A stretch of 62,973 nucleotides of DNA, the filler included, from Aduncisulcus paluster (lineage: Eukaryota), in assembly GCA_024181965.1 (NCBI GenBank). It is 11 parts of 11 records of this genome, joined end to end, with 100 filler letters (N's around TTAATTAATTAA, not from the genome) between each part and the next. Parts side by side here need not be neighbours in the genome. Positions count along the whole stretch, not along the records: positions 46,948 to 49,420 come from BQXS01000129.1; 10 more parts are not named here. One strand, 5' to 3'. How positions within the stretch are numbered: position 1 is the stretch's first letter; each line of letters begins with the position of its first letter. Made by a program: the position numbers and the translations under genes. Under the pieces are notes generated by a model, which worked only from the letters and a program-made list of their open reading frames with translations, made no database searches and was not told where the DNA came from. This document shows, piece after piece, positions 1 to 62,973 of the stretch.

Positions 1-2995
1 TGCTCATGTTTCTTGTTGAGGTCTTTGGACTCTTCTTCAGAACATCCATCAAGACCGTAGGTCACATCGATGGGGTCGAACAACCAACTCTTGGCCTCAA
101 TGGCTTGTTCTATTGTGGCAATAACAGGAAGATCTTCATACTCGACCTTGACTTCCTTCAGAGCCTCAATACCAGCATCCTTGTTGTCAACACAGATAAT
201 AGCAAGGATCTGACCGACAGTCTGACACTCATCGCCAACACCTATGAAAACAGGCTCATCCTGAATAGCCACACCGACAGCATTGACTCCTTGGATGTCT
301 TCTCTTGTCACGACATCAACAACACCAGGCACTTCAAGAGCTTTGGAGACATCCAAAGAGACGATACGGGCATGGGGGTGATTCGTGAACACGGGAATAG
401 CAATCACGGTGTCCGAGGGTTGAGACATCGTTGAAACATACTCTGCTTTACCCTGGACTTGACGTTCAGCGGATACATGGGGCTTGTTGCCATGGGTAGT
501 GGTCGTGTTAACAGATTTTTTGGAAGGATCCGTCTTTGGCTTCCCTTTATCTTCAGAGTAATCGTAACGAACGGTACTCTTTGAAATAGAATGAAGTCTT
601 CGATCAGTCATACTCTCTGAAAGGAAAGAGGCCAGGAAGGATTCAATGTCATCATCTTCCTCTTTGACAGCACCCTCACAAGTGGGAGACTCCTTTCCAC
701 ACATTTCAGCCCATCGTTTCTTTTTCCCAGCGATACGAAGGCCCTGACAGATCTCCTGAGCTTCAGCTTCACCGACGCCCTCTGCAATGGCCTTGAGAAC
801 ACCTCGAATGAACTCTCCACCACACATAATCTCCCGGTAACGAGGCATTCCTCCGGGAACACAGTCAGGGAGGACGAGGGCAGAGGAAAGCATGGAGAGG
901 GCTTTTGTCAAGGTGGCGGCAGTCAAGATAGTGGACATGAGATACTCCTCGAGGGCAATCTGAGGCTTTGTGTGGGCAGCCATACCACCAAATACAATAC
1001 CAGCATGTTTAGCTCGAATGTGCCCAGACTCATCCTTGTAGCAATTTAAAGAAACACACCCGTTCACAATACTTATATCATCCTCCAGTCGTCTTGCATA
1101 CTTAAACTCATGCACAACAGTGCCCTTGGGTGCAAAGGGTAAGGAAATACCGGCCACAAAATCATTATCGGTCAGAATCGTTCGGCGATAACCGGTGATA
1201 AACTCACGAAGAGGGACATCCTTCACAGTCCAGCCCAAGATTGAGTCTTTCGTGTAAATGTTCATAATAGCATGATTAGCCATCAAAATGGGAATTGTGT
1301 CGCTGATTGGACTTGCGTTACTCACATTACCAGTAAGGGTGGCGACTTCACGGACCTGGGAAGAGGCAAAGAGACGGAGTTGACGGCGAAGAGCCAAAAG
1401 AGGAGCTAAAGTCGAGGGTTCAGATTCCACAGATAAATTACGAGATTTATATTCGTAGAGGACTTTGCTTAACGTTGATAGTGTACGTTCTTCTTCTTCT
1501 GATGGAGGGGGTTCCACAGATCGGGAGGGTGAATCAGAAACTTCGGGGTCAACAATACTATCAACAACTTCACAAACTTCGCTAAGGGTGATAGAACCGC
1601 CAACGAAAAGAGATGGCATGGTTTTACCGTGAACTTCAACATCTCTGAGCTCCATTTGTCTCATTTCAGAGAGAGATCCGACAGGAATGCAGATCTCGGG
1701 GAAAGTACCGCGATTTTTTTTGTCGACAAGGACTTCACTCATTCCAGAGACGATGCGGCAGTGTTCGTGGGTATCAAGGAATTGTAATAACGAAGGAAGT
1801 GTTCCAGGACGGAAGAGGAGTCTGTTGGATGTCTTGGGAAGAGAAGAGAAAAGAGGGNNNNNNNNNNNNNNNNNNNNTTCACAAACTTCGCTAAGGGTGA
1901 TAGAACCGCCAACGAAAAGAGATGGCATGGTTTTACCGTGAACTTCAACATCTCTGAGCTCCATTTGTCTCATTTCAGAGAGAGATCCGACAGGAATGCA
2001 GATCTCGGGGAAAGTACCGCGATTTTTTTTGTCGACAAGGACTTCACTCATTCCAGAGACGATGCGGCAGTGTTCGTGGGTATCAAGGAATTGTAATAAC
2101 GAAGGAAGTGTTCCAGGACGGAAGAGGAGTCTGTTGGATGTCTTGGGAAGAGAAGAGAAAAGAGGGTTCTCAAAGAGTTTGTCGGCATAGTGATAATCCA
2201 TTAACGCTTTTGGGAATGGCTGGGGAAGGCTGAATTTCTGCCCAGGGGTGCGTTTAGTCATGGAAGGTTTAATAACAGTTCCTTCAGAAGCGGATTCTTG
2301 GTCCTTGTCGTAATCTACACTGGTTAAGGGGCGAACGGAATGAGCAACAAAATCCTCCAATTCAGTGTGAGTGGTCTTTTTGAGATCGTCAAGATATCCT
2401 TCATAATCGCTTCCAAATGTCTTTGCAGCATCAAGAATAGCACGGTATCCAGTACACCTACATAAATTGCAGTCAAAACAATGCTCAATTTCCTTCACTT
2501 TGGCGTTGGGGTGATTGAGAAGGAATGCGAAAAGTGCCATAACGATACCTGGAGTACAAATACCGCATTGAGTGGCATGATAAGCAACAATACGTTGCTG
2601 AATAGGATGTAATTGGCGTGGATTTGTGGACATGCCCTCAATTGTGGTGATAGCCATACCATCGCAGTAAATTAAGGGTAAGATACAAGAAACAACAGCA
2701 CGATGAACTATTCTTCCCTTAAACTTATCAAAATGCGAAAGTAAAATGGTACATGAACCACAGCCTCCTTCTCCACATGATACTTTGGTTCCTTTCAATC
2801 CAATGCCTATTGAGGTATATTTTGAGGAAAATAAAGATGGAAAATAGCATAAGAAAAAATGAAAGACAATAATAACAAGAAAATATAAAATATATATCAC
2901 ATACTTTTCAGGTAAGAAGCTAGGGACATTGTTGGATGAACAGATGTTATAAAATGTCTTTTTCCATTGATATAAAGTAATACACCTTCAACCAT
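1..2995 (-). CDS. XDH: Xanthine dehydrogenase/aldehyde oxidase family molybdo-flavoenzyme (eukaryotic single-chain type), 3'-truncated at the window edge
   Basis: Manual translation; absent from the ORF track because it is spliced and runs off the edge. Exon 1 (2995-2905) reads MVEGVLLYINGKRHF...SLASYLK. Exon 2 from 2806 carries 2Fe-2S motifs GLKGTKVSCGEGGCGSCT, HATQCGICTPGIVMA and CNLCRCTGYRAIL, FAD-domain motifs LFASSQVREVATLTGNVSNASPISD and ARRLEDDISIV, and the start of the Mo domain (HVSAERQVQGKAEY, HPHARIVSLD). An in-frame artefactual duplication surrounds the N gap at 1858-1877. Confidence 0.93.
1569..2166. repeat. Assembly-artefact overlap duplication around a 20-N gap (representative of nine)
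   Basis: 1569-1857 is repeated at 1878-2166. The same pattern occurs at gaps 14339-14358, 23167-23186, 27083-27102, 28570-28589, 34390-34409, 40063-40082, 52360-52379 and 57716-57735. Confidence 0.9.
2807..2904 (-). other. Spliceosomal intron (98 nt) in XDH
   Basis: 5' GTATGT, 3' CCTCAATAG. Removal restores the frame (A|GC = Ser) and eliminates an in-frame TGA. Confidence 0.9.
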
Positions 2996-3252
2996 TTGTA
3001 AATATTTTTTATGAAACGAATATATGTTCAGAAAAGTGTCTTAACGTAGTATGAACTTCATTCTGGATTTGAAAATCGTGTAATCGAAATGATTTTACCT
3101 GATATTTCCAGAATGATGTTTATTAGAAGAATTGTTTCAAAAAAAAAAATTAGATTCTCGAAAAAAAAAAAATTAATATGATCTGAATTAAAAATCTGAA
3201 TCATGCACCACAAAAACAAAAAAAAAAAAACTACTTTAAAAAAAATCGATTA

Positions 3253-3963
3253 TCACTCATCTGATTTGCCTCCACAAGGAAACAATTTCCAATGACAGAC
3301 CTGAGAAGCAATAATCAAAAATATAATGACTCCAACGATGAGAACCATTCCAACAATAAACCAGACATTCTTCCACCACATTTTCCTCTTTAAATTTCCA
3401 CTTGCTGTTCTAAATCCATGAGCTGTATCAGCAAGTCCAGCAGAATGAGTGATGAGGGTGTTAATTTTATCTCCACGAGCAACGGCCTTATTGAGGTTGT
3501 CACGCATCACTGAATGGACATCTTCAACATCTTGTTGAAGTTGGTCCAATTTTGTACGTTCTTGAGCATGTTTCTGCATGCTTCCCTCAAGTAATGAACG
3601 GAAGGAGTGGTTGAATTCGTATGATGAAGCTGATTTGATTTTAGCAATTCCGAACATGGTTTCAAAGCTTTCCCGAATACTTTCAAGGAAAGCAAGGCAT
3701 GCACTACGCTTCACGTCCTGATCAGCGATACATAAATAGCAAACATCGTTAATAACGTAAACATGAACTTCATATGAGTCACGAGGGAAAGAAGTTTTTA
3801 ATCCTCGTGATCCTATCGTAGCTGTGGCGATTTTCTCTTTCATAATATGAAGAGCTATAGCTTTATGGTTTCCAGTCAAAAGAGCACACTCCACAAGAGG
3901 TGTGAATTGTCTAGTCCTATCATTTGGACACCGAGAGATGATACAGTAAAAGATTTTCTGCAT
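3253..3963 (-). CDS. VAMP7: VAMP7-like longin R-SNARE
   Basis: Longin domain (YLCIADQDVKRSACLAFLESI), synaptobrevin motif (VEDVHSVMRDNLNKAVARGDKI...FRTASGNLKRKMWWKN) and a C-terminal TM helix. Likely start is ATG 3963 (MQKIFY). Confidence 0.9.
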   Translation of the reverse strand: MQKIFYCIISRCPNDRTRQFTPLVECALLTGNHKAIALHIMKEKIATATIGSRGLKTSFPRDSYEVHVYVINDVCYLCIADQDVKRSACLAFLESIRESFETMFGIAKIKSASSYEFNHSFRSLLEGSMQKHAQERTKLDQLQQDVEDVHSVMRDNLNKAVARGDKINTLITHSAGLADTAHGFRTASGNLKRKMWWKNVWFIVGMVLIVGVIIFLIIASQVCHWKLFPCGGKSDE

Positions 3964-4328
3964 ATTATATTCTAGAAGAAATGAAAATTGTGGTAAGCTG
4001 CCAAAGATGAATCTGTTTTCTTGGAAACTGAACCAATCCGATCCATGATTTTTCACCGGTAAAATTGGTCAGAAAATTGAATATAAATGATTGGAGGGGA
4101 TTTTTTTTGGAGGAAATATCTGTAGTTGATCCAGGAGCGACTTCGCTGAACTTCAAGTTCTGAGTGACAAGGGGAAAAATAAATTATAAAACAATAATAA
4201 TTATTATGAATTGATTCTTTTAAAATAATGAGGATCTTTTTGGGAGATAGAATATATTATGCTGAGGGACTATGCCGACGGTGTCGCCAAAAATGATGAT
4301 TTGGCACGTGAGGTGAATTGTCCTGCTC

Positions 4329-5200
4329 ATGTTATGCACCGACTGTTATTACGGTTGGTTAAATGAAAAGAAATTACTTCTTATTTTTGGGTTTTATGGA
4401 CTTATTTCAGCCTTTAAACCAAGTGAAACCTATATGACTCCTTATCTCAAACAAATATTTACAGATCAACAATTAGACGATATTGTATTCCCTTGTAAAA
4501 CATATGGATACACAACAGCCCTCTTAATACTTGGTATAATGTCATTTATTCCTTCGATTGATGTTTTCCCAGTATTGATGATTGCTGAAATATTTAACCT
4601 TATATATAGGGCAATTCCATTATTTCCAATCAATTCTGTTACAGTAGCCTCCATTATGGAGTTCTGTAATGGTGTGGCTGGTGCTGGGAGTGTTCTGTAT
4701 TTTGGAACCATTTATTCCCTCTGTCGATCTTCTTCATACACTGGAGCGACCAGTATTACACGAGGATCACTTGCTTTGGGACATTGTTTGTCCAGCGGGC
4801 TGGCTCAAGTCGCCGCACTTATATCTCCGAATATTCCATATGATTTGTTATTTATTCTCTCTTTCTTATTTGAATTTTTGTCTCTTCTTATATTGTTATT
4901 CTTGCCAACACCCAAGGCTTTTGTTTCTATTCTTCGACGACGATATGGGTATCGAACAACTGCCCACGAGGATGATAACTTAATCGATGATGATGGATCC
5001 GATGCCGACGATGCAGAGGATGTTGAATCATCGTATATAACCACGAAAAAACGTGATTCAAAGGAGAATTTGGATCGAGAAGCTTATAAACACCGTGAGT
5101 TCCTAAAAGTCGTCGGGAAAACACCTACCACCGATAAATCCAAATCTAAGCGAGGCGCTAGTGAAAAGTCTTCTGTCAAAAAAGCTCAAAGATCTGTTGC
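4329..5200 (+). CDS. Reduced folate/thiamine carrier (SLC19 family), 3'-truncated
   Basis: FYGLISAFKPSETYMTPYL...IVFPCKTYGY matches the SLC19 N-terminal signature; six TM helices are followed by the central loop. Confidence 0.8.
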
Positions 5201-5300
5201 NNNNNNNNNNNNNNNNNNNNNNNNNNNNNNNNNNNNNNNNNNNNTTAATTAATTAANNNNNNNNNNNNNNNNNNNNNNNNNNNNNNNNNNNNNNNNNNNN
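5201..5300. other. Artificial scaffold linker N44-TTAATTAATTAA-N44 (representative of ten)
   Basis: Six-frame-stop spacer. Also at 16821-16920, 21202-21301, 24422-24521, 29731-29830, 32660-32759, 35701-35800, 44479-44578, 46848-46947 and 49421-49520. Confidence 0.98.
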
Positions 5301-5301
5301 C

Positions 5302-7323
5302 CCCAAGAAACCTGTTTCCAAACCCACCCCATCTTCAAATGTTTCTCAAGCGCCTATTTATAGTGTCATTCCGACTGAATCCTTACTTAATTCCACCCAA
5401 CATGAGCTCTTTAACCATTCTCTTGAGCAACTACGTTCCCAACAGATTGAACAAGAAGATCGTCTTGGAAGGCAACAGATCAGGAATGATGAGTTTGTGA
5501 AAGAGAGAGAGAGGATACTTCAGCGTCAAGATCTGAGACGTAAGAAGGCTGAAGAGGCCATTGCCAAACGGAAGGCTGAATATATGCGACAATTTAAGCC
5601 GAAACATGTCACTCACCTCACCGAAGAAGAGCGGAGAAGGGCCAGGAGTAAGCTTGGTGTATGGAGACGAGAAAACGAGCAGGAAGAGAAGAAGAAAGAA
5701 CAGATTAAACTTCGCGAGGAAGAAGAGAAGAGACTCGAGGATGAAAACTTAAAGCGTAGACAGAAAGAGAATGAGACACGCAAACTCTTTATTATGTCCA
5801 AAAATGCTTCATCTCTTGCTCAGATCTCTCATTCGATGTTATCAGCCCTCGATGATCTTAGTACCTCTTTGCATGCGTCCATCACATATTCTGAGGACCG
5901 TGCCGCTCGTCTTGGTGTTGATTTGAAATATGCAGAGGCCAAGGCAATGAATGGTGTTCCTCTGACATCAACTGGCATTGCTACATCCACTCCTTCGCTC
6001 GCTTCAGGTCTTTACGGGTCCTCGGTAGCTTCTCCAAGCCTCGTAAGCTCCATGTACAAATCCAATCCCCATGAAAAGCTAAGGGACATGACTGAAGAAG
6101 AGAAAGATGCCATGAGAAAAGAAACAGAGAAGAGAAGAGAGGAGGCAAGGAAGATGACTGGTGATACTCAGCCCTATACCTTAGTTCACAGCTATACTCC
6201 AAATATCAGAAGTTCTGCCATCACGTCTAAAGAGAAACGCATCATTGAGAAGAAGAAGAAGCAAGAGGAAGATAAGATTGGAGAGAAAATCAGTCAAGTC
6301 AGTGAGGAGAGACTCGTCATGGAGTTCATAAAGGCCAAAAAGAAGCTCGGAGCTGTGGCACCTTTGATTAAGTCGATCTCCACTGTTTGTACTGATGCTG
6401 ACAATCTGACCAATGAATTAGTCCTCTGTCTGAAGCTCAAGGAAGCTCACGATTACTTGCAGAAGAGGAAAGAAGGGGATAAGATTTCATATTTGGGATT
6501 GAAAAAGAAGATTGCTGAGGAAATGGGGCAACTTGAGGATGTCAAATGGGATTATGAGAGAAGAAAGGCTGAAATTGTCGTAAAGAAGAGTGAAGCTGCT
6601 TCTCATTCTTCCTCTTCACGGGCTACACACCATCCTGTCTCTCTTAAGCAGCTGCGTGAGAATCTTGAGAAAGTACGTGAGAAAGTCGACAATGATAAAA
6701 AACTCATTTCTAAATTCACTGTTCCTGCTCCTCTTCCTCCGTCTCATTCAGTCTATTCAGCCATGCATGATGCTGAGGTATTCATGAGAATGCCGGAAAA
6801 AGGTGTTAGTATGATTCATAATCCTCGTAGTGACGTCTGTGAGTATGTTGCTACCTTATGGGAGAGTTTTAATTCCAAATACCCAAACCTTATGGAATCT
6901 TTATCAAAAACTCCGAAAGAATTTTCTGAACACGTGATGAACAATCTCGCCAACCTTGAGTCTTCAGCGTCACATGTTATTGATGCCATTCGCAAAGAGA
7001 AAGTGGATTTCAGGGATAAAGGAGAAGAGAGAGAATGGAAGAAATGGAAAGAAAATGCTCAGAAAGAATGGGGAAGTGGTGTTCCATCTATCATTTCCTC
7101 TTCTTTGACTACAAAACCTAAGCCTTCTCCCACTTCTTTCTCAACTCCTCAAGCAAGCAGCAAGGAACCGGTTGAAGAGTCTCCAATACCAAAGACGCCG
7201 GAAAAGGGAGAGAGAGAAGAGGAGATAGAAGAAGAAGAAGTCAGGAAAGAAGAAGAGGAAGAGCTGGAGGAGAAGGAAGAAAAGGATGAGGAAGACAAGA
7301 AAGATGAGAAGGAAGAGGAGTGA
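5302..7323 (+). CDS. Coiled-coil protein of unknown function, 5'-partial
   Basis: Frame is open from the scaffold start; E/K/R-rich heptads and an acidic tail. Confidence 0.75.
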   Translation, partial: PKKPVSKPTPSSNVSQAPIYSVIPTESLLNSTQHELFNHSLEQLRSQQIEQEDRLGRQQIRNDEFVKERERILQRQDLRRKKAEEAIAKRKAEYMRQFKPKHVTHLTEEERRRARSKLGVWRRENEQEEKKKEQIKLREEEEKRLEDENLKRRQKENETRKLFIMSKNASSLAQISHSMLSALDDLSTSLHASITYSEDRAARLGVDLKYAEAKAMNGVPLTSTGIATSTPSLASGLYGSSVASPSLVSSMYKSNPHEKLRDMTEEEKDAMRKETEKRREEARKMTGDTQPYTLVHSYTPNIRSSAITSKEKRIIEKKKKQEEDKIGEKISQVSEERLVMEFIKAKKKLGAVAPLIKSISTVCTDADNLTNELVLCLKLKEAHDYLQKRKEGDKISYLGLKKKIAEEMGQLEDVKWDYERRKAEIVVKKSEAASHSSSSRATHHPVSLKQLRENLEKVREKVDNDKKLISKFTVPAPLPPSHSVYSAMHDAEVFMRMPEKGVSMIHNPRSDVCEYVATLWESFNSKYPNLMESLSKTPKEFSEHVMNNLANLESSASHVIDAIRKEKVDFRDKGEEREWKKWKENAQKEWGSGVPSIISSSLTTKPKPSPTSFSTPQASSKEPVEESPIPKTPEKGEREEEIEEEEVRKEEEEELEEKEEKDEEDKKDEKEEE

Positions 7324-7588
7324 AAATTGTAAGATATTATCCATTTTATGATGTGATCAGTTTGATTTTATAGCAGTAAATTGACTTTGGAAAAATCTAC
7401 CTCTATTTCTCCAATTTTTTAATACGTAATATATTTACTGCTTAAAATATTAATTTTAGTGGATTTATAATAATATTATAATAACAAAATAATGATTATT
7501 TAATAAAGTGGGCCTCCAGATTTGATTTCGTCACAATTGGCAAAATCAGAAATTTGATATTAATTTTTGATTTAAAAATTTAGAAATA

Positions 7589-10500
7589 ATGATATTGCTT
7601 CATGATGTTTTGTATTATGAACACTTATTTGATATTTTTGAAGCCTATGGAATATTTTGCAGTAGAGAAGAGAGAAATTTGCTTTCTTCATTAGAAACAT
7701 TCCCACCCGATGCATCAAATCGATTAATTGTATCAAAATATGCACAAGAATTTGTTATTTCTCTTCTTGTTACCAGACGACTGTTTTTGCCTTCGCTATT
7801 ACTTGAATTATCTGAACGCGGTCTTGATTTGTGCAGATATTCGCCTTCTATTGATGGGACAATTTTTCATTCAATGTTAAAATGGTCATTATATGGCAAA
7901 TTACCACTTAACCATAAAACATTCCCTCTTCCTTCTGCTCGTCCGATTCTCGATGATTTAGCATTGTTATCAAAGGCACCGGACTGCATCCAAAAGATAG
8001 AAAAAGATAAAAATGCAAGGTTGGAGTATGTTATCGATGTATTTAGAACTATGTTCAAACCGAAACCTTCTTCTTCTTCCAATCCTTCTCTTCCTAAGTC
8101 AATAATTTCATCTGATAAAGAGTTAGAAGAAGCCTTATTTGATTCTGAGACTCCCAATATTGATGACGAATTTCTTAGTCAGATAGCGCTTGATTCTTCT
8201 TTTGTATTGTCCCCAACTCCAGACGAAAAGGAGTTCCAAGGTAGTGAATGTGTGATACCTAACAATAAGACGTCATCTCAACCATCCAGACTTCGGGAAG
8301 GTGCTTCTGGAGATGTTTCTCTTGATTGTGAAGATGCAGGAGAAGAATCTGATGAGGGCATCCATGGAGAGGCGTCTGCAATCTTAGCTTCATTTATTGA
8401 AGCCAGTGGTATCCAAGATGTTAATCCAGATCAAGATAAAGATCAAATTGCTCTGAACGAAGATTCATTCGTGTTCTCGCTTCCTTTTTCTTTCTACGAT
8501 CTCTCTCAAATCGTGGACTCAACTTCATCAACTGTATGGCATCTATTTTTAGAACATGGATATCTTTTGTCTGGTATTCATATTGACTATTTCTATGATT
8601 TACTGACCGGCAGTCATTTCTTCTCCTCCTTTGACATCCTCTACGCTCAAGATAGTCTTGGTCGAACTCCGCTTCATGTGGCTGTTCTTTCTGGATGCTC
8701 TGGCCAAGTAGTGAGTGCTCTGGTCAGCGTATCTATCTGTGACTCGAGCGATGATGCCAAGAGTGCTGCAGTGCAGAGTGAGTGTAATCCAAAAGACTTC
8801 AATGAAGGAATTATTATTGCAGACCCAAGTCCAACATCACCAATGAATTATGATAAGATTCAAGATACATCATCTAGGTCTCTCAATATGGATAAGATAA
8901 GGAACTTGTTTGAGATTAAAGATATGATCGGATATAATCCAATGCTAATGTGTTGTGTGAGTGAACATGCTCCACTCGATGCTGGGAAGGAGCAGTTTGA
9001 TGAAGAGGAAGATAGTATTCCAGAAATGATTCATTCTCCTTCACTGAATGGCGTTGCTTCTCCTCTATCTCCTCATAGATCATACCTATCTCCTAATACA
9101 AATACACACAGTGGTATGATTATTCCAGATGAAGATAAAGATCAAATTGCTCTGAACGAAGATTCATTCGTGTTCTCGCTTCCTTTTTCTTTCTACGATC
9201 TCTCTCAAATCGTGGACTCAACTTCATCAACTGTATGGCATCTATTTTTAGAACATGGATATCTTTTGTCTGGTATTCATATTGACTATTTCTATGATTT
9301 ACTGACCGGCAGTCATTTCTTCTCCTCCTTTGACATCCTCTACGCTCAAGATAGTCTTGGTCGAACTCCGCTTCATGTGGCTGTTCTTTCTGGATGCTCT
9401 GGCCAAGTAGTGAGTGCTCTGGTCAGCGTATCTATCTGTGACTCGAGCGATGATGCCAAGAGTGCTGCAGTGCAGAGTGAGTGTAATCCAAAAGACTTCA
9501 ATGAAGGAATTATTATTGCAGACCCAAGTCCAACATCACCAATGAATTATGATAAGATTCAAGATACATCATCTAGGTCTCTCAATATGGATAAGATAAG
9601 GAACTTGTTTGAGATTAAAGATATGATCGGATATAATCCAATGCTAATGTGTTGTGTGAGTGAACATGCTCCACTCGATGCTGGGAAGGAGCAGTTTGAT
9701 GAAGAGGAAGATAGTATTCCAGAAATGATTCATTCTCCTTCACTGAATGGCGTTGCTTCTCCTCTATCTCCTCATAGATCATACCTATCTCCTAATACAA
9801 ATACACACAGTGGTATGATTATTCCAGATGAAGATCTCATCCAATCGCCACACAGAATTGGTTCTTCCATCCTTCATGATTGCTCTGCTTCAGTGTATCA
9901 ACATTTACTCTCAAGAAGTGCTATTTCTGGATGCATTGAGAAAGATGATGATCAAGAAGAAGATCGCCAAGAAGCTCAGCAAGCCCTTGATGATCATCAG
10001 AAAGAGATATCAACGTTTGAAGAAAGTGAGAGTTTAAAGCAATCAGCGATAAGGAGAAGACTGATTGATATCTTATCACTCAGTCCGACCTCCGTGCTTG
10101 ATAGGACATGTCTTGGGAACTCATCTCTCCACTGCTCTGTTCAACATGGTTGTTATACAGTTGTAAATCTATTAATAGATCTCCACGAATTTCTCAAAGC
10201 TGAGAAAGTTCCATCCCAAAGTGAATTAGAGGAGTTAATTTCTCTAATTTCCACCATTGATGATCCCTATGGTTCTCTTGAGGCCGACAAGAAGGAATTT
10301 TCTTTGTTTAATTCCCAAAATATTGCTCTTCGGACTCCTCTTCACCTTTCTGCAATCTCAGATCCCGAATGCTCTTCCCTTTTGCTTCGCTGTGGTTCTT
10401 TTCTGAATACTAAAGATATATCAAAGCGTTCTCCACTCCATCTTGCATCTGCATCCTTGTCTGCAGAGACGACAGAGCTATTCTTGCGACACGGCTCCAA

Positions 10501-11365
10501 TGCTAATGAAACAGATTCCCACGGAGATACGCCTCTTCACGCTGCATGCATTGCTGTAATGCAAAGAGAAAGTATTCGATTGGAGCAAGAAGAAGAGAAG
10601 ATGAGAAGAGAACATGTTAGTGAAAAAGATATCATCCGGGCCAGAGCAAAGCGAATGGGAGGAGTAGGTATGCGAAATATGATCACTGCCTGTGTGTCCA
10701 AGGAAGAACTGAAACTCTCATGGAAACAAGGGAAAGAGAAGGAGAAAGAAGATGTCGGAAAGGATAAACTGAGTACGGTGAATATCCCACTATCAAAGGT
10801 GAATGATTCATATGCATATCCTCTGAATGGTATTGGTGGTGTCCTGAATGCCCTTTTATTTTATGGTGCACAAATTAACACAAAAAATAATGCTTTGACA
10901 CTGGCCACAGACTTCTGTTCTTCATCTTTCTCAGTTTCTATTTATAAACTGTTCGGAAATGCTCAAAAATTGAGGGGTGATGCTCATGCTCGTGATATTC
11001 TTGATGCTGAGATCGCCAAAGAAACTGCCAAGAAGCTTTCTGAGCGACAAAAACAAGAATTAAAATTGGAGAAAAAGGCTAAAAAAGCCGGGAAACGATT
11101 TATTCCTTGCCATGATCCAATTCAGACTTCATATTCGCACGTCCATTTGAATAATTTGCCCACGTGGATTCTTGATGATTTTGTTGATGATTGTATGTGT
11201 TGTGGACAGCAATTTGGTGTTACCAGGAGAAAACACCACTGTAGAAAGTGTGGAAGATGTGTATGTGCCTCATGTAGCGATCGAAAGGTCCCACTGTTGG
11301 AATTTGGATATCAAAAGGACGTGAAAGTATGTGACCTGTGTATACCTCCAACAATAAAGGAATGA
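7589..11365 (+). CDS. Ankyrin-repeat protein with C-terminal FYVE zinc finger
   Basis: ANK motifs (GRTPLHVA, RTPLHLSA, RSPLHLA, GDTPLHAA) and FYVE motifs WILDD...CMCC...RRKHHCRKCG...KVCDLC. Confidence 0.9.
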   Translation: MILLHDVLYYEHLFDIFEAYGIFCSREERNLLSSLETFPPDASNRLIVSKYAQEFVISLLVTRRLFLPSLLLELSERGLDLCRYSPSIDGTIFHSMLKWSLYGKLPLNHKTFPLPSARPILDDLALLSKAPDCIQKIEKDKNARLEYVIDVFRTMFKPKPSSSSNPSLPKSIISSDKELEEALFDSETPNIDDEFLSQIALDSSFVLSPTPDEKEFQGSECVIPNNKTSSQPSRLREGASGDVSLDCEDAGEESDEGIHGEASAILASFIEASGIQDVNPDQDKDQIALNEDSFVFSLPFSFYDLSQIVDSTSSTVWHLFLEHGYLLSGIHIDYFYDLLTGSHFFSSFDILYAQDSLGRTPLHVAVLSGCSGQVVSALVSVSICDSSDDAKSAAVQSECNPKDFNEGIIIADPSPTSPMNYDKIQDTSSRSLNMDKIRNLFEIKDMIGYNPMLMCCVSEHAPLDAGKEQFDEEEDSIPEMIHSPSLNGVASPLSPHRSYLSPNTNTHSGMIIPDEDKDQIALNEDSFVFSLPFSFYDLSQIVDSTSSTVWHLFLEHGYLLSGIHIDYFYDLLTGSHFFSSFDILYAQDSLGRTPLHVAVLSGCSGQVVSALVSVSICDSSDDAKSAAVQSECNPKDFNEGIIIADPSPTSPMNYDKIQDTSSRSLNMDKIRNLFEIKDMIGYNPMLMCCVSEHAPLDAGKEQFDEEEDSIPEMIHSPSLNGVASPLSPHRSYLSPNTNTHSGMIIPDEDLIQSPHRIGSSILHDCSASVYQHLLSRSAISGCIEKDDDQEEDRQEAQQALDDHQKEISTFEESESLKQSAIRRRLIDILSLSPTSVLDRTCLGNSSLHCSVQHGCYTVVNLLIDLHEFLKAEKVPSQSELEELISLISTIDDPYGSLEADKKEFSLFNSQNIALRTPLHLSAISDPECSSLLLRCGSFLNTKDISKRSPLHLASASLSAETTELFLRHGSNANETDSHGDTPLHAACIAVMQRESIRLEQEEEKMRREHVSEKDIIRARAKRMGGVGMRNMITACVSKEELKLSWKQGKEKEKEDVGKDKLSTVNIPLSKVNDSYAYPLNGIGGVLNALLFYGAQINTKNNALTLATDFCSSSFSVSIYKLFGNAQKLRGDAHARDILDAEIAKETAKKLSERQKQELKLEKKAKKAGKRFIPCHDPIQTSYSHVHLNNLPTWILDDFVDDCMCCGQQFGVTRRKHHCRKCGRCVCASCSDRKVPLLEFGYQKDVKVCDLCIPPTIKE
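8433..9835 (+). repeat. In-frame 699-bp tandem duplication (233 aa) inside the ANK-FYVE gene, identical by eye
   Basis: 8433-9136 matches 9132-9835; the junction lies in the microhomology TCCAGAT[C/G]AAGAT. Confidence 0.9.
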
Positions 11366-11628
11366 ATGGAATTGAAGCACCTGTTATGGATCTAAGAATA
11401 AATTGGTTGACTTTCCTTACGTCGTTATGATGCCATCCTTGGAATATCTTTGCAATAATAATATACTATATTCCAAATAGTACTTGATAAAAATTAAAAT
11501 ATTATTATTGCATTGAATCACCAATAGGTATTGTGATGATACTGTTACAGTATTACAGCACAATCATATTAAACGATCAAATAGAAAATTCGTCTCGACA
11601 GAAAATGGATCCTTGAAACTTGTCCTCC

Positions 11629-14600
11629 TCAAGGCTTCATATGATTCCTCTTTCCTGGGAATTGATTAGTGGGATTGAATAAAATATCAACAAACCCACC
11701 ACTAAGTTCGAATAGGTAATAAAATGAATATAATCCCTCAATCCTATCTTCATATTCAATAGAAATATTACATACATCAATATTCTGGATAAATGTTGGG
11801 GGGATGTCATGGGGTCCAATTGAAACATCATCCGAGGTTTGAATAGTTGGAATTCCTCGATGGAATTTGGAATGCTGAGATTCACAATAATGCAGTAATT
11901 TGTTGAAATTAAGATGAGGGAAACGAGGAGATGTTGTATCAGAACTCTGTTGAGCTAATCTTTTCAATTTTGTCTCAATATCAACGGGAATATTCAGAAT
12001 TTGATGAGTGTATTTGGGTTGAAGAAATGGTTTTAGAAAAATTGGATCTGGATTAAATGGAAACCCTGTCGCAGTGAGCTCATCAAGTTTGAAATCAATT
12101 GAAGCTGTGATTATAACCTTCGAAATTAACAACTTCTCGAATTCTGGAGGAACAAAATATTTCCATACATGTCCACGAAAGTTTTTCTGAACCAAGAAAT
12201 TAGTATCAACATATTTCTTTGGATTTTTTGGATTTTCTACAACCTTTCGATCATGAATATCCATATCCATATCAAGCGCTTTCTTAAAGACAAATTCAAT
12301 TTGAATGGTGTATGGAACAATCGACAAAGATGTTCGATCACCATGATCAATCAAAATATCTCCCTCAATTGAGGATGTGTGAAAGGGAATTGGGAATGAA
12401 TAAGTCTCATGGAATGGAGAATGTTCTTCAAAAATCCAATCACAAATAGGAATAAAATCAAGATAGTTGAACTGGGACCCCATGAGATTAAAAGGAGAAT
12501 CAGAATACATAATACGACTTCGAAATGAATCACGATCAGAATAATGAGTGATTTGTTCATTTCGTTGAGGAAAGAAGTGGGAAGTATAAACAAAACTTGT
12601 CAATAATATAGGACAAAATTGGAAGGACATAAATTGAGAGGGAAAATAAGACACCAAACGGGCCATTTTTGAGGCGTAAGACTTTCCAAAATGTTTAGAA
12701 TCTTCATATTTCTGACAAATTCGAAAATAGAGAAACTTGAAAGGTAGTTTGGAAGCAGCATATGAGATAATAAATTTTCGATATTCCAGTGTCAACATTG
12801 AATTATCGTCTATTATAATATCATCTGGCTTAGACTTGTTCAACACAGTCTCAATATGAAATAGTTGATGTGATGGATAACCTCTATATGTTTCAAGGGA
12901 AAAATGTATTCCCAACTGTCTATCTGGAGTTATAAGTGTGGAGGGAGTTTCCAAAGGTAACAATGATACGAAAGGTTTAAGTGACGCATTCAATCCAAAA
13001 GTATTTTCAAGTCCAAAAAATTTGATATTTTGGTAAACATCAGGAGTCACGTGTGTAACATCGAATAACGGGTTCATAAGCTTAATAACTTCTAATAAGA
13101 CAGAATTAAAGCATGTCTTATCACTAAATGCATTGGAAATAAAATAAGAGACTCGATCGGCACTGGGGGATAGTAGATGAGCAGTTCTAGGAAGGAAATG
13201 GAGCAAAATATCAACAAATTGATCATATTTGGGTGGGACAAGACTGTTAGGTGGGGAATATGCTTCAAAATATACTGATTTACGCTTAATCCAGCACGGA
13301 ATAAATCTTAATAGTGGCCAACAATCAAAATTGAATGAATTATACTTTTCTTCACACATCGAAAAACATTTGAAAGTAATTGTTTCCAAACTTTTCAGTC
13401 CCAAAAGAGATCGAGATTCAAGATGTTTTTCAAGAAGATTATCATGTATTTTTGATTGTTTAAAACCAGTGAAATCAGTGAAAAGGATAGGTGAAGTATC
13501 AACGATAAGCTTACATAGTCGGGGTAATACATGCGGAAGGGAAAGATCCTCAGTGTTTACAAAACATGGAACAATCGTGTGAGATATATTCAATTCTCTT
13601 AGATGGGAAAAATAAGACAACGCATTTAGAAATCTTTCTTCAATCTTTTTGGCAGAAGAAATGCAAGAATCGCCTTCCTCACTGAAGAGTGGTTGATCTG
13701 GATTGAATGTTATTTTCATATTGTTTTTCGATATGTCAAGTGATTTTATCTGAATGGAACTGAGAGCTTTGGCGCCGAATTCAAAGCTTTCTAATGTTAA
13801 TTGAGAATTACAAAAACAAAAATGGCGAATGGATGAGAAGAAAACCGGAATATCATAACAAAGCTTTTTCCAGTTCAATGCTGGTGATCTGAGAATTGAG
13901 AAAGATAGAATAGAAGAGGAATCATCTGTCTGAGCAGAGTGAGAAGAACTTACAAAAGCAGAATTAAACACCGAATAAGGAGAATTATCAATAGATCTTT
14001 GTGTTTTTCTCCTTATTTTATCCAGAAGATGAATCCCAATCCCAAGTGGAGGACCATCAATCGTGATTGAAGTTGCATTGGGAAATAATCCAAGAATTAT
14101 TTCAATATATTGGCATAGTATATCGGATGGATAAATAGAAACTTCTCTTACTGATAAATTTGAATGGCCCTTAACTTTTTTTTGTAATTCTTTTCGCGTT
14201 ATTGGGGAAAATATATTTCTATCCAAACCGGGAGATGGTGCTCCCAAATAAAGTCGTGTTAAATGAGGCATATTACAAATCATAATGAGAAATTCTGGCA
14301 ATTTATACATCAAATTATTGTATGAACAGAATTGGTTCNNNNNNNNNNNNNNNNNNNNTGATTGAAGTTGCATTGGGAAATAATCCAAGAATTATTTCAA
14401 TATATTGGCATAGTATATCGGATGGATAAATAGAAACTTCTCTTACTGATAAATTTGAATGGCCCTTAACTTTTTTTTGTAATTCTTTTCGCGTTATTGG
14501 GGAAAATATATTTCTATCCAAACCGGGAGATGGTGCTCCCAAATAAAGTCGTGTTAAATGAGGCATATTACAAATCATAATGAGAAATTCTGGCAATTTA

Positions 14601-15310
14601 TACATCAAATTATTGTATGAATGCAATTCAAGGTGGGATAATTTCGGACATGTGGTTAACAGATGAAAAATATCATAAATTTCATCCTTAAATGAATCAT
14701 CGTGAGCCATAAATGATATATTTGCATCGAATTGATCGAAAACAACGTGTTCAATAGTTCGGAGACTGTGATTTATCCATCGAGACAGTTCAGAACACCG
14801 ACCTGAAGAATAATGAAAATATATAGATTTGGCAGAGATAGAGAAGTCAAAAAGGATAGAATCTTCCCATAAATGAAGACAATCAAGTTTGTGGTGGACA
14901 ATTACATGTTTATCGGAGAAGGACAAAGTCGGAGAAGTGAGTGGAGGAGGAATGAGAGGAAATAAATGGAAATTCATGATGGGAAAATACTTAAAAATGC
15001 ATGATAATAGATCATTTGGCGAAAATTTAACGGGATCAAATCCTAATACAAGACATCTTGGGTTAATATGATATTGATCAGCTAAAGAAGCTATCAAACG
15101 ACAAAATAATGGGATAAATTCAAAGTCATGAAATATGAAAATTTCAATATCGAGGGCAGAAATTATAGATTGCCATTTTACGAACGTAAAGGGAACCGAA
15201 TACGTAGAGTGGGCATTTCGTATTATAATTGACCTATTGGATTTAATAATAACATCATTGAACTGTTTTATATCAATATATATTTGGTAAAGCTTTTCCA
15301 GCTTTTCCAT
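11629..15310 (-). CDS. Large divergent protein with LRR-like segments; one gene split by a gap artefact
   Basis: ORFs 14315-15310 and 11629-14388 overlap through the duplicated flank of gap 14339-14358. LxxLxL motifs: LSHLELH, LTRLYLG, IKSLDISKN, LRELNISHT. Confidence 0.65.
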
Positions 15311-15427
15311 TCAGGAACAAACACAAAAGGTCAAATTGGCCAGGCTAGTACAAATTTATTTGTTTATTATTATAAAAAATAGGTCTTTTAGAAAAGGAAA
15401 ATATTTTTCTGATAAAATTTACATGTT

Positions 15428-16820
15428 TTATTCCCATTTTAACTCCAATTTTGTTGTTTTCAAGCTCTTAACAGTTCTGAACCCTTTCCCAACCTCTTGT
15501 AAAGTCTTTGAAACAATGGATCCTGATCTAATTCCTTTCTCCTTATCTTCATCCTCTCCAGCTAATATGAGTTTCCTTTCCAGTTCTTCCCCATGAATTA
15601 TGTTAACATAAAATGGACGTTTGTATGTAATCGACGATGCCGAGCTGAAAGACGACAAGGAAGATGTGCTGACTGTGACAAGACAACTCTTTCCAGGTCC
15701 AAGAACGCCGGAAGAAGGTTCGATTGATGTGTTGAAAGTAAATGAAGAATTTGATGAGGTTGGCTCAATGATAAAGAATCCTGCAGAAGTTCCTCTATTC
15801 TTCAGAGGGATCTCCCATGCCCATCTCTCTTTCCCTTTATCCTGATCAGATGAATAGATACTTGAATAAGGAGATGATGATGATGAATGTAATGGTGGAG
15901 AGTGGAAATCTGGATACTCCCGTGAATGACGAGCATGGACAGGTGGACGTAAAGATACTCTCCCAATTCCAAACAGGACTCTTCCACATATTCCAACCAA
16001 GGGAACCTCATACCTCTTACTTCTCCTGTCCAACATGGAACTAACATCAATCACACATACAAGAACATATCTTATTCTCTTGGAACGGTTGGAAGGAGAG
16101 CTCAATCGTGTGTTCACGGCCTTGCTTGATCGTGAAGGAGGAAGGAGGGCATGCAGAGAAGAAAGAAGTCGACGAGAACATCGAACGAAGCTCGTCACGT
16201 TCACGAAATGATACAACAGATGATTTCTTCGTGGAGGCTTTTGAATGGTCGTCAATTTCATTTAATATATATAGGGAGGAGAATGCAGGGGAATGTTGAG
16301 ATCCAGAAGATGGATCAACATAGCCGGATGGAGATTCATCGACGAGGCGCATTAGGTTTGAGAAAGATCTATTTATAGTGCTCACTCTAACGCACACATC
16401 TGTGCAAGCTTTAAGAGAGAGATGAAGAGTGGATGATGAAAAGGCTGGTGTCGCTGGGAAGAAAAGAGATGACGAGGATAGAAGTATGAACGATGAGGGA
16501 GAAGTGGGAGATTGAATTGAGGATATAGGAAGAGGAGAGATAGAAGCAAGTGACTTATACAATAATTTAGGTGTTTCTTGATCACTAAATTCACCTTCAA
16601 GACCTTCCTCATGTGAAACACGAATATGCTTGGAAGAGACTCTTGTTCCACTTGCTCCTGTATAACGAGAATGGGATTTTGAAGAGGTTTTGGCAAGTCT
16701 TGCTTCAATGATTCTTCTTGTTTCTTCCTGAATTCTTCTCGTTTCCTCTTCCCGCTTCCTCCTTTCTTCCAAAAGTCTCCTTTCCTCATTCCTTTGTTTC
16801 TCTCGTTTCTTTCTTTCTTC
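15428..16820 (-). CDS. C-terminal part of an ASH/PapD-like Ig-domain (Hydin/CFAP-type) protein, with a frameshift near 16075
   Basis: FTIKQGREHTIELSFQP in one frame continues as RIRYVLVCVIDV...EIPLKNRG...IEPSSGVLGPGKSCLVTV in another; these are ASH/MSP-like motifs. Confidence 0.55.
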
Positions 16821-16922
16821 NNNNNNNNNNNNNNNNNNNNNNNNNNNNNNNNNNNNNNNNNNNNTTAATTAATTAANNNNNNNNNNNNNNNNNNNNNNNN
16901 NNNNNNNNNNNNNNNNNNNNAG

Positions 16923-19900
16923 AAGAAACGAGATCACGAACAAAAGGGATGGAAAGGGGAATGGACGGAGAAGATTGAAGCCACTGGTGAAGAAGAAGAA
17001 GAAGAAGAGGAGGAGGAAGGGGAAGATATTGAAAATGCTGAGGAAGAGGAAGAGGAAGAGGAAGAGGAAGAAGAAGAAGGAGAAGAAGAGGAAGGAAATC
17101 TTGGTATGTTTGCAAAATATTTGCGTAAACATCCTAAATATGGTCAAGAAAAGTTATCTTCCAAGATCAAGAAGGTCAAGTTCTCAGTTCCATCGATTAT
17201 GCACGGTATTATGAATGAACATCAACTTTCAACAATGACTCCTGCAGAAATGGAAGAAATGAGATTAAAAATACAAAAGAAAAAGCGGATTAAACTCAAC
17301 AAAGATCACCAGATATTCGATAGAAATGGTCGCCAGCTCGGAGTAGGTTGTATTGTTATTCTCTTCAACGGTCAGGTCGTCATTGTTCGCGATGAGCTTG
17401 CTGCTCAACGAGTCGTGTCTCTCCCCCCCTTGTATCTATCTCCTTATCTTCCCCTTTCCCAGCCCGATGTGTTCCCAGAGTCCATTCATTTGGCCCATTC
17501 ATCTCCCTTGTTCTCCTTTGTTCCTGCTCCATTCAACGAATACGAGAGAGGAAAGCTCAGAGTTCCAGTATTGTTCACAAGGAATGGAATGAATCATGCA
17601 GAAACTTCTTCCCGAATCGCTCGTGTGCGTGAAAAATTGGTACAAGAGAGAGAAGAGAGTGAGATTGTGACCGCACGTGCTCCAATGGAAGATCTCAGAA
17701 GAATAGATCGGGAATCTGGTCCAGACAATCAATTGGTTGAGGAAAACAAACATAAGAAGAGTACCCACGATACTTGTTTTGGGTTCTATCAAAACATTGA
17801 GAGTATTTTGTCTGTGACTCCTCGAATTGCTGTTATTGGTGAATCGAGGACTGGTAAGACGACTGTTAGTAAGTATCTTGCCAGATATGGTGTTGACAAT
17901 TCTCTTGTTCCGCCTCGATATGTCTGTTGTGGAATGTTGATACAAGAAGGTATTGCAATGCTCCGTGAAGAGGATCCAAAAGGTTCTCTTCTCAAAGAAG
18001 TCTATGGCTATTTGTTATCATCTTCGCCTCTTCCTTTCTCTTTGGTTGCCCGTTTATGTGCTCTTGCTCTGAACACGTGTGAATACATTGTTTGTGGGTG
18101 GGTATTTGATGGTAATCCTATCTCCCTCGAGCAACGTATTGAGCTTCGCAAGTACGGCATTGATGCGTCAGTGTTCGTTCTGTTGGAACGTCAAGATGCT
18201 TTGGCATGTGATTATGATAAATTGCCTTTATCTCTGGATGATATGAAGAAGAAAGATATTCAGTTTGTTGAGAAAAAACGAGTACCGATCATGCGTTTGA
18301 TTAACGTTGCTGATTACGAGAGTTACCAGGAATATAAGGAAGCTCTCGATGCTCTGAAGGAAGAAGATGAAGCCAAGGCCGAGGAAGAGGAAGAGGAAAA
18401 GGAAGAAGAAGAAGAGGAAGAAGAAGAGGAAGCGGAAGAGGAAGCGGAAGAGGAAGAGGAAGAAGAGGAGGAAGTCGATGGTGATGCCGCCGAAGAGGAA
18501 GAAGAGAAAGAAGAAGTAGATGAGGAGGAATTGAAAGCCAAACGCGCAAAAGCTGAGAAGAAAGAAGCTGCGCGTAAACTTCGTTCCCGTCTCGAGTTCA
18601 AGATGTTTTCCTTTAATAGGACTGTTAATGAAGATGTGGAAACCTTAAATGCTGAGAATAAGTCTTTGATTGTGGATTTGACTACCGATATGCTTAAGAC
18701 TCGTCGTGTGTGTGTCATTGATAATCAGGTGCATTCGAGTGCAAAGAAACCAGAGCCCAAGATTAGAGCTATTCAAGAAGTCACAGATTTCTTTGTCAAT
18801 TCTACCCGTCGTGTCACTCTTGAGTTATTCAACATGCCCATTCCCCTTGTTCTGTGTGAGTTAACCGATGAAGAAAAAATTGCTTCAATGTCCCCCATGG
18901 ATGTGTGTCCTGTTACCGCAAGTGGAAATTGGAGCCAAGAAAGAAACCATGTGTGCAATGATGTGATTACATGGACAGTCAATGACGATACAAAACACGT
19001 TGTGGATCCATATTATGCCTTTGATTTCTCTCAAGGGCCTCGTGATGAAGAAGAACTTGACAGGAAGACGGCATCTCTCGTGAGAACGTGGGAAGACGGT
19101 GCCCCAATCAGTTCTCGGCTTACGTATGTCTACAATGATCATGTTTACTCTCTATCTCACCCGGATTGTGTCAGACCTTTCGTCCTTTTCCCTGAAATGT
19201 TCGTGAACTGTAAGGCCATGACTCTTCCGTGTTCCATCGAAGACTCTGAAATTGAGGACATTGTGAAAAAGGCTGAACAAGCTAAGGATACAGCAAAAGC
19301 CATGGAAATGAAGAAAGAAAAGGCCATTGTTGCTGGAAATAGAGCGTATCGTGGCGTTATAGAGTCTTCTTTTGAGTATAAACAGTTTTGTCCTATATGT
19401 TTGAGTCTTGCTTCTGGTCTGAATGTTAATGAAGGCTGCTCTGAACTCTTAGAAAGAATGTCCAATGAAGAAATGAAGCAACTAATGGAATCTAAATCAA
19501 AATCAAGGAAACCCATTCCCTCTTATGTTAACCCATACTCTTCAGAGAACCCGAATGGCGAGAGTCCAACTGTTCCACATGCTTATTTCGGTTATGGTGT
19601 CGCCACTGATCCTAGGAATCGGCATATTCCTGATTTTTGTGATGAAATTGATATTAAAAAACTCAATCGTGGAAACATGACTCTTTCTTTGAAATATTCA
19701 CCCAGTATTGATGGTGAGAAGAAGAAATATTCATTCTGTTGCATTGATCATATGAGAAAGTTCTATTTTAAGCCATATCTTTATGTTCATGAGTTTAATC
19801 AGCGGTTGAGGCTTCCTCGGCGTCTGCCAACCCCTGAATTAACACCAGAAGAACTGAAATCCTTGACAATTCGGGACTTTTGTGATCATATCTTCGGTGG

Positions 19901-20267
19901 TATCATAACAGATGCTTGTCTGGAAGTCGCTTATTATCGTCCTAAATTGCCTGGAATGGACTATAAACAAAGCTCTCTCTTTTTACTCGGTGCTTTCTTG
20001 AGAAGAAGGGGAAATGGACTTCAAGCCAGACCTTCAAGGTTCCAACGTGTTGTTATTAGGGAATATGATGCTCTTTCTCATGCTTTATCTGTAAAAAGAG
20101 ATTCCTTCAAAGGAAAAGAGGTTTCGGACGTTGCAAAGTTAGATGATATTCTTTCTCAAGCTCTCCAAAGGTTAAAGAATCCCGATTCACTTTTCCCACA
20201 TGATGGAGAGGTTGCCGATACCTTTGGAAGGCCCGAATGGCTCGATAATCTCTTGCCAAAGAAATAA
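16923..20267 (+). CDS. AK9: Adenylate kinase 9-like flagellar protein, 5'-partial
   Basis: P-loop IAVIGESRTGKTT, GWVFDGNP, YHS-like CPVT / YSLSH / FCPICL / YSFCC..MRKFY.KP segments, and an AK9-type C-terminus RPKLPGMDYKQSSLFLLGAFLRR. Confidence 0.75.
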   Translation, partial: KKRDHEQKGWKGEWTEKIEATGEEEEEEEEEEGEDIENAEEEEEEEEEEEEEGEEEEGNLGMFAKYLRKHPKYGQEKLSSKIKKVKFSVPSIMHGIMNEHQLSTMTPAEMEEMRLKIQKKKRIKLNKDHQIFDRNGRQLGVGCIVILFNGQVVIVRDELAAQRVVSLPPLYLSPYLPLSQPDVFPESIHLAHSSPLFSFVPAPFNEYERGKLRVPVLFTRNGMNHAETSSRIARVREKLVQEREESEIVTARAPMEDLRRIDRESGPDNQLVEENKHKKSTHDTCFGFYQNIESILSVTPRIAVIGESRTGKTTVSKYLARYGVDNSLVPPRYVCCGMLIQEGIAMLREEDPKGSLLKEVYGYLLSSSPLPFSLVARLCALALNTCEYIVCGWVFDGNPISLEQRIELRKYGIDASVFVLLERQDALACDYDKLPLSLDDMKKKDIQFVEKKRVPIMRLINVADYESYQEYKEALDALKEEDEAKAEEEEEEKEEEEEEEEEEAEEEAEEEEEEEEEVDGDAAEEEEEKEEVDEEELKAKRAKAEKKEAARKLRSRLEFKMFSFNRTVNEDVETLNAENKSLIVDLTTDMLKTRRVCVIDNQVHSSAKKPEPKIRAIQEVTDFFVNSTRRVTLELFNMPIPLVLCELTDEEKIASMSPMDVCPVTASGNWSQERNHVCNDVITWTVNDDTKHVVDPYYAFDFSQGPRDEEELDRKTASLVRTWEDGAPISSRLTYVYNDHVYSLSHPDCVRPFVLFPEMFVNCKAMTLPCSIEDSEIEDIVKKAEQAKDTAKAMEMKKEKAIVAGNRAYRGVIESSFEYKQFCPICLSLASGLNVNEGCSELLERMSNEEMKQLMESKSKSRKPIPSYVNPYSSENPNGESPTVPHAYFGYGVATDPRNRHIPDFCDEIDIKKLNRGNMTLSLKYSPSIDGEKKKYSFCCIDHMRKFYFKPYLYVHEFNQRLRLPRRLPTPELTPEELKSLTIRDFCDHIFGGIITDACLEVAYYRPKLPGMDYKQSSLFLLGAFLRRRGNGLQARPSRFQRVVIREYDALSHALSVKRDSFKGKEVSDVAKLDDILSQALQRLKNPDSLFPHDGEVADTFGRPEWLDNLLPKK

Positions 20268-20553
20268 GAATTTATTTTAAAATAAATTTCAATTATAACA
20301 ATTTATAATGATGTTAATGCCTCATTTCATATGCTAATTTGGCAAATGTTTGCACTTTGATCGAGCAAGAAATTCACTGCTGCTCGACAAGCAATGAAAG
20401 CATGAATAATAAGAATAAAGGCATAAAAGAAAGTAAAATTTCATGTATTTTTAATATTGTATTGAAATTTGAACGGCGCGGTGTGATTTTAGCCATATTT
20501 CCATGATTTATTTTTTTTTTATCATTTTTTTCTGCTAGTGGTCGTTTTCGAAA

Positions 20554-21201
20554 ATGGAAGAATTATTAAAGGAATTACATGAATCCGATATCGAAAAAGT
20601 TTTGCATATTACCATTCGTTTAAAAAATTATATTATTACTCAATGGGATAGCGTGTCTGATCATGATCGCCGTCTGTTCCGAAATAATATCCTACCGATT
20701 TTATTTAAATATGGAAGGGAAAAAAAATTAAGATCATTGTTGGAAGAAATTATTGGATTTGTCAGTGACTGTGATTTCCCCGATAATTGGCCAGATCTCA
20801 TTGACAATCTTGGGAAAAAATGTGAATCTGCGATTTCATTGAGTACCCCTGAAGAGTGTGAGATAGTATTTATTGCTGTTGAAACTGTTGAATCTATCAC
20901 TGCCTCATACTGCCAAAGAGAAGAAAGTGTTCAAATAGTGATGCAAATTAAGCCCGTTGTGTCAGAATTTGCCCCTAAATTATTGTATTTGCTCAAAAAA
21001 CTTCTTGATCCGCGGACATCAATTGATCCAACCCTCTCTCTCTCTATTCTCAAGTCTATCGTCAACATCTCAAAATCTATTTTTTTCCATGATATTCCGC
21101 ACGAATATTTAGAGAATCTTGATATGTTTTTCAAGTATTTAATCTTTATTATCAATGAGATTCCCCTTCCAGATGTGGAATCATCTCCCAAACATCGTCC
21201 T
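20554..21201 (+). CDS. CSE1: Exportin-2/CSE1-like importin-beta family protein, 3'-truncated
   Basis: IRLKNYI..QW (IBN_N domain), DFPDNWPDLID, IFFHDIPHEYLENL. Confidence 0.75.
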
Positions 21202-21302
21202 NNNNNNNNNNNNNNNNNNNNNNNNNNNNNNNNNNNNNNNNNNNNTTAATTAATTAANNNNNNNNNNNNNNNNNNNNNNNNNNNNNNNNNNNNNNNNNNN
21301 NG

Positions 21303-21683
21303 GTTAAGATCAGCACTCATATGTTTAATTCTGTATCAGGGCAGAAGAGCGAGGCCCAATATATTATTCCAAATGGAAAGGAAGAAGAAGACATCTCGTT
21401 TTCCTTCTGCGGGACTTCTGTGACCGATTGTGACCATGGCCAATGCTACCTTCGTGGATGTACTGAGAAGGGAGCAGACATTGTGTTGAAAACGACAACT
21501 GGTGAAAAATTTAGAATTGAAGTGAAGATATTACAAGGAATAAGTCATAGTTATGTGTGTGAAGATTGTGATTTGTTTATTTGCTATTCTACACCTGAAG
21601 AGATTGCAAAGGAAATCAAGAAAAAAACAAAACACAAATATTACTGTTTATATATTCCTTTCCCAAGGGGTTCATTCCATTAG
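21303..21683 (+). CDS. C-terminal fragment with a PD-(D/E)xK nuclease-like motif
   Basis: GADIVLKTTTGEKFRIEVK fits D-x(n)-E-x-K; the frame is open from the scaffold start. Confidence 0.4.
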   Translation, partial: VKISTHMFNSVSGQKSEAQYIIPNGKEEEDISFSFCGTSVTDCDHGQCYLRGCTEKGADIVLKTTTGEKFRIEVKILQGISHSYVCEDCDLFICYSTPEEIAKEIKKKTKHKYYCLYIPFPRGSFH

Positions 21684-22316
21684 GAAGTTATGCTGTAACT
21701 TGTCGATACCAGCCCGAAAGAACATCTATAAAAGTTAGTTAGCTTAATTCACGAGTAATAAAACGTCTTAATCTATTAATGCGATTAGTTTTTGATTACT
21801 ATTTTCACTCCTTGATCCACTGGATGGATTGGGTAGTCCGTAGTTCCTTTTTTTCGTCTCTGATTCTGGGCCAGATCGCAACCCAATCGCATAATTCCCA
21901 ATAAGCAGAAAATAATTAATTCCAGGACTTTTCTTGTTGACAATATTTTTATTATGCGACTCTCAAGTCACCGCTCAAGTCCAATAAACTTAACCATTTT
22001 CGTCACGTGTCTTTAAATCTATTCTAAATTTTCTACAAATATTTACTAAATAGAACGTATATATTTTCCATATAGCTATTATTGTCGCGACAGTAACGAC
22101 CAATCTTCAATAACTCGCCGACTCGTCAATTCAGAGTTGATTTGAAGACATACGGTTTATTGTCAAGACCCAACTAACTCGCCATCAAATTAAATTGACG
22201 ACAGAAGTCAAATTCTTATATTATTTGCATTTATATGGCATTGTCACAATGGCACCACGGTGGTGATCTCCGGAACACAACATATGGTTAGCCCAGTATT
22301 TCTTTGATTTTTTTGA

Positions 22317-23736
22317 GAAGTTCAAATTCACTCATGCTTTGATCCCGTTTTTGATGATTCTGAGGTTTCTGATGTTATTTCCTCCAAGTCCTTCTCGACT
22401 GATGGAATCACACGTCCTGTGATGTGTGTTCCGCTCTATTCGACTATCTTGTTTGATGTTAGCAGTGGTGTTTATCCAATGTATGCCAGTACGAGTCTAT
22501 TGAATGATAATCCTTCGTATGATACCGGATATCTCGAAGATATTGAGAGTGCCATGCTCAATCAGCTTAGTACCACTCTTGTTGGTGTTACCTTCAATCA
22601 GAGCGGACATTATGTATTTTCCACATCCGTTGATACATACAAACAGATGTTTTTACTTGTGTCCGAATATGGTGAAGGTTGTCCATCGAATTATATTTCC
22701 TCGACCAATTCTGATAGTTTGGTTACTTTCAACTTTCCTCAGGTTATTGACTCAACCCTTTTACTCACTCCCAATTGGACTCTGATCATTGTGTGTACAT
22801 TGGTTGCCCTCTTGATTGTTATTCTCCTCATTGGAGGATTCTACCTTTTCTCAAGGGTATTGTGGGGTGATCCGATCTTTAACGAACCTTCTTACCGGTT
22901 GAATACCAAGTTCCAAGATTATGATGACTTTGCCTCGAAGGGTTCGAATGTTCGTGTTGTGAAGAGAACAAGAAACACTGGTATCGTCGATCGGAAGACG
23001 ATGGAATCTTGCAGTAAGGCTACCAAGAAGAGGGATCCCGAGGATGAAAAGGTTATCCTCGAGATATCAAAGGCAGAACGTGATAGGATGGGTAGAAACA
23101 ATGAAAGTAATTTATTGCCTGATTTGAATAAGAAAAAGAAGAAGAGAGGTCGTAAGAATGCCACGGNNNNNNNNNNNNNNNNNNNNTTCTTACCGGTTGA
23201 ATACCAAGTTCCAAGATTATGATGACTTTGCCTCGAAGGGTTCGAATGTTCGTGTTGTGAAGAGAACAAGAAACACTGGTATCGTCGATCGGAAGACGAT
23301 GGAATCTTGCAGTAAGGCTACCAAGAAGAGGGATCCCGAGGATGAAAAGGTTATCCTCGAGATATCAAAGGCAGAACGTGATAGGATGGGTAGAAACAAT
23401 GAAAGTAATTTATTGCCTGATTTGAATAAGAAAAAGAAGAAGAGAGGTCGTAAGAATGCCACGGATGATCCTGAAAACGAAGCTTCTGAGCAGTTTGAGG
23501 ATCTTGGGTCTTTGAAGAAAGGCGGAGAAACTGAGGGTTCGGAAGATGTCCATAATCCCATGGCTGAACCTAAGGAAGGTGAAGAATTCCCAATCCCAAT
23601 CGAGGGACAGCCCTCAGACCAACCACATCAAGATGCTGAGCATTCCCTTGGTGATCCATCTGCTTCTCACTCGAGAGGTGAAGAAGGTGAAGAAGGTGAA
23701 TGTGGTAGTCTAATACACCACCAGAGTGTTATTTGA
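22317..23736 (+). CDS. Fragment of a single-pass membrane protein; lacks a clear start and ends in an LTR-like insert
   Basis: YPMYASTSLLNDNPSYDTG...VTFNQSGHYVFS, a TM helix WTLIIVCTLVALLIVILLIGGFYLF and a charged tail. Duplicated around gap 23167-23186; in-frame stop at 22314. Confidence 0.55.
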
Positions 23737-23854
23737 TGATTTGGTATTAATATTTATGTTAGTTTTATTGTTAGGAGCTAACAGTTGTATTAGGTGACAA
23801 GACATGTCATTATGTCTTGTCAGTTGTTGAATGTTATAAATAAATTGGCCCACA
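23701..23854 (+). mobile_element. Candidate short LTR (154 bp)
   Basis: TGTGG...CCACA terminal inverted repeat, internal 11-bp hairpin TGACAAGACAT/ATGTCTTGTCA, and AATAAATTG near the 3' end. No target-site duplication seen. Confidence 0.45.
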
Positions 23855-23894
23855 GGAAGAAAATTATTATATTTTATTAAAGGGAATTTAAGAA

Positions 23895-23994
23895 TGTCGA
23901 ACCACAGGGGGTTCTGGTGTATTGGTGATACAATTTATTATAGAACGGGCGGTTGCCGGCTCGGACCGGTAAGAGGACACAACACTTCCCCCCC
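23895..23994 (-). mobile_element. 3' LTR (23984-23895, 90 bp) with polypurine tract (23994-23985)
   Basis: Minus strand reads GGGGGGGAAG|TGTTGTG...TAATAAATTGT...TTCGACA; it shares CCGCCCG..TAATAAATTGT with the LTR at 45091-44968. Confidence 0.7.
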
Positions 23995-24521
23995 AGAGCC
24001 AAAACCAACCGGTCGTTATCAATAAAGACTTCTATTACAAAGGATTCTAACTGTTCCTCTATTCTCTGGTATTACAGAACTTTCTTCCACTCTTCAACTA
24101 GAGAGACTCTCTCTGGGTTGTCATTTGAATACTATTCGATTTTCTCCGCTGTGTTCCTTCTGGATCCACAGGCTTGTTCGCGTATGATGGCTCAGCTCAT
24201 TGTAACTTTCAATCCTTCCGCTGTGTAGCCACAACTTCTTTCCTTGAGCGTCTTGAACTCTAAAGAACTCAAATCTCGATTGAACGCAAAACTCTATCTT
24301 GAATCTTCTGATTCTTGCTGAAACTCAAACACACTTCCCTTCCCTCCTCAGTGAGGATCAGGAGATTCTACATTGTTCATGCCAAGGTCTCTCACTGTAC
24401 GTTCAGCACATCACTGTAAAANNNNNNNNNNNNNNNNNNNNNNNNNNNNNNNNNNNNNNNNNNNNTTAATTAATTAANNNNNNNNNNNNNNNNNNNNNNN
24501 NNNNNNNNNNNNNNNNNNNNN

Positions 24522-25250
24522 GACATGTTCGTAAATACCAGAAGTATACGCTTCAAAATCCTCATAAACAACGAACCCAACAACGATGGGACCATTGGCA
24601 TGAATAGAATCCATCATTTGTTCCTCTCCTTCGAGACGAATAACATCAGAAGCATAATATAACTCTGGGGTTGATCCATCATCGCAAGTGGAAGGACAAT
24701 CGGGAATGAATTCTCCATCACCTGAGACATACGGGAAACAATCATCCGTGGTGGTTCCATGAGACATGAAATAATACCCAGCACGACCAGGGTTTCCTCC
24801 ATCACAAGCATTGTCTGTCTTATCACATGAAATAAGCCACTGTGGGGCCAAAAATTCGTCAGAAAGTTTGTCACCTTCAGTCGCAATGCAAAAACGATCC
24901 CCAAAGGACTCAGAAGAGCCGAATGCCCAGCAAGATCCACATGATTCCTGATCACGAATTTCACCAATCATTTCACACCAAGGCCACACTTTTCTTGAAT
25001 CAAAATCATCAGGAAGTGAAACGGGGTCAGAAATAAGCATCTGTTTCCTAGGGAAATATTGAGACGTTGATGGCAGGTCTGGTAAAATTGACTGCATAAA
25101 AACGTCTTTTGTGGGGAATCTGCTACTCGGTCCGGCAGTCCAGAGCGATGTACGAGTCGAAACTTCACGGACGATCGAATCAGTCCAATGGAGACCAAAG
25201 CAGAGGGAAATAAGGGAAATCAAAACTAAAATAAAATAATTAGTCTTCAT
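24522..25250 (-). CDS. CTSB: Cathepsin B-like cysteine protease (papain C1A), 3'-truncated
   Basis: Signal peptide, LPDDFDSRKVWP, QESCGSCWAF active site, CDGG, GPIVVGFVVYEDF. Confidence 0.93.
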
Positions 25251-25308
25251 TATTTCAAAATTATTTATAACTTGAGTTTAATGTGTTTACCAAACCACAC
25301 AAAATTGT

Positions 25309-25853
25309 TGTCCAGTACTACTCTCTAATACCCAATTTTTAATCAATACTTGGTTTCATTGCTTCCTATTCACTCTCGACTCCTTTCTAAAATGACTTAG
25401 CTTATTTTAATGGCTCTAGAGAGTAGCATCTTGATGCCTTGTCTTGCTAAATCTTCTCAATATATGTTTGCTGTTGCCTTTTTCAGAAATTTCTATTGAT
25501 TACCGTACACCTATTCCTCCCTACTCCTCGGTTCTCTAGTTACACACTATGTGCAACTTTTGTTCACTAGTTTTTTCACTACATTGTTTACTTGGTAGAG
25601 TTTGCCTTTCGGTGTCTTCGTCTCTATGCTGAATACACTACAATCAGTATCCTTCTTGTCTGAAACTTTATCGTACTGCAGTCAGTCTGTTACCACCTAA
25701 TATACCCTTTAATATCCTTCAATGCCTTTCTTTTCTCTTTTTATTTCTGTCTTTTTAGTATCTCCCCTTCCCTAATGAAGCTTTATTTATCTCCTAGCGG
25801 AGTTTGGAAGATAGTTGGTCCCTAATAAATGCATCCGCGTGTCCAGTACTACT
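25309..25853 (-). mobile_element. Decayed insert bounded by a 14-bp direct repeat, possibly a non-LTR retrotransposon relic
   Basis: TGTCCAGTACTACT at 25309-25322 and 25840-25853. The interior is purine-rich on the minus strand and gives a stop-riddled EE*GGIGVR*SIE...HILRRF resembling the post-RT GGLG motif. Confidence 0.35.
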
Positions 25854-25971
25854 GAAACATAGGCTATGTTTTTCACAATAAATTGGAAAATATCCTTGAA
25901 ATTAGGAGAAATATTATAATCTTTATACATAGAATATTTATTTTCAGCACAAACTTCACCTATCAATTTTC

Positions 25972-27811
25972 TTACTGAGAGAAAACATAATTCATTGTTT
26001 TGATAATTTCTTGTTCTAATGTTTGTACTTTTGTCTTTTTCCCAATGATACTCCTTTCCTTTTCATCAATTAATGTGTCTACTTCTCTTAATTCTGCCTC
26101 GAGTAAACGAATTCTGTCCTCTTGAGCAGCCCTAACCTTGGATAACTCAGCCTTCAATCTCTCCGATTCTTCTTTCCATTGTTTATGCTCATGGATCATG
26201 GATTCACTGTCTTCACGAACGCTGAGAAGAGCATGTCCAAAGGGTGTCACACCTCCAGCTGCTCTCTGTAACAGTTGACCAATGCTCTGAGCATGGGAAG
26301 GATGTGAGAGATCTTCAGTCTCATCAAGCTTCTGTGCCTCCAGAACTTTGGCAACGAGCACACCATGACTCACATTGTCACCCGTAACTCCCTCATCGAC
26401 CACGACAACGCCCATCATCATCCTCGGCAATAGGAGCCTTATCAGCGACTTGGGCTGTTTCTTCCTCCATCTGTTTCTGCTGTTGCATCCTTGTCCTCAT
26501 TCTGGAAGGAGGAGCACGCCTGGCTGTCTTAGGACGGGTCTGACGAATTGATCTGAGTTCCATGGCCTTTCTCTCTTCCTCAGCAAGACGAGGATCAACG
26601 GAAGGCATCTTTATCTGGTCTTGGTCAAATCCTTCATGGGAAACCATCATTGGAGCATGTTTCTCTTGTGGTTTCTCTTTTTCATCATACATGAATGACT
26701 GTTTTTGTGATCTTATACTCTCCCTCTCTTCCCTCTCTTCCATTTCTCTCTCTCTCTTCTCTCTCTCTCTCCTCTCTTTTTCCCTTCTCTCCTTTTCTCT
26801 TTCTTCTCTTTCTTCTCTTTCTTGCTGCTCTTCCATTTCCATCCTTTCTCTTTCTCTCCGCTGTTCTTCTTCTTGTCTAGCTTCTTCATTTCTTGCAGCT
26901 TCCTCCTCTTCTCGCCTTATTTTCTGGTTTTCTTCCTCTATTTTACGTTTTCTCTCTTCTTCAGCTCTTCTCTTAGCTTCTTCAGCCTCTTTCTTTTTCC
27001 TCTCCTCCACTTCGCGATCCTCGCCAGCATCGCCGCCTTGTTCCTTATGTTCGTGCTCTTTCTTACGTTGCATCTTCTCCATNNNNNNNNNNNNNNNNNN
27101 NNCCCTTCTCTCCTTTTCTCTTTCTTCTCTTTCTTCTCTTTCTTGCTGCTCTTCCATTTCCATCCTTTCTCTTTCTCTCCGCTGTTCTTCTTCTTGTCTA
27201 GCTTCTTCATTTCTTGCAGCTTCCTCCTCTTCTCGCCTTATTTTCTGGTTTTCTTCCTCTATTTTACGTTTTCTCTCTTCTTCAGCTCTTCTCTTAGCTT
27301 CTTCAGCCTCTTTCTTTTTCCTCTCCTCCCCTTCGCGATCCTCGCCAGCATCGCCGCCTTGTTCCTTATGTTCGTGCTCTTTCTTACGTTGCATCTTCTC
27401 CATAGCACGCTCATAAGCTGCACTAAGTTTCTCAAGATTGACATCTTTCTGAGAGGCCTCAACAAAGAGGAAAAGAAGATCTAAAGTAGTTTCAATGCCA
27501 GTTCGGTCCAATATACCTGAAATAATATGAGGAATTTTCTCTGGAAGTTTCTTTTTAGTTACCATATATACCAATCGAATTACTTTAGTTAAAAAGTTTC
27601 CTTTTAACTCATTATCAGTCAAAGCCTTTATATCGTCATCTTCACCGAATAATTGATCTGGAGGAAAGCTTGTTTTCTTTCTAGTTTCTCGCACAAGATG
27701 ATAAATGAATTTAAATGAAGGCTTTTCGAAATATTTCTCTTTTAAAGGCATTTTTGAGCCTTCTAATATAGTTTTAAACTCTTCATAGATTTTAGTGACT
27801 TTTTCTTCCAT
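25972..27811 (-). CDS. IFT54: IFT54/TRAF3IP1 (MIP-T3) intraflagellar transport protein, with a 1-nt frameshift near 26412
   Basis: N-terminal CH-like EKPSFKFIYHLV, central RPKTARRAPP, HGVLVAKVLE and a C-terminal coiled coil. An extra G in GGG (26411-26413) separates the two ORFs. Confidence 0.85.
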
Positions 27812-28003
27812 TGTTGCAGGAAAACCACGAAAATGAAAATCGCAAATTGTGCAAGTTCTAATACCGCATTTTATTGAAATTATTTCAGTAAATCTATTCA
27901 TAAGAACACTATTCACATTTAAAATAGCATTGTGGATGCTCCCCTTTCGACACAAAATCCGAGACATCCAAAACTATCTCAAAATATGGATTTTTGACCA
28001 CTA

Positions 28004-28540
28004 ATGGCACCCAAAAAAGGAAAGAAGGGAAAGAAGAAGGCCAAGAAGGATGAGGGAGAACTTACTATAGAAGATAAATATAAAAAAGCTGTCTCGAGGA
28101 TTGAGTCATTAGAAAGAGCGTTAATGACCAAATCTGAAGATACAAATCGCGCGTTTCAGGCCCAACGAGCTCTTCAAGTTCAATTGCAGCATTTTAGAGA
28201 TGAAACAGATAGAGCAAAAGCTCAAAGCCATGATATTCGAATTGAGATGACAAGGCAAGCTAAGATGAATCAAGAAACATTATTTAAAAGAATTCATGCC
28301 GCTGAAGAAAGATCTGGAATTTTAAAAGAGGAAATGGCGGAAATGAAAATGAAATACGAAGAAGAGATAGCAACTCTCTCTGATGTCATAAAACAAAAGG
28401 ACTCAGAAATTCAAGATTTACAAAGAAGAATTGAAGATTTGGCAGCTGAATTTGGCGATATGCTTCACGAAACACTCATTTCAATCGATGAAAAAATTCA
28501 AACAACAGCTGAAGAGTTAGAACCTATGAAGAGGAAATGA
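28004..28540 (+). CDS. DRC12: CCDC153/DRC12-like dynein regulatory complex protein
   Basis: MAPKKGKKGKKK start, IRIEMTRQAKMNQETL, KDSEIQDLQRRIEDLAAEFGDMLHETL. The partial copy at 28605-28811 is a gap artefact. Confidence 0.75.
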   Translation: MAPKKGKKGKKKAKKDEGELTIEDKYKKAVSRIESLERALMTKSEDTNRAFQAQRALQVQLQHFRDETDRAKAQSHDIRIEMTRQAKMNQETLFKRIHAAEERSGILKEEMAEMKMKYEEEIATLSDVIKQKDSEIQDLQRRIEDLAAEFGDMLHETLISIDEKIQTTAEELEPMKRK

Positions 28541-29147
28541 ACGTTGCAACGGCAAAATTAATAACAATTNNNNNNNNNNNNNNNNNNNNATTTTAAAAGA
28601 GGAAATGGCGGAAATGAAAATGAAATACGAAGAAGAGATAGCAACTCTCTCTGATGTCATAAAACAAAAGGACTCAGAAATTCAAGATTTACAAAGAAGA
28701 ATTGAAGATTTGGCAGCTGAATTTGGCGATATGCTTCACGAAACACTCATTTCAATCGATGAAAAAATTCAAACAACAGCTGAAGAGTTAGAACCTATGA
28801 AGAGGAAATGAACGTTGCAACGGCAAAATTAATAACAATTGTATTCATTCATCATTTATTATATCCTCATTTTTCTCAGTATTTTTGGTATTGATACCAA
28901 ATTCTATATCGTGAGATATGAATGAAAAAAAAAATCATGAGTAAAATTTTATGAATATCATTTGAAAGTTATTTCGATTTTTTTTTTTTTTCCCAATTCA
29001 AGAATAACCTACTTCCAGGGCAAAAGCCTGAAAGGATCATCTGCTAATTTTGTGCAAACAGTGGTCTCATTTCTGTTTGAACCATTTTTTCATCTTCTAT
29101 AGTACCTTCATTGAATATTTCAACGTGTTGTATTAAAGGATATTCTG

Positions 29148-29730
29148 ATGAGCGAAAGTGATAGTGCCGATCGGTCTTATAGTCCAGAACCTCCACAGCA
29201 TGACGAAGGTGTCGATGATTATACTGAAGGTGGTTACCATCCAGTTAAATTAGGTGATATATATAAAGGTAATAAGTTTTACTACAAAGTTATGATGAAA
29301 CTTGGTTGGGGTCACTTTTCAACTGTTTGGAAGGCTAAAGTTGTCAATAGTACCGGGGAATCTGTTACCCCAAGTAGATTTGTTGCCCTTAAAATCGTTA
29401 AATCAGAGGAGACTTATACTCAAACAGCTCTGGATGAAGAAGAAATCTTAGAGAAGATAATGCGTGTTATTTCGTCTAAAGAATATGTTTGTGAATATTT
29501 GGAACACTTTGTTATCGAGGGACCAAATGGGAAGCATGAATGCCTTGTATTTGAGCAATTGGGCCATTCTTTGCTAACCATGCTTAAGAGATTCCATATG
29601 CAGGGCCTTCCACTCAATATTGTGAAAAAAATCACCATAGACTCCCTAAAAGGACTGGATGCTCTGCATTCAGCAAATATTATCCATACAGACATTAAAC
29701 CTGAAAATATTTTATTTATGAACCCACCCC
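29148..29730 (+). CDS. SRPK: SR-protein kinase, 3'-truncated
   Basis: DYTEGGYHPV, KLGWGHFSTVW, VALKIVKS..YTQTALDE, GPNGKHECLVFE, IIHTDIKPENIL. Confidence 0.95.
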
Positions 29731-29830
29731 NNNNNNNNNNNNNNNNNNNNNNNNNNNNNNNNNNNNNNNNNNNNTTAATTAATTAANNNNNNNNNNNNNN
29801 NNNNNNNNNNNNNNNNNNNNNNNNNNNNNN

Positions 29831-31175
29831 GATTGGAAACGGAGATTATGGATCAGGAATCTTCGAGACGATATCCTTCCCATCTGTGAGTTCCCTTCAA
29901 TCTCACACAAAACAACGTTAGACAAATCAATAGGCAGGAAATGCCATTCATGTTCATAATCACACACATGTTCAATGGTGGGAAATCCATACTTCTTGTA
30001 CGTTACTTTTCCATCAGAATCCGTGAAAGTGAAGAAAAGCTGAAGAGAACTATCTTCCTTGCCCACACAGATATAAACCCCTTTCAAGGGAGTTGGTGAC
30101 GAGAAAGGGATGGAAAGATGTGATAAAGATAAACGATGCTCAGCATTTCCTTGTAGCATTTCTTGAACAGCCAAACTTTGATCATATCTTGCATGATCTA
30201 TGCTCATACAGTCATCCTTTGCTTTTATATTAGGGAGTGACAGCTTAATAAATGGATCTACAAATGAAATGGGAATAGATCCTTCCAATTTGGAAATATG
30301 CTGGGTCTTTATGATAGGCTATGACAGTTGTTTTTTAGAACAATAGATAGATGGATTGTTTATATTGATGTTGAACAGACAATGGCAATATATCAAACAA
30401 TATAAAAATAAATAAATAAATAAATAAATTATTGTTCAATATAAACAGAAGATATTGAGAAAATATTGAGGGAAAAGATATAAAAGAAACATACGAGTCC
30501 ATCCATTATTGATTTGAAATGATCCAGATGTGATGATCCGTGAGTCATCTTTTGTGGCACTCTTTCAGTTGTTTCTCTAACAAAAGCGAGGGAATGGATT
30601 GAAAAGCTTTCTGGGTGTTTTTGGGGGGTTGTTATTTCACACAGAGCAATGTCAGAAAGATGAATTGGGAGAAAGAACCAACTTGACTCCTTAAATCTAA
30701 ATTCATATCGTTTTAACGTTGTTTTACCATGTAGGGAAGTAAAAGTGAATAAAAGATGAAGAGGAGAAGCCGAAGAATTTAATAAACAGATATATGCACC
30801 TTTTAAAGAGGTCGAACGGGGAAAATGGATTGAGATCTGTGAGAATTCACAAATACAACCTTCTCCATTCAATATTTTCTGAGATTCAGAGGCCATATCG
30901 AATCCATCGAATCCATCACCTCGCCTACCTCCTGTTGTATTGATTCCCTTGGTGGTTCTGATGTCTGGACTGACAATAGTGGGGTCATCTCGAGGAATTG
31001 GGATAGATGCAAGTTCTCCCTCATTAATGAACTCTGGGACAATGATTTCAATCTAATACAGTGGAAATTATCAAAAGCAGAAATGAGGTCAGTACAATAA
31101 TAATAATAATAAAATCATAAGCTATAAGAAGGAAATATGGACACATACATCTGGACTTTCTGAAGGTGAACTCAT
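29831..31175 (-). CDS. Three-exon gene encoding tandem ~160-aa beta-rich domains of unknown function, 3'-truncated
   Basis: Exons 31175-31149 (MSSPSESPD), 31052-30495 and 30318-29831, both junctions phase 0. Two related domains: IPI...KGAYIC...LLFTFT..GK...K.YEF...WFFLPI.LS.I.LCEI. Confidence 0.75.
30319..30494 (-). other. Spliceosomal intron (176 nt)
   Basis: GTATGT...TGTCATAG; joins ORFs 30429-30896 and 29779-30288 in frame. Confidence 0.8.
31053..31148 (-). other. Spliceosomal intron (96 nt)
   Basis: GTATGT...TACTGAC (branch-point-like)...GTATTAG; supplies the missing ATG exon in frame. Confidence 0.75.
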
Positions 31176-32215
31176 TGTAGCGTGACAAAAGGGATGGGGG
31201 AATATTAATAGCTAATCTACAAATTCTTTTTTTAAAAAAAAAAAGATCACACAGAAAACATGGAAAACCCGACAAACAATAAAGAAACAGACGGAATTGA
31301 TGAATCGATGAATCGACCAAAACAACCAAAATAAATAAGGTTGATGGGGACGAAAATGGGTAAAGAAATGGTGGAAAATATATGGTAAGATAATGTTCAA
31401 AGATATGATAATACAAGAAACGTCGCGGCGACCCGTATTGCCAATGACTCGGTCGTTTTGATGTTCTCAAGGGTGAATACGACAGAGGATTGGTCAAATG
31501 GCCGGGATATAATTGACATACAATAAAATAAACGGTCTTTGTGTGTCCAGGAAAGAACGAAAGGAGACAAAATCGAAAAAATAAAAATGGTCGATCCATT
31601 TCATTTCATTTTGGACCCATTCCCGACCTCCCATGTCCGAATGTTTTATGCTACTAACCATAACTATGTAAAATGATTGCCTTGGTTGTGTTTTCCAAGA
31701 AGAGATTTCTCGATATTAGTATATAACCTTCCAGAACTTCCGATAGTCGCTACAACTTCCATTACTCCCTAAGTTGTCAACATGATGTCCATATATCCAT
31801 TTATTATGATTTGTATAAACGCAATTAGTTGCCGATTTTATCATTCTCTTAAAGACTTTGTCTCTGTAGAAAATGGAATCCGATTCGAAATTCGAATCTT
31901 CAAAACATGGTTGTTTGGGGATCTAAATGCCCCATTATCTGGGCTATTGTAACGATGGTCAAATCGATTTCAAGAAGTGGATTGCCACAAAATACAAAAT
32001 TCAAAATTATTCCTGCCTGAAATCGAAGAGAAAATATCAATCTGAAACAGAATTAAATTATAAGACGAAAAATTAATATTATATATAAAACATGAACCAT
32101 TGAATTGAGCCAAGAATGAGATAAACACTTGAGGGAAGTATTTATAATAATTTCTCTTGAGCAACAAATGGATTTGTTTTGCAAAATTTGTTTTGACACA
32201 ATTAAAATCATTAAA

Positions 32216-32659
32216 ATGTTTAAAACAAATAATTTTAATCCCCCTTGGTCCAGAACTATTGCTGGTTATAATAATTCCAGCCATTCTAAGACCAAGTTGA
32301 GATTCACTTCTGCTTGCCTCAGCCCCATTGCTTCCCTGCACATTATTTGGGTATTATTCGCCATTATGCTTGTCCTTCCCATTTATGGTTCCTCTGATGT
32401 CATTCCAGATTCTTTCCTCCTGAATGACGTCTGCCTTGCCCTTGACCATGGAGCTCATTGTGACGACCTGACTTCTGACGACCTCCAAGATCTGACCTCC
32501 CTGAACACGTACTTTGTTGACTCCTTCGCTGGGCTTGGTGGTGCGACGAACCTCACGACGCTGTATGTGAGCAACACGTCGTCCGTGTCCAAACAGATGG
32601 GCACCAGTGACATCGAGCAGCTTCCCACGAGTCTTGAGACGCTGACGCTGAATAACATC
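32216..32659 (+). CDS. Secreted/surface LRR (internalin-like) protein, 3'-truncated
   Basis: Hydrophobic signal segment followed by IPDSFLLNDVC...LTSDDLQDLTSL...GLGGATNLTTLYV...LPTSLETLTLNN. Confidence 0.65.
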
Positions 32660-32759
32660 NNNNNNNNNNNNNNNNNNNNNNNNNNNNNNNNNNNNNNNNN
32701 NNNTTAATTAATTAANNNNNNNNNNNNNNNNNNNNNNNNNNNNNNNNNNNNNNNNNNNN

Positions 32760-35434
32760 CTTGCAGATGATACAACAGCACTTCTTGCAGATGATACAAC
32801 AGCACTTCTTGCAGAGGGTGGGTATGCGTTTGACGATGATTATCTCCCAATGTCTGAGCTTGTGGAGGACGAGGCTCTAGTTTCACCGCTCATCCTTTTA
32901 GAAAGGATGCTCCAAGGCCTCTCTAATCTTTCGAGGGAAATTGTCATTGATGCTCTGCTAAAGAGGATCACTCATAAAACATATCAAAGATACAGAATGG
33001 CACAGATTCGTGATGTATCCCAACCAGACCTACCATCACTAAAGATAATACGACAGTTGAGATCCAAAGTGGTCAGAACTCACCGTCTGTGCCAGTATCA
33101 ATGCCCTAGAAGTCGATTCGATCGTGATGAGTCGTCAATCACACGTAGTGAATCATTTCGTTGGATGTCTCCACTATCATCAATTCCACAATATCTTATG
33201 AAATTGGATACATTTGAACATTTCTCTCCTCATTTAAGTGTTCCAACCATCAGTGATGGACCCATAGTGGGCTCTAAATATTCTCATGCTCTGCACGCAA
33301 TATGCCCAGGACATACTGCTCAAGATGAGAGATGGCGAAGGTTCCTGATCAATCACGACGAGGGAGTCACATGGGAACTGTATCACGATTTCTGTATGAT
33401 ACACCATATCCCCCCCATCTTCTTCATTGGGCTTATGGTATTCATGGATGGTATTGCTATCGACAGAAGGAGGCACAGTGCATTGTGTGTTAGATACACA
33501 TGTTGTAATCTAAAAGAAGAATATCGAAACAAGAATCATGCCTGGCACGAATTATGTGTTGTTGAGGAGTGCGGCACAGAACCATCAATGGCTATCCTAA
33601 AAGAATTGGTAAATGATGCCCTAGCATTGCAAAAGGGAATAAGGATATTGATCGACGGGAAGGAGATAATCATCAAGGGGTATCTCCATCACATTGTCTG
33701 TGACGGAAAACAAAAATGGATAAACATGGGAACCCCTAGAGGAGGACATCATCCTTGTACTTGGTGTCATATTGACGGAGAGGCCATGATTTTTGCCGAC
33801 AAGGTTGGAATGAAGAGAAGGTTCTCTCCCTTATCGGAAGATGAACCCATTGACACGATAAGTTATTACGATGAAACTAACCCCCTCATACATTCATGGG
33901 TAAGAGACAGATTGATATTTAGCCCACCCGATCTACATTGTGGCGACTTACTCCATGATCAAGAGTTAGGCATGACCTTAGATACCATAAAATTGTTCGA
34001 ATGTATGCTAACCGACCCCCAACAAAAAATGTTTAATGATCGACTCGAGGCATTTGGTTGCAGAGTTAGGTTGGGAGGAGGTGGGCGGGAGGGAAGTGAC
34101 TGCGCAGAATTCCGGGCGTTTTGCTTCCCATGCATCTGGGAACTTGATCGTATCTCTGTCCGGGGCAACGCTACATTCTCATTCTTATATGATGGTGACA
34201 GATATGCGGATGAAGAACTTTCAACAGTTGGCCGCACATCGATTTTGCGTGTGAATCCAAAGAAACGGAGTGTCCGCAGGAGGGGTGTCACAACTGAAAC
34301 ACATGGTCACCTCCGTTTCAAAGATGTATTATTCATGACAGTTTCGTTGGATGATTATGTTCTTAAAATGGCCATGGCGAAACCTGGAGNNNNNNNNNNN
34401 NNNNNNNNNGATACCATAAAATTGTTCGAATGTATGCTAACCGACCCCCAACAAAAAATGTTTAATGATCGACTCGAGGCATTTGGTTGCAGAGTTAGGT
34501 TGGGAGGAGGTGGGCGGGAGGGAAGTGACTGCGCAGAATTCCGGGCGTTTTGCTTCCCATGCATCTGGGAACTTGATCGTATCTCTGTCCGGGGCAACGC
34601 TACATTCTCATTCTTATATGATGGTGACAGATATGCGGATGAAGAACTTTCAACAGTTGGCCGCACATCGATTTTGCGTGTGAATCCAAAGAAACGGAGT
34701 GTCCGCAGGAGGGGTGTCACAACTGAAACACATGGTCACCTCCGTTTCAAAGATGTATTATTCATGACAGTTTCGTTGGATGATTATGTTCTTAAAATGG
34801 CCATGGCGAAACCTGGAGAGGATGTGAACGAAATTATAGAGTTAGCAAGGATTCATAGGGCGATATGGATTCCTTTATGTGTTCTGGCAAGGGTTATATC
34901 CACCAACAGAGGAATCTCAAAGGTAAAACCACATTACATAACACATATCGAAGAGTGGATAGAGAAATGTGGAAGTCTTCGACACTATTCAGCCCAGGTA
35001 GGGAGCGACTGAATAAGAGTGTAGCTAAATTATATGAAAAGCTACGATCGGCAGCACACAAACACCAGCTAGCCGCAGAAGTTTTGCCTTTTCTGCATAT
35101 AAGCGAAAGCGACGCTCGTGTTCCAGACATATGCTTCAAAGAAGATGACTATTATTTCTTTGACAGTGCCAATGGAGTCATAAAATATCAATCATGTGTT
35201 GATGGCATTGCGAAAGGAACTATCTATACATACTTTGGAGAACAAGTTGAGTTGGCTTGCAGGGGATACGGAGCAAATATAATTGGGTTATATATTTATA
35301 GTCTTACAGCTGACAGTGGATATGTGGCTCTTGCAAGAATAAGTGAGAAAACAAAAGCGGCAACAGCTGGCCAACTTAAGTATGAGGGGATAGATTCAAC
35401 AAAACTTATCGTCCCTGTTAGATCAAGAAAATGA
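32760..35434 (+). mobile_element. CACTA/EnSpm (Plavaka/Mirage-like) DNA transposase, 5'-partial, with a 1-nt frameshift near 35002
   Basis: LMVFMDG (first D), CCNL..EYR, LQKGI, HIVCD (second D), HPCTWC, DLLHDQELG, KPHYITH....IEKCG.L, then SAQVG/ERLNK (E) across a GGG frameshift. A 24-bp in-frame repeat (LADDTTAL x2) lies at 32760-32815. Confidence 0.8.
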
Positions 35435-35641
35435 TAAATATTAAGTCTTAATTAATAAATATACAAAAAATTGAAACAACTTTCAAACCCCCTTAACGCT
35501 GCAATCTAACATCGGGCATTCAAGGCCAGTGAGAATTCCGAATATCGGCTATAGACGACATCTCACGGTAAGAACACCGAGTTTAACCTTTGGGGTAGCA
35601 TCGTTTGCCCGGTACTTGCCGGTTGTTCTACTCTCGAAATT

Positions 35642-35700
35642 GGCCGATAGCGAGATTCGAACCCGGGGTTTACGGAATAAGAGGATGCCGGTCTTCCAGT
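35642..35700 (-). other. tRNA-like 3' half with a Pol III B box, truncated by the scaffold end
   Basis: CGGG-TTCGAAT-CTCG T-arm followed by acceptor-like TATCGGCCA; the anticodon arm is irregular. Confidence 0.4.
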
Positions 35701-35800
35701 NNNNNNNNNNNNNNNNNNNNNNNNNNNNNNNNNNNNNNNNNNNNTTAATTAATTAANNNNNNNNNNNNNNNNNNNNNNNNNNNNNNNNNNNNNNNNNNNN

Positions 35801-38800
35801 CAGGAGCAGCACCAAAGGCTGACATCGTCATATCAACCATTTCTATCCTCTTCTGCGTGTCCTTCTCATCACTATCACCTTCAACAAGGGTCTTACGGAG
35901 CTTATCAGAAGCCGCAGAAGCAGCCCGAAGAACCTTACGCTCTTCACGAATCTTTCTCTTGCTCGCTTCCTCTTCCTTCTCAACGGAATGGCGAATGCTG
36001 TTAATTCGAGTGTACAACGATTGAATCTCTCTTCCAAGAGTTTCTGCCCTTTTCTCTCCATCTTCTAACTCCCCAAATAGCTGATCAACATCAACTTTGC
36101 TCCACCTCCTCAACTTCTTAAGCTTATTCTCCAACATTTCAAGTTTCTTCTCTTTGCCACTCTTCTTTTCCATAAGTTCAACCTTACTAAGCTCACGAAC
36201 TTTTAATTCTTCGGTCAACTTGGAGCTAATCTGTTCCAATTTTGTAACTTCTGTTTCAGTTTCCAGCAACCGTTTCCTCACCTCATCCTCAATGGTGGAC
36301 AGTAAACACGATACATGATCGATATCATCTTCGAGGGCCTTTTTCCGGCGTTCTAATATCAAAGAAGCATGAGTAAACGTGTACTGAAGTCCAATATGAT
36401 GAATATCGAATAATCCTCGTAATTTGGCAATAATCTTCATGAAATCAAAGCGATCGATTTGAGACGAAAACACAGCCCTCTGAAGTTCTCTTTTATGCCT
36501 AAGGAGTGTTTTTGCTCCTTCAGTAAGCTTTGAATCGGTCAAGAAATGTTCATATTTGGCCAACATTACTCCAACACTCCTTTCAATGGCCTCTTCTCCA
36601 ACAGACAGCCGTTGTTCTCTTCCTTGCAAACTCACCCTAACCACCTTTTCTTCACTAGCTCGAAGCAAAGAAGAGTGGGCACAGTGGGCACTCTGTTGAG
36701 CAATTGAAAGATAGTTTCGAAGAACATATGCAAGAGACTCAGATAATTTACGCAATGCAATGTTCTGTGTGAGTAACCGATATGCTTGCGTGGACTTGTA
36801 AGCTTCGATCGATGTACTCACAATGTTTTTCTGTTCACCTTCTTCCCAGATTAGGCGGTTACACATATCTTTCATTTCATAGAGCCTCGATACACAAGCT
36901 CGAAGTGTCCGATCTTGTAAATCCATTTTGGCCACTCCATTATTTCCATACCACTCTCCAATTTCCCTCCAAAAAGTGCTCAAAACACTATTAACATGGA
37001 GTTTGTTGACAAGATAACCTTGCCGCTCTTCCTCATTTTCATCCCCAATGACACGTTTACCCATCATCTCCACGCCTCCTTCCCACAAGCGCGAACCGTG
37101 AGTTGACACAGATCTGGATAAAATATTGAACAATAAATTACGGAGAGGGGGGACTTTGAGGATCGTATTCAGTTCATCCCGTTGATCTTGCGGCAAAGGA
37201 CATTGACAGAGAGAAATAGCACGTTGGAGACGAGAATGGACATCTCTTTCCACCCACAGTTTCGTAGAGGAGATTCTTGAGGAACTCAGACGTTTTCTTC
37301 CTTGCGAAATATGCGCAGAGATATGTTTCAAACAACACAAGTAATACAAAGTATCACGAACAAAACCAGAATTCTTCAAAATTCTAAATTTAGAATGAGA
37401 AACAATATGCTTGTTCCGATAGAAATTTCCGTCAATATTTTGAGGTTCATCCATATGTGGCATTGCCAATAAATCATATACAACTCTATCTGTGTCAATT
37501 TTGGAGTGAAGAAGAGGAACGTGAATAGTTGAAAGCTTTTTCTTTACCAATTGTCCCGATTCGTCATCAAACTTCATTTCTTCTTCAATACGTCTTTCAT
37601 TTTCTGCAATTTTAATCAATATTTTCAATAATCTTGCTTCTCTTGCCCTTCGAAACTCTTCCTCACGTTTCTTTATCATCCATTCGTTGCGTTTGTCAAT
37701 GGAACTCCGTTTCATCTTGTCTTCCTCCTGTTCTTCTTCCACCCGAAGCTTCTCAATCTCCTTGTTCCACAACTGGCACATACGTCGTTCCTTCGAACAG
37801 AGCATCATTGACATCCCAATTCCCTTCATTTCTCTCTCTAGGACAGCCAAGATGGACAGATATCCCGACTCGCTTTCACAGAGATCCCTAAGTTCATCCC
37901 AAATCATTTCAGACATGGAGTTGACAGAAGATTGATGGGGGAAAGTTGACGTGGGAGGAATTATAAGCCTTGTAAAGGGTAAATAACACATGTCCCCAGC
38001 TACAGAGTTCTCAAAACCTTGAGTAACTCTTCCAACATAACAACAAGAGTCCAAACTATCGAGAATGCCGGAAGAATAAGTCAATGATGACGATGCACTC
38101 AGGTTACACACCGATATCTTCGGTGTAGCGTTCTCCAAGGCCTTCATCTGTTGCAATGGAATAGGGGATAACCTGTGGAAAGCAATGAATGATTCACACC
38201 AACGTCTTTGAACCAATGATCTGGCAACAATGGCTCCAATACTCTGTTTGTGAGCTTCAGTAATTCCTTGACGCTTGACCATACTAAAAATAGACGATTT
38301 TTTCTCAGAAGTCCCAATCGTAGGATATATTTTGGCTGATGAAGACCCATTATCTTCACTTATTTCCTTTGAATCCTCCTCTTTATCACCATTCTTCTTT
38401 CCATGAGTCTTATCTCCCTCTTCCTCTTCCTCCTCCTCTTCTATTGACTCAATGCCATCTCTCTTCCTCTCTCTCCTCCTCTTTTCAGCCAAAACAGCCT
38501 CTTCCTCTTGCTCTCTGGCTTCACACATCCATATTTCCTCAATTTTCTTAGCAAAAAGTGAGTTTCCAACCTCAACACCCCCACCTCGGATTAATTCACA
38601 CACATACAATGGAATAGAGGCAATCGGAAGGAGTAAATTGTAAATCATGGTCGATCCTTGATATATATCTCGCATGCATGAACTCTCAAATCCACTCTCA
38701 CACAGCGAAAGTGATAAATGGGATGGATTTGGGATAGAGTTAGTGAAACAAGCGTTCTGAACATCGTCGGAATATGAAAATACCGAGGGTTGTTCGACAT

Positions 38801-41800
38801 GATCAAGGTAGACCTTGAATTTCTGTTCATTCTCCAAGTCAAGGTAAGGTTTAATTGAATCTTTTCTCTCCGCTTTCCCATTCCAGATCATCGAATTGCA
38901 AGGACAAAACACAGAAGCTAATTGAGGTCTTGTCGAATACATGCCATGGGCAGAGGAGTAGTCTGGAACTGAAGCCAAGTGAGGAACGATCGAATGTCTC
39001 AAAGACTTACCATTCCCGGCTTTAACGGATTTCTTATTGGATGGTAGAGAAGCAGAGAGAGGATGCAAGAGACTCATGGAGGGCATCATCGAAGTTGGAA
39101 TACATGGATCGATTGGAAAGACACACAGCTCTTCTATCTCTTGTGATCTTAGACTTTCACTCTCAATGGAGTCCCAAAGATCAGCTGGGTGAGGTGACCT
39201 CAACTGGATACCACAAGAGGACTCGATAACAGCAAACAGGGCATCAATTCGTTGCAATGTATCCAAATATAAATGGTCTGACGTATGTCTTTGGGTATGT
39301 AAAAGTGAGGAAAATATTGAACTTGACTGGTGCAACTGAGTATCATTCATTATCGTGAATGGATACTCAAATTGGTAGTCAGAATCAGCCACGATCTTCA
39401 GATTAACACATTGCTCCACCTCTTCCCGATGCTTTGAAGAAGTAGTGGTAATTCCAATGGCATTGGCTCTCTCAGCTCGTTTTCTGTTATCCTCTTCCCT
39501 CGAGAGCTTGAGAGAACGCATGTGTTCAGTATCATAAGGCCAGTCATCCGATCCAATATCCACAGTCTCTTCAGGATGAGGGAATCTATTCTTCCTTATA
39601 CGTTCACGAATAAACAACCCACGACAAGACAGGAGACAACATTCACCGATACCAACGATATTGGATAAGAAATCACCTTTCAATTTACGCATCATGGGGA
39701 TCACTTCTTCTTGTGGAACTTTAACGACAGTATTCGACAAAACTCTTATCTTTTTCTTCATGCTAAGACAAATGGCAAGTTGTTGCATTTTCCCATAATC
39801 GATAGCACATAGACAACCACATAGAACGTAGATATCATGCATAATGCTGCATACACGACACAAGGAGAGCAGAGAGTCCAATATGTGAGCAACATCGCGT
39901 CCAAATATCAACACAGCATACTCGGTGGGGATTTGAAAAGGGTTAATAATACACCCATCTACACGAACAGGCGTTTGAGACATCTCATTGGCAATATGCT
40001 CTTTGGGAGCTTCAAGATCACTCTCATTAACACATTCGAAGACATGTCGTTTCCCACCCAAANNNNNNNNNNNNNNNNNNNNAGAACGTAGATATCATGC
40101 ATAATGCTGCATACACGACACAAGGAGAGCAGAGAGTCCAATATGTGAGCAACATCGCGTCCAAATATCAACACAGCATACTCGGTGGGGATTTGAAAAG
40201 GGTTAATAATACACCCATCTACACGAACAGGCGTTTGAGACATCTCATTGGCAATATGCTCTTTGGGAGCTTCAAGATCACTCTCATTAACACATTCGAA
40301 GACATGTCGTTTCCCACCCAAAAAGGCTCTCAGCGATCTTACGGCTCGTACCGTCTGCAACCGAAGGAATAATTCTCTAATTTTAGGTATGAAGCACTGA
40401 ACATATCCACCACAGACCATACAACGAACAATATCCTCCGTCACAAGACCACCGAACGAGGCAGGGTCTTGATGCCTGTTATGCGCAATGAGATGGGACA
40501 TTTGATTCAAAAATAACCTTTTGCCCTCAATAAATGGCTTTTTAACATCATATATGCATTTTCCATACCGAGACAAGAGCCTAGAACGTGAAAGTTTGAA
40601 TGAAGGATCTCTTCGGGCAACGTTACTCATCGCCAAAGCAAGAGTATAATCATCAACGGAGGACAAAGAGGGTATATTTTCATCTGAACCTTTCGTTTCA
40701 AAGCTATCAGTAACATTCATAACCATTTTACGAACTTTCTCAAGCTCACTCATCCCCCCTACACTCTCTTTGGCCTTGAATAGGGCCTTCAAGGTGAGGA
40801 AGGTTTGATCTTTCCCCAAAATCTCAAGAGCTTTTCGTCTGACAACTTCCATTCCCATTTCTTCCATCACTTTGTTCTCCTTTTCCACTTCTGCCGTACT
40901 GACAGCCCTTAACACACAACCGTGGACACGAACATACCCAATCAGGGCGCTGACAACAGTCTCCTCAACAAACAGAGCAGATAAAAGGTGCAGCAATGTT
41001 GGTGAACACAATGTTAGAGAAATGGGCTGTGGAGCACCTTCGGAAAGACGTATAATAGGTTCTGGGAGTAACAATGCAGACAATCTATTCAAATTGGTAT
41101 ATGTAAGTGAGTGAATGTGTGATTCAGAAGAAGGAATGATGGCTGTCACAGCTGGAGGCAAGGAAGAGGTCAATGCTGCAGATGTTGCTGTGAGTTGATT
41201 GTTGAGGACATTCGTAGTACTTGGAGACACTTCTGATACAAGGCTTTGTTGCTTTCTATCCAAAGTATGCTGAATAAAAGAGGGCAAATATTCTTCATAA
41301 CCGAACTCAGAGAGTTGTTTCACACAAATACTCCACAACAAGGACGAATGGAACTGTGTATTTGTATATCTACGATAACATAAGCACATGTTTATACCGT
41401 TCACCCACACACGCATCGGAAGAGGTAATGTATCATGTGGTTCTCCGCCCCAACGATCGAACAAAGCCATCCTAACAATTGAAGCAATGTCCATATCCTC
41501 ACAAGATGCAGGAAACTCACCCTCTCGTGCCAGGCGCATATCCACATGGGGTTGAATACTATACTTATCCTTATGGTCGAGCATATCAAGCTCATCTCTA
41601 ACAAGAGCATCAACACACGAATGAGAAAGCAAGAAAGGGTTCATCGGATTGTCAAATACATGGGAGGCTGCTGGATCCTTCAGTTGCTTCTCTTCTTTAA
41701 ATACTTCTTCACGGAGTCTCTCGAGGAAGAACGTGTAAAGAGCACAACGCACAGAGGCGACTGTTGAGGAAGATGGCAACAAGGGAGGGACATTATCATT

Positions 41801-44478
41801 TTCCCTATTCCTTCTCTTCATGCGAGAGGAGAATATGGAGCCTCTCGATGAGGCTCTGGAGGAGGAAGGAGTGGTGGAGGGCGAAGATCCATACCCACCT
41901 CGACTGGCTGCTCTGCTCTCAGCCCTCTCTTGTTCCATTGTCTTCTCATGCAACTCTTTGCCCAATAGTCCTCCATATTCTCCCCAGCCCATATACCGCA
42001 ACACAACATCAACAGCGGCCTCAATTGCATCAATAATCTCACAAGTGCAGCCAACAGATTCATGGACATCTCCGAGCCCAATTGGAGTACCATGGGAGAT
42101 AAGGATAAGATGAGGGATAAGTGATTTGAACAAAGGGAAAGGGTAGAACAATCCTTTATCCGTACCATGTCCTGTGACGGGAACAGCTCCAGTTCCGTTA
42201 TCATGTTTTCCTTCCTTCAGCTTCCTTTCATGTACAGTCTCACCACCGTCGATGGCACTCTGTTTAATAAGCTTTATATTCTTCCTTCCACCTTCTCCCT
42301 TCTCTCCCCAACGAAGAAGACTAACCTCACGTCTCACACATGCGGCAAGACTCTCTCGGACACAACGTCCCATCATCTCAAGGGTAACAGTTGTAATGGC
42401 ATAGGAAGATCTGAGATATGGAATGGACAGAACACCACTGAGAGATATGGACCCATGAAAAACATCCAAGAGGTTCGTGCCATCTGCTGAAACAGAAGGT
42501 TCACCACTCTTCGTAGTCGAGTTTGAATGATATTCCTTCTCAGTATCTTGACTATCAAACAATGGAGATCCTGGCGTTGGCAATGTAATGTTAGGCCTGC
42601 AATTGATCACATCGTACATTTGACTCACAAATCTTGAAGCTTGATGAGTTTGTGTTGTATGTTTAAAGGCTTCATAAAGGGCATGTACGACCTGTCTTTT
42701 AGCTCTAAGGAGACATAATTCACTCTCACAGACATCTTCATACATCTTGAGTCTGTCAACTCTCCGCCATTTTCCATCTTTCCCTTCTTCAACATCTTCC
42801 TCGTGAATTATATTCCTTTCCATCCACTGCACTGCCTCAGCTCCTTTCCTACACACGACAATCTCATACGTCTGAATGAAGTGAGACATCAAAAGAATAT
42901 GGAACCTATCAATCTTGTCTAATTCGACAAGGGTAGAATCTAGCAACAATCGAGTACCATCGCTATCAACAACACAGACCTCGGTGTGGGGGTCTGACTT
43001 AATATATGGTTCAAATAAGAGAGGGAGTGAGAATACAGAGGATGGAACTTCCGATTTGAGTATTGATTTCTCCTGAGAAAATAAAGACGCGGGAGAAATT
43101 GAAGAAGAATCATCAGGTTGCTTAGCGGCACTTGATGCACCAAGCCCAGCCATGGATATGCTTGGATTCTCTTCCTTGTTTTCATGCAGGAATTCCTTCA
43201 TGTTCACAACAGAAACCAGAGGATTCCGAACATCTTGTTGCTTCATTTCTATACCATTCCCCTCTTTATCGCGGACGGTGGCACGGTCGTTGTTGTCATC
43301 CTGTCCATTGACCTTTAACAGGATCCCTGGATGACTGGGAGCAGTGTAAGATATGGAAGAACCAGCTGCAGCGTGAGATGAAGAATCGTCTTCATTAGCA
43401 TCTCCACTGAGGTTCTTCACATGCAAACGCTCAGCACCACGGACTTTCTCACGTTCTAAATATAGATCATTAGAGAGAGAGAGAACATCGGGGATGCATA
43501 TGACACCATTCAATGATTTTCTACCATATAATGAAAGACACACTGATCTAAAAATAGACATAATACTATTCAAAATCGCGACCATTTTATGTCTTGCAGA
43601 TATCAGTTTGAGGATTCGTAACATATATAAAGATGTGAGAGAGGCCACGGATGATGATGCAAATCCCCCAGACATTCTTGAGGATGTTCCAGACATTCTT
43701 GAGGATGTTCCAGAGGCACGAGAAGAAGATCTAGCCGATCCTTCAACTCTTGGGGTTGCTTTCTTCTTCACCCTAAGCTTGTCTCCCTTTTCTCCTCTCC
43801 CAGAGGCGTCGCTTACTCCTCCTCCGAGTATCCCATTAAAGGCTATATCTCCACCGTCATCCACGACTACTCCAAGTCTATCTTCACCTTCAGTTGTGTC
43901 TCCGATCTGTAAAGGATCACCATCACGTTCATCCCTTTCCAGTGAATGGAGCTTCTCCTGGAAATCCCTTGCCCTCATCTCCCGTCTGGCCTCACGAGTT
44001 AACGAACGAGGCTGAATCTCATGAGAAAGTGTGTGTATGTGTGTTCTTGAATGGTGTGTATTGATAAGCATGTTGATGTTGTGCATTAAAACTTGGAAGA
44101 AAGACGTCGCAACCGAAACATCGAAGAAGTCAGCACCAACTGCGGTGGTATCTGATATTTTGGGTGCTTTTGAATGATCAGACCCTGGTTTCATATCCAA
44201 TCCCAAGTCCTGTCCTTCCTCAAGATTCCCTCTCAGGGCAAGGGTTCCATCTCGGATCAAACTAACAAGAATAACACTCTCCCTGTCAATAGCAGAGGGT
44301 GAGGGAGGGAGAGAAGGAGGCACAGGTGGAAGGAGAGCCGAAGAAGAGGAAGAGTCTTGATGGCTTGGATGATCACTTGAAGCCGTTGGGTTGGAGCCAG
44401 CGACACCATCCAGGGGTGCAGAGGACAAGGCATGACCGAGTGATTTTGAACTGGATTTAGAGAATGACATCTTCTGCC
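35801..44478 (-). CDS. Giant (>2700 aa) CCDC162-like protein, partial at both ends
   Basis: Two ORFs join across gap artefact 40063-40082. DRLKMYEDVCESELCLLRAKRQVVHALYEAFKH...MYDVINCRP resembles a conserved CCDC162 block (from memory, unverified); long C-terminal coiled coil. Confidence 0.55.
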
Positions 44479-44578
44479 NNNNNNNNNNNNNNNNNNNNNN
44501 NNNNNNNNNNNNNNNNNNNNNNTTAATTAATTAANNNNNNNNNNNNNNNNNNNNNNNNNNNNNNNNNNNNNNNNNNNN

Positions 44579-45091
44579 ATGGCTTTTATCGACAGCTAAA
44601 GCTGTTTCGCCAGGTTCTGTCGAACCTGGGAGACCTGGTGACACATTCCCCTTCCGGGTGATGTCATGAACCAGATCTCCTCTGATGGCTTTACCTGTGC
44701 CCCCAACCTCCGTGGAGGAAGGGATGAGCACAGCACCACCAGATGGGTTAGCTTGCCGAAGGGTTCTGACCCCGGATACTGAGCTATTTTCAACGAGATG
44801 ACTCATTGTCAAATCCAGGGGAGTCTTTGACTTCCTTTTATCAGTTAACATGATAAACTTTTGTTTATCTCCGGAATCCCTTTGGGATTCGCTCGTGCCT
44901 AGAGGTTTTCCTCTTTCGGCCATCAAATCAAAAGTAAGACTATTATCACGTACAGTAAAATGCATTTTGTGGTAGTACTAAACAAATAAACCTAAAAATC
45001 TTTTATACGGATCGTAACGGTTCCACAATTTATTAAATATCTGATCGGGCGGTAATCAACCGGTACCGCCTGTGCCCAGCCGCCGCCAACA
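44579..45091 (-). mobile_element. 5' end of an LTR element: LTR 45091-44968 (124 bp), palindrome 44968-44957, ORF from 44965 or 44923 truncated at the scaffold end
   Basis: TGTTGG...CCACA termini, GGCGGTA/TACCGCC hairpin, TAATAAATTGT, then AAAATGCATTTT and an open frame. A gag identity for the ORF is not demonstrable in the part seen. Confidence 0.65.
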
Positions 45092-45402
45092 CTTGTCTAC
45101 CCGATTATCCCTACTAGGGATGGATAGTATCCATTCATTGCCGTTTTAAGATCAGCAAAAACCCCACTATTATCTACTTCGAACTTAAAATATCCACATA
45201 GCACTATTTTGCACGTTTCAAACTCTCCACATTCAAGGAAACCGATATTTGTTGTTCTATTCCTCAATTTGCTATTATAATGCAAATAAAAATTGAATTT
45301 GTAATAAAATGGTGCATTATCCAACCTTTTTTGACAAATTTAATAAATATGTGTGGGACCTCCATATTTTTTTGAAAAACTCATCTTCCTTGTCCAACAC
45401 CA

Positions 45403-46847
45403 ATGAATTTTGGAGCCTTATCCCATCTATTTCGACCAGTTGTATCTTCGAAACCGGCCCCAGTCAAAAATACAAAGGCTGAACCTGACCCCGAAAGTGT
45501 CGATGTGTTAAGCCTTGTAATGAATCCTTTATTTACAAATAGGATGAGATCCTATCAAAAATATGAAGTTGATGCTATTAGTAAGGAGTTACCCGGTCTG
45601 ATGAAGTATTATTTCACACCTCTTTTGAAAAAACATATGCTTCCCGATAATGTTGCCATTTTTAAAGGAATCGATGCCTTATTTTCAAGATCTCTTATAT
45701 TACCTAGTGGTAATCATAAAGAAATAATAGAAAAGATAGCTTCCCAGGATAATATTCTATCTCAGGCCTTTTTTTGCCTTCAGTGTATTTTATCCCCAAA
45801 TGAGATCTTTCATCTGAAAAAAGGGAAAATTTCCGAGCCCATTGAGATAATTGTTCCGGAATTTAAAGAACCAATCCCATTTTCAAGGGAGTCGGAGCCG
45901 TCGAAGGATTTCCAGCACTCTCTTGGAAAACGTTTTAAGGAATATATTGAGAAGATAAATGATTTTTCTAAGAAACAAAAAACACCACCAAAAAAAAAGA
46001 TAGTCTCTTCACCTCTTGACATTCTTGATGATGTGATTGGCGCTGAATTAAAAGAATTAAAAGCCATCTTCCCCAGTAAGCCATTTAAACATTTAGAAGG
46101 CAAACCCCCTGTTTATAATGGCCACCCTTCTTCTATTTCGAGTGCCCATCGATTCTTTGTTGAGCGTAGTGTGTTGCAGTCGATGGAATTGCCAGCGTCT
46201 GAATCTGACGTTTTTCGCAACTATAAATGGTTATTGAAGAAAAGAAAGCCCCATCCCACGTCAGACTTTCATACTAAAGCCTTCTTTGGCTCCGCTATGT
46301 CCTCCAAGGAGAGAAAGAAACACGAGAAAGAGGTCGAAGCAAGAGTTATAGAGTGGACAGCAGAAAACGAGAAATGGATTGCTTACCAGACCGAAGAGGC
46401 TGAAAAATTGGATGACGCTGCGCGTTTTGCGATCCCCCCGCCAGATCCATGGAAACCAGTCGAGATTACTGACTTTATGCGATCATTCGAAGGTGAAGAA
46501 TGTGAGGAGCCCATGTTTCCATTCACTGATTGCACTCATGTTCTCAGAGTCAGGTGTGATCGTGCTGCCACCATGTTATCTGTAATAGCCCGATATTTTC
46601 CTCAGAGGATGTATGACTTCTTGAAAGCTCATCCCTGGTGCCTTGAAGTTCTGTGCGAATCTATTGCTATTCCGTGTGTTCAAGATCTCTTCGCCACCAT
46701 CTTAACTGGTGTGATGCGCAGTGATCAAATGAAGTATCCCTTCGACACTACTATACGGGCCGATGCTCAGAATCGTTATGATGATTGTCCATTTGCTTTG
46801 CACCCAATTGTCGAGAATGTTCTGCCTTCGTTCAATCACATTGAAGA
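45403..46847 (+). CDS. Unknown protein, possibly SAPS/PP6-regulatory-subunit-like, 3'-truncated
   Basis: Long ORF; QRMYDFLKAHPWCLEVLCESIAIPCVQDLF weakly resembles SAPS-domain helices. The family call is tentative. Confidence 0.45.
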
Positions 46848-46947
46848 NNNNNNNNNNNNNNNNNNNNNNNNNNNNNNNNNNNNNNNNNNNNTTAATTAAT
46901 TAANNNNNNNNNNNNNNNNNNNNNNNNNNNNNNNNNNNNNNNNNNNN

Positions 46948-47367
46948 ATCTGGAATTCGTAGACAGCGTCCAGACCCGTGGTAGCACCAAAGTACGCAGA
47001 AACTGTTGTCAAAAAGGAAATTTCTCGTTCTTTGACTTGTTCTTCTGTACAACCTGAAGGGTCCTCGAGAACAGCATCCGTCACGTCCAGGTAGATAATT
47101 AACACCTCAGGTGGGATTAATCCGAACAAGGTTGCCTTCCCGCCCAGCGCTCGATATTGGCGAAACTTTTTCAAAAAACTTCGGAAAATAGATTTTTCCC
47201 AAACCCAAATAAAATAGGAGCAGCCTTAATCGGCTGTAACTGTGGATTACTCATAGAAAAATAATTATTTTGTACTATGATTGGTACAATTTATTAAATA
47301 AAAATAGAACGAACAGTTGGATCTAAAAATAGATATGTGAGAAACATTAAAATAATTATCCGTAACA
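46948..47367 (-). mobile_element. Nested LTR element B: LTR 47367-47271 (97 bp), palindrome 47271-47258, gag from ATG 47254 (1-nt frameshift in A run near 47195), truncated
   Basis: TGTTAC...GTACA. Repaired gag MSNPQLQPIKAAPILFGFGKKSIFRSFLKKFRQYRALGGK aligns with element A gag (QPFLDTVTTKSWTDFVSEYQHYRSLGGK). The LTR shares TCTATTTTTAGA and TTTAATAAATT with LTR A. Confidence 0.75.
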
Positions 47368-48600
47368 CTTGTCGGCTTGAGTCATTGGTTGGCCCCATGA
47401 TATGAGGCCCGCTGCTTCAATGCATCTGGCTGATAGGATTAACCTCTCCGATGGGTTCGTGAGTTTGGTGATGATACATGTCTCTTCAAATACCACCGAG
47501 GCTCCGTCAAACCCGGGCACCTTGATGAGAAGATGAATACTATTCGTGGAAGTCATTTCACCACCCTCGATTCCTGAGAGGATCACAGGATGTGTCTCCT
47601 TTATCTCTTCCTTCCAGTTGTTCGCGAGCGATTCGTCGATGACCGATACATCTGCCCCCGTATCTAAAAGGGCGTGTGTCGTTTGTATGTTGGTCCCTTC
47701 ATCAGTGCTAAGCCATACCTCTCTTCGAGCTTTGCTGGTATTAATCACATTCATCCGGTACTTAGGGGAGGCTTTACTGGGAACCTCTTGGCAAGCGCTG
47801 GCATAGTGACCAACCTTGTGGCACTTATTACAGATGACTCCTGGGAAGAATCTCTTGTAGCGAGGGTCTCTGTGTTTGATGAATGCTCGGGGTGGGCGTT
47901 CCCCCTTACTGTGTCTCTTACTGCTTGTTACCCTCTCTGCCGATGTCTGTCGAGGAAAACGTCGCTTGCCCACTCTTGACGGGCAGTCCCGAGCTTTGTG
48001 TCCTTTTCCTCCACACTCGAAGCAAATGATGGTCGTTGGTGCGTCTGCTGGAGTAGGAGTACCACGAGTAATTCTGACTTCGGCCTCATTTGCAAGCATC
48101 AGGCGAACCTGGCAAGCAGCCACTGTCACCAGTTCGGGTACTCGGTATTCCTCTGAGGGAATAGATGCTGTCACTCTTTCCACCAAGCGAGTGGGGCGAA
48201 GGCCCTTAATAAAGAGCTCTGCTACCATTTTCGGGTCTGGTTTCACTAGCGCACGGCCGAGAGTGTCCACAAAGTCCTGGGCGAACTGGATGAAGTTGTC
48301 CACGGTCAGCGGTAGCTTTACAGTGAGAAGTCGTAACTTATCGTACAACTCGATGTTAGTTGTCGTGGAAAAAAGCTTTTCGGTCTCCAAGAAAGCGTTG
48401 TCGCGCTGCGTCTGCAAATCGAACGTCGTGACCCCAGAAATAGTCGAAATGAATCGTAAGGCAGAAACCGAACACATAGCCGGCCATTCCACCTTCCCTC
48501 CAAGGGAGCGGTAGTGCTGATACTCGGAAACAAAGTCAGTCCAGCTTTTTGTTGTGACAGTGTCCAAAAACGGTTGAATAATCTTGTCCTTTTTGTCCAT
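47356..48600 (-). CDS. Ty3/gypsy-like Gag-protease of element A, interrupted by element B
   Basis: Two CCHC knuckles (CFECGGKGHKARDC, CNKCHKVGHYASAC) and aspartic protease ALLDTGADVSVI. The last codons (CYG*) come from LTR B. Confidence 0.88.
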   Translation of the reverse strand: MDKKDKIIQPFLDTVTTKSWTDFVSEYQHYRSLGGKVEWPAMCSVSALRFISTISGVTTFDLQTQRDNAFLETEKLFSTTTNIELYDKLRLLTVKLPLTVDNFIQFAQDFVDTLGRALVKPDPKMVAELFIKGLRPTRLVERVTASIPSEEYRVPELVTVAACQVRLMLANEAEVRITRGTPTPADAPTTIICFECGGKGHKARDCPSRVGKRRFPRQTSAERVTSSKRHSKGERPPRAFIKHRDPRYKRFFPGVICNKCHKVGHYASACQEVPSKASPKYRMNVINTSKARREVWLSTDEGTNIQTTHALLDTGADVSVIDESLANNWKEEIKETHPVILSGIEGGEMTSTNSIHLLIKVPGFDGASVVFEETCIITKLTNPSERLILSARCIEAAGLISWGQPMTQADKCYG

Positions 48601-48610
48601 ACGAGATATT

Positions 48611-48715
48611 CAATATTAATATTGTTATCTTCTATGAAGACTTGGATCAAATTTATTAAAAATAAACGGTTGTCGATCGGAGTTCTAAAAATAGACCAAT
48701 GAGAATCTCACAACA
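48611..48715 (-). mobile_element. 5' LTR of element A (48715-48623, 93 bp) plus palindrome 48624-48611
   Basis: TGTTGT...ATAACA termini, TTTAATAAATTTG, then CAATATTAATATTG; gag ATG is 22 nt after the LTR end. Confidence 0.72.
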
Positions 48716-48765
48716 ATGCGATGAAAGAAAAAGTTGTGGTGAATAACAATAAAAATACTTGTGGC

Positions 48766-48836
48766 TGTAGCAAATTTACTTTAATAGACTTCAATGGTCA
48801 TAATGCTTGTCATGTCATCCCTCATGACAAGCTACA
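48766..48836 (-). mobile_element. Candidate 71-bp solo mini-LTR or MITE
   Basis: TGTAGC...GCTACA terminal inverted repeat, 10-bp hairpin GCTTGTCATG/CATGACAAGC and ATTAAA. No target-site duplication. Confidence 0.4.
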
Positions 48837-48860
48837 GTACCTTACAGTACGTTAATAAAA

Positions 48861-48933
48861 TACATCTCCTGGGACTTGAACCCAGGACTAGCAGTACAGC
48901 AGACAGCTGCCATACCAACTGAACCATATATGA
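48861..48933 (-). pseudogene. Degenerate tRNA or tRNA-derived Pol III unit (nominal anticodon GCT)
   Basis: A box TGGTTCAGTTGG, perfect T arm CTGGG-TTCAAGT-CCCAG, tRNA-like spacing and TTTT downstream. Acceptor, D and anticodon stems have mismatches and there is no long Ser-type variable arm. Confidence 0.6.
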
Positions 48934-49520
48934 CATTTTAATATTTTCATGATTGGATATCTAAAGGTGATCACCACACCCGGCCTTCTTTAATAAGAAA
49001 GCAATAACTAAACAGGTGAGCACTTAATTAAACAAAACAAATTAGTAACCATCATATCCGATAATAAAACGTCATAATACTCCTTAACCTAGAGATCTAA
49101 CACCAATACTATCACATCTCAATAACAAGCACTTTTCACAACTTCAATTAACAAAATACAATTCCAATTAAAATATATGTTCTCAACATAAATTTAACCT
49201 TATATAATTGACTGGGGCATGATTTAGATTTCAGATCGAAAACACAACGACCAAAAATAAATAGCTACAGTTGTATTTCAGGTCATCGATGTTTTACAAC
49301 TGTATACATTTGTATTACAACTTAAAATGCCTCTCAGCATACCTACATAAACATTCAAACACATTTATTTTCTTAGTGGAACTACTAGTTAGAGGAATAA
49401 TTAGTCAAATTACTTCCATTNNNNNNNNNNNNNNNNNNNNNNNNNNNNNNNNNNNNNNNNNNNNTTAATTAATTAANNNNNNNNNNNNNNNNNNNNNNNN
49501 NNNNNNNNNNNNNNNNNNNN

Positions 49521-50484
49521 CAATAGATCCGTCTTCTCCGTGCCTTCGACTGGAGAGAGAGTGAGAAGGAGTCTTTTGTATCCATAAATCCCGATTCCAA
49601 TCCTTCAAAAGATCACATTTGTTTAGAAATACAACGACACTAACCTTCTTTACATGCATTTCTTTCTTTGTAAATGAAACGATTGGCCATACGTAACCTC
49701 TCTTGGGATGAAATATTAGGGTAGAAATATGATCAGGCGTAATAATAGATTTTGGGGGGATTTTGAGAATCCTCGCGGCAATATCATGTCTATACACTCT
49801 ATCTTCAGACAATCTGGCACCCAGGGCATCGACTCCGACCATACAGACAAAACAAGATTTGTATTTCTTGGAGGATTGTGATTGATACTGGTATGAGAAG
49901 GAATGAGGAAATTTCGTAGGAATAACGGGATCTCTATATGATAATGCAGCTTTTAAAGGCTTTCCACGGGCGCCATCAGCTTCAACAATGACTACGTCGA
50001 CCAAATTACTATCCAAAAGATCGCATGCCAATTGCGGACTTGTACCCTGTTCTTTACCATCATATAGACCCGAAGAAATGAAACCAACGATGCCCAATGG
50101 TATTTCCAATAATTCTTCTGACGTGGAATGTCTTGAATAAAGAGTCGACCCAGGGAGATCTGATTTTGATTTTTGTTTGTGAAGCTTGGAATATCCTTGT
50201 TGAGAACGCTGTTTCTGCATGAGTAAACGCTTTGATGCAATCATATTTAAATTCTCTTTAAAAGTAAGAGTGGAATCATAAATGACAGAATCTCTAACAA
50301 CAAAATCAACACAACGGTGAGTTGTGGGTGATACTTGACGCATTTTAGTAGTTGTTGTAATTGCTACAACCCTTCCAAGAGCCTTAAACTTCTCAGCAAG
50401 TGCGAAAACTAAGGAGGTTTTCCCACCTCCACCAACTATCGAAATGATATCATAACCAGCAAAAAGATCGAGAGTATCAGGCAT
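49521..50484 (-). CDS. yqeC: YqeC-like selenium-dependent molybdenum hydroxylase accessory protein, 3'-truncated
   Basis: Ordered YqeC motifs ISIVGGGGKTSLVFALA, VAITTTTKM, DVVIVEADGARGKPLKA, DPVIP, VGVDALG, RVYRH, LIFHPKRG, VVFLNKCD. Likely start is ATG 50484. Confidence 0.85.
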
Positions 50485-50718
50485 TAAAAATATGATTGAT
50501 GAAATAAACTTTATGAGGGTATTTTGAAGCCAGAGAAAAATGATCTGGAAACCCATGATTCTAGCCGCCGTAATTCATCGTATTATCAATATTATTCTGA
50601 TCTCACAAAATGAGATACTGAAAAATTAACGATTTTTACTTCCTACTTTTTCAACATTGAACTCTTTTTTTTTTTCATGTCAGTAATACGATATTGATTT
50701 CAAAGATTTTCTCTTTAA

Positions 50719-53243
50719 TTATTCTGACCAAATATAAGAACCTGGCTTTGTCCGAGGAAGTCCCAACCCTCCATCGCGTTCAGCTTCTCCCAAGAATGCA
50801 CTTGACACTCCACCGAGCACTCTTTCTCTTTCTCTTTCCCTTTCTCCAAATCCTGAAAGAGCTGAAGCGGCAGCAGCGAGATTCCCACCAACATTTCCAA
50901 TTCCACCCATCAAAGCATGCAACCCGCCACTTCTTTCCTCCTTCTTCTGCCCAAAGATCTGATCAACACTCTCTCTCACTCTCCTAACCATTTCTTCAGT
51001 CTCCTCTTCTCCTTCTCCTCCAATTTGCCGCATCACGGCATCGATACGACGCACAAGATCGTGACGGTCGGTCTCACCAGCAAATAAATCATACATATGG
51101 GGAACAATAACATCCAAAAGCAATTCGACAACAACTTTTTGCCTCTTAACTCGCTTCAAGCACATGGAAGCACGTTCTTCAGCAGCTTTTACACGCTCTT
51201 CAAGCAACGAGATGATATCTGTTTCTTCACCGTCCATCACAGGGCTTGAGAATGGAGAGGATGATGTTGTGGCTCTAATTCCATGTTTCTTGCCACTAGT
51301 TTTTGATTTGGAAGCTTTAGTCAACATAACCTTACTTTTCTCTAGGCGTTCAAACTCCTCGCGTAAATAAGATCTTAAGGGAGTGAAAATATCGAGGAAT
51401 GAAGGGACGATTCTATACACATTCGTCTCTTTCTTTTTACCAGTTAACTTATTCCTCACAGTTACACCTTCTTCCGTGCGAGTGAAACGTTTTTTCCAAT
51501 GAATCTTGCTCATTTCACTTACATATGAGTGCATTGGAGACAGTGAGAGTGTCTTAGAACATACATAGAGATAACGATTGGAGAAAATCTTGTTTTTGCT
51601 AAAGAACATCACAACCACGTGACAAGGACCAACAATAACATTGTCTTCGTTGTATTTGGACTCTTGGAATTGCTCAAAACTCCCTTTTCCATGGTCACCA
51701 TACCTCCCAGCGGTATCCTCATCCTCCTCAACGACTGTCCCGTCACATTGAATGCTTATTCCAGAAGGGTGCATGTGAGTACTCTCAGAAATATTGCCTT
51801 CAGAATAATCTCTCTCGTATTCATCTTGTTTCATCACCATTAAGGAGACTTTGTTGCCCCCACGTTTTGAACGACGACTAGGTTTTCCAAACACAAGAAC
51901 TTCATCTTTTCCAATGTACATCCCTCGAATACTCTCGATGTGAGCAATTACTGTGTGATCGAAGGGATGAGGAAGGAGATCGCCGACGAGTTCTTTGAGT
52001 TTTGGATCCTTGAGACGATTATCGAGCAATAACTGAGTGTTTGTGAAGACATGAGGGAAGAAATTGGCGATTCCTGGTGTTGCTTGTGATGAAATTGAAA
52101 GGCTAGCCGAAGGTGGAGTATATTCATGAGAGGTTGAAGATGAATCGGTGCCAAGGTTCGAAGGAGATGTAGAGGGATTTGTGGAATGGAGTAAAGATTC
52201 AACCATATCCTCTTCATTCTCTTCTTCTTCTTCTTCTTCAGACTCGTCACTTTCCTCTTCCTCTTCCTCTTCCTCTTCCTCCTCTTCGCTTTCTTCAACA
52301 CCCATCCCGAGGAGACTGTCTCGAAGGCCTGCAACAGCACTGCGATCTTCACCATGCTCNNNNNNNNNNNNNNNNNNNNGTTCGAAGGAGATGTAGAGGG
52401 ATTTGTGGAATGGAGTAAAGATTCAACCATATCCTCTTCATTCTCTTCTTCTTCTTCTTCTTCAGACTCGTCACTTTCCTCTTCCTCTTCCTCTTCCTCT
52501 TCCTCCTCTTCGCTTTCTTCAACACCCATCCCGAGGAGACTGTCTCGAAGGCCTGCAACAGCACTGCGATCTTCACCATGCTCATAAGTCAGAATGGGCT
52601 CAGCAAATTCCATGAGTTCAGCATCAAGCTCGGTGGCATCGGGGTCTTTGCCTTGAAGGAAAGCATTCCGTCTGGTGGCACATTCAGAAAGAGCAGTAGA
52701 ATAAACTGCTTCAGCTCTTGCAATGGCATCATTTCTTTCGCGAGTTAGCTCTTCAATATCACGGTCAATGCGACGAAGAGCAGCACATCGTTTGACGACG
52801 GCTTCAGTGGGTTTTTCTCCAAGACCTTTACGCAAAGCGGTTGTTAATTTTTGTTTTAAATGATCAACGACTTCACCAACAAGAAGGGCAGCCTGGTGGT
52901 GCGGAGCAGGAGCATTTGGAAGGTTAGGAACAGAAGAAGGGGGAGCCATGATCCCAGAAGGAAGAAGGTTAAATTCATCTCCTAAATGTACGATAGGTTT
53001 AGAAGAAATATGTGAACTTCCGCTTCTGGAAGAGGGTGAAAAAGCTCCAGGTGAAGCGACACCAAAAGGAAGCTCAGCAATGGTCTCAACGAGATGTTGT
53101 TGCGGGGAATGGGGTTCTTCAACGGGAATATATTCGGAAAGCAGTGGTGGATTCTCAGTTTCCCGTTCTCCTTCACTCTGGATATCAGAACACTCTTCAT
53201 AATCGAGAGAATCAATATCTTTGAATAAGTTTGTTTGATTCAT
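50719..53243 (-). CDS. Divergent nucleosome assembly protein (NAP1/SET family); one gene split by a gap artefact
   Basis: Dimerisation helix ...YSTALSECATRRNAFLQG, GIANFFPHVFTN, FFSKNKIFSNRYL, IHWKK, SFLDIFTP, IVPHMYDLFAGE. Confidence 0.7.
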
Positions 53244-54336
53244 GTAATTTGGTTCGGTAAAATGTTTATGGCTATATAATCCAAAAACAGTGTTATACAG
53301 AAACGAGGTCGAAACAATTAGTGCACAAAGAGTTGGATATAGAGATTTTATTGTTGCTTATTAAATTATAGTTCAAATAAAAATAGAGTAAAATGATATT
53401 TAATTCACAAATTATTTTCGTTTTTTTTTGTGACGAATCGAAAATCACATTTTTTTAGATCACTTCTGCTAAAAAATACTGTCCAAGAAAGAAAATTTCA
53501 TTCATGAATGTTAATATAATCTTCCCGCTGATATTATCTCCCTTGAATTACGAGATTCTATGACTCATAGATCTTTCGGAAAGATTTAATTTTATTGGCC
53601 ATTTCCAAAGCGTGGAGCACATCTTTTAGGTCAGAAATAACTATCCGCTCTATTGAACCTTTTATCACAATGCATGTTAATCTCATCCGCTGCCTTCCTT
53701 TACAAGCAATGCTTTTCACACACTTATCATGCTTTTTGAATGAAAATGTTATCATTATATCATATACTACTCATTGTAGATGAAGATAGCCTCTCAAAGA
53801 AAAAGAAGGATTTACTTGTTCAGTTGCTTGTTCTGTTCTCCTTCAATTCTAAGACATGTAAGCATCCACTTGACAAGGAATATCAATCAGAAGTTTATCT
53901 CTTGTGCGCCGATCTGTGACAAATCATCTGTCTTCCCTTGCTTCAACGATTTCTCTTCGAGCTAACTGGGAGAACCGTTCTCCAGAGGTGACCTCTCCAC
54001 CGGATTTAAGTTTTTTAACGTTCATGAAAATTTATTCTGAACAGAGCTGACAGCGATGAGTATAATCATTATGCTACATCATAATCATGTTGAGTCAACA
54101 TTGTTATATGGGCTAACCAAGCGATACGATTTGGAGAATAATATATTATAATATATAACAAAAGTTGATAAATAAAATCAATTTACTCAATAATGGATCA
54201 TAATTTATGGTCTTAGATGATCTATTTTCCAAAAATAATCTGGTTTGAAAATTAAAAGACGTTAGATCTAACGTAATTAAGGATTCGTTATTAAATCATC
54301 ATTATTACAGAATATTCACAGTTTATTCAACCTATT

Positions 54337-56406
54337 TTAACTACAAAACACCATAACCTCAAGTCTTTGAGCGATTGCTTTCACCCATTTGACAAAAATT
54401 TCCTTTGTAGGTGCTGTAAGATGCAACATCCTTTGACTTGTGCACAATGTTATCTTCAATGACGCATCATTATCATCAGAACAGCGATCACACACTCCAC
54501 TCATCTCGATGACATCAAGAAGAGTCTGTCCACTCACAGATACTGAGGAAGAAGGACAGGAATCGGCATCATATACATGAGACAAACGATGGGAAGCATT
54601 TCCAAGGAAGAGTTTCTTAATATGGGAGAGAGAAACAACACCACTCGGCTTTCCACGCTCTCTTCTAGTCCACACAAGCTTATCTTGGTGTGACGTCGTC
54701 AGAGCAACTCTAAAGAACCGTGTTTGAGATTTTATCTGGCCAGATTCCTTATCCTTAGACGTTTTTATGAATGGGGTTGGAGTACGCAAGATCTTTGGAA
54801 TTGCTTGTCTCTCTGCCTCAGATTCTATATCTTTGGTTATATCTTTCTTTACATCTTCTGACTTTTCCTTTGTTCTTTCTTCTCTCTCATCCCCCTCTCT
54901 CTTCTTCTCTTCCTCTCCTTTGTGTGGGATTCCAGATGTAACCTTTGTACTATGAGAAGAGGAAGAAGGAACAGATATAACTCTGGTGGGGATAGAAACT
55001 CTATCATATACGACCGTAGTCGATTGGGATGATAACGGTCGGTCTCGAGTAGCGAATATGTCCAAATCATCTCGTAAGGGTCTTTTTCTATCAAGATCAA
55101 CATTAGTTTCGATAGAAATACTGTTTCCAGAGCCGAGAATACCACTCTTTGATGATACTGTACTCTCAATTTGTCCATGGTGTTGGTCATCTTTTTGGAG
55201 AGATTGGAGAGATTGATTCGTATTTATATTATTACTATATATAGAACTCTGAGAAAGTGTTGAAACAAATGGTTTTGATGTGGGAGCAAAAGATCTCGAA
55301 AACTTATCCTCAGAGCCAATAATAGTCTGAGATTGAGAAAATCTTTTGCGCATTTCAGACATCTTTTCATCCAAGTGGCGCAATTCTTCGACTTCCCTCT
55401 TGATTCTGGGTGTTTTTTCAACAATGGGATTTGAAAGGAAATACGAAATGCCACGCTCTTCGTGTCTATCTTGAGATGTTTCTAACCCCCTTTCTTCTTC
55501 TTCTCTCTCTCTTCTTTCTTCTTCTCTAATCTCCTCTTCTCTCTCTTCTTCTTCATCCAAGGGTTCATTACGATCAGAATGAAGTCTTGATGATGGAGAC
55601 CAAAGATGGCTAAATTTGGATGAGAAAGTATTATTGTTATTAATTGTGGTCCTAAAAATAGAAGAGGAAGAGAATTGATCTGGCTGAACTGAAGAAGTTG
55701 AAGCAGGGTTCCAGGCACCTTCTTTCTTCTTTCCGAGAATACTCAATTCAACCATGGCTTCTCTCTGGGTCTTTAAAAGAGCCTCCCATCGATCTCCAAA
55801 GTCCTCCTTTCCAAAATCAGAAGTCGATTCGTGGTCTTTTCTTTCAATTATGTGTTGTGAACCTCGTTGCAATTCAATTTCTTTCTGTTGAACAGCCAAT
55901 TCTCTTTGCATTAACTCCTCTTCAAGTTGGGCAACATATGTTTCCCGTTCAGATGTTTGACTAATCCTTGATGTGAGCTGAGTTTCTCTCTCCGAAAGCT
56001 CGGCTTCCCGTTTTGATAGTTGTTCTTCTCTTTCGGAGATACTTTTCTCACGAATTTCGATCTCTTGGATTTTTTTCTCAATATACTTCTCAGTTTCATC
56101 AAGAAAATCTTTACCATGATAAGATTCTTCAAAATGATGCTCTAATTTTGGTTTGTGCTCCTGAGTGTCTTCATTTTTCGATGTATGCTGAGGGGAGGAT
56201 AATGTCGAGGATGAATACATTTTCCCGGGCATTTTGGTTCCTGCAAATAAACTTTGACGGCTAATTTCTAACTGATTTCCAGTCATTGTACCAATGGGAG
56301 ATGGAGGATGGACAATGGGAGTAGTTGGAATGGCGCCTCCCTTTATTTTAATTCCATTTATGGCTGATGGAATGGGAGACCGTGGGAAATAATCATCGGA
56401 TATCAT
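54337..56406 (-). CDS. Coiled-coil protein with a C-terminal PH domain
   Basis: Heptad repeats; PFIKT...TRFFRV...KLVWT...ITLCTSQRMLHLTAPTKEIFVKWVKAI PH terminus. Confidence 0.7.
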   Translation of the reverse strand: MISDDYFPRSPIPSAINGIKIKGGAIPTTPIVHPPSPIGTMTGNQLEISRQSLFAGTKMPGKMYSSSTLSSPQHTSKNEDTQEHKPKLEHHFEESYHGKDFLDETEKYIEKKIQEIEIREKSISEREEQLSKREAELSERETQLTSRISQTSERETYVAQLEEELMQRELAVQQKEIELQRGSQHIIERKDHESTSDFGKEDFGDRWEALLKTQREAMVELSILGKKKEGAWNPASTSSVQPDQFSSSSIFRTTINNNNTFSSKFSHLWSPSSRLHSDRNEPLDEEEEREEEIREEERREREEEERGLETSQDRHEERGISYFLSNPIVEKTPRIKREVEELRHLDEKMSEMRKRFSQSQTIIGSEDKFSRSFAPTSKPFVSTLSQSSIYSNNINTNQSLQSLQKDDQHHGQIESTVSSKSGILGSGNSISIETNVDLDRKRPLRDDLDIFATRDRPLSSQSTTVVYDRVSIPTRVISVPSSSSHSTKVTSGIPHKGEEEKKREGDEREERTKEKSEDVKKDITKDIESEAERQAIPKILRTPTPFIKTSKDKESGQIKSQTRFFRVALTTSHQDKLVWTRRERGKPSGVVSLSHIKKLFLGNASHRLSHVYDADSCPSSSVSVSGQTLLDVIEMSGVCDRCSDDNDASLKITLCTSQRMLHLTAPTKEIFVKWVKAIAQRLEVMVFCS

Positions 56407-57973
56407 GCAAATTGGTAGTTTTCTTTGTTACAAAGAAATATCTTTGTTGCAGGAATTTTCATTTCTGAAAATAAACATTATATCTATATTATAATACAAT
56501 TTTTATATTTATTTTAATTGTATCCTGATATTTCACGCAAACATATTTTTGTGTCGATTCAGGTGGATCCAATCGTATTTATGACAATTCCAACATTAAT
56601 AAAATGAAATTTCATTCTTTTTTAACGAATAAAACATTTGGTACCAATATTAGTAATGCTTTATTCAACGATTCAGCTTCGTCAGTTTTTTTTGTTACAT
56701 ATTGATATTATTTCAAAGCAATTGCCGACAAATACATTGTTGCTGATTGTTTTTAACTGAAATATCAAATTTCAACGTCGAAATATGATGTTTTATGCCC
56801 TTTCATGAGATGAGTTTTTTATCGATGAGAATAAGAGTATAAAACACGATAAAACATCGAGTTCCGGGTCAAAAACATTTTGTGGAGCAAATGTCATGGT
56901 TTTATTGATTTGATTCCCCTCTTTATACTGTGCCTTCATAACATCTTCATTGTCCAACCTCTCAAGAATATTTTTCCAAATAATTCCCAATATTCCTGGA
57001 ATATTACGATAAAAACATGCTTTAAACCATTGCAACTCGGTATCCATGCCATTATTCTTCATCTAATGCTTGTTGTTGTTTATCAATGATATATGTTTGA
57101 TTTTCGAACCTTTTGACACCGTATTGTTCTTTTTTATTGTCATATAACTGAACTCAAACGTTTGTTATTTGCCATACTACTCCCTAAAATATTGCTACAA
57201 ATATAAAACACTCAACTTTCTGGTTCTATCCGTTTCTCCTGGTTTCCACCCATTGTCTCTGAAAGTTATTGAGAAAATGACACAACTACCCCTCGCTTAA
57301 CTCATTTGAATCTCGAATATCACATCAATAGCATCAATGACATAATGCTATTTCCCAATCTGTGTGTCACATCATCTTATTCTTGGACGATGATTCTTGA
57401 TTCGTGATCTTTCCTTTGTTTTGCCGAATCCAAGCTTTTTCCTTCCTTCTCTCTCTCTCTCTGAACAGTTCAAACAACATAAGAAGAGAACTTGATCTGC
57501 CCAATGAACTTGATTCTTTTATTTTCTGCCAATCTATGTAGTAAATTTCCCCCCTTTTACCCCCATCCGTGGGGGTTCCCCCTGTACGGTGGTTGCACTG
57601 TACATTTCTTTATTATATTTTTTTTCCAAAAAACAACAACAAAAAAATACAAACTTTCCACCGGCGGTGGCTGAGAAAAGTGGGGGAACCTCTACCAAAA
57701 AAATATTATCTGATTNNNNNNNNNNNNNNNNNNNNATCTCGAATATCACATAAATAGCATCAATGACATAATGCTATTTCCCAATCTGTGTGTCACATCA
57801 TCTTATTCTTGGACGATGATTCTTGATTCGTGATCTTTCCTTTGTTTTGCCGAATCCAAGCTTTTTCCTTCCTTCTCTCTCTCTCTCTCTGAACAGTTCA
57901 AACAACATAAGAAGAGAACTTGATCTGCCCAATGAACTTGATTCTTTTATTTTCTGCCAATCTATGTAGTAAA

Positions 57974-58123
57974 TTTCCCCCCTTTTACCCCCATCCGTGG
58001 GGGTTCCCCCTGTACGGTGGTTGCACTGTACATTTCTTTATTATATTTTTTTTCCAAAAAACAACAACAAAAAAATACAAACTTTCCACCGGCGGTGGCT
58101 GAGAAAAGTGGGGGAACCTCTAC
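57974..58123 (+). ncRNA. Putative structured RNA element (multi-arm junction); the copy at about 57546-57695 is a gap artefact
   Basis: 14-bp closing stem 57997-58010/58110-58123 (2 G-U), 9-bp hairpin 58011-58032 (1 G-U) and arm 58081-58109. All wobble pairs are G-U on the + strand. Confidence 0.45.
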
Positions 58124-58338
58124 CAAAAAAATATTATCTGATTCTTTGGTTTGTTCCTAAAAAAAATTTTTTTAAAAAAAAGTTGTTCTATTTTTACATG
58201 GTGCGTGTATTGATTGATCTGTGATATATATACATATAAAGATTATTTTTGTTTGTGCTATATTTCATATTGGCATATCTGAATAATGAATAAACAGACC
58301 TGTCACGCAACCCCGTTTTGCTCACATTAAACAATTCC

Positions 58339-60054
58339 ATGCTCACAAAAACTTCGGAAAGGCAAAGAAGAGTATTCACTTACCTTCAAGGTATTCGCGG
58401 TATAACTTCAATTGTCATTGCCATCACCCATATGCATACAGCATCCGTTCTCATTCCAACGGGGGAATATAACCTGCCCGCCCGCTATACTCAAGGGTTA
58501 ACTGCTCAGCCTTTTCCTTTATCAATGGTAAAAGGTGATCTTCGTGTCTTTATGGTTATCTTCCACGTTCTGGTTGGTTTTTTCTGCTGTCGGGAAATTC
58601 TTTCAACTACCCCTTCATTCAAAGCCTATTTGAAGTATGTTGTGAAGCGTTATCTTCGTTTATGGCTCCCTACCCTTCCTATCCTTGCCCAATGGGCCTG
58701 GAGCAAGTCTCAACAACTCCCCCTGAATGCTCCCATTTTCCCGTTGTCCCCCTGGTGGAATTTAACTTTACTCCCCGCTTTCATCTCATTCTACATCATT
58801 CCCCCTGGTTTTATGTGGAGCATTGCCGCTGACACGATCTGTGCCATTTTCCTGCCCCCAATCCTGTGGATGTGTCAAAAGGTCACCAAAAAGGTCGGTG
58901 GAATGTTTTCCGTGCGTGGAATTGTTTTTTGTTCCCTCTTATTCCTTGTAATCACAACTCCTTTCGTCATTTTGAACATTGTATGGAAAACACCCAAAAT
59001 GTTCGATCCAAACACTGACAAAGTCATCATGTTAACTTGTTCGGCTGCCTATAGTTTCGCTCCAATCAAATTCCTTGGTTATTTCCTCGGTGTTATCATT
59101 TGGTCTATCTTCTCTGCATATTTGGAGAAGAATGATCCTCTCCAGGCAGTTGTGAAGGACGAAAAGATCCCCGAAAGTGTTGTTGAGACTGATGAAGCCG
59201 ATGAAGCCATTGAAGAAATTCCTGCTGATATTTCTGAAGAAAAAGAACAAGAACTTGAAGAACAAGAAGAACCTCTAACAGTTGATGAAACAGTTGATGA
59301 AACAGTTGATGAACATGATGATGTTGTTGAACAAGTTAAGGAGGTCACACCAGAGAGAGAAGGAGAGGAAGGAGAGAAGAAAGAGGAAGATGTTACTGGG
59401 AATGAGGAAACTCCCAATGTTAAACCTCATCTTGACATCTCCCTGAATCCCCTAACCACCATTCCTTCCTTGAAATCCCTCTCTGCTAGGAAAAATGAGA
59501 TCTCCTTGGATTGTTCATCTCCCAAATCTTCTGCTTTCCCTATTCTTAACTCTTTCGTGTCTATTCTGTACGATATTGTCACCTTCTCTGTTGTTATCTT
59601 TGGTTTAATCGTGCGTGAGTTCCTTTCTTCACAAAACGATATCACGATGACTCATGAAAGACGTTTATTCGATATATTTGCTGGTCGCATTATTTCTGGA
59701 CTTATCTTGACTATTGGTATTATTATTATGCCTCTGTTCAAACCATACTCCATGTCCAATCCTATTCTATCCATTGGAGGTTCTTATATCTTCAAGAAGC
59801 TCGGTGATATCTCATATTCAACTTACCTTATTCAAGTTACGGTATACGAGTTTGTGTGGATACGTAGTGGACTTGTTGCTCGTGTTTTCGATGGTTCTTT
59901 GGCACCTTGGCTTGATGCTGCCCACCCTATTGGGTTTAACTTTCTCAGATGTGCTCTATTTTTATCCGTAGTTACCGCATCTGCTCTCTACCATGTCTCT
60001 TATGAGAAACATGTCGGGAAAATTGGGAAAAAGATTGTATCTCTCTTCCATTAA
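58339..60054 (+). CDS. Acyltransferase-3 (OafA/NRF-6-type) multi-pass membrane protein
   Basis: YLQGIRGI...ITH, FHVLVGF, KRYLRLW, WSIAAD, LGDISYSTYLIQ, YHVSYEK; acidic loop of about 100 aa. Confidence 0.85.
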   Translation: MLTKTSERQRRVFTYLQGIRGITSIVIAITHMHTASVLIPTGEYNLPARYTQGLTAQPFPLSMVKGDLRVFMVIFHVLVGFFCCREILSTTPSFKAYLKYVVKRYLRLWLPTLPILAQWAWSKSQQLPLNAPIFPLSPWWNLTLLPAFISFYIIPPGFMWSIAADTICAIFLPPILWMCQKVTKKVGGMFSVRGIVFCSLLFLVITTPFVILNIVWKTPKMFDPNTDKVIMLTCSAAYSFAPIKFLGYFLGVIIWSIFSAYLEKNDPLQAVVKDEKIPESVVETDEADEAIEEIPADISEEKEQELEEQEEPLTVDETVDETVDEHDDVVEQVKEVTPEREGEEGEKKEEDVTGNEETPNVKPHLDISLNPLTTIPSLKSLSARKNEISLDCSSPKSSAFPILNSFVSILYDIVTFSVVIFGLIVREFLSSQNDITMTHERRLFDIFAGRIISGLILTIGIIIMPLFKPYSMSNPILSIGGSYIFKKLGDISYSTYLIQVTVYEFVWIRSGLVARVFDGSLAPWLDAAHPIGFNFLRCALFLSVVTASALYHVSYEKHVGKIGKKIVSLFH

Positions 60055-60809
60055 GATCTAATGGAATTTCAATAATGATGTTTTTTATTTTTATTTTTTT
60101 ATTTTTTTTAATGAATTTTGTTTTTCTTTTATTCGGTGAATGGTGAACAATTTAAGCTGATGGAATTAATACTTTTGTTCACGCCTTCTCTCTATCTCTC
60201 TCCCTTTGTCTTTTTTGATTATTGCTCTCAAAATGCTTTTTAAATATCTTATGTTATATTTGATTCTATAATGCATTGGTATTTTGTTTGGTTTTATTAT
60301 ATTTTTTTATTATTTTGTATCAACAGTTTGTCAAGAAGAAAAAAAAAAAGTCCACAATAATGAATATATTTGTATTCAAATACATTTTGTGGATGTTATC
60401 CTTAATTTAATTTTTCTTCTCATTTTCTATTTTTATACTATAAAAACTTTATGGTATTATTATGAACAATTATGAATACGATTGATGGTCATTTTTTGCT
60501 CCTTTTCTCCTCTCCTTTGCCTTACAACCTTAATAATCTTGGTTTTTATTTTTGATATATACTGGTCCTTTAATAATGTAACTTTTCCCCTGAATTATGA
60601 TGAGTAAAGTTCGGTCTTTGTTGATTTTTTTGACGAGCTCTTTTGATTTGGGATGATCCAATTTCCGTTTCAAGGGTGCCCACTCTTGATTGGTTCGTCG
60701 GGAAGCCCATTCCTCTGTTCTCTAAGATGTCTTATTTCCACCACCTGATCGTGCGCTCCTTCTCCCTAATAAGGATGGCTTGAGTGTTAATGGTTGTGTT
60801 ACCAACCCC

Positions 60810-61050
60810 GAAAGTGCCAGGAATCTGAGCTTTCCCACCTGATCCTGAGTCTTCTTCCACTATCTTCCTCTCTTCTCTGCGAGGATAAATCCTCCAGAAT
60901 CTTCGAGTCTCTCTCCCGCTTTTCGTCGGTGATTTTTGATCGAACCGTTGACGAAGTTCAAACGGTGTCTGAGAAATTCGATGGTCTGGCATAGGTCTTC
61001 GATCTTCCGCGGGTTCCACGTGACACCTAGAGCCCATAAAACCTCTAGTG
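60810..61050 (-). pseudogene. Decayed reverse-transcriptase thumb fragment (DIRS/Ngaro-like)
   Basis: LGVTWNPRKIEDLCQTIEFLRHRLNF...(frameshift) ITDEKRER...QVGKLRFL resembles the LG..N.EK...Q.IEFLG...L.GKL.F pattern; stops and frameshifts present. Confidence 0.45.
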
Positions 61051-61570
61051 TGTAAGAAAACCTTCCACAAGTGCCCTTGACAAATGATCTTGTACTTGCT
61101 CTTCTTTTCCCCCTAAGAACAACACTGTTGGACTCGGGAGTTTAGTGCCGGTGGCCATCACACTGGTGAACCTAGCCGAGGGAGCTCTTGCCGTGCCGGC
61201 TTTTGATAATTGAGGGATGGTGCTCAAGAGTCTCGCTGGCTTGTCTTGAACGGCAGTGACCGGATAGGACCTCCATGACTCGACGCATACGTAGATGAGA
61301 GTCTGACCTTCTCTACCGCCACGATGGCGTAGATGTGGTCCTCGAGGATCTCTGCGACCACGTCCAATACCTCTTCAACTGACTCAGTCGGTGTAGTCCA
61401 TAAATATAGTTGCTAGATTTTCTCAGACTCCACTACTTTCAATGACTCCCTGGAAATCAAGAAAAGGAAAACGAACACTTCAGCCCGATGAAACTCAGCC
61501 TTATACTCCGCTGCCTGTGTCCTCCGCCACTTGCCGCAGGTTGCCTTAGAATGTAAATGATGTGGCTAGC

Positions 61571-62973
61571 TCAGTGCTGCGCTGTCAATTTATTTGATAT
61601 ATAACACGTATGACAGATTAAATTAGTGCATTTGGGGCACTTATGCAGTTCAAACGTTTCTTCACCTTTACTGGGAAAGTCCTCGAAGCAGAGGATACAG
61701 TGTCTTCCTGCTACTTCGTGAGGGAATAGGAATGGGGAAATCAAAACTGTTGTTCGGAGTCTTGCCAAATAATTGCCTTCTAAACGAAGCATTTCGATAA
61801 TAAGCTCATGAATATCTTCCATCTGAAATTTTTTCTTAAATTCATTGAGCAATTTGTCATCAATCTTCGTTTTTGTACTCTCAACCTCTTTTCTTCGCTG
61901 CAGAAAATAATCAAATTCCTCTTCTTTCTTGTCTTTTGAACCTCCAAGATCAGATATGGTTATTAACCAGTATGGAAGCTCATATATGGCATTGGCTATC
62001 ATGGAGGCGGAGTCAGGAGAGTGAACTAAGAAAGGGAATCCCATTTCGATTTATTTTGTCTGTCGGAGTGATAAGGGGAATACTTTCATGATCAACTTCC
62101 GAACATAATGCCATGCAACCCGTAACAATTCCATGTGTAATAAGTCGGGGACTACGTGTAGGGTTGGTCTGAAATGGAATCTAAACTTTGCCAAAGGATA
62201 CTGTAAGCCCTGTGATCTGACTCGAGACTTTTCGCGGCAATTATGAATCGAAATATCTCTTCTTGAGCACAAACACATATTGCATCTCGAATATCATCCA
62301 CCAGGAGTATCACAAAGGTGAGCTCGTTCTGGGGTATCAGCTATGATATGAGATGGATTACATATAGGGTACAGTATCCTCGGATCTAACGGTTTTGGGT
62401 TCATTCCCCTCTCATCGACTTTCAGCAATCATCACATTAAACACTTTTCTGTGTTTATCTACTGCTCTAAGAATCCCTCCTACTTCATCTCCTGGTCCAC
62501 ACGTCGGCAGTTTTCGGATATGTCTTTTTTCATAATATTGGACTGGGGACTGGATTCGTCTTCAAAGATTTATCCATTGCTTCTCCAAACCATAATGAAG
62601 TTGCAAGGAGGGGAAAGTAGGACTGTCAGCAGTAATCAGGGCCAAATATCCCATTACCACGGTGCCATTGAGAATGATTCCCTTTTGAAGACCTATAATA
62701 TCTTCGCTGATCTTGTTGAGAACGATCTTGAAACTCTCATTAGTGTCTGGGACTGATGTTAGTTCCCAAATGTATTGGAAACTGTTCTTCTCATTACGAG
62801 GCAGGTTAATAACCGATGCTTTGACTCCCAAAACTGATACATTGCTTTTTCTTATAACACTGACTCCATCCAAATATAGTTGAATGCCAAGACACCAAAT
62901 ATTATGGATATCTGGCTGATGGATCTCAAGCCTTTTCTTCCACTCTAGCAACCTTTTCTCGAGAATATCTCCC
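61571..62973 (-). pseudogene. Fragmented CACTA/Plavaka-like transposase remnants (at least two pieces)
   Basis: IQLYLDG...VINLP...LQKGI...LITADSP, then a second IIADTPERAHLCDTPGG*YSRCNMC...VPDLLHMELL; homologous to 32760-35434. Confidence 0.7.

Follow-up and report, generated by a model that had tools for sequence, protein, structure and literature searches.

How does an LTR retroelement begin its cDNA when a palindrome occupies the place at which a tRNA should anneal? The initiation of LTR retroelement cDNA has been thought settled as two modes, priming by a host tRNA or the fold-back of Tf1, and the odd cases, the polypyrimidine site of Skipper and the palindrome of GalEa, are still unexplained. 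The question is raised here by a stretch of DNA of 62,973 nucleotides (the window) that comprises 11 short eukaryotic contigs and contains, on three of them, the 5' LTR-gag junctions of related Ty3/gypsy-like elements. These elements are called A, B and C below, and a further LTR is called D; PBS stands for primer-binding site.

The elements and their LTR ends

The features, with the evidence for each in brackets, are these.

48623..48712, minus strand: 5' LTR of A, 90 nt, TG..CA (Logan unitig; second contig with unlike flanks on both sides)
48611..48624, minus strand: palindrome A, perfect, 14 nt, CAATATTAATATTG, running from the terminal CA of the LTR, at the PBS position (sequence, shuffles, unitig)
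48596..48638, minus strand: extended imperfect inverted repeat around palindrome A (flank duplex energy)
47356..48600, minus strand: gag-protease ORF of A, 414 aa, truncated within the protease by LTR B (Pfam, homologs)
47271..47367, minus strand: 5' LTR of B, TG..CA, 97 nt long and lying within A's protease (contig ends, k-mer depth)
47258..47271, minus strand: palindrome B, perfect, 14 nt, AAAATAATTATTTT, running from the terminal A of the LTR, at the PBS position (sequence, shuffles)
47251..47280, minus strand: extended inverted repeat around palindrome B (flank duplex energy)
46948..47254, minus strand: gag start of B, its frame broken near 47193, with the contig end at 46948 (ORFs with the YRxLGGK motif)
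44968..45091, minus strand: 5' LTR of C, TG..CA, 124 nt long and situated on a different contig, with probable bounds set by analogy (shared LTR core)
44957..44968, minus strand: palindrome C, perfect, 12 nt, AAAATGCATTTT, running from the probable terminal A of LTR C (sequence, shuffles)
23895..23984, minus strand: LTR D, 3' (or solo), 90 nt, followed by no palindrome (sequence)
23985..23994, minus strand: polypurine tract GGGGGGGAAG, immediately preceding LTR D (sequence)

The initial annotation had identified LTR retroelements here, and this is borne out by the coding content of A and its relatives. The gag-PR frame of A encodes CCHC knuckles and a retroviral protease (Pfam zf-CCHC at 1.4e-07 and RVP at 1e-05, on 47356-48600, minus strand), and its homologs are gag-PR-RT-RNaseH-IN polyproteins. 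Protein homologs were found in one organism only, the fornicate Aduncisulcus paluster, and the two from it are 36-49% identical to the gag-PR of A; a 995-aa gag-PR-RT-RH-IN protein, P0001, matches it with 48% identity over 97% of the length of that frame. P0001 contains RVT_1 (residues 527-659) and RT_RNaseH (725-824) domains and, at its end, an HHCC-like integrase start, the protein finishing before the integrase C-terminus. Its best match in the PDB is the Ty3 RT (4ol8, 2.4e-51). Both the PR-RT-RNaseH-IN order and the Ty3-closest RT are present in this homolog only, the window copy of A stopping inside PR, and tblastn searches of the window with P0001 and P0002 gave matches to element A only.

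The gag ORFs of B have the conserved YRxLGGK motif in common with A; two nucleotides at 47193 in the B gag are omitted in six contigs (depth 21,202/39,339). An LTR core, ..ACCG..TAATAAATTG, is common to C, A, B and D. The LTRs are hardly alignable (mean column identity 52%) and measure 90-124 nt, in a compact layout. The three elements belong, as diverged members, to a single lineage of Ty3/gypsy-like LTR retrotransposons, and their host is an Aduncisulcus-like fornicate (Metamonada), an anaerobic, free-living flagellate. The junction evidence comprises three cases, all of one lineage.

The LTR ends of A and B were tested independently on public-run contigs and Logan unitigs. In the run contigs both LTRs behave as bounded repeats, and they end TG..CA; no single element was seen with its two LTRs, the contigs being 2-3 kb long. 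One Logan unitig of 90 nt corresponds exactly to 48623-48712, at a depth of 4626.7 against 1154.7 for an internal contig (fourfold in k-mer depth), and a second contig has LTR A followed by unrelated sequence past 48623. LTR A therefore ends at the CA of 48624-48623. At its other edge the shared repeat begins at 48712, not 48715: the three bases at 48713-48715 (TGT) are absent from at least one other copy and may be part of LTR A in the window copy. For B, 47271 is where both a loose end and the end of a unitig fall. Upstream of 47368 another contig departs into a tract rich in purines, which immediately precedes another copy of LTR B, so that LTR B runs from 47367 to 47271. Its summed k-mer depth far exceeds that of its flanks. 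The ends of LTR C (45091-44968) are probable ones, placed by analogy with the other LTRs.

A polypurine tract before the 3' LTR is present at LTR D and at another copy of LTR B. LTR D (23984-23895) had been described as preceded by such a tract and as having no palindrome after it; the purine tract is indeed seen, and no palindrome of at least 12 nt lies at its end.

Palindromes at the primer-binding position

The U5 end of an LTR is set by reverse transcription, being the point from which the minus-strand primer is extended, so that pairing of the primer has to take place no more than a few nucleotides from the LTR end. With the LTR ends fixed at 48623 in A and 47271 in B, the palindromes sit where the PBS must be. 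All three of the AT-rich palindromes reported to overlap the terminal (C)A of the LTR are present and perfect, at 14, 14 and 12 nt in A, B and C. They start with the final CA of the LTR in A and with its final A in B and C, the LTR end of C being the probable one given above. Their centres had been placed 5-7 nt past the LTR end; the measured distances are 5, 6 and 5 nt, which upholds the 5-6 nt of that range and includes no case of 7. There is no TGG of a tRNA PBS within 20 nt of the LTR ends of A, B or C, and the gag ATG follows the LTR after 22 nt in A and 16 nt in B, both as first noted. These distances leave no space for a separate PBS. The minus-strand primer position holds a palindrome and not a TGG site, and the original reading of a palindrome in place of the tRNA PBS stands.

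Distant relatives served as controls. A search of metagenome contigs for further junctions produced six distant loci (L001-L006), two of which (L001 and L004) have a canonical TGG PBS, 1 nt past the CA of the LTR. Only the 3' LTR was read at L003, no repeats were found at L002 and L006, and L005 was rejected as an LTR junction since its repeats are coding sequence of tandem copies. Searches for more junctions in genome contigs and in viral contigs gave 47 and 66 pattern matches, respectively, with none confirmed in either set.

Outward from the centre, the base pairs of A, B and C are, in that order, T-A, A-T and G-C at the first position; T-A, A-T and T-A at the second; A-T, T-A and A-T at the third; and T-A, A-T and A-T at the fourth. 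The three palindromes differ by compensatory changes. The claim that sequence varies while self-complementarity and position are kept holds across A, B and C. The centres, TTAA in A, AATT in B and TGCA in C, are fully complementary and loop-less.

Might such sites be the product of chance in A/T-rich sequence, or of assembly, for example as a fold-back chimera? The A+T content of the region is 66-78%, and the assembly is a fragmented one with duplicated sequence beside its N20 gaps. Perfect palindromes of at least 12 nt number 19 in the 61,793 non-N bases of the window (separators masked), 16 of them lying elsewhere than at the junctions of A, B and C. At the junctions themselves, however, such palindromes are rare in composition-matched shuffles, a check that the initial annotation had proposed: among 200,000 local shuffles per element, one of at least 12 nt, beginning no more than 1 nt from the terminal base of the LTR, was obtained 373 times for A, 655 times for B and 272 times for C. 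Independent contigs also argue against an artefact. A unitig covering 48532-48652 crosses palindrome A with no other letters, and run contigs cross the B junction with two gaps only and, again, no other letters. Outside the repeat, moreover, one flank is LTR sequence and the opposite flank is gag, and a fold-back is thereby excluded. Chance or artefact is thus extremely improbable. B is multi-copy, and no variant at or above 10% occurs in its junction among the contigs compared, which indicates that a working element carries the site.

A role at the level of DNA, as the site of a dimeric protein or as an A/T-rich initiator-type promoter for a short-leader gag mRNA, is a further explanation. 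Fornicate promoters are short A/T-rich initiators, as in Giardia, and the palindromes are A/T-rich and, in A and B, precede the gag ATG by 3-10 nt. What varies, however, is the distance to the ATG (10 nt in A and 3 nt in B, with the ATG of C inside the palindrome), whereas the LTR end is always at a fixed distance. In addition, the sequences are too divergent for one sequence-specific protein, an initiator does not require perfect symmetry, and an RNA starting at the palindrome would be without R-U5. We therefore regard a DNA-level role as improbable.

Predicted RNA pairing and a candidate priming mechanism

The palindromes are predicted to form homodimers with energies of -20.2, -21.6 and -17.3 kcal/mol in A, B and C, against -4.0, -4.8 and -2.2 kcal/mol for the monomers. 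Complementarity that continues through the centre favours pairing of two molecules over a hairpin. Snap-back priming, which had also been suggested, is unlikely on geometry, since a folded loop-less palindrome leaves no template before its 3' end. The snap-back hairpin was rejected for two further reasons: monomer hairpins amount to just -2.2 to -4.8 kcal/mol, and a hairpin loop would not need a complementary centre.

The flanks extend the symmetry. In A, stretches of U5 (TTCATA and AGATA) are complementary to the leader and gag start (TATCT and TATGGA), with a flank duplex of -10.0 kcal/mol that was matched by 7 of 3000 flank shuffles. In B, TCATAG in U5 is complementary to CTATGA, which contains the gag ATG; the duplex is of -5.9 kcal/mol (matched by 151 of 3000 shuffles). 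The flank duplex energy of C was matched by 337 of 3000.

From the junctions we infer an RNA dimer, a cut and a primer, and we tentatively favour, at a probability that falls just short of even, the reading that the site is a self-complementary PBS. RNAs of the element would pair there and one, once cut, would prime on the other, as a Tf1-like self-priming in trans. In the first step, two copies of the element RNA would pair via the palindrome. One of the two strands would then be cut by a nuclease close to the palindrome's 3' edge, the RNase H of the element being the likely candidate by analogy with Tf1, and in the third step the 5' fragment (R-U5 plus about 10-12 nt) would be extended on the U5-R of the partner RNA. 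A site that has to pair with its own copy must be a palindrome, and pairing with a copy of itself would account for symmetry and position being kept while the sequence drifts. A cut symmetric to the LTR end would leave a primer-template duplex of 10-12 bp, near the 11 nt of the Tf1 primer duplex. Cutting both strands of the dimer would strip the PBS from the template bodies, so that the model requires the cut to be asymmetric or a third RNA to take part.

Retroviruses and Ty1 use palindromes for dimerisation, and it may be asked whether the palindrome and the U5/AUG stem are a signal for dimerisation or packaging only, with a separate primer molecule pairing within the same A/T-rich stretch. 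The loop-less palindromes with their strong predicted homodimers would suit this explanation, as would the complementarity, in A and B, of U5 to the region of the gag start codon. Such a signal, however, need not begin exactly at the last one or two nucleotides of the LTR in three diverged elements. The retroviral site, as the available text of PMC5445492 has it, is carried in the loop of a hairpin that follows a separate PBS; here, with the ATG at 16-22 nt and no TGG, there is no space for such a PBS. Furthermore, the three distinct A/T-rich sites would require three distinct host primers. A dimerisation signal alone is unlikely, if well above negligible.

An unusual host RNA might be the primer, either an internal tRNA fragment or another small RNA, the palindromy being a side effect. 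Half-tRNA priming exists in Ty1/copia lineages, according to the accessible portion of PMC6317226. Priming by a host RNA, however, does not predict three different sequences that are each perfectly palindromic. No tRNA was found in the window with ARAGORN, and the best match of the lone tRNA-like sequence in the window (48933-48861) is of 5 nt. It also counts against a host RNA primer that tRNAs seldom contain stretches of 10-14 nt of A/U only, or nearly so. We judge this explanation, too, to be improbable.

Comparison with known systems

In Tf1, the first nucleotides of the transcript, which lie inside the LTR, pair in cis with a PBS that is not palindromic. Tf1/sushi elements are like what is proposed for A, B and C, as far as the available texts go, in using no tRNA primer and in taking the primer from the element's own cut RNA (PMC6317226, PMC5006619, PMC5445492). 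Unlike Tf1, A and C are missing an LTR complement to the site: a Tf1-type cis complement was rejected for both, the longest being 6 and 5 nt, lengths that 1158 and 1778 of the 2000 shuffles attained. Only B has one, of 11 nt, close to the 5' terminus of LTR B (LTR positions 9-19; 14 of 2000 shuffles). By its sequence, this complement would be compatible with other pairing, whether in cis or of the RNA's 5' end with its 3' end.

The retroviral dimerisation initiation site (DIS) consists of a palindrome of 6 nt, held in the loop of a hairpin that lies 3' of a separate tRNA PBS, and in HIV-1 there is U5:AUG pairing. A likeness to both lies in the self-complementary sequence of the 5' leader and in the pairing of U5 with the gag start that is predicted in A and B. 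The palindromes of A, B and C differ from the DIS in having no loop, in their length of 12-14 nt and in occupying the very position of the PBS.

The genome note on Aduncisulcus makes no mention of retroelements, repeats or transposons, and a literature search for Aduncisulcus with retrotransposon found no paper; the present account would be the first description of retroelement cis-signals from a free-living fornicate. A literature search for palindromic PBSs, the scope of which ended short of subscription papers and supplements (the additional files of PMC5445492 among them), likewise found no paper.

Skipper chromoviruses of dictyostelids have, in the accessible text of PMC5006619, lost the TGG PBS and show no LTR complement and a degenerate polypyrimidine stretch. 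Like A, B and C they are Ty3/gypsy elements of a protist without a TGG PBS; the difference is that they have the polypyrimidine stretch and not a palindrome (PMC5006619, same text).

The arrangement had been put forward as possibly undescribed, which is not wholly the case, since the fungal GalEa Copia elements provide a precedent in the available text of PMC5445492. According to that text they have no tRNA PBS and a 9-bp sequence that becomes a palindrome only with the final A of the 5' LTR included; the mechanism is left unexplained, and the authors could match the site neither to Tf1 nor to a DIS. Their CHSeq1 is CTGATCAGT or CTAATTAGT in 85% of families, with a complementary CHSeq2 12-41 nt downstream (PMC5445492). 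The Conserved Hairpin Site of GalEa, as described there, is thus like the sites of A, B and C in the lack of a tRNA-type PBS and in having a palindrome directly after the 5' LTR, its final A included. The geometry, too, is similar, the centre lying 4 nt past the LTR end in GalEa and 5-6 nt past it in A, B and C.

Other features of the two groups, again on the available text of that article, are unlike. GalEa elements are Ty1/Copia, whereas A, B and C are Ty3/gypsy-like, judging by the PR-RT-RH-IN order of the homolog and its best PDB match to the Ty3 RT. The sequence at the site is conserved in GalEa, whereas A, B and C have three different A/T-rich 12-14-mers. The symmetry in A, B and C is extended by the flanks, not by a downstream box: a second box of the GalEa type was not found downstream of A, B and C, the best complements there being 5, 6 and 4 nt (equalled in 1299, 622 and 1877 of 2000 shuffles). 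Finally, the host is a fungus in the one case and a metamonad in the other.

With A, B and C there is a second lineage, unrelated to the first, in which a palindrome stands exactly at the edge of U5. The sequence variation among them acts as a natural compensatory mutagenesis, and they make priming on an element's own dimer partner directly testable. It is possible, though the balance is somewhat against it, that the two lineages share a third general mode of initiation, in which RNAs would pair at a palindromic PBS and the one that is cut would prime. Such a mode would have arisen, or have been retained, independently in the metamonad Ty3/gypsy-like elements and in the fungal GalEa Copia elements, and it would tie dimerisation to priming.

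Elements and their contigs

The window is made up of 11 short contigs, with separators of the form N44-TTAATTAATTAA-N44, and is not a single locus. The three minus-strand elements with a 5' LTR-gag junction (A, B and C) and a further LTR (D) are distributed as follows.

46948-49420: contig of 2,473 bases with elements A and B
44579-46847: contig with element C, neighbour of the A/B contig in the window
21302-24421: third contig, with the 3' LTR (LTR D)

A perfect direct duplication of 150-300 nt of the same sequence flanks each N20 gap (for example at 1858-1877, 14339-14358, 23167-23186 and 27083-27102), probably as an artefact of scaffolding or gap closing in the assembly.

The element A ORF (48600-47356, minus strand, 414 aa) encodes a zinc knuckle of CCHC type (1.4e-07) together with an aspartic protease of retroviral type (1e-05). 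A search of proteins 726-2070 residues long gave only two relatives, both named Aduncisulcus paluster: P0001 (6e-117, 48% identity, 97% of the query covered) and P0002 (2.3e-54). Downstream, P0001 carries a reverse transcriptase, two RNase H-type domains and then, as read, the apparent start of an integrase zinc finger; its closest solved structure is Ty3 reverse transcriptase (4ol8, 2.4e-51), with retroviral reverse transcriptases at 1e-13 or worse. These domains, along with Ty3 as the closest structure, indicate that element A is a putative Ty3/gypsy-like LTR retrotransposon of an Aduncisulcus-like fornicate. LTR B truncates the element A protease and is followed by the start of a second gag, which has the conserved motif ..YRxLGGK.. 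in common with that of A.

Apart from the core ..ACCG..TAATAAATTG, the four LTRs have little in common (52% mean column identity). All contain TAATAAATT(G/T), at 23931-23940, 45026-45035, 47287-47296 and 48649-48658 on the minus strand, with the ..ACCG.. box before it, and TAATAAATTG precedes the end of the LTR by 30-36 nt in three of them (A, B and D). Since AATAAA occurs within 70 nt past the stop in 5 of 11 long ORFs, our guess is that the conserved TAATAAATTG may be a host-type poly(A) signal, in which case U5 would be very short.

Palindromes at the LTR ends

The initial annotation had reported a perfect palindrome at the LTR end of each element, and all three are present in the sequence.

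48624-48611, minus strand: palindrome A, CAATATTAATATTG, perfect
47271-47258, minus strand: palindrome B, AAAATAATTATTTT, perfect
44968-44957, minus strand: palindrome C, AAAATGCATTTT, perfect, the end of LTR C being placed by analogy

Its accompanying details were borne out: the symmetry centre falls 5 (A), 6 (B) and 5 (C) nt past the LTR end, the gag ATG follows the LTR by 22 nt in A and 16 nt in B, TGG is absent within 20 nt of all three LTR ends, and LTR D, directly preceded by GGGGGGGAAG, has no palindrome after it.

The LTR boundaries were assessed by aligning contigs of two public runs holding the 2,473-base contig to it at 80% likeness. A 90-nt unitig corresponds exactly to 48623-48712, with a depth of 4626.7 as against 1154.7 for the internal and 1300.6 for the flanking contig, and in the second run the same 90 nt recur within a 2,474-nt contig, with unlike sequence on either side. 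LTR A therefore ends with the CA at 48624-48623, as originally placed; its shared part starts at 48712, three bases short of the start originally given. In LTR B, 47271 marks both a loose end and the end of a unitig. A 1,867-nt contig spans LTR B and the palindrome and continues into gag, but on the other side, upstream of 47368, it departs from the window into unlike, purine-rich sequence. These limits place LTR B at 47367-47271; the palindrome follows it, and a polypurine tract precedes another copy. The summed depth of element B, which is not copy number, is many times that of its flanks, and no variant of its junction reaches 10% or more in the contigs of the two runs. Six contigs, with about half of the summed depth, lack 2 nt of the window copy at 47193, where the gag frame of that copy is broken.

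GACAAG stands immediately before LTR B (47368-47373) and LTR C (45092-45097) on the minus strand, and ..GAAG before LTR D; a remnant of the purine tract, a preferred target or mere coincidence might each account for this. The stretch beside LTR A (48713-49242) looks like a high-copy repeat, perhaps tRNA-derived (SINE-like). Summed contig depth at 48691-49271 is 37,000-144,000 against about 1,300 in the flank, and one contig omits 156 nt, from 48938 to 49095.

Perfect palindromes of at least 12 nt number 19 in the 61,793 bases of the window with separators masked, and three of these are the A, B and C junctions. When the 41 nt around each junction were shuffled 200,000 times with their own composition (66-78% A+T), a palindrome of at least 12 nt arose anywhere in 3832 (A), 6527 (B) and 2696 (C) trials, and one starting no more than 1 nt from the terminal base of the LTR in 373, 655 and 272. 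Because the elements are related, these are not three independent draws. The palindrome observation is real, far beyond chance, and well bounded for A and B. Among the six innermost pair positions, four vary between the three palindromes, with both sides changed every time, a pattern indicating selection for pairing, not inherited sequence.

Candidate priming mechanisms

In LTR elements the end of U5 is where the minus-strand primer is extended, so the primer must pair at, or a few bases from, the verified LTR ends. What is found there is self-complementary sequence, differing between elements, with further U5/leader complementarity beside it. Another copy of the same RNA is the simplest molecule able to pair with this sequence, which favours the tentative proposal that the junction palindrome is a self-complementary primer-binding site (PBS), one element RNA quite possibly priming on another. 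Two element RNAs would pair, one would be cleaved close to the 3' border of the palindrome, and its 5' fragment would be extended into the U5-R of the partner; beyond the site being self-complementary and at the PBS position, all of this is what we infer. A cut symmetrical to the LTR end would give a 10-12-bp duplex. The Tf1 self-primer is 11 nt, and trans priming reportedly occurs in Tf1 particles.

Predicted homodimers have energies of -20.2 (A), -21.6 (B) and -17.3 (C) kcal/mol, against -4.0, -4.8 and -2.2 for the monomers. Symmetry continues past the perfect core. In element A, U5 TTCATA and AGATA face TATCT and TATGGA of the leader and gag start, a flank duplex of -10.0 kcal/mol matched in 7 of 3000 flank shuffles; in B the facing sequences are TCATAG and CTATGA, the latter with the start codon (151/3000), and in C flank complementarity is weak (337/3000). 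Such pairing might instead serve as a dimerisation and packaging signal only, a different molecule being the primer; this we think unlikely. The cores of all three palindromes are complementary through the centre, which a hairpin loop would not require, and a snap-back version of priming is unlikely.

Tf1-type self-priming in cis requires that the LTR itself contain sequence complementary to the site. The longest such complement is 6 nt in A (equalled in 1158 of 2000 shuffles) and 5 nt in C (1778 of 2000), and this reading was rejected for both. LTR B has an 11-nt copy of its junction palindrome, ATAATTATTTT, in U3 at LTR positions 9-19 (47349-47359, minus strand; 14 of 2000 shuffles), which in the RNA would allow pairing of the 3' end with the primer site at the 5' end.

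Binding of a host RNA primer to the palindrome site seems improbable. ARAGORN found no tRNA in the whole window; a tRNA-like sequence about 150 nt upstream of LTR A (48861-48933, minus strand; Rfam tRNA 28.4 bits, gathering score 29) matches the palindromic sites over at most 5 nt. A DNA-level protein or promoter site is similarly doubtful, the promoter reading being weakened by a palindrome-ATG distance that varies and a distance to the LTR end that stays constant. Of the readings considered, tRNA-independent priming in which two RNAs pair is the best, though unproven.

All relatives found in metagenomes are distant (24-31% identity over the knuckle-protease part). Two of these loci, with 5' LTR junctions read, served as positive controls, and in both a classical TGGCGACGAGGA.. 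primer site begins one base past the LTR's CA.

L001: LTRs at 321-469 and 4549-4697
L004: LTRs at 2066-2229 and 6648-6810

Both elements are compact (about 4.4-4.7 kb, LTRs of 150-165 nt). L005 was rejected as an LTR junction, its repeats being coding sequence, and no repeats were found in L002 or L006. No relative turned up in the prokaryote genomes and viral contigs scanned.

Comparison with known systems

Phrase searches of the literature, with supplements and subscription journals outside their scope, gave no match for a palindromic PBS or for Aduncisulcus with retrotransposon, and the Aduncisulcus genome announcement has no word starting retro, repeat or transpos. Self-priming is predicted for the Tf1/sushi, Tcn1 and TAR lineages in the relevant part of PMC6317226, and the corresponding part of PMC5006619 describes in Skipper of dictyostelids a polypyrimidine stretch instead of a PBS, with novel self-priming suspected. 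Nearest to the present case are the GalEa Copia elements of fungi with their Conserved Hairpin Site. They lack a tRNA PBS, and their 9-bp box becomes a palindrome only if the last A of the 5' LTR is counted in; the mechanism of the site is unknown, and the authors who describe it state that no described model fits (PMC5445492). The site is also cited in a passage of a bivalve TRIM paper (PMC6934838). With the GalEa palindrome as precedent, the phenomenon is new in part only. The present elements differ in being Ty3/gypsy-like and in a metamonad host, and their palindromes are longer, A/T-rich and family-specific. A GalEa-type second box was not found downstream of the palindrome in A, B or C. 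The present elements also have flanks in which U5 pairs with the start codon.

Follow-up and report, generated by a model that had tools for sequence, protein, structure and literature searches.

The window (the whole stretch of DNA that was analyzed, 62,973 nucleotides of the Aduncisulcus paluster assembly) is a pseudo-scaffold in which contigs are joined by N44-TTAATTAATTAA-N44 linkers. In its last contig (C130), a minus-strand open reading frame (ORF) starts with an ATG at 50484 and runs through 321 stop-free codons up to the contig edge at 49521. In profile searches, this ORF scores 104.7 bits against TIGR03172 (cut-off 73.05, E = 5.6e-30) and 86.7 bits against PF19842 (cut-off 27.6), and it is a real yqeC gene, referred to below as yqeC1. 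The preliminary description of this DNA had recognized YqeC here, and that identification stands on the TIGR03172 score. The contig edge interrupts yqeC1, and its 3' end and stop codon lie on contig C9937 (416-nt overlap, 100% identity), so that the completed protein has about 411 residues. With separate contigs strung together in this way, the true neighborhood of yqeC1 is on its right-hand side only. The features are as follows.

3..2987, minus strand: 5' half of XDH1, a eukaryote-type xanthine dehydrogenase and likely client, on a separate contig of the pseudo-scaffold
49421..49520, no strand: scaffold linker N44-TTAATTAATTAA-N44, with a different contig to its left
49521..50484, minus strand: yqeC paralogue 1, codons 1 to 321, open at the contig end and completed on C9937 (TIGR03172 and PF19842)
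49565..50123, minus strand: stretch duplicated on contig C550 (559 nt, 100%), with unrelated sequence beyond 50123
49612..49623, minus strand: NKCD, residues 288 to 291, G4-like (N in 131, K in 114, and D in 100 of 148 homologs)
49927..49953, minus strand: K178...D185-P186 motif (KAPxxxEP in the family consensus; D instead of E in both host paralogues)
49972..49983, minus strand: EADG, residues 168 to 171, putative Walker B or G3-like motif, as assigned from the predicted fold
50092..50223, minus strand: lineage-specific polar insertion, about residues 88 to 131, fast-evolving and predicted to be disordered
50347..50358, minus strand: TTTT motif, residues 43 to 46, from the homolog alignment
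50416..50433, minus strand: P-loop (G1) GGGGKT, residues 18 to 23 (G18, G20, G21, and K22 invariant in 148/148 homologs)
50485..50718, no strand: AT-rich intergenic spacer of 234 bp, gap-free and bridged by a single DNA contig of run X1 (50378-52207)
50719..53240, minus strand: eukaryotic-looking, weakly NAP1-like neighbor gene that encodes an acidic tract; the N gap at 52360-52379 has the same 54 codons on both sides

The preliminary description had reported a full ordered set of YqeC motifs, and the alignment bears this out: G18-x-G-G-K-T, T43TTT, K144/G147, E168ADG, K178, P186, R232, and N288 all occupy columns conserved in 85 to 100% of 260 homologs, and the invariant residues G18, G20, G21, K22, T46, E168, D170, and G171 are present. 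We take the NKCD at positions 288 to 291 to be a G4-like guanine-specificity motif of the kind described in the GTPase literature, and an NKxD motif in YqeC would presumably point to GTP. The Glu of KAPxxxEP is absent from both host paralogues: position 185 is E in 148 of 148 homologs and D in the two host proteins, a conservative change with a one-residue insertion adjacent to it. The low-complexity insertion, previously put at about 45 residues, is real as well, as the interval from T46 to K144 counts 98 residues in yqeC1 against 49 in the bacterial homolog P0004, that is, 49 extra. In the comparison of the two paralogues (Nei-Gojobori), dN/dS is 0.28 over the 44 codons of the insertion against 0.066 in the core, and residues 104 to 128 have a pLDDT under 50 in the paralogue model.

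The copy of part of yqeC1 on C550 is either 5' truncated or a disrupted allele; DNA depth over 49521-50123 is 2193, compared with about 1200, and the loose end at 50123 matches C550. On that contig (locus L003), the 3' part of yqeC1 is joined to unrelated sequence with a higher GC content. A 1,545-nt contig from run X2, whose type was guessed as RNA, spans 49521-50403 and is not counted here as proof of transcription.

Several other elements of the window deserve mention. Its 20-base N gaps mostly have duplicated sequence on both sides, an assembly artifact that splits many genes. The yqeC1 contig also carries a membrane acyltransferase of the Acyl_transf_3 (OafA-like) family (58294-60054, plus strand). 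A Gag-protease-like ORF (47356-48609, minus strand) combines two zinc knuckles with an aspartyl protease domain, as in a retroelement, and has codon usage unlike that of the host. Long transposase-like ORFs at 32712-35434 (plus strand) and a tRNA-like sequence at 48860-48940 (minus strand) were recognized by eye.

Host ownership of the yqeC genes

Some of the 23,235 contigs of the assembly (29.6 Mb) are bacterial, which made contamination a possibility to be checked for yqeC. The gap-free link of about 235 bp to the neighboring gene is as previously reported, with a spacer of 234 bp and no N in 49521-52359. The first 107 nt of yqeC1 are joined to the neighbor by a single contig of DNA run X1 (50378-52207), whose depth of 1311 is like that of other host pieces (1173 and 1205); X1 may be the source of the assembly, and the bridge is therefore not independent. 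The neighbor looks eukaryotic, and its membership in the NAP1 family is plausible but not established: its two collinear matches to the Pfam NAP domain (E = 0.034 at profile positions 1-57 and E = 0.0093 at 130-219) come from two different pieces of the gene and, with scores of 15.7 and 13.8 bits, both fall below the PF00956 cut-off of 28.6, and a search of PDB returned no match. A genome-wide NAP1 search gave no matches, but its controls gave none either.

A full-length paralogue, yqeC2, is found on contig C13855 with 78% DNA identity to yqeC1. It is flanked by a copine gene on one side and by further eukaryotic genes, including a protein kinase, on the other, scores 104.0 bits against TIGR03172, and is already labeled “YqeC like” in a protein collection. 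Over the 258 codons of the core, Nei-Gojobori counting yields a dN/dS of 0.066 (0.07 after rounding) at a dS of 1.14, so that purifying selection acts on the two copies. A three-way codon-usage classifier, based on 11 host ORFs and two bacterial sets of 6 ORFs each chosen by context, assigned 15 of 15 genes from host contexts, both yqeC copies included, to the host, with log-ratios from +24 to +115. With the host codon usage, the second paralogue among eukaryotic genes, and the bridging DNA contig, the earlier argument from host-like composition against contamination holds, and yqeC is a gene of the fornicate host, A. paluster, itself.

Predicted fold of YqeC, the maturation genes, and candidate clients

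Folding of a single sequence (P0002) gave an unusable model (pLDDT of 35), whereas a YqeC paralogue modeled with a 150-row alignment reached a pLDDT of 74.5. The best structural matches of this model are FtsY (Z = 10.6, rmsd of 3.4, 177 aligned residues), FlhF (10.5), TRC40 (10.1), and UreG (9.3), and the YqeC sequence profile independently matches FtsY (E = 1.7e-6). YqeC thus models as a SIMIBI-class P-loop GTPase with a predicted FtsY/UreG-like fold. Members of this class, both FtsY/FlhF/Ffh and the metallochaperones UreG and MeaB/MMAA, align with the model at Z scores of 8 to 10.6 over about 140 to 190 residues and have the P-loop, DxxG-like, and NKxD motifs in common with it, the P-loop, EADG, and NKxD being conserved across the YqeC family and in both host paralogues. 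However, identities are only 12 to 17%, and several families, ATPases among them, tie within one Z unit, so the fold indicates class and not function. Foldseek returned no match for the model at E values up to 0.001, a phmmer search of PDB with P0001 gave 0 matches, and a literature search combining “YqeC” with “GTPase” found nothing relevant (one unrelated match). By analogy with UreG, we propose that YqeC may be a nucleotide-gated chaperone for cofactor hand-over; the predicted GTPase fold would offer this family, which has no assigned function, a concrete and testable role.

A search for yqeB, selD, and xdhC, which the preliminary description had recommended, located each of them on eukaryotic contigs. 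The yqeB gene is split over contigs C11752 and C12473 (237-nt overlap) and adjoins a TXNDC17-like thioredoxin gene; the full-length EukProt entry scores 249.5 bits (cut-off 220). SelD is of the Cys form (326.1 bits, cut-off 125) and is fused C-terminally to a NifS-like domain, the gene spanning C11157 and C10949 (415-nt overlap) and lying between a eukaryote-style ABC transporter gene and one of the actin family. The 13.9-kb host contig C10935 carries an XdhC-family gene along with a kinase-like ORF and genes of host repeat families. The host also encodes SsnA (455.8 bits against NF005540, cut-off 444; 437.6 against the 455.5 of TIGR03314, with the sequence cut by an N gap), and SsnA-like amidohydrolase sequences occur on two contigs with different flanks (C12610 and C190; loci L168 and L169). 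In bacteria, SsnA is a marker of selenium-hydroxylase loci and acts in ring opening in the 2,8-dioxopurine pathway (available text of bioRxiv 10.1101/2025.04.24.650524). The only match to MocA (TIGR03310) is on a bacterial operon contig, C261, which also carries xdhC; none was seen on host contigs of this possibly incomplete assembly.

The marker triad of SelD, YqeB, and YqeC is therefore complete in A. paluster, each member scoring above its curated cut-off, and only the co-occurrence of the three is held to mark the Se-cofactor trait (accessible parts of PMC9312934 and PMC5029168). Since host contigs encode SepSecS and tRNA-Sec, SelD has a use in selenocysteine synthesis as well and needs no further explanation; an orphan SelD, which is diagnostic of the trait only in some of its members, is thus not what this genome has. 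SelU had 0 matches in the genome.

Two host molybdenum hydroxylases, XDH1 and XDH2, belong to the eukaryote-type xanthine oxidase family, and for both the closest solved structure is mammalian xanthine oxidoreductase (XOR). The XDH gene at 3-2987 was considered as a linked neighbor of yqeC and rejected, as it is on a different contig and, the window being concatenated, not physically linked to yqeC1. The 3' half of XDH1 is probably on contig C11122, with no overlap seen between the halves. As read from the alignment, XDH1 keeps the equivalents of E802, R880, F914, F1009, and E1261 and has an A1078S change, so that a client with intact catalytic residues is available, split over two contigs. 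XDH2 (L022:289-3648 and L154:499-2076, contig C11479) has E802Q, R880K, and T1010E, and its gene sits behind one read as a dynein heavy chain. Judged against what we take to be the usual motif, XDH2 is also without the cysteines of one 2Fe-2S cluster. It might use another substrate, have a changed electron path, or be inactive. Against TIGR03311, the model of selenium-dependent XDH, the two host proteins score 176 and 237 compared with 830, both as partial sequences, and they fall outside the known selenium-dependent clades (TIGR03311 and TIGR03313), their best matches being xanthine_xdhB and mammalian XOR. There is no known sequence signature that distinguishes selenium from sulfur in these enzymes (available text of bioRxiv 10.1101/2025.04.24.650524).

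A host Moco sulfurase with a MOSC domain (the MOCOS/ABA3 architecture) was not found in the genome: MOSC_N had 0 matches, and the single MOSC match is on a 331-bp bacterial-looking contig. Three MOCOS-like ORFs (L037, L038, and L039; contigs C9707, C12356, and C11288) have only the aminotransferase class V domain behind an N-terminal hydrophobic segment, the Aminotran_5-only domain scan covering two of the three. The annotations of Giardia and Spironucleus include counterparts of these PLP enzymes, although this group has reportedly given up the use of molybdenum (accessible part of PMC6147048).

The search for mocA and Moco-synthesis genes, which the preliminary description had also recommended, produced matches on short bacterial-looking contigs only. 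Five Moco-synthesis families (PF06463, 1 match; PF01967, 1; PF02391, 1; PF03453, 3; PF00994, 8) pointed to 13 contigs of 334 to 1501 bp, several with bacterial neighbors such as QueC and HisJ; by codon usage, 12 of the 13 are bacterial and 1 is unassigned. No host Moco-synthesis gene was recognized on these 13 contigs of a fragmented assembly, and the same search did recover divergent host genes (YqeB, XdhC, and a ThiF-family gene). This is a strong hint, though not proof, that the host may be devoid of Moco synthesis.

Distribution and origin of YqeC and YqeB

Among the 120 of 159 YqeC homologs that were listed, the 117 other than the host sequences are mostly 24 to 35% identical to the host copies, and those that carry organism names come from bacteria. 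Neither these 120 nor the best 150 of 1,576 matches in another search, most of them unnamed, yielded an identifiable second eukaryotic YqeC; 10 proteins (8 YqeC and 2 YqeB) were looked up individually. Two 323-residue environmental YqeCs with low-complexity insertions, P0066 and P0364, branch near the A. paluster pair (FastTree, support of 86, 7 rows) and possibly come from other eukaryotes. An exact-peptide scan found no relative of P0364 among the contigs of this genome, which does not make P0364 eukaryotic.

YqeB is also found in the fornicate Kipferlia bialata (282 bits), and its cluster includes Ergobibamus cyprinoides. Ahead of the GD-x-DPR motif, 3 of 225 scorable YqeB sequences have one extra residue, and all three are from fornicates; 227 sequences were examined, and 10 that the pattern had mis-anchored showed normal spacing on inspection. 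The trees are in moderate agreement only. In a 120-row tree, Aduncisulcus and Kipferlia are sisters (SH-aLRT of 85). With 30 rows, one run placed the three fornicates on one side of a branch (91/90), and another run on the same 30 rows did not recover the placement of Kipferlia. P0386, the top nonfornicate YqeB, was considered as a third eukaryote and rejected, as it is an internally duplicated YqeB of a gut bacterium. Because YqeB is common to other fornicates, the transfer is older than A. paluster, and the simplest reading of these sequences is a single old lateral transfer into Fornicata. No donor lineage can be named, the YqeC and YqeB trees having long branches and mostly unnamed neighbors.

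The lateral acquisition of a selenium-cofactor pathway proposed in the preliminary description is thus supported as far as YqeC is host-encoded with homologs that are bacterial where named and the marker set is host-encoded; a transfer specific to A. paluster is not. None of the outcomes that would have told against the proposal occurred: the profile match is there, and yqeB, selD, and xdhC are host-encoded.

Its remark that no characterized eukaryotic example was known to it agrees with the literature searches for YqeC, whereas a eukaryotic YqeB had been noted in 2014. No report of a eukaryotic YqeC, or of the whole set, was found in the open-license literature, which included the available portions of PMC6006210, PMC6759080, and bioRxiv 10.1101/2023.05.03.539051; the supplements of PMC6759080 and of both bioRxiv articles may list such metamonad genes. 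For Spironucleus salmonicida, Xu et al. (2014) described a fusion of NifS with SelD, along with copies of a marker of the Se-cofactor trait “not previously detected in any eukaryotic genome,” and speculated on selenocysteine-independent use of selenium; a supplement of theirs names YqeB (accessible part of PMC3916229). NifS-SelD fusions are known from protists (available text of PMC4561486). Spironucleus, also a fornicate, hence resembles A. paluster in having YqeB and the SelD-NifS fusion. No YqeC, XdhC, or XDH is named among the listed entries of its gene table (PMC6397501) or in the accessible supplements of PMC3916229, whereas in A. paluster the set is complete and accompanied by a candidate client enzyme.

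A proposed selenium pathway and its alternatives

The A. paluster genes fit the published genomic definition of the Se-cofactor trait, as judged by sequence profiles, with a client that is outside the known selenium-dependent clades. Like the prokaryotic systems of Clostridium, Enterococcus, and Escherichia coli, this organism passes the cut-offs for SelD, YqeB (TIGR03309), and YqeC (TIGR03172), and it also has XdhC, a NifS-like protein, a molybdenum hydroxylase, SsnA, and an anaerobic life. In contrast to those systems, its genes are nuclear and unlinked and contain insertions, YqeC is duplicated, no host MocA or Moco synthesis was detected, and the client is a single-chain eukaryote-type XDH rather than one of the TIGR03311 type. 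As the host encodes all the markers together with a chaperone and an enzyme that could plausibly be the client, the genomic case is firmer than the preliminary description could make it.

The best explanation is that yqeC1 is one of two nuclear paralogues in a bacterial maturation kit (YqeB, YqeC, and XdhC) that is scattered among eukaryotic genes. Acquired early in Fornicata, this kit would selenate Moco for a host XDH, possibly with Moco from prey, a reading to which we assign a probability of roughly 0.6. In this pathway, the NifS-SelD fusion, whose domains are evident, would free selenium from selenocysteine and make selenophosphate, as its homologs do. XdhC would hold Mo-molybdopterin, as Rhodobacter XdhC does during sulfuration, and YqeB, judging from bacterial genetics, would bring selenium to the terminal ligand position, which in other eukaryotes receives sulfur from a Moco sulfurase. 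YqeC, on the strength of its modeled fold and motifs and the analogy with UreG, may act as a nucleotide-gated chaperone for the hand-over from YqeB or for cofactor insertion. The client would be the host XDH1, perhaps with the divergent XDH2, working together with SsnA in anaerobic purine breakdown. Since no host Moco-synthesis gene was detected, the pterin cofactor may be derived from bacterial prey, which is the weakest step. The more specific version, in which a free-living anaerobic eukaryote unable to make Moco obtains it from bacterial prey, loads it with selenium through a laterally acquired kit (YqeB, YqeC, XdhC, and NifS-SelD, with YqeC as a UreG-like GTPase), and so turns a eukaryote-type XDH into a seleno-molybdoenzyme for the anaerobic conversion of purines to ATP, is tentative, and we hold it at well below even odds.

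Bacterial genetics bears on this proposal in both directions: selD and yqeB mutants lose purine use (available texts of PMC11448449 and bioRxiv 10.1101/2025.04.24.650524), but deletion of yqeC in Clostridioides difficile gave no clear phenotype (accessible part of PMC11448449), which counts against it. So do the sufficiency of selenocysteine as an explanation for SelD, the low TIGR03311 scores of the host XDHs and their closeness to mammalian XOR, the E185D change in both paralogues, the missing cysteines of one XDH2 cluster, and the searches that found neither a YgfK orthologue nor a second eukaryotic YqeC; sulfur, moreover, could come from the three MOCOS-like aminotransferase V proteins and from the NifS domains. 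The delivery genes may have been repurposed, with YqeB (with or without YqeC) serving a selenium acceptor other than molybdenum and XDH being sulfurated by XdhC and a NifS-type enzyme, an alternative that is unlikely but has to be taken seriously. In Rhodobacter capsulatus, XdhC and NifS4 suffice for sulfuration (available text of PMC10609526), and that system resembles A. paluster in its XdhC chaperone, NifS-type enzyme, Mo-molybdopterin XDH, and lack of a fused Moco sulfurase; selenium-independent roles are possible for both YqeB and YqeC (accessible part of PMC5029168). Spironucleus, moreover, keeps YqeB and NifS-SelD with no XDH, XdhC, or YqeC named among the listed gene-table entries, so that a fornicate YqeB may work without a molybdenum hydroxylase, and this pattern, together with the C. 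difficile deletion, keeps repurposing alive; that gene table, however, is not complete, and the search of it went by names alone. Unlike the sulfur-inserting R. capsulatus system, A. paluster has YqeB, YqeC, and a NifS-fused SelD, which point to selenium, and the joint presence of YqeB, two constrained YqeCs, XdhC, XDH, and SsnA reproduces a set that clusters in bacterial selenium-hydroxylase loci (available text of PMC2276186).

Quite improbable, in our view, is a selenium-independent salvage in which YqeC and XdhC capture, protect, or trim Moco from digested bacteria and YqeC is kept for that purpose. It would agree with the absence of a host Moco-synthesis gene from the 13 contigs matched by the five families, with the frequent fusion of bacterial YqeC to a MocA-type nucleotidyltransferase (PF12804), with the place of C. 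difficile yqeC among Moco genes (accessible part of PMC11448449), and with the predicted GTPase-chaperone fold; yet it leaves the retention of YqeB unexplained, a family restricted to selD-positive genomes (available text of PMC2276186), and the assembly in which synthesis genes were not found is a fragmented one. Long branches, insertions, the missing ligands of one XDH2 cluster, and the truncated second copy of part of yqeC1 would fit genes that persist without function while the kit and XDH are on their way to loss, but such decay is strongly disfavored by a dN/dS of 0.066 at a dS of 1.1 with frames and motifs intact in both paralogues, as well as by the intact catalytic residues of XDH1, and we regard it as very improbable. 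Contamination by, or a chimeric join with, a co-cultured bacterium is scarcely credible: bacterial contigs are present in the assembly (including the C261 operon with mocA and xdhC) and yqeC1 is at a contig end, but its 78% identical paralogue is on a separate eukaryotic contig, codon usage is that of the host, a DNA contig bridges the gene and its neighbor at host depth (in a run that is maybe the source of the assembly), full-length homologs are only about 24 to 35% identical to the host copies among the matches listed, and YqeB has a private indel in common with Kipferlia and Ergobibamus.

If the more specific version above is true, its XDH would be the first enzyme with labile selenium in any eukaryote, and nature would have made a selenium form of the human-type XOR scaffold. 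The sequences suggest that a selenium chemistry so far described only in prokaryotes may work in a eukaryote, here an oxygen-avoiding unicellular one that feeds on bacteria, and a complete marker set there would extend labile-selenium insertion to the third domain of life. This has been called the least understood route of selenium use (accessible part of PMC11448449), and the reviews consulted describe it as prokaryotic. The kit genes are scattered, with no operon, and their joint retention points to a minimal machinery of SelD-NifS, YqeB, YqeC, and XdhC. The client would be very similar to mammalian XOR and would permit a direct comparison of sulfur and selenium on one scaffold, and the apparent absence of Moco synthesis suggests that the cofactor may be scavenged from prey.

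The anaerobic urate (2,8-dioxopurine) pathway of gut bacteria likewise combines selenium-dependent molybdenum hydroxylases with SsnA, and the A1078S change of XDH1 is one noted for DOPDH of that pathway (available text of bioRxiv 10.1101/2025.04.24.650524); on the other hand, XDH1 keeps F1009, and no orthologue of YgfK or of the bacterial XdhAC was found in A. paluster. Uricase had 0 matches in the genome. The YgfK-like match proved to be a PreT-PreA-type dihydropyrimidine dehydrogenase and so not YgfK; this 872-residue fusion (L175:1405-4020, contig C10819) has host codon usage and could stand in for YgfK. As a separate observation made by eye, contig C10118 (L172) carries neighboring divergent genes for imidazolonepropionase-like and urocanase-like proteins of histidine utilization.
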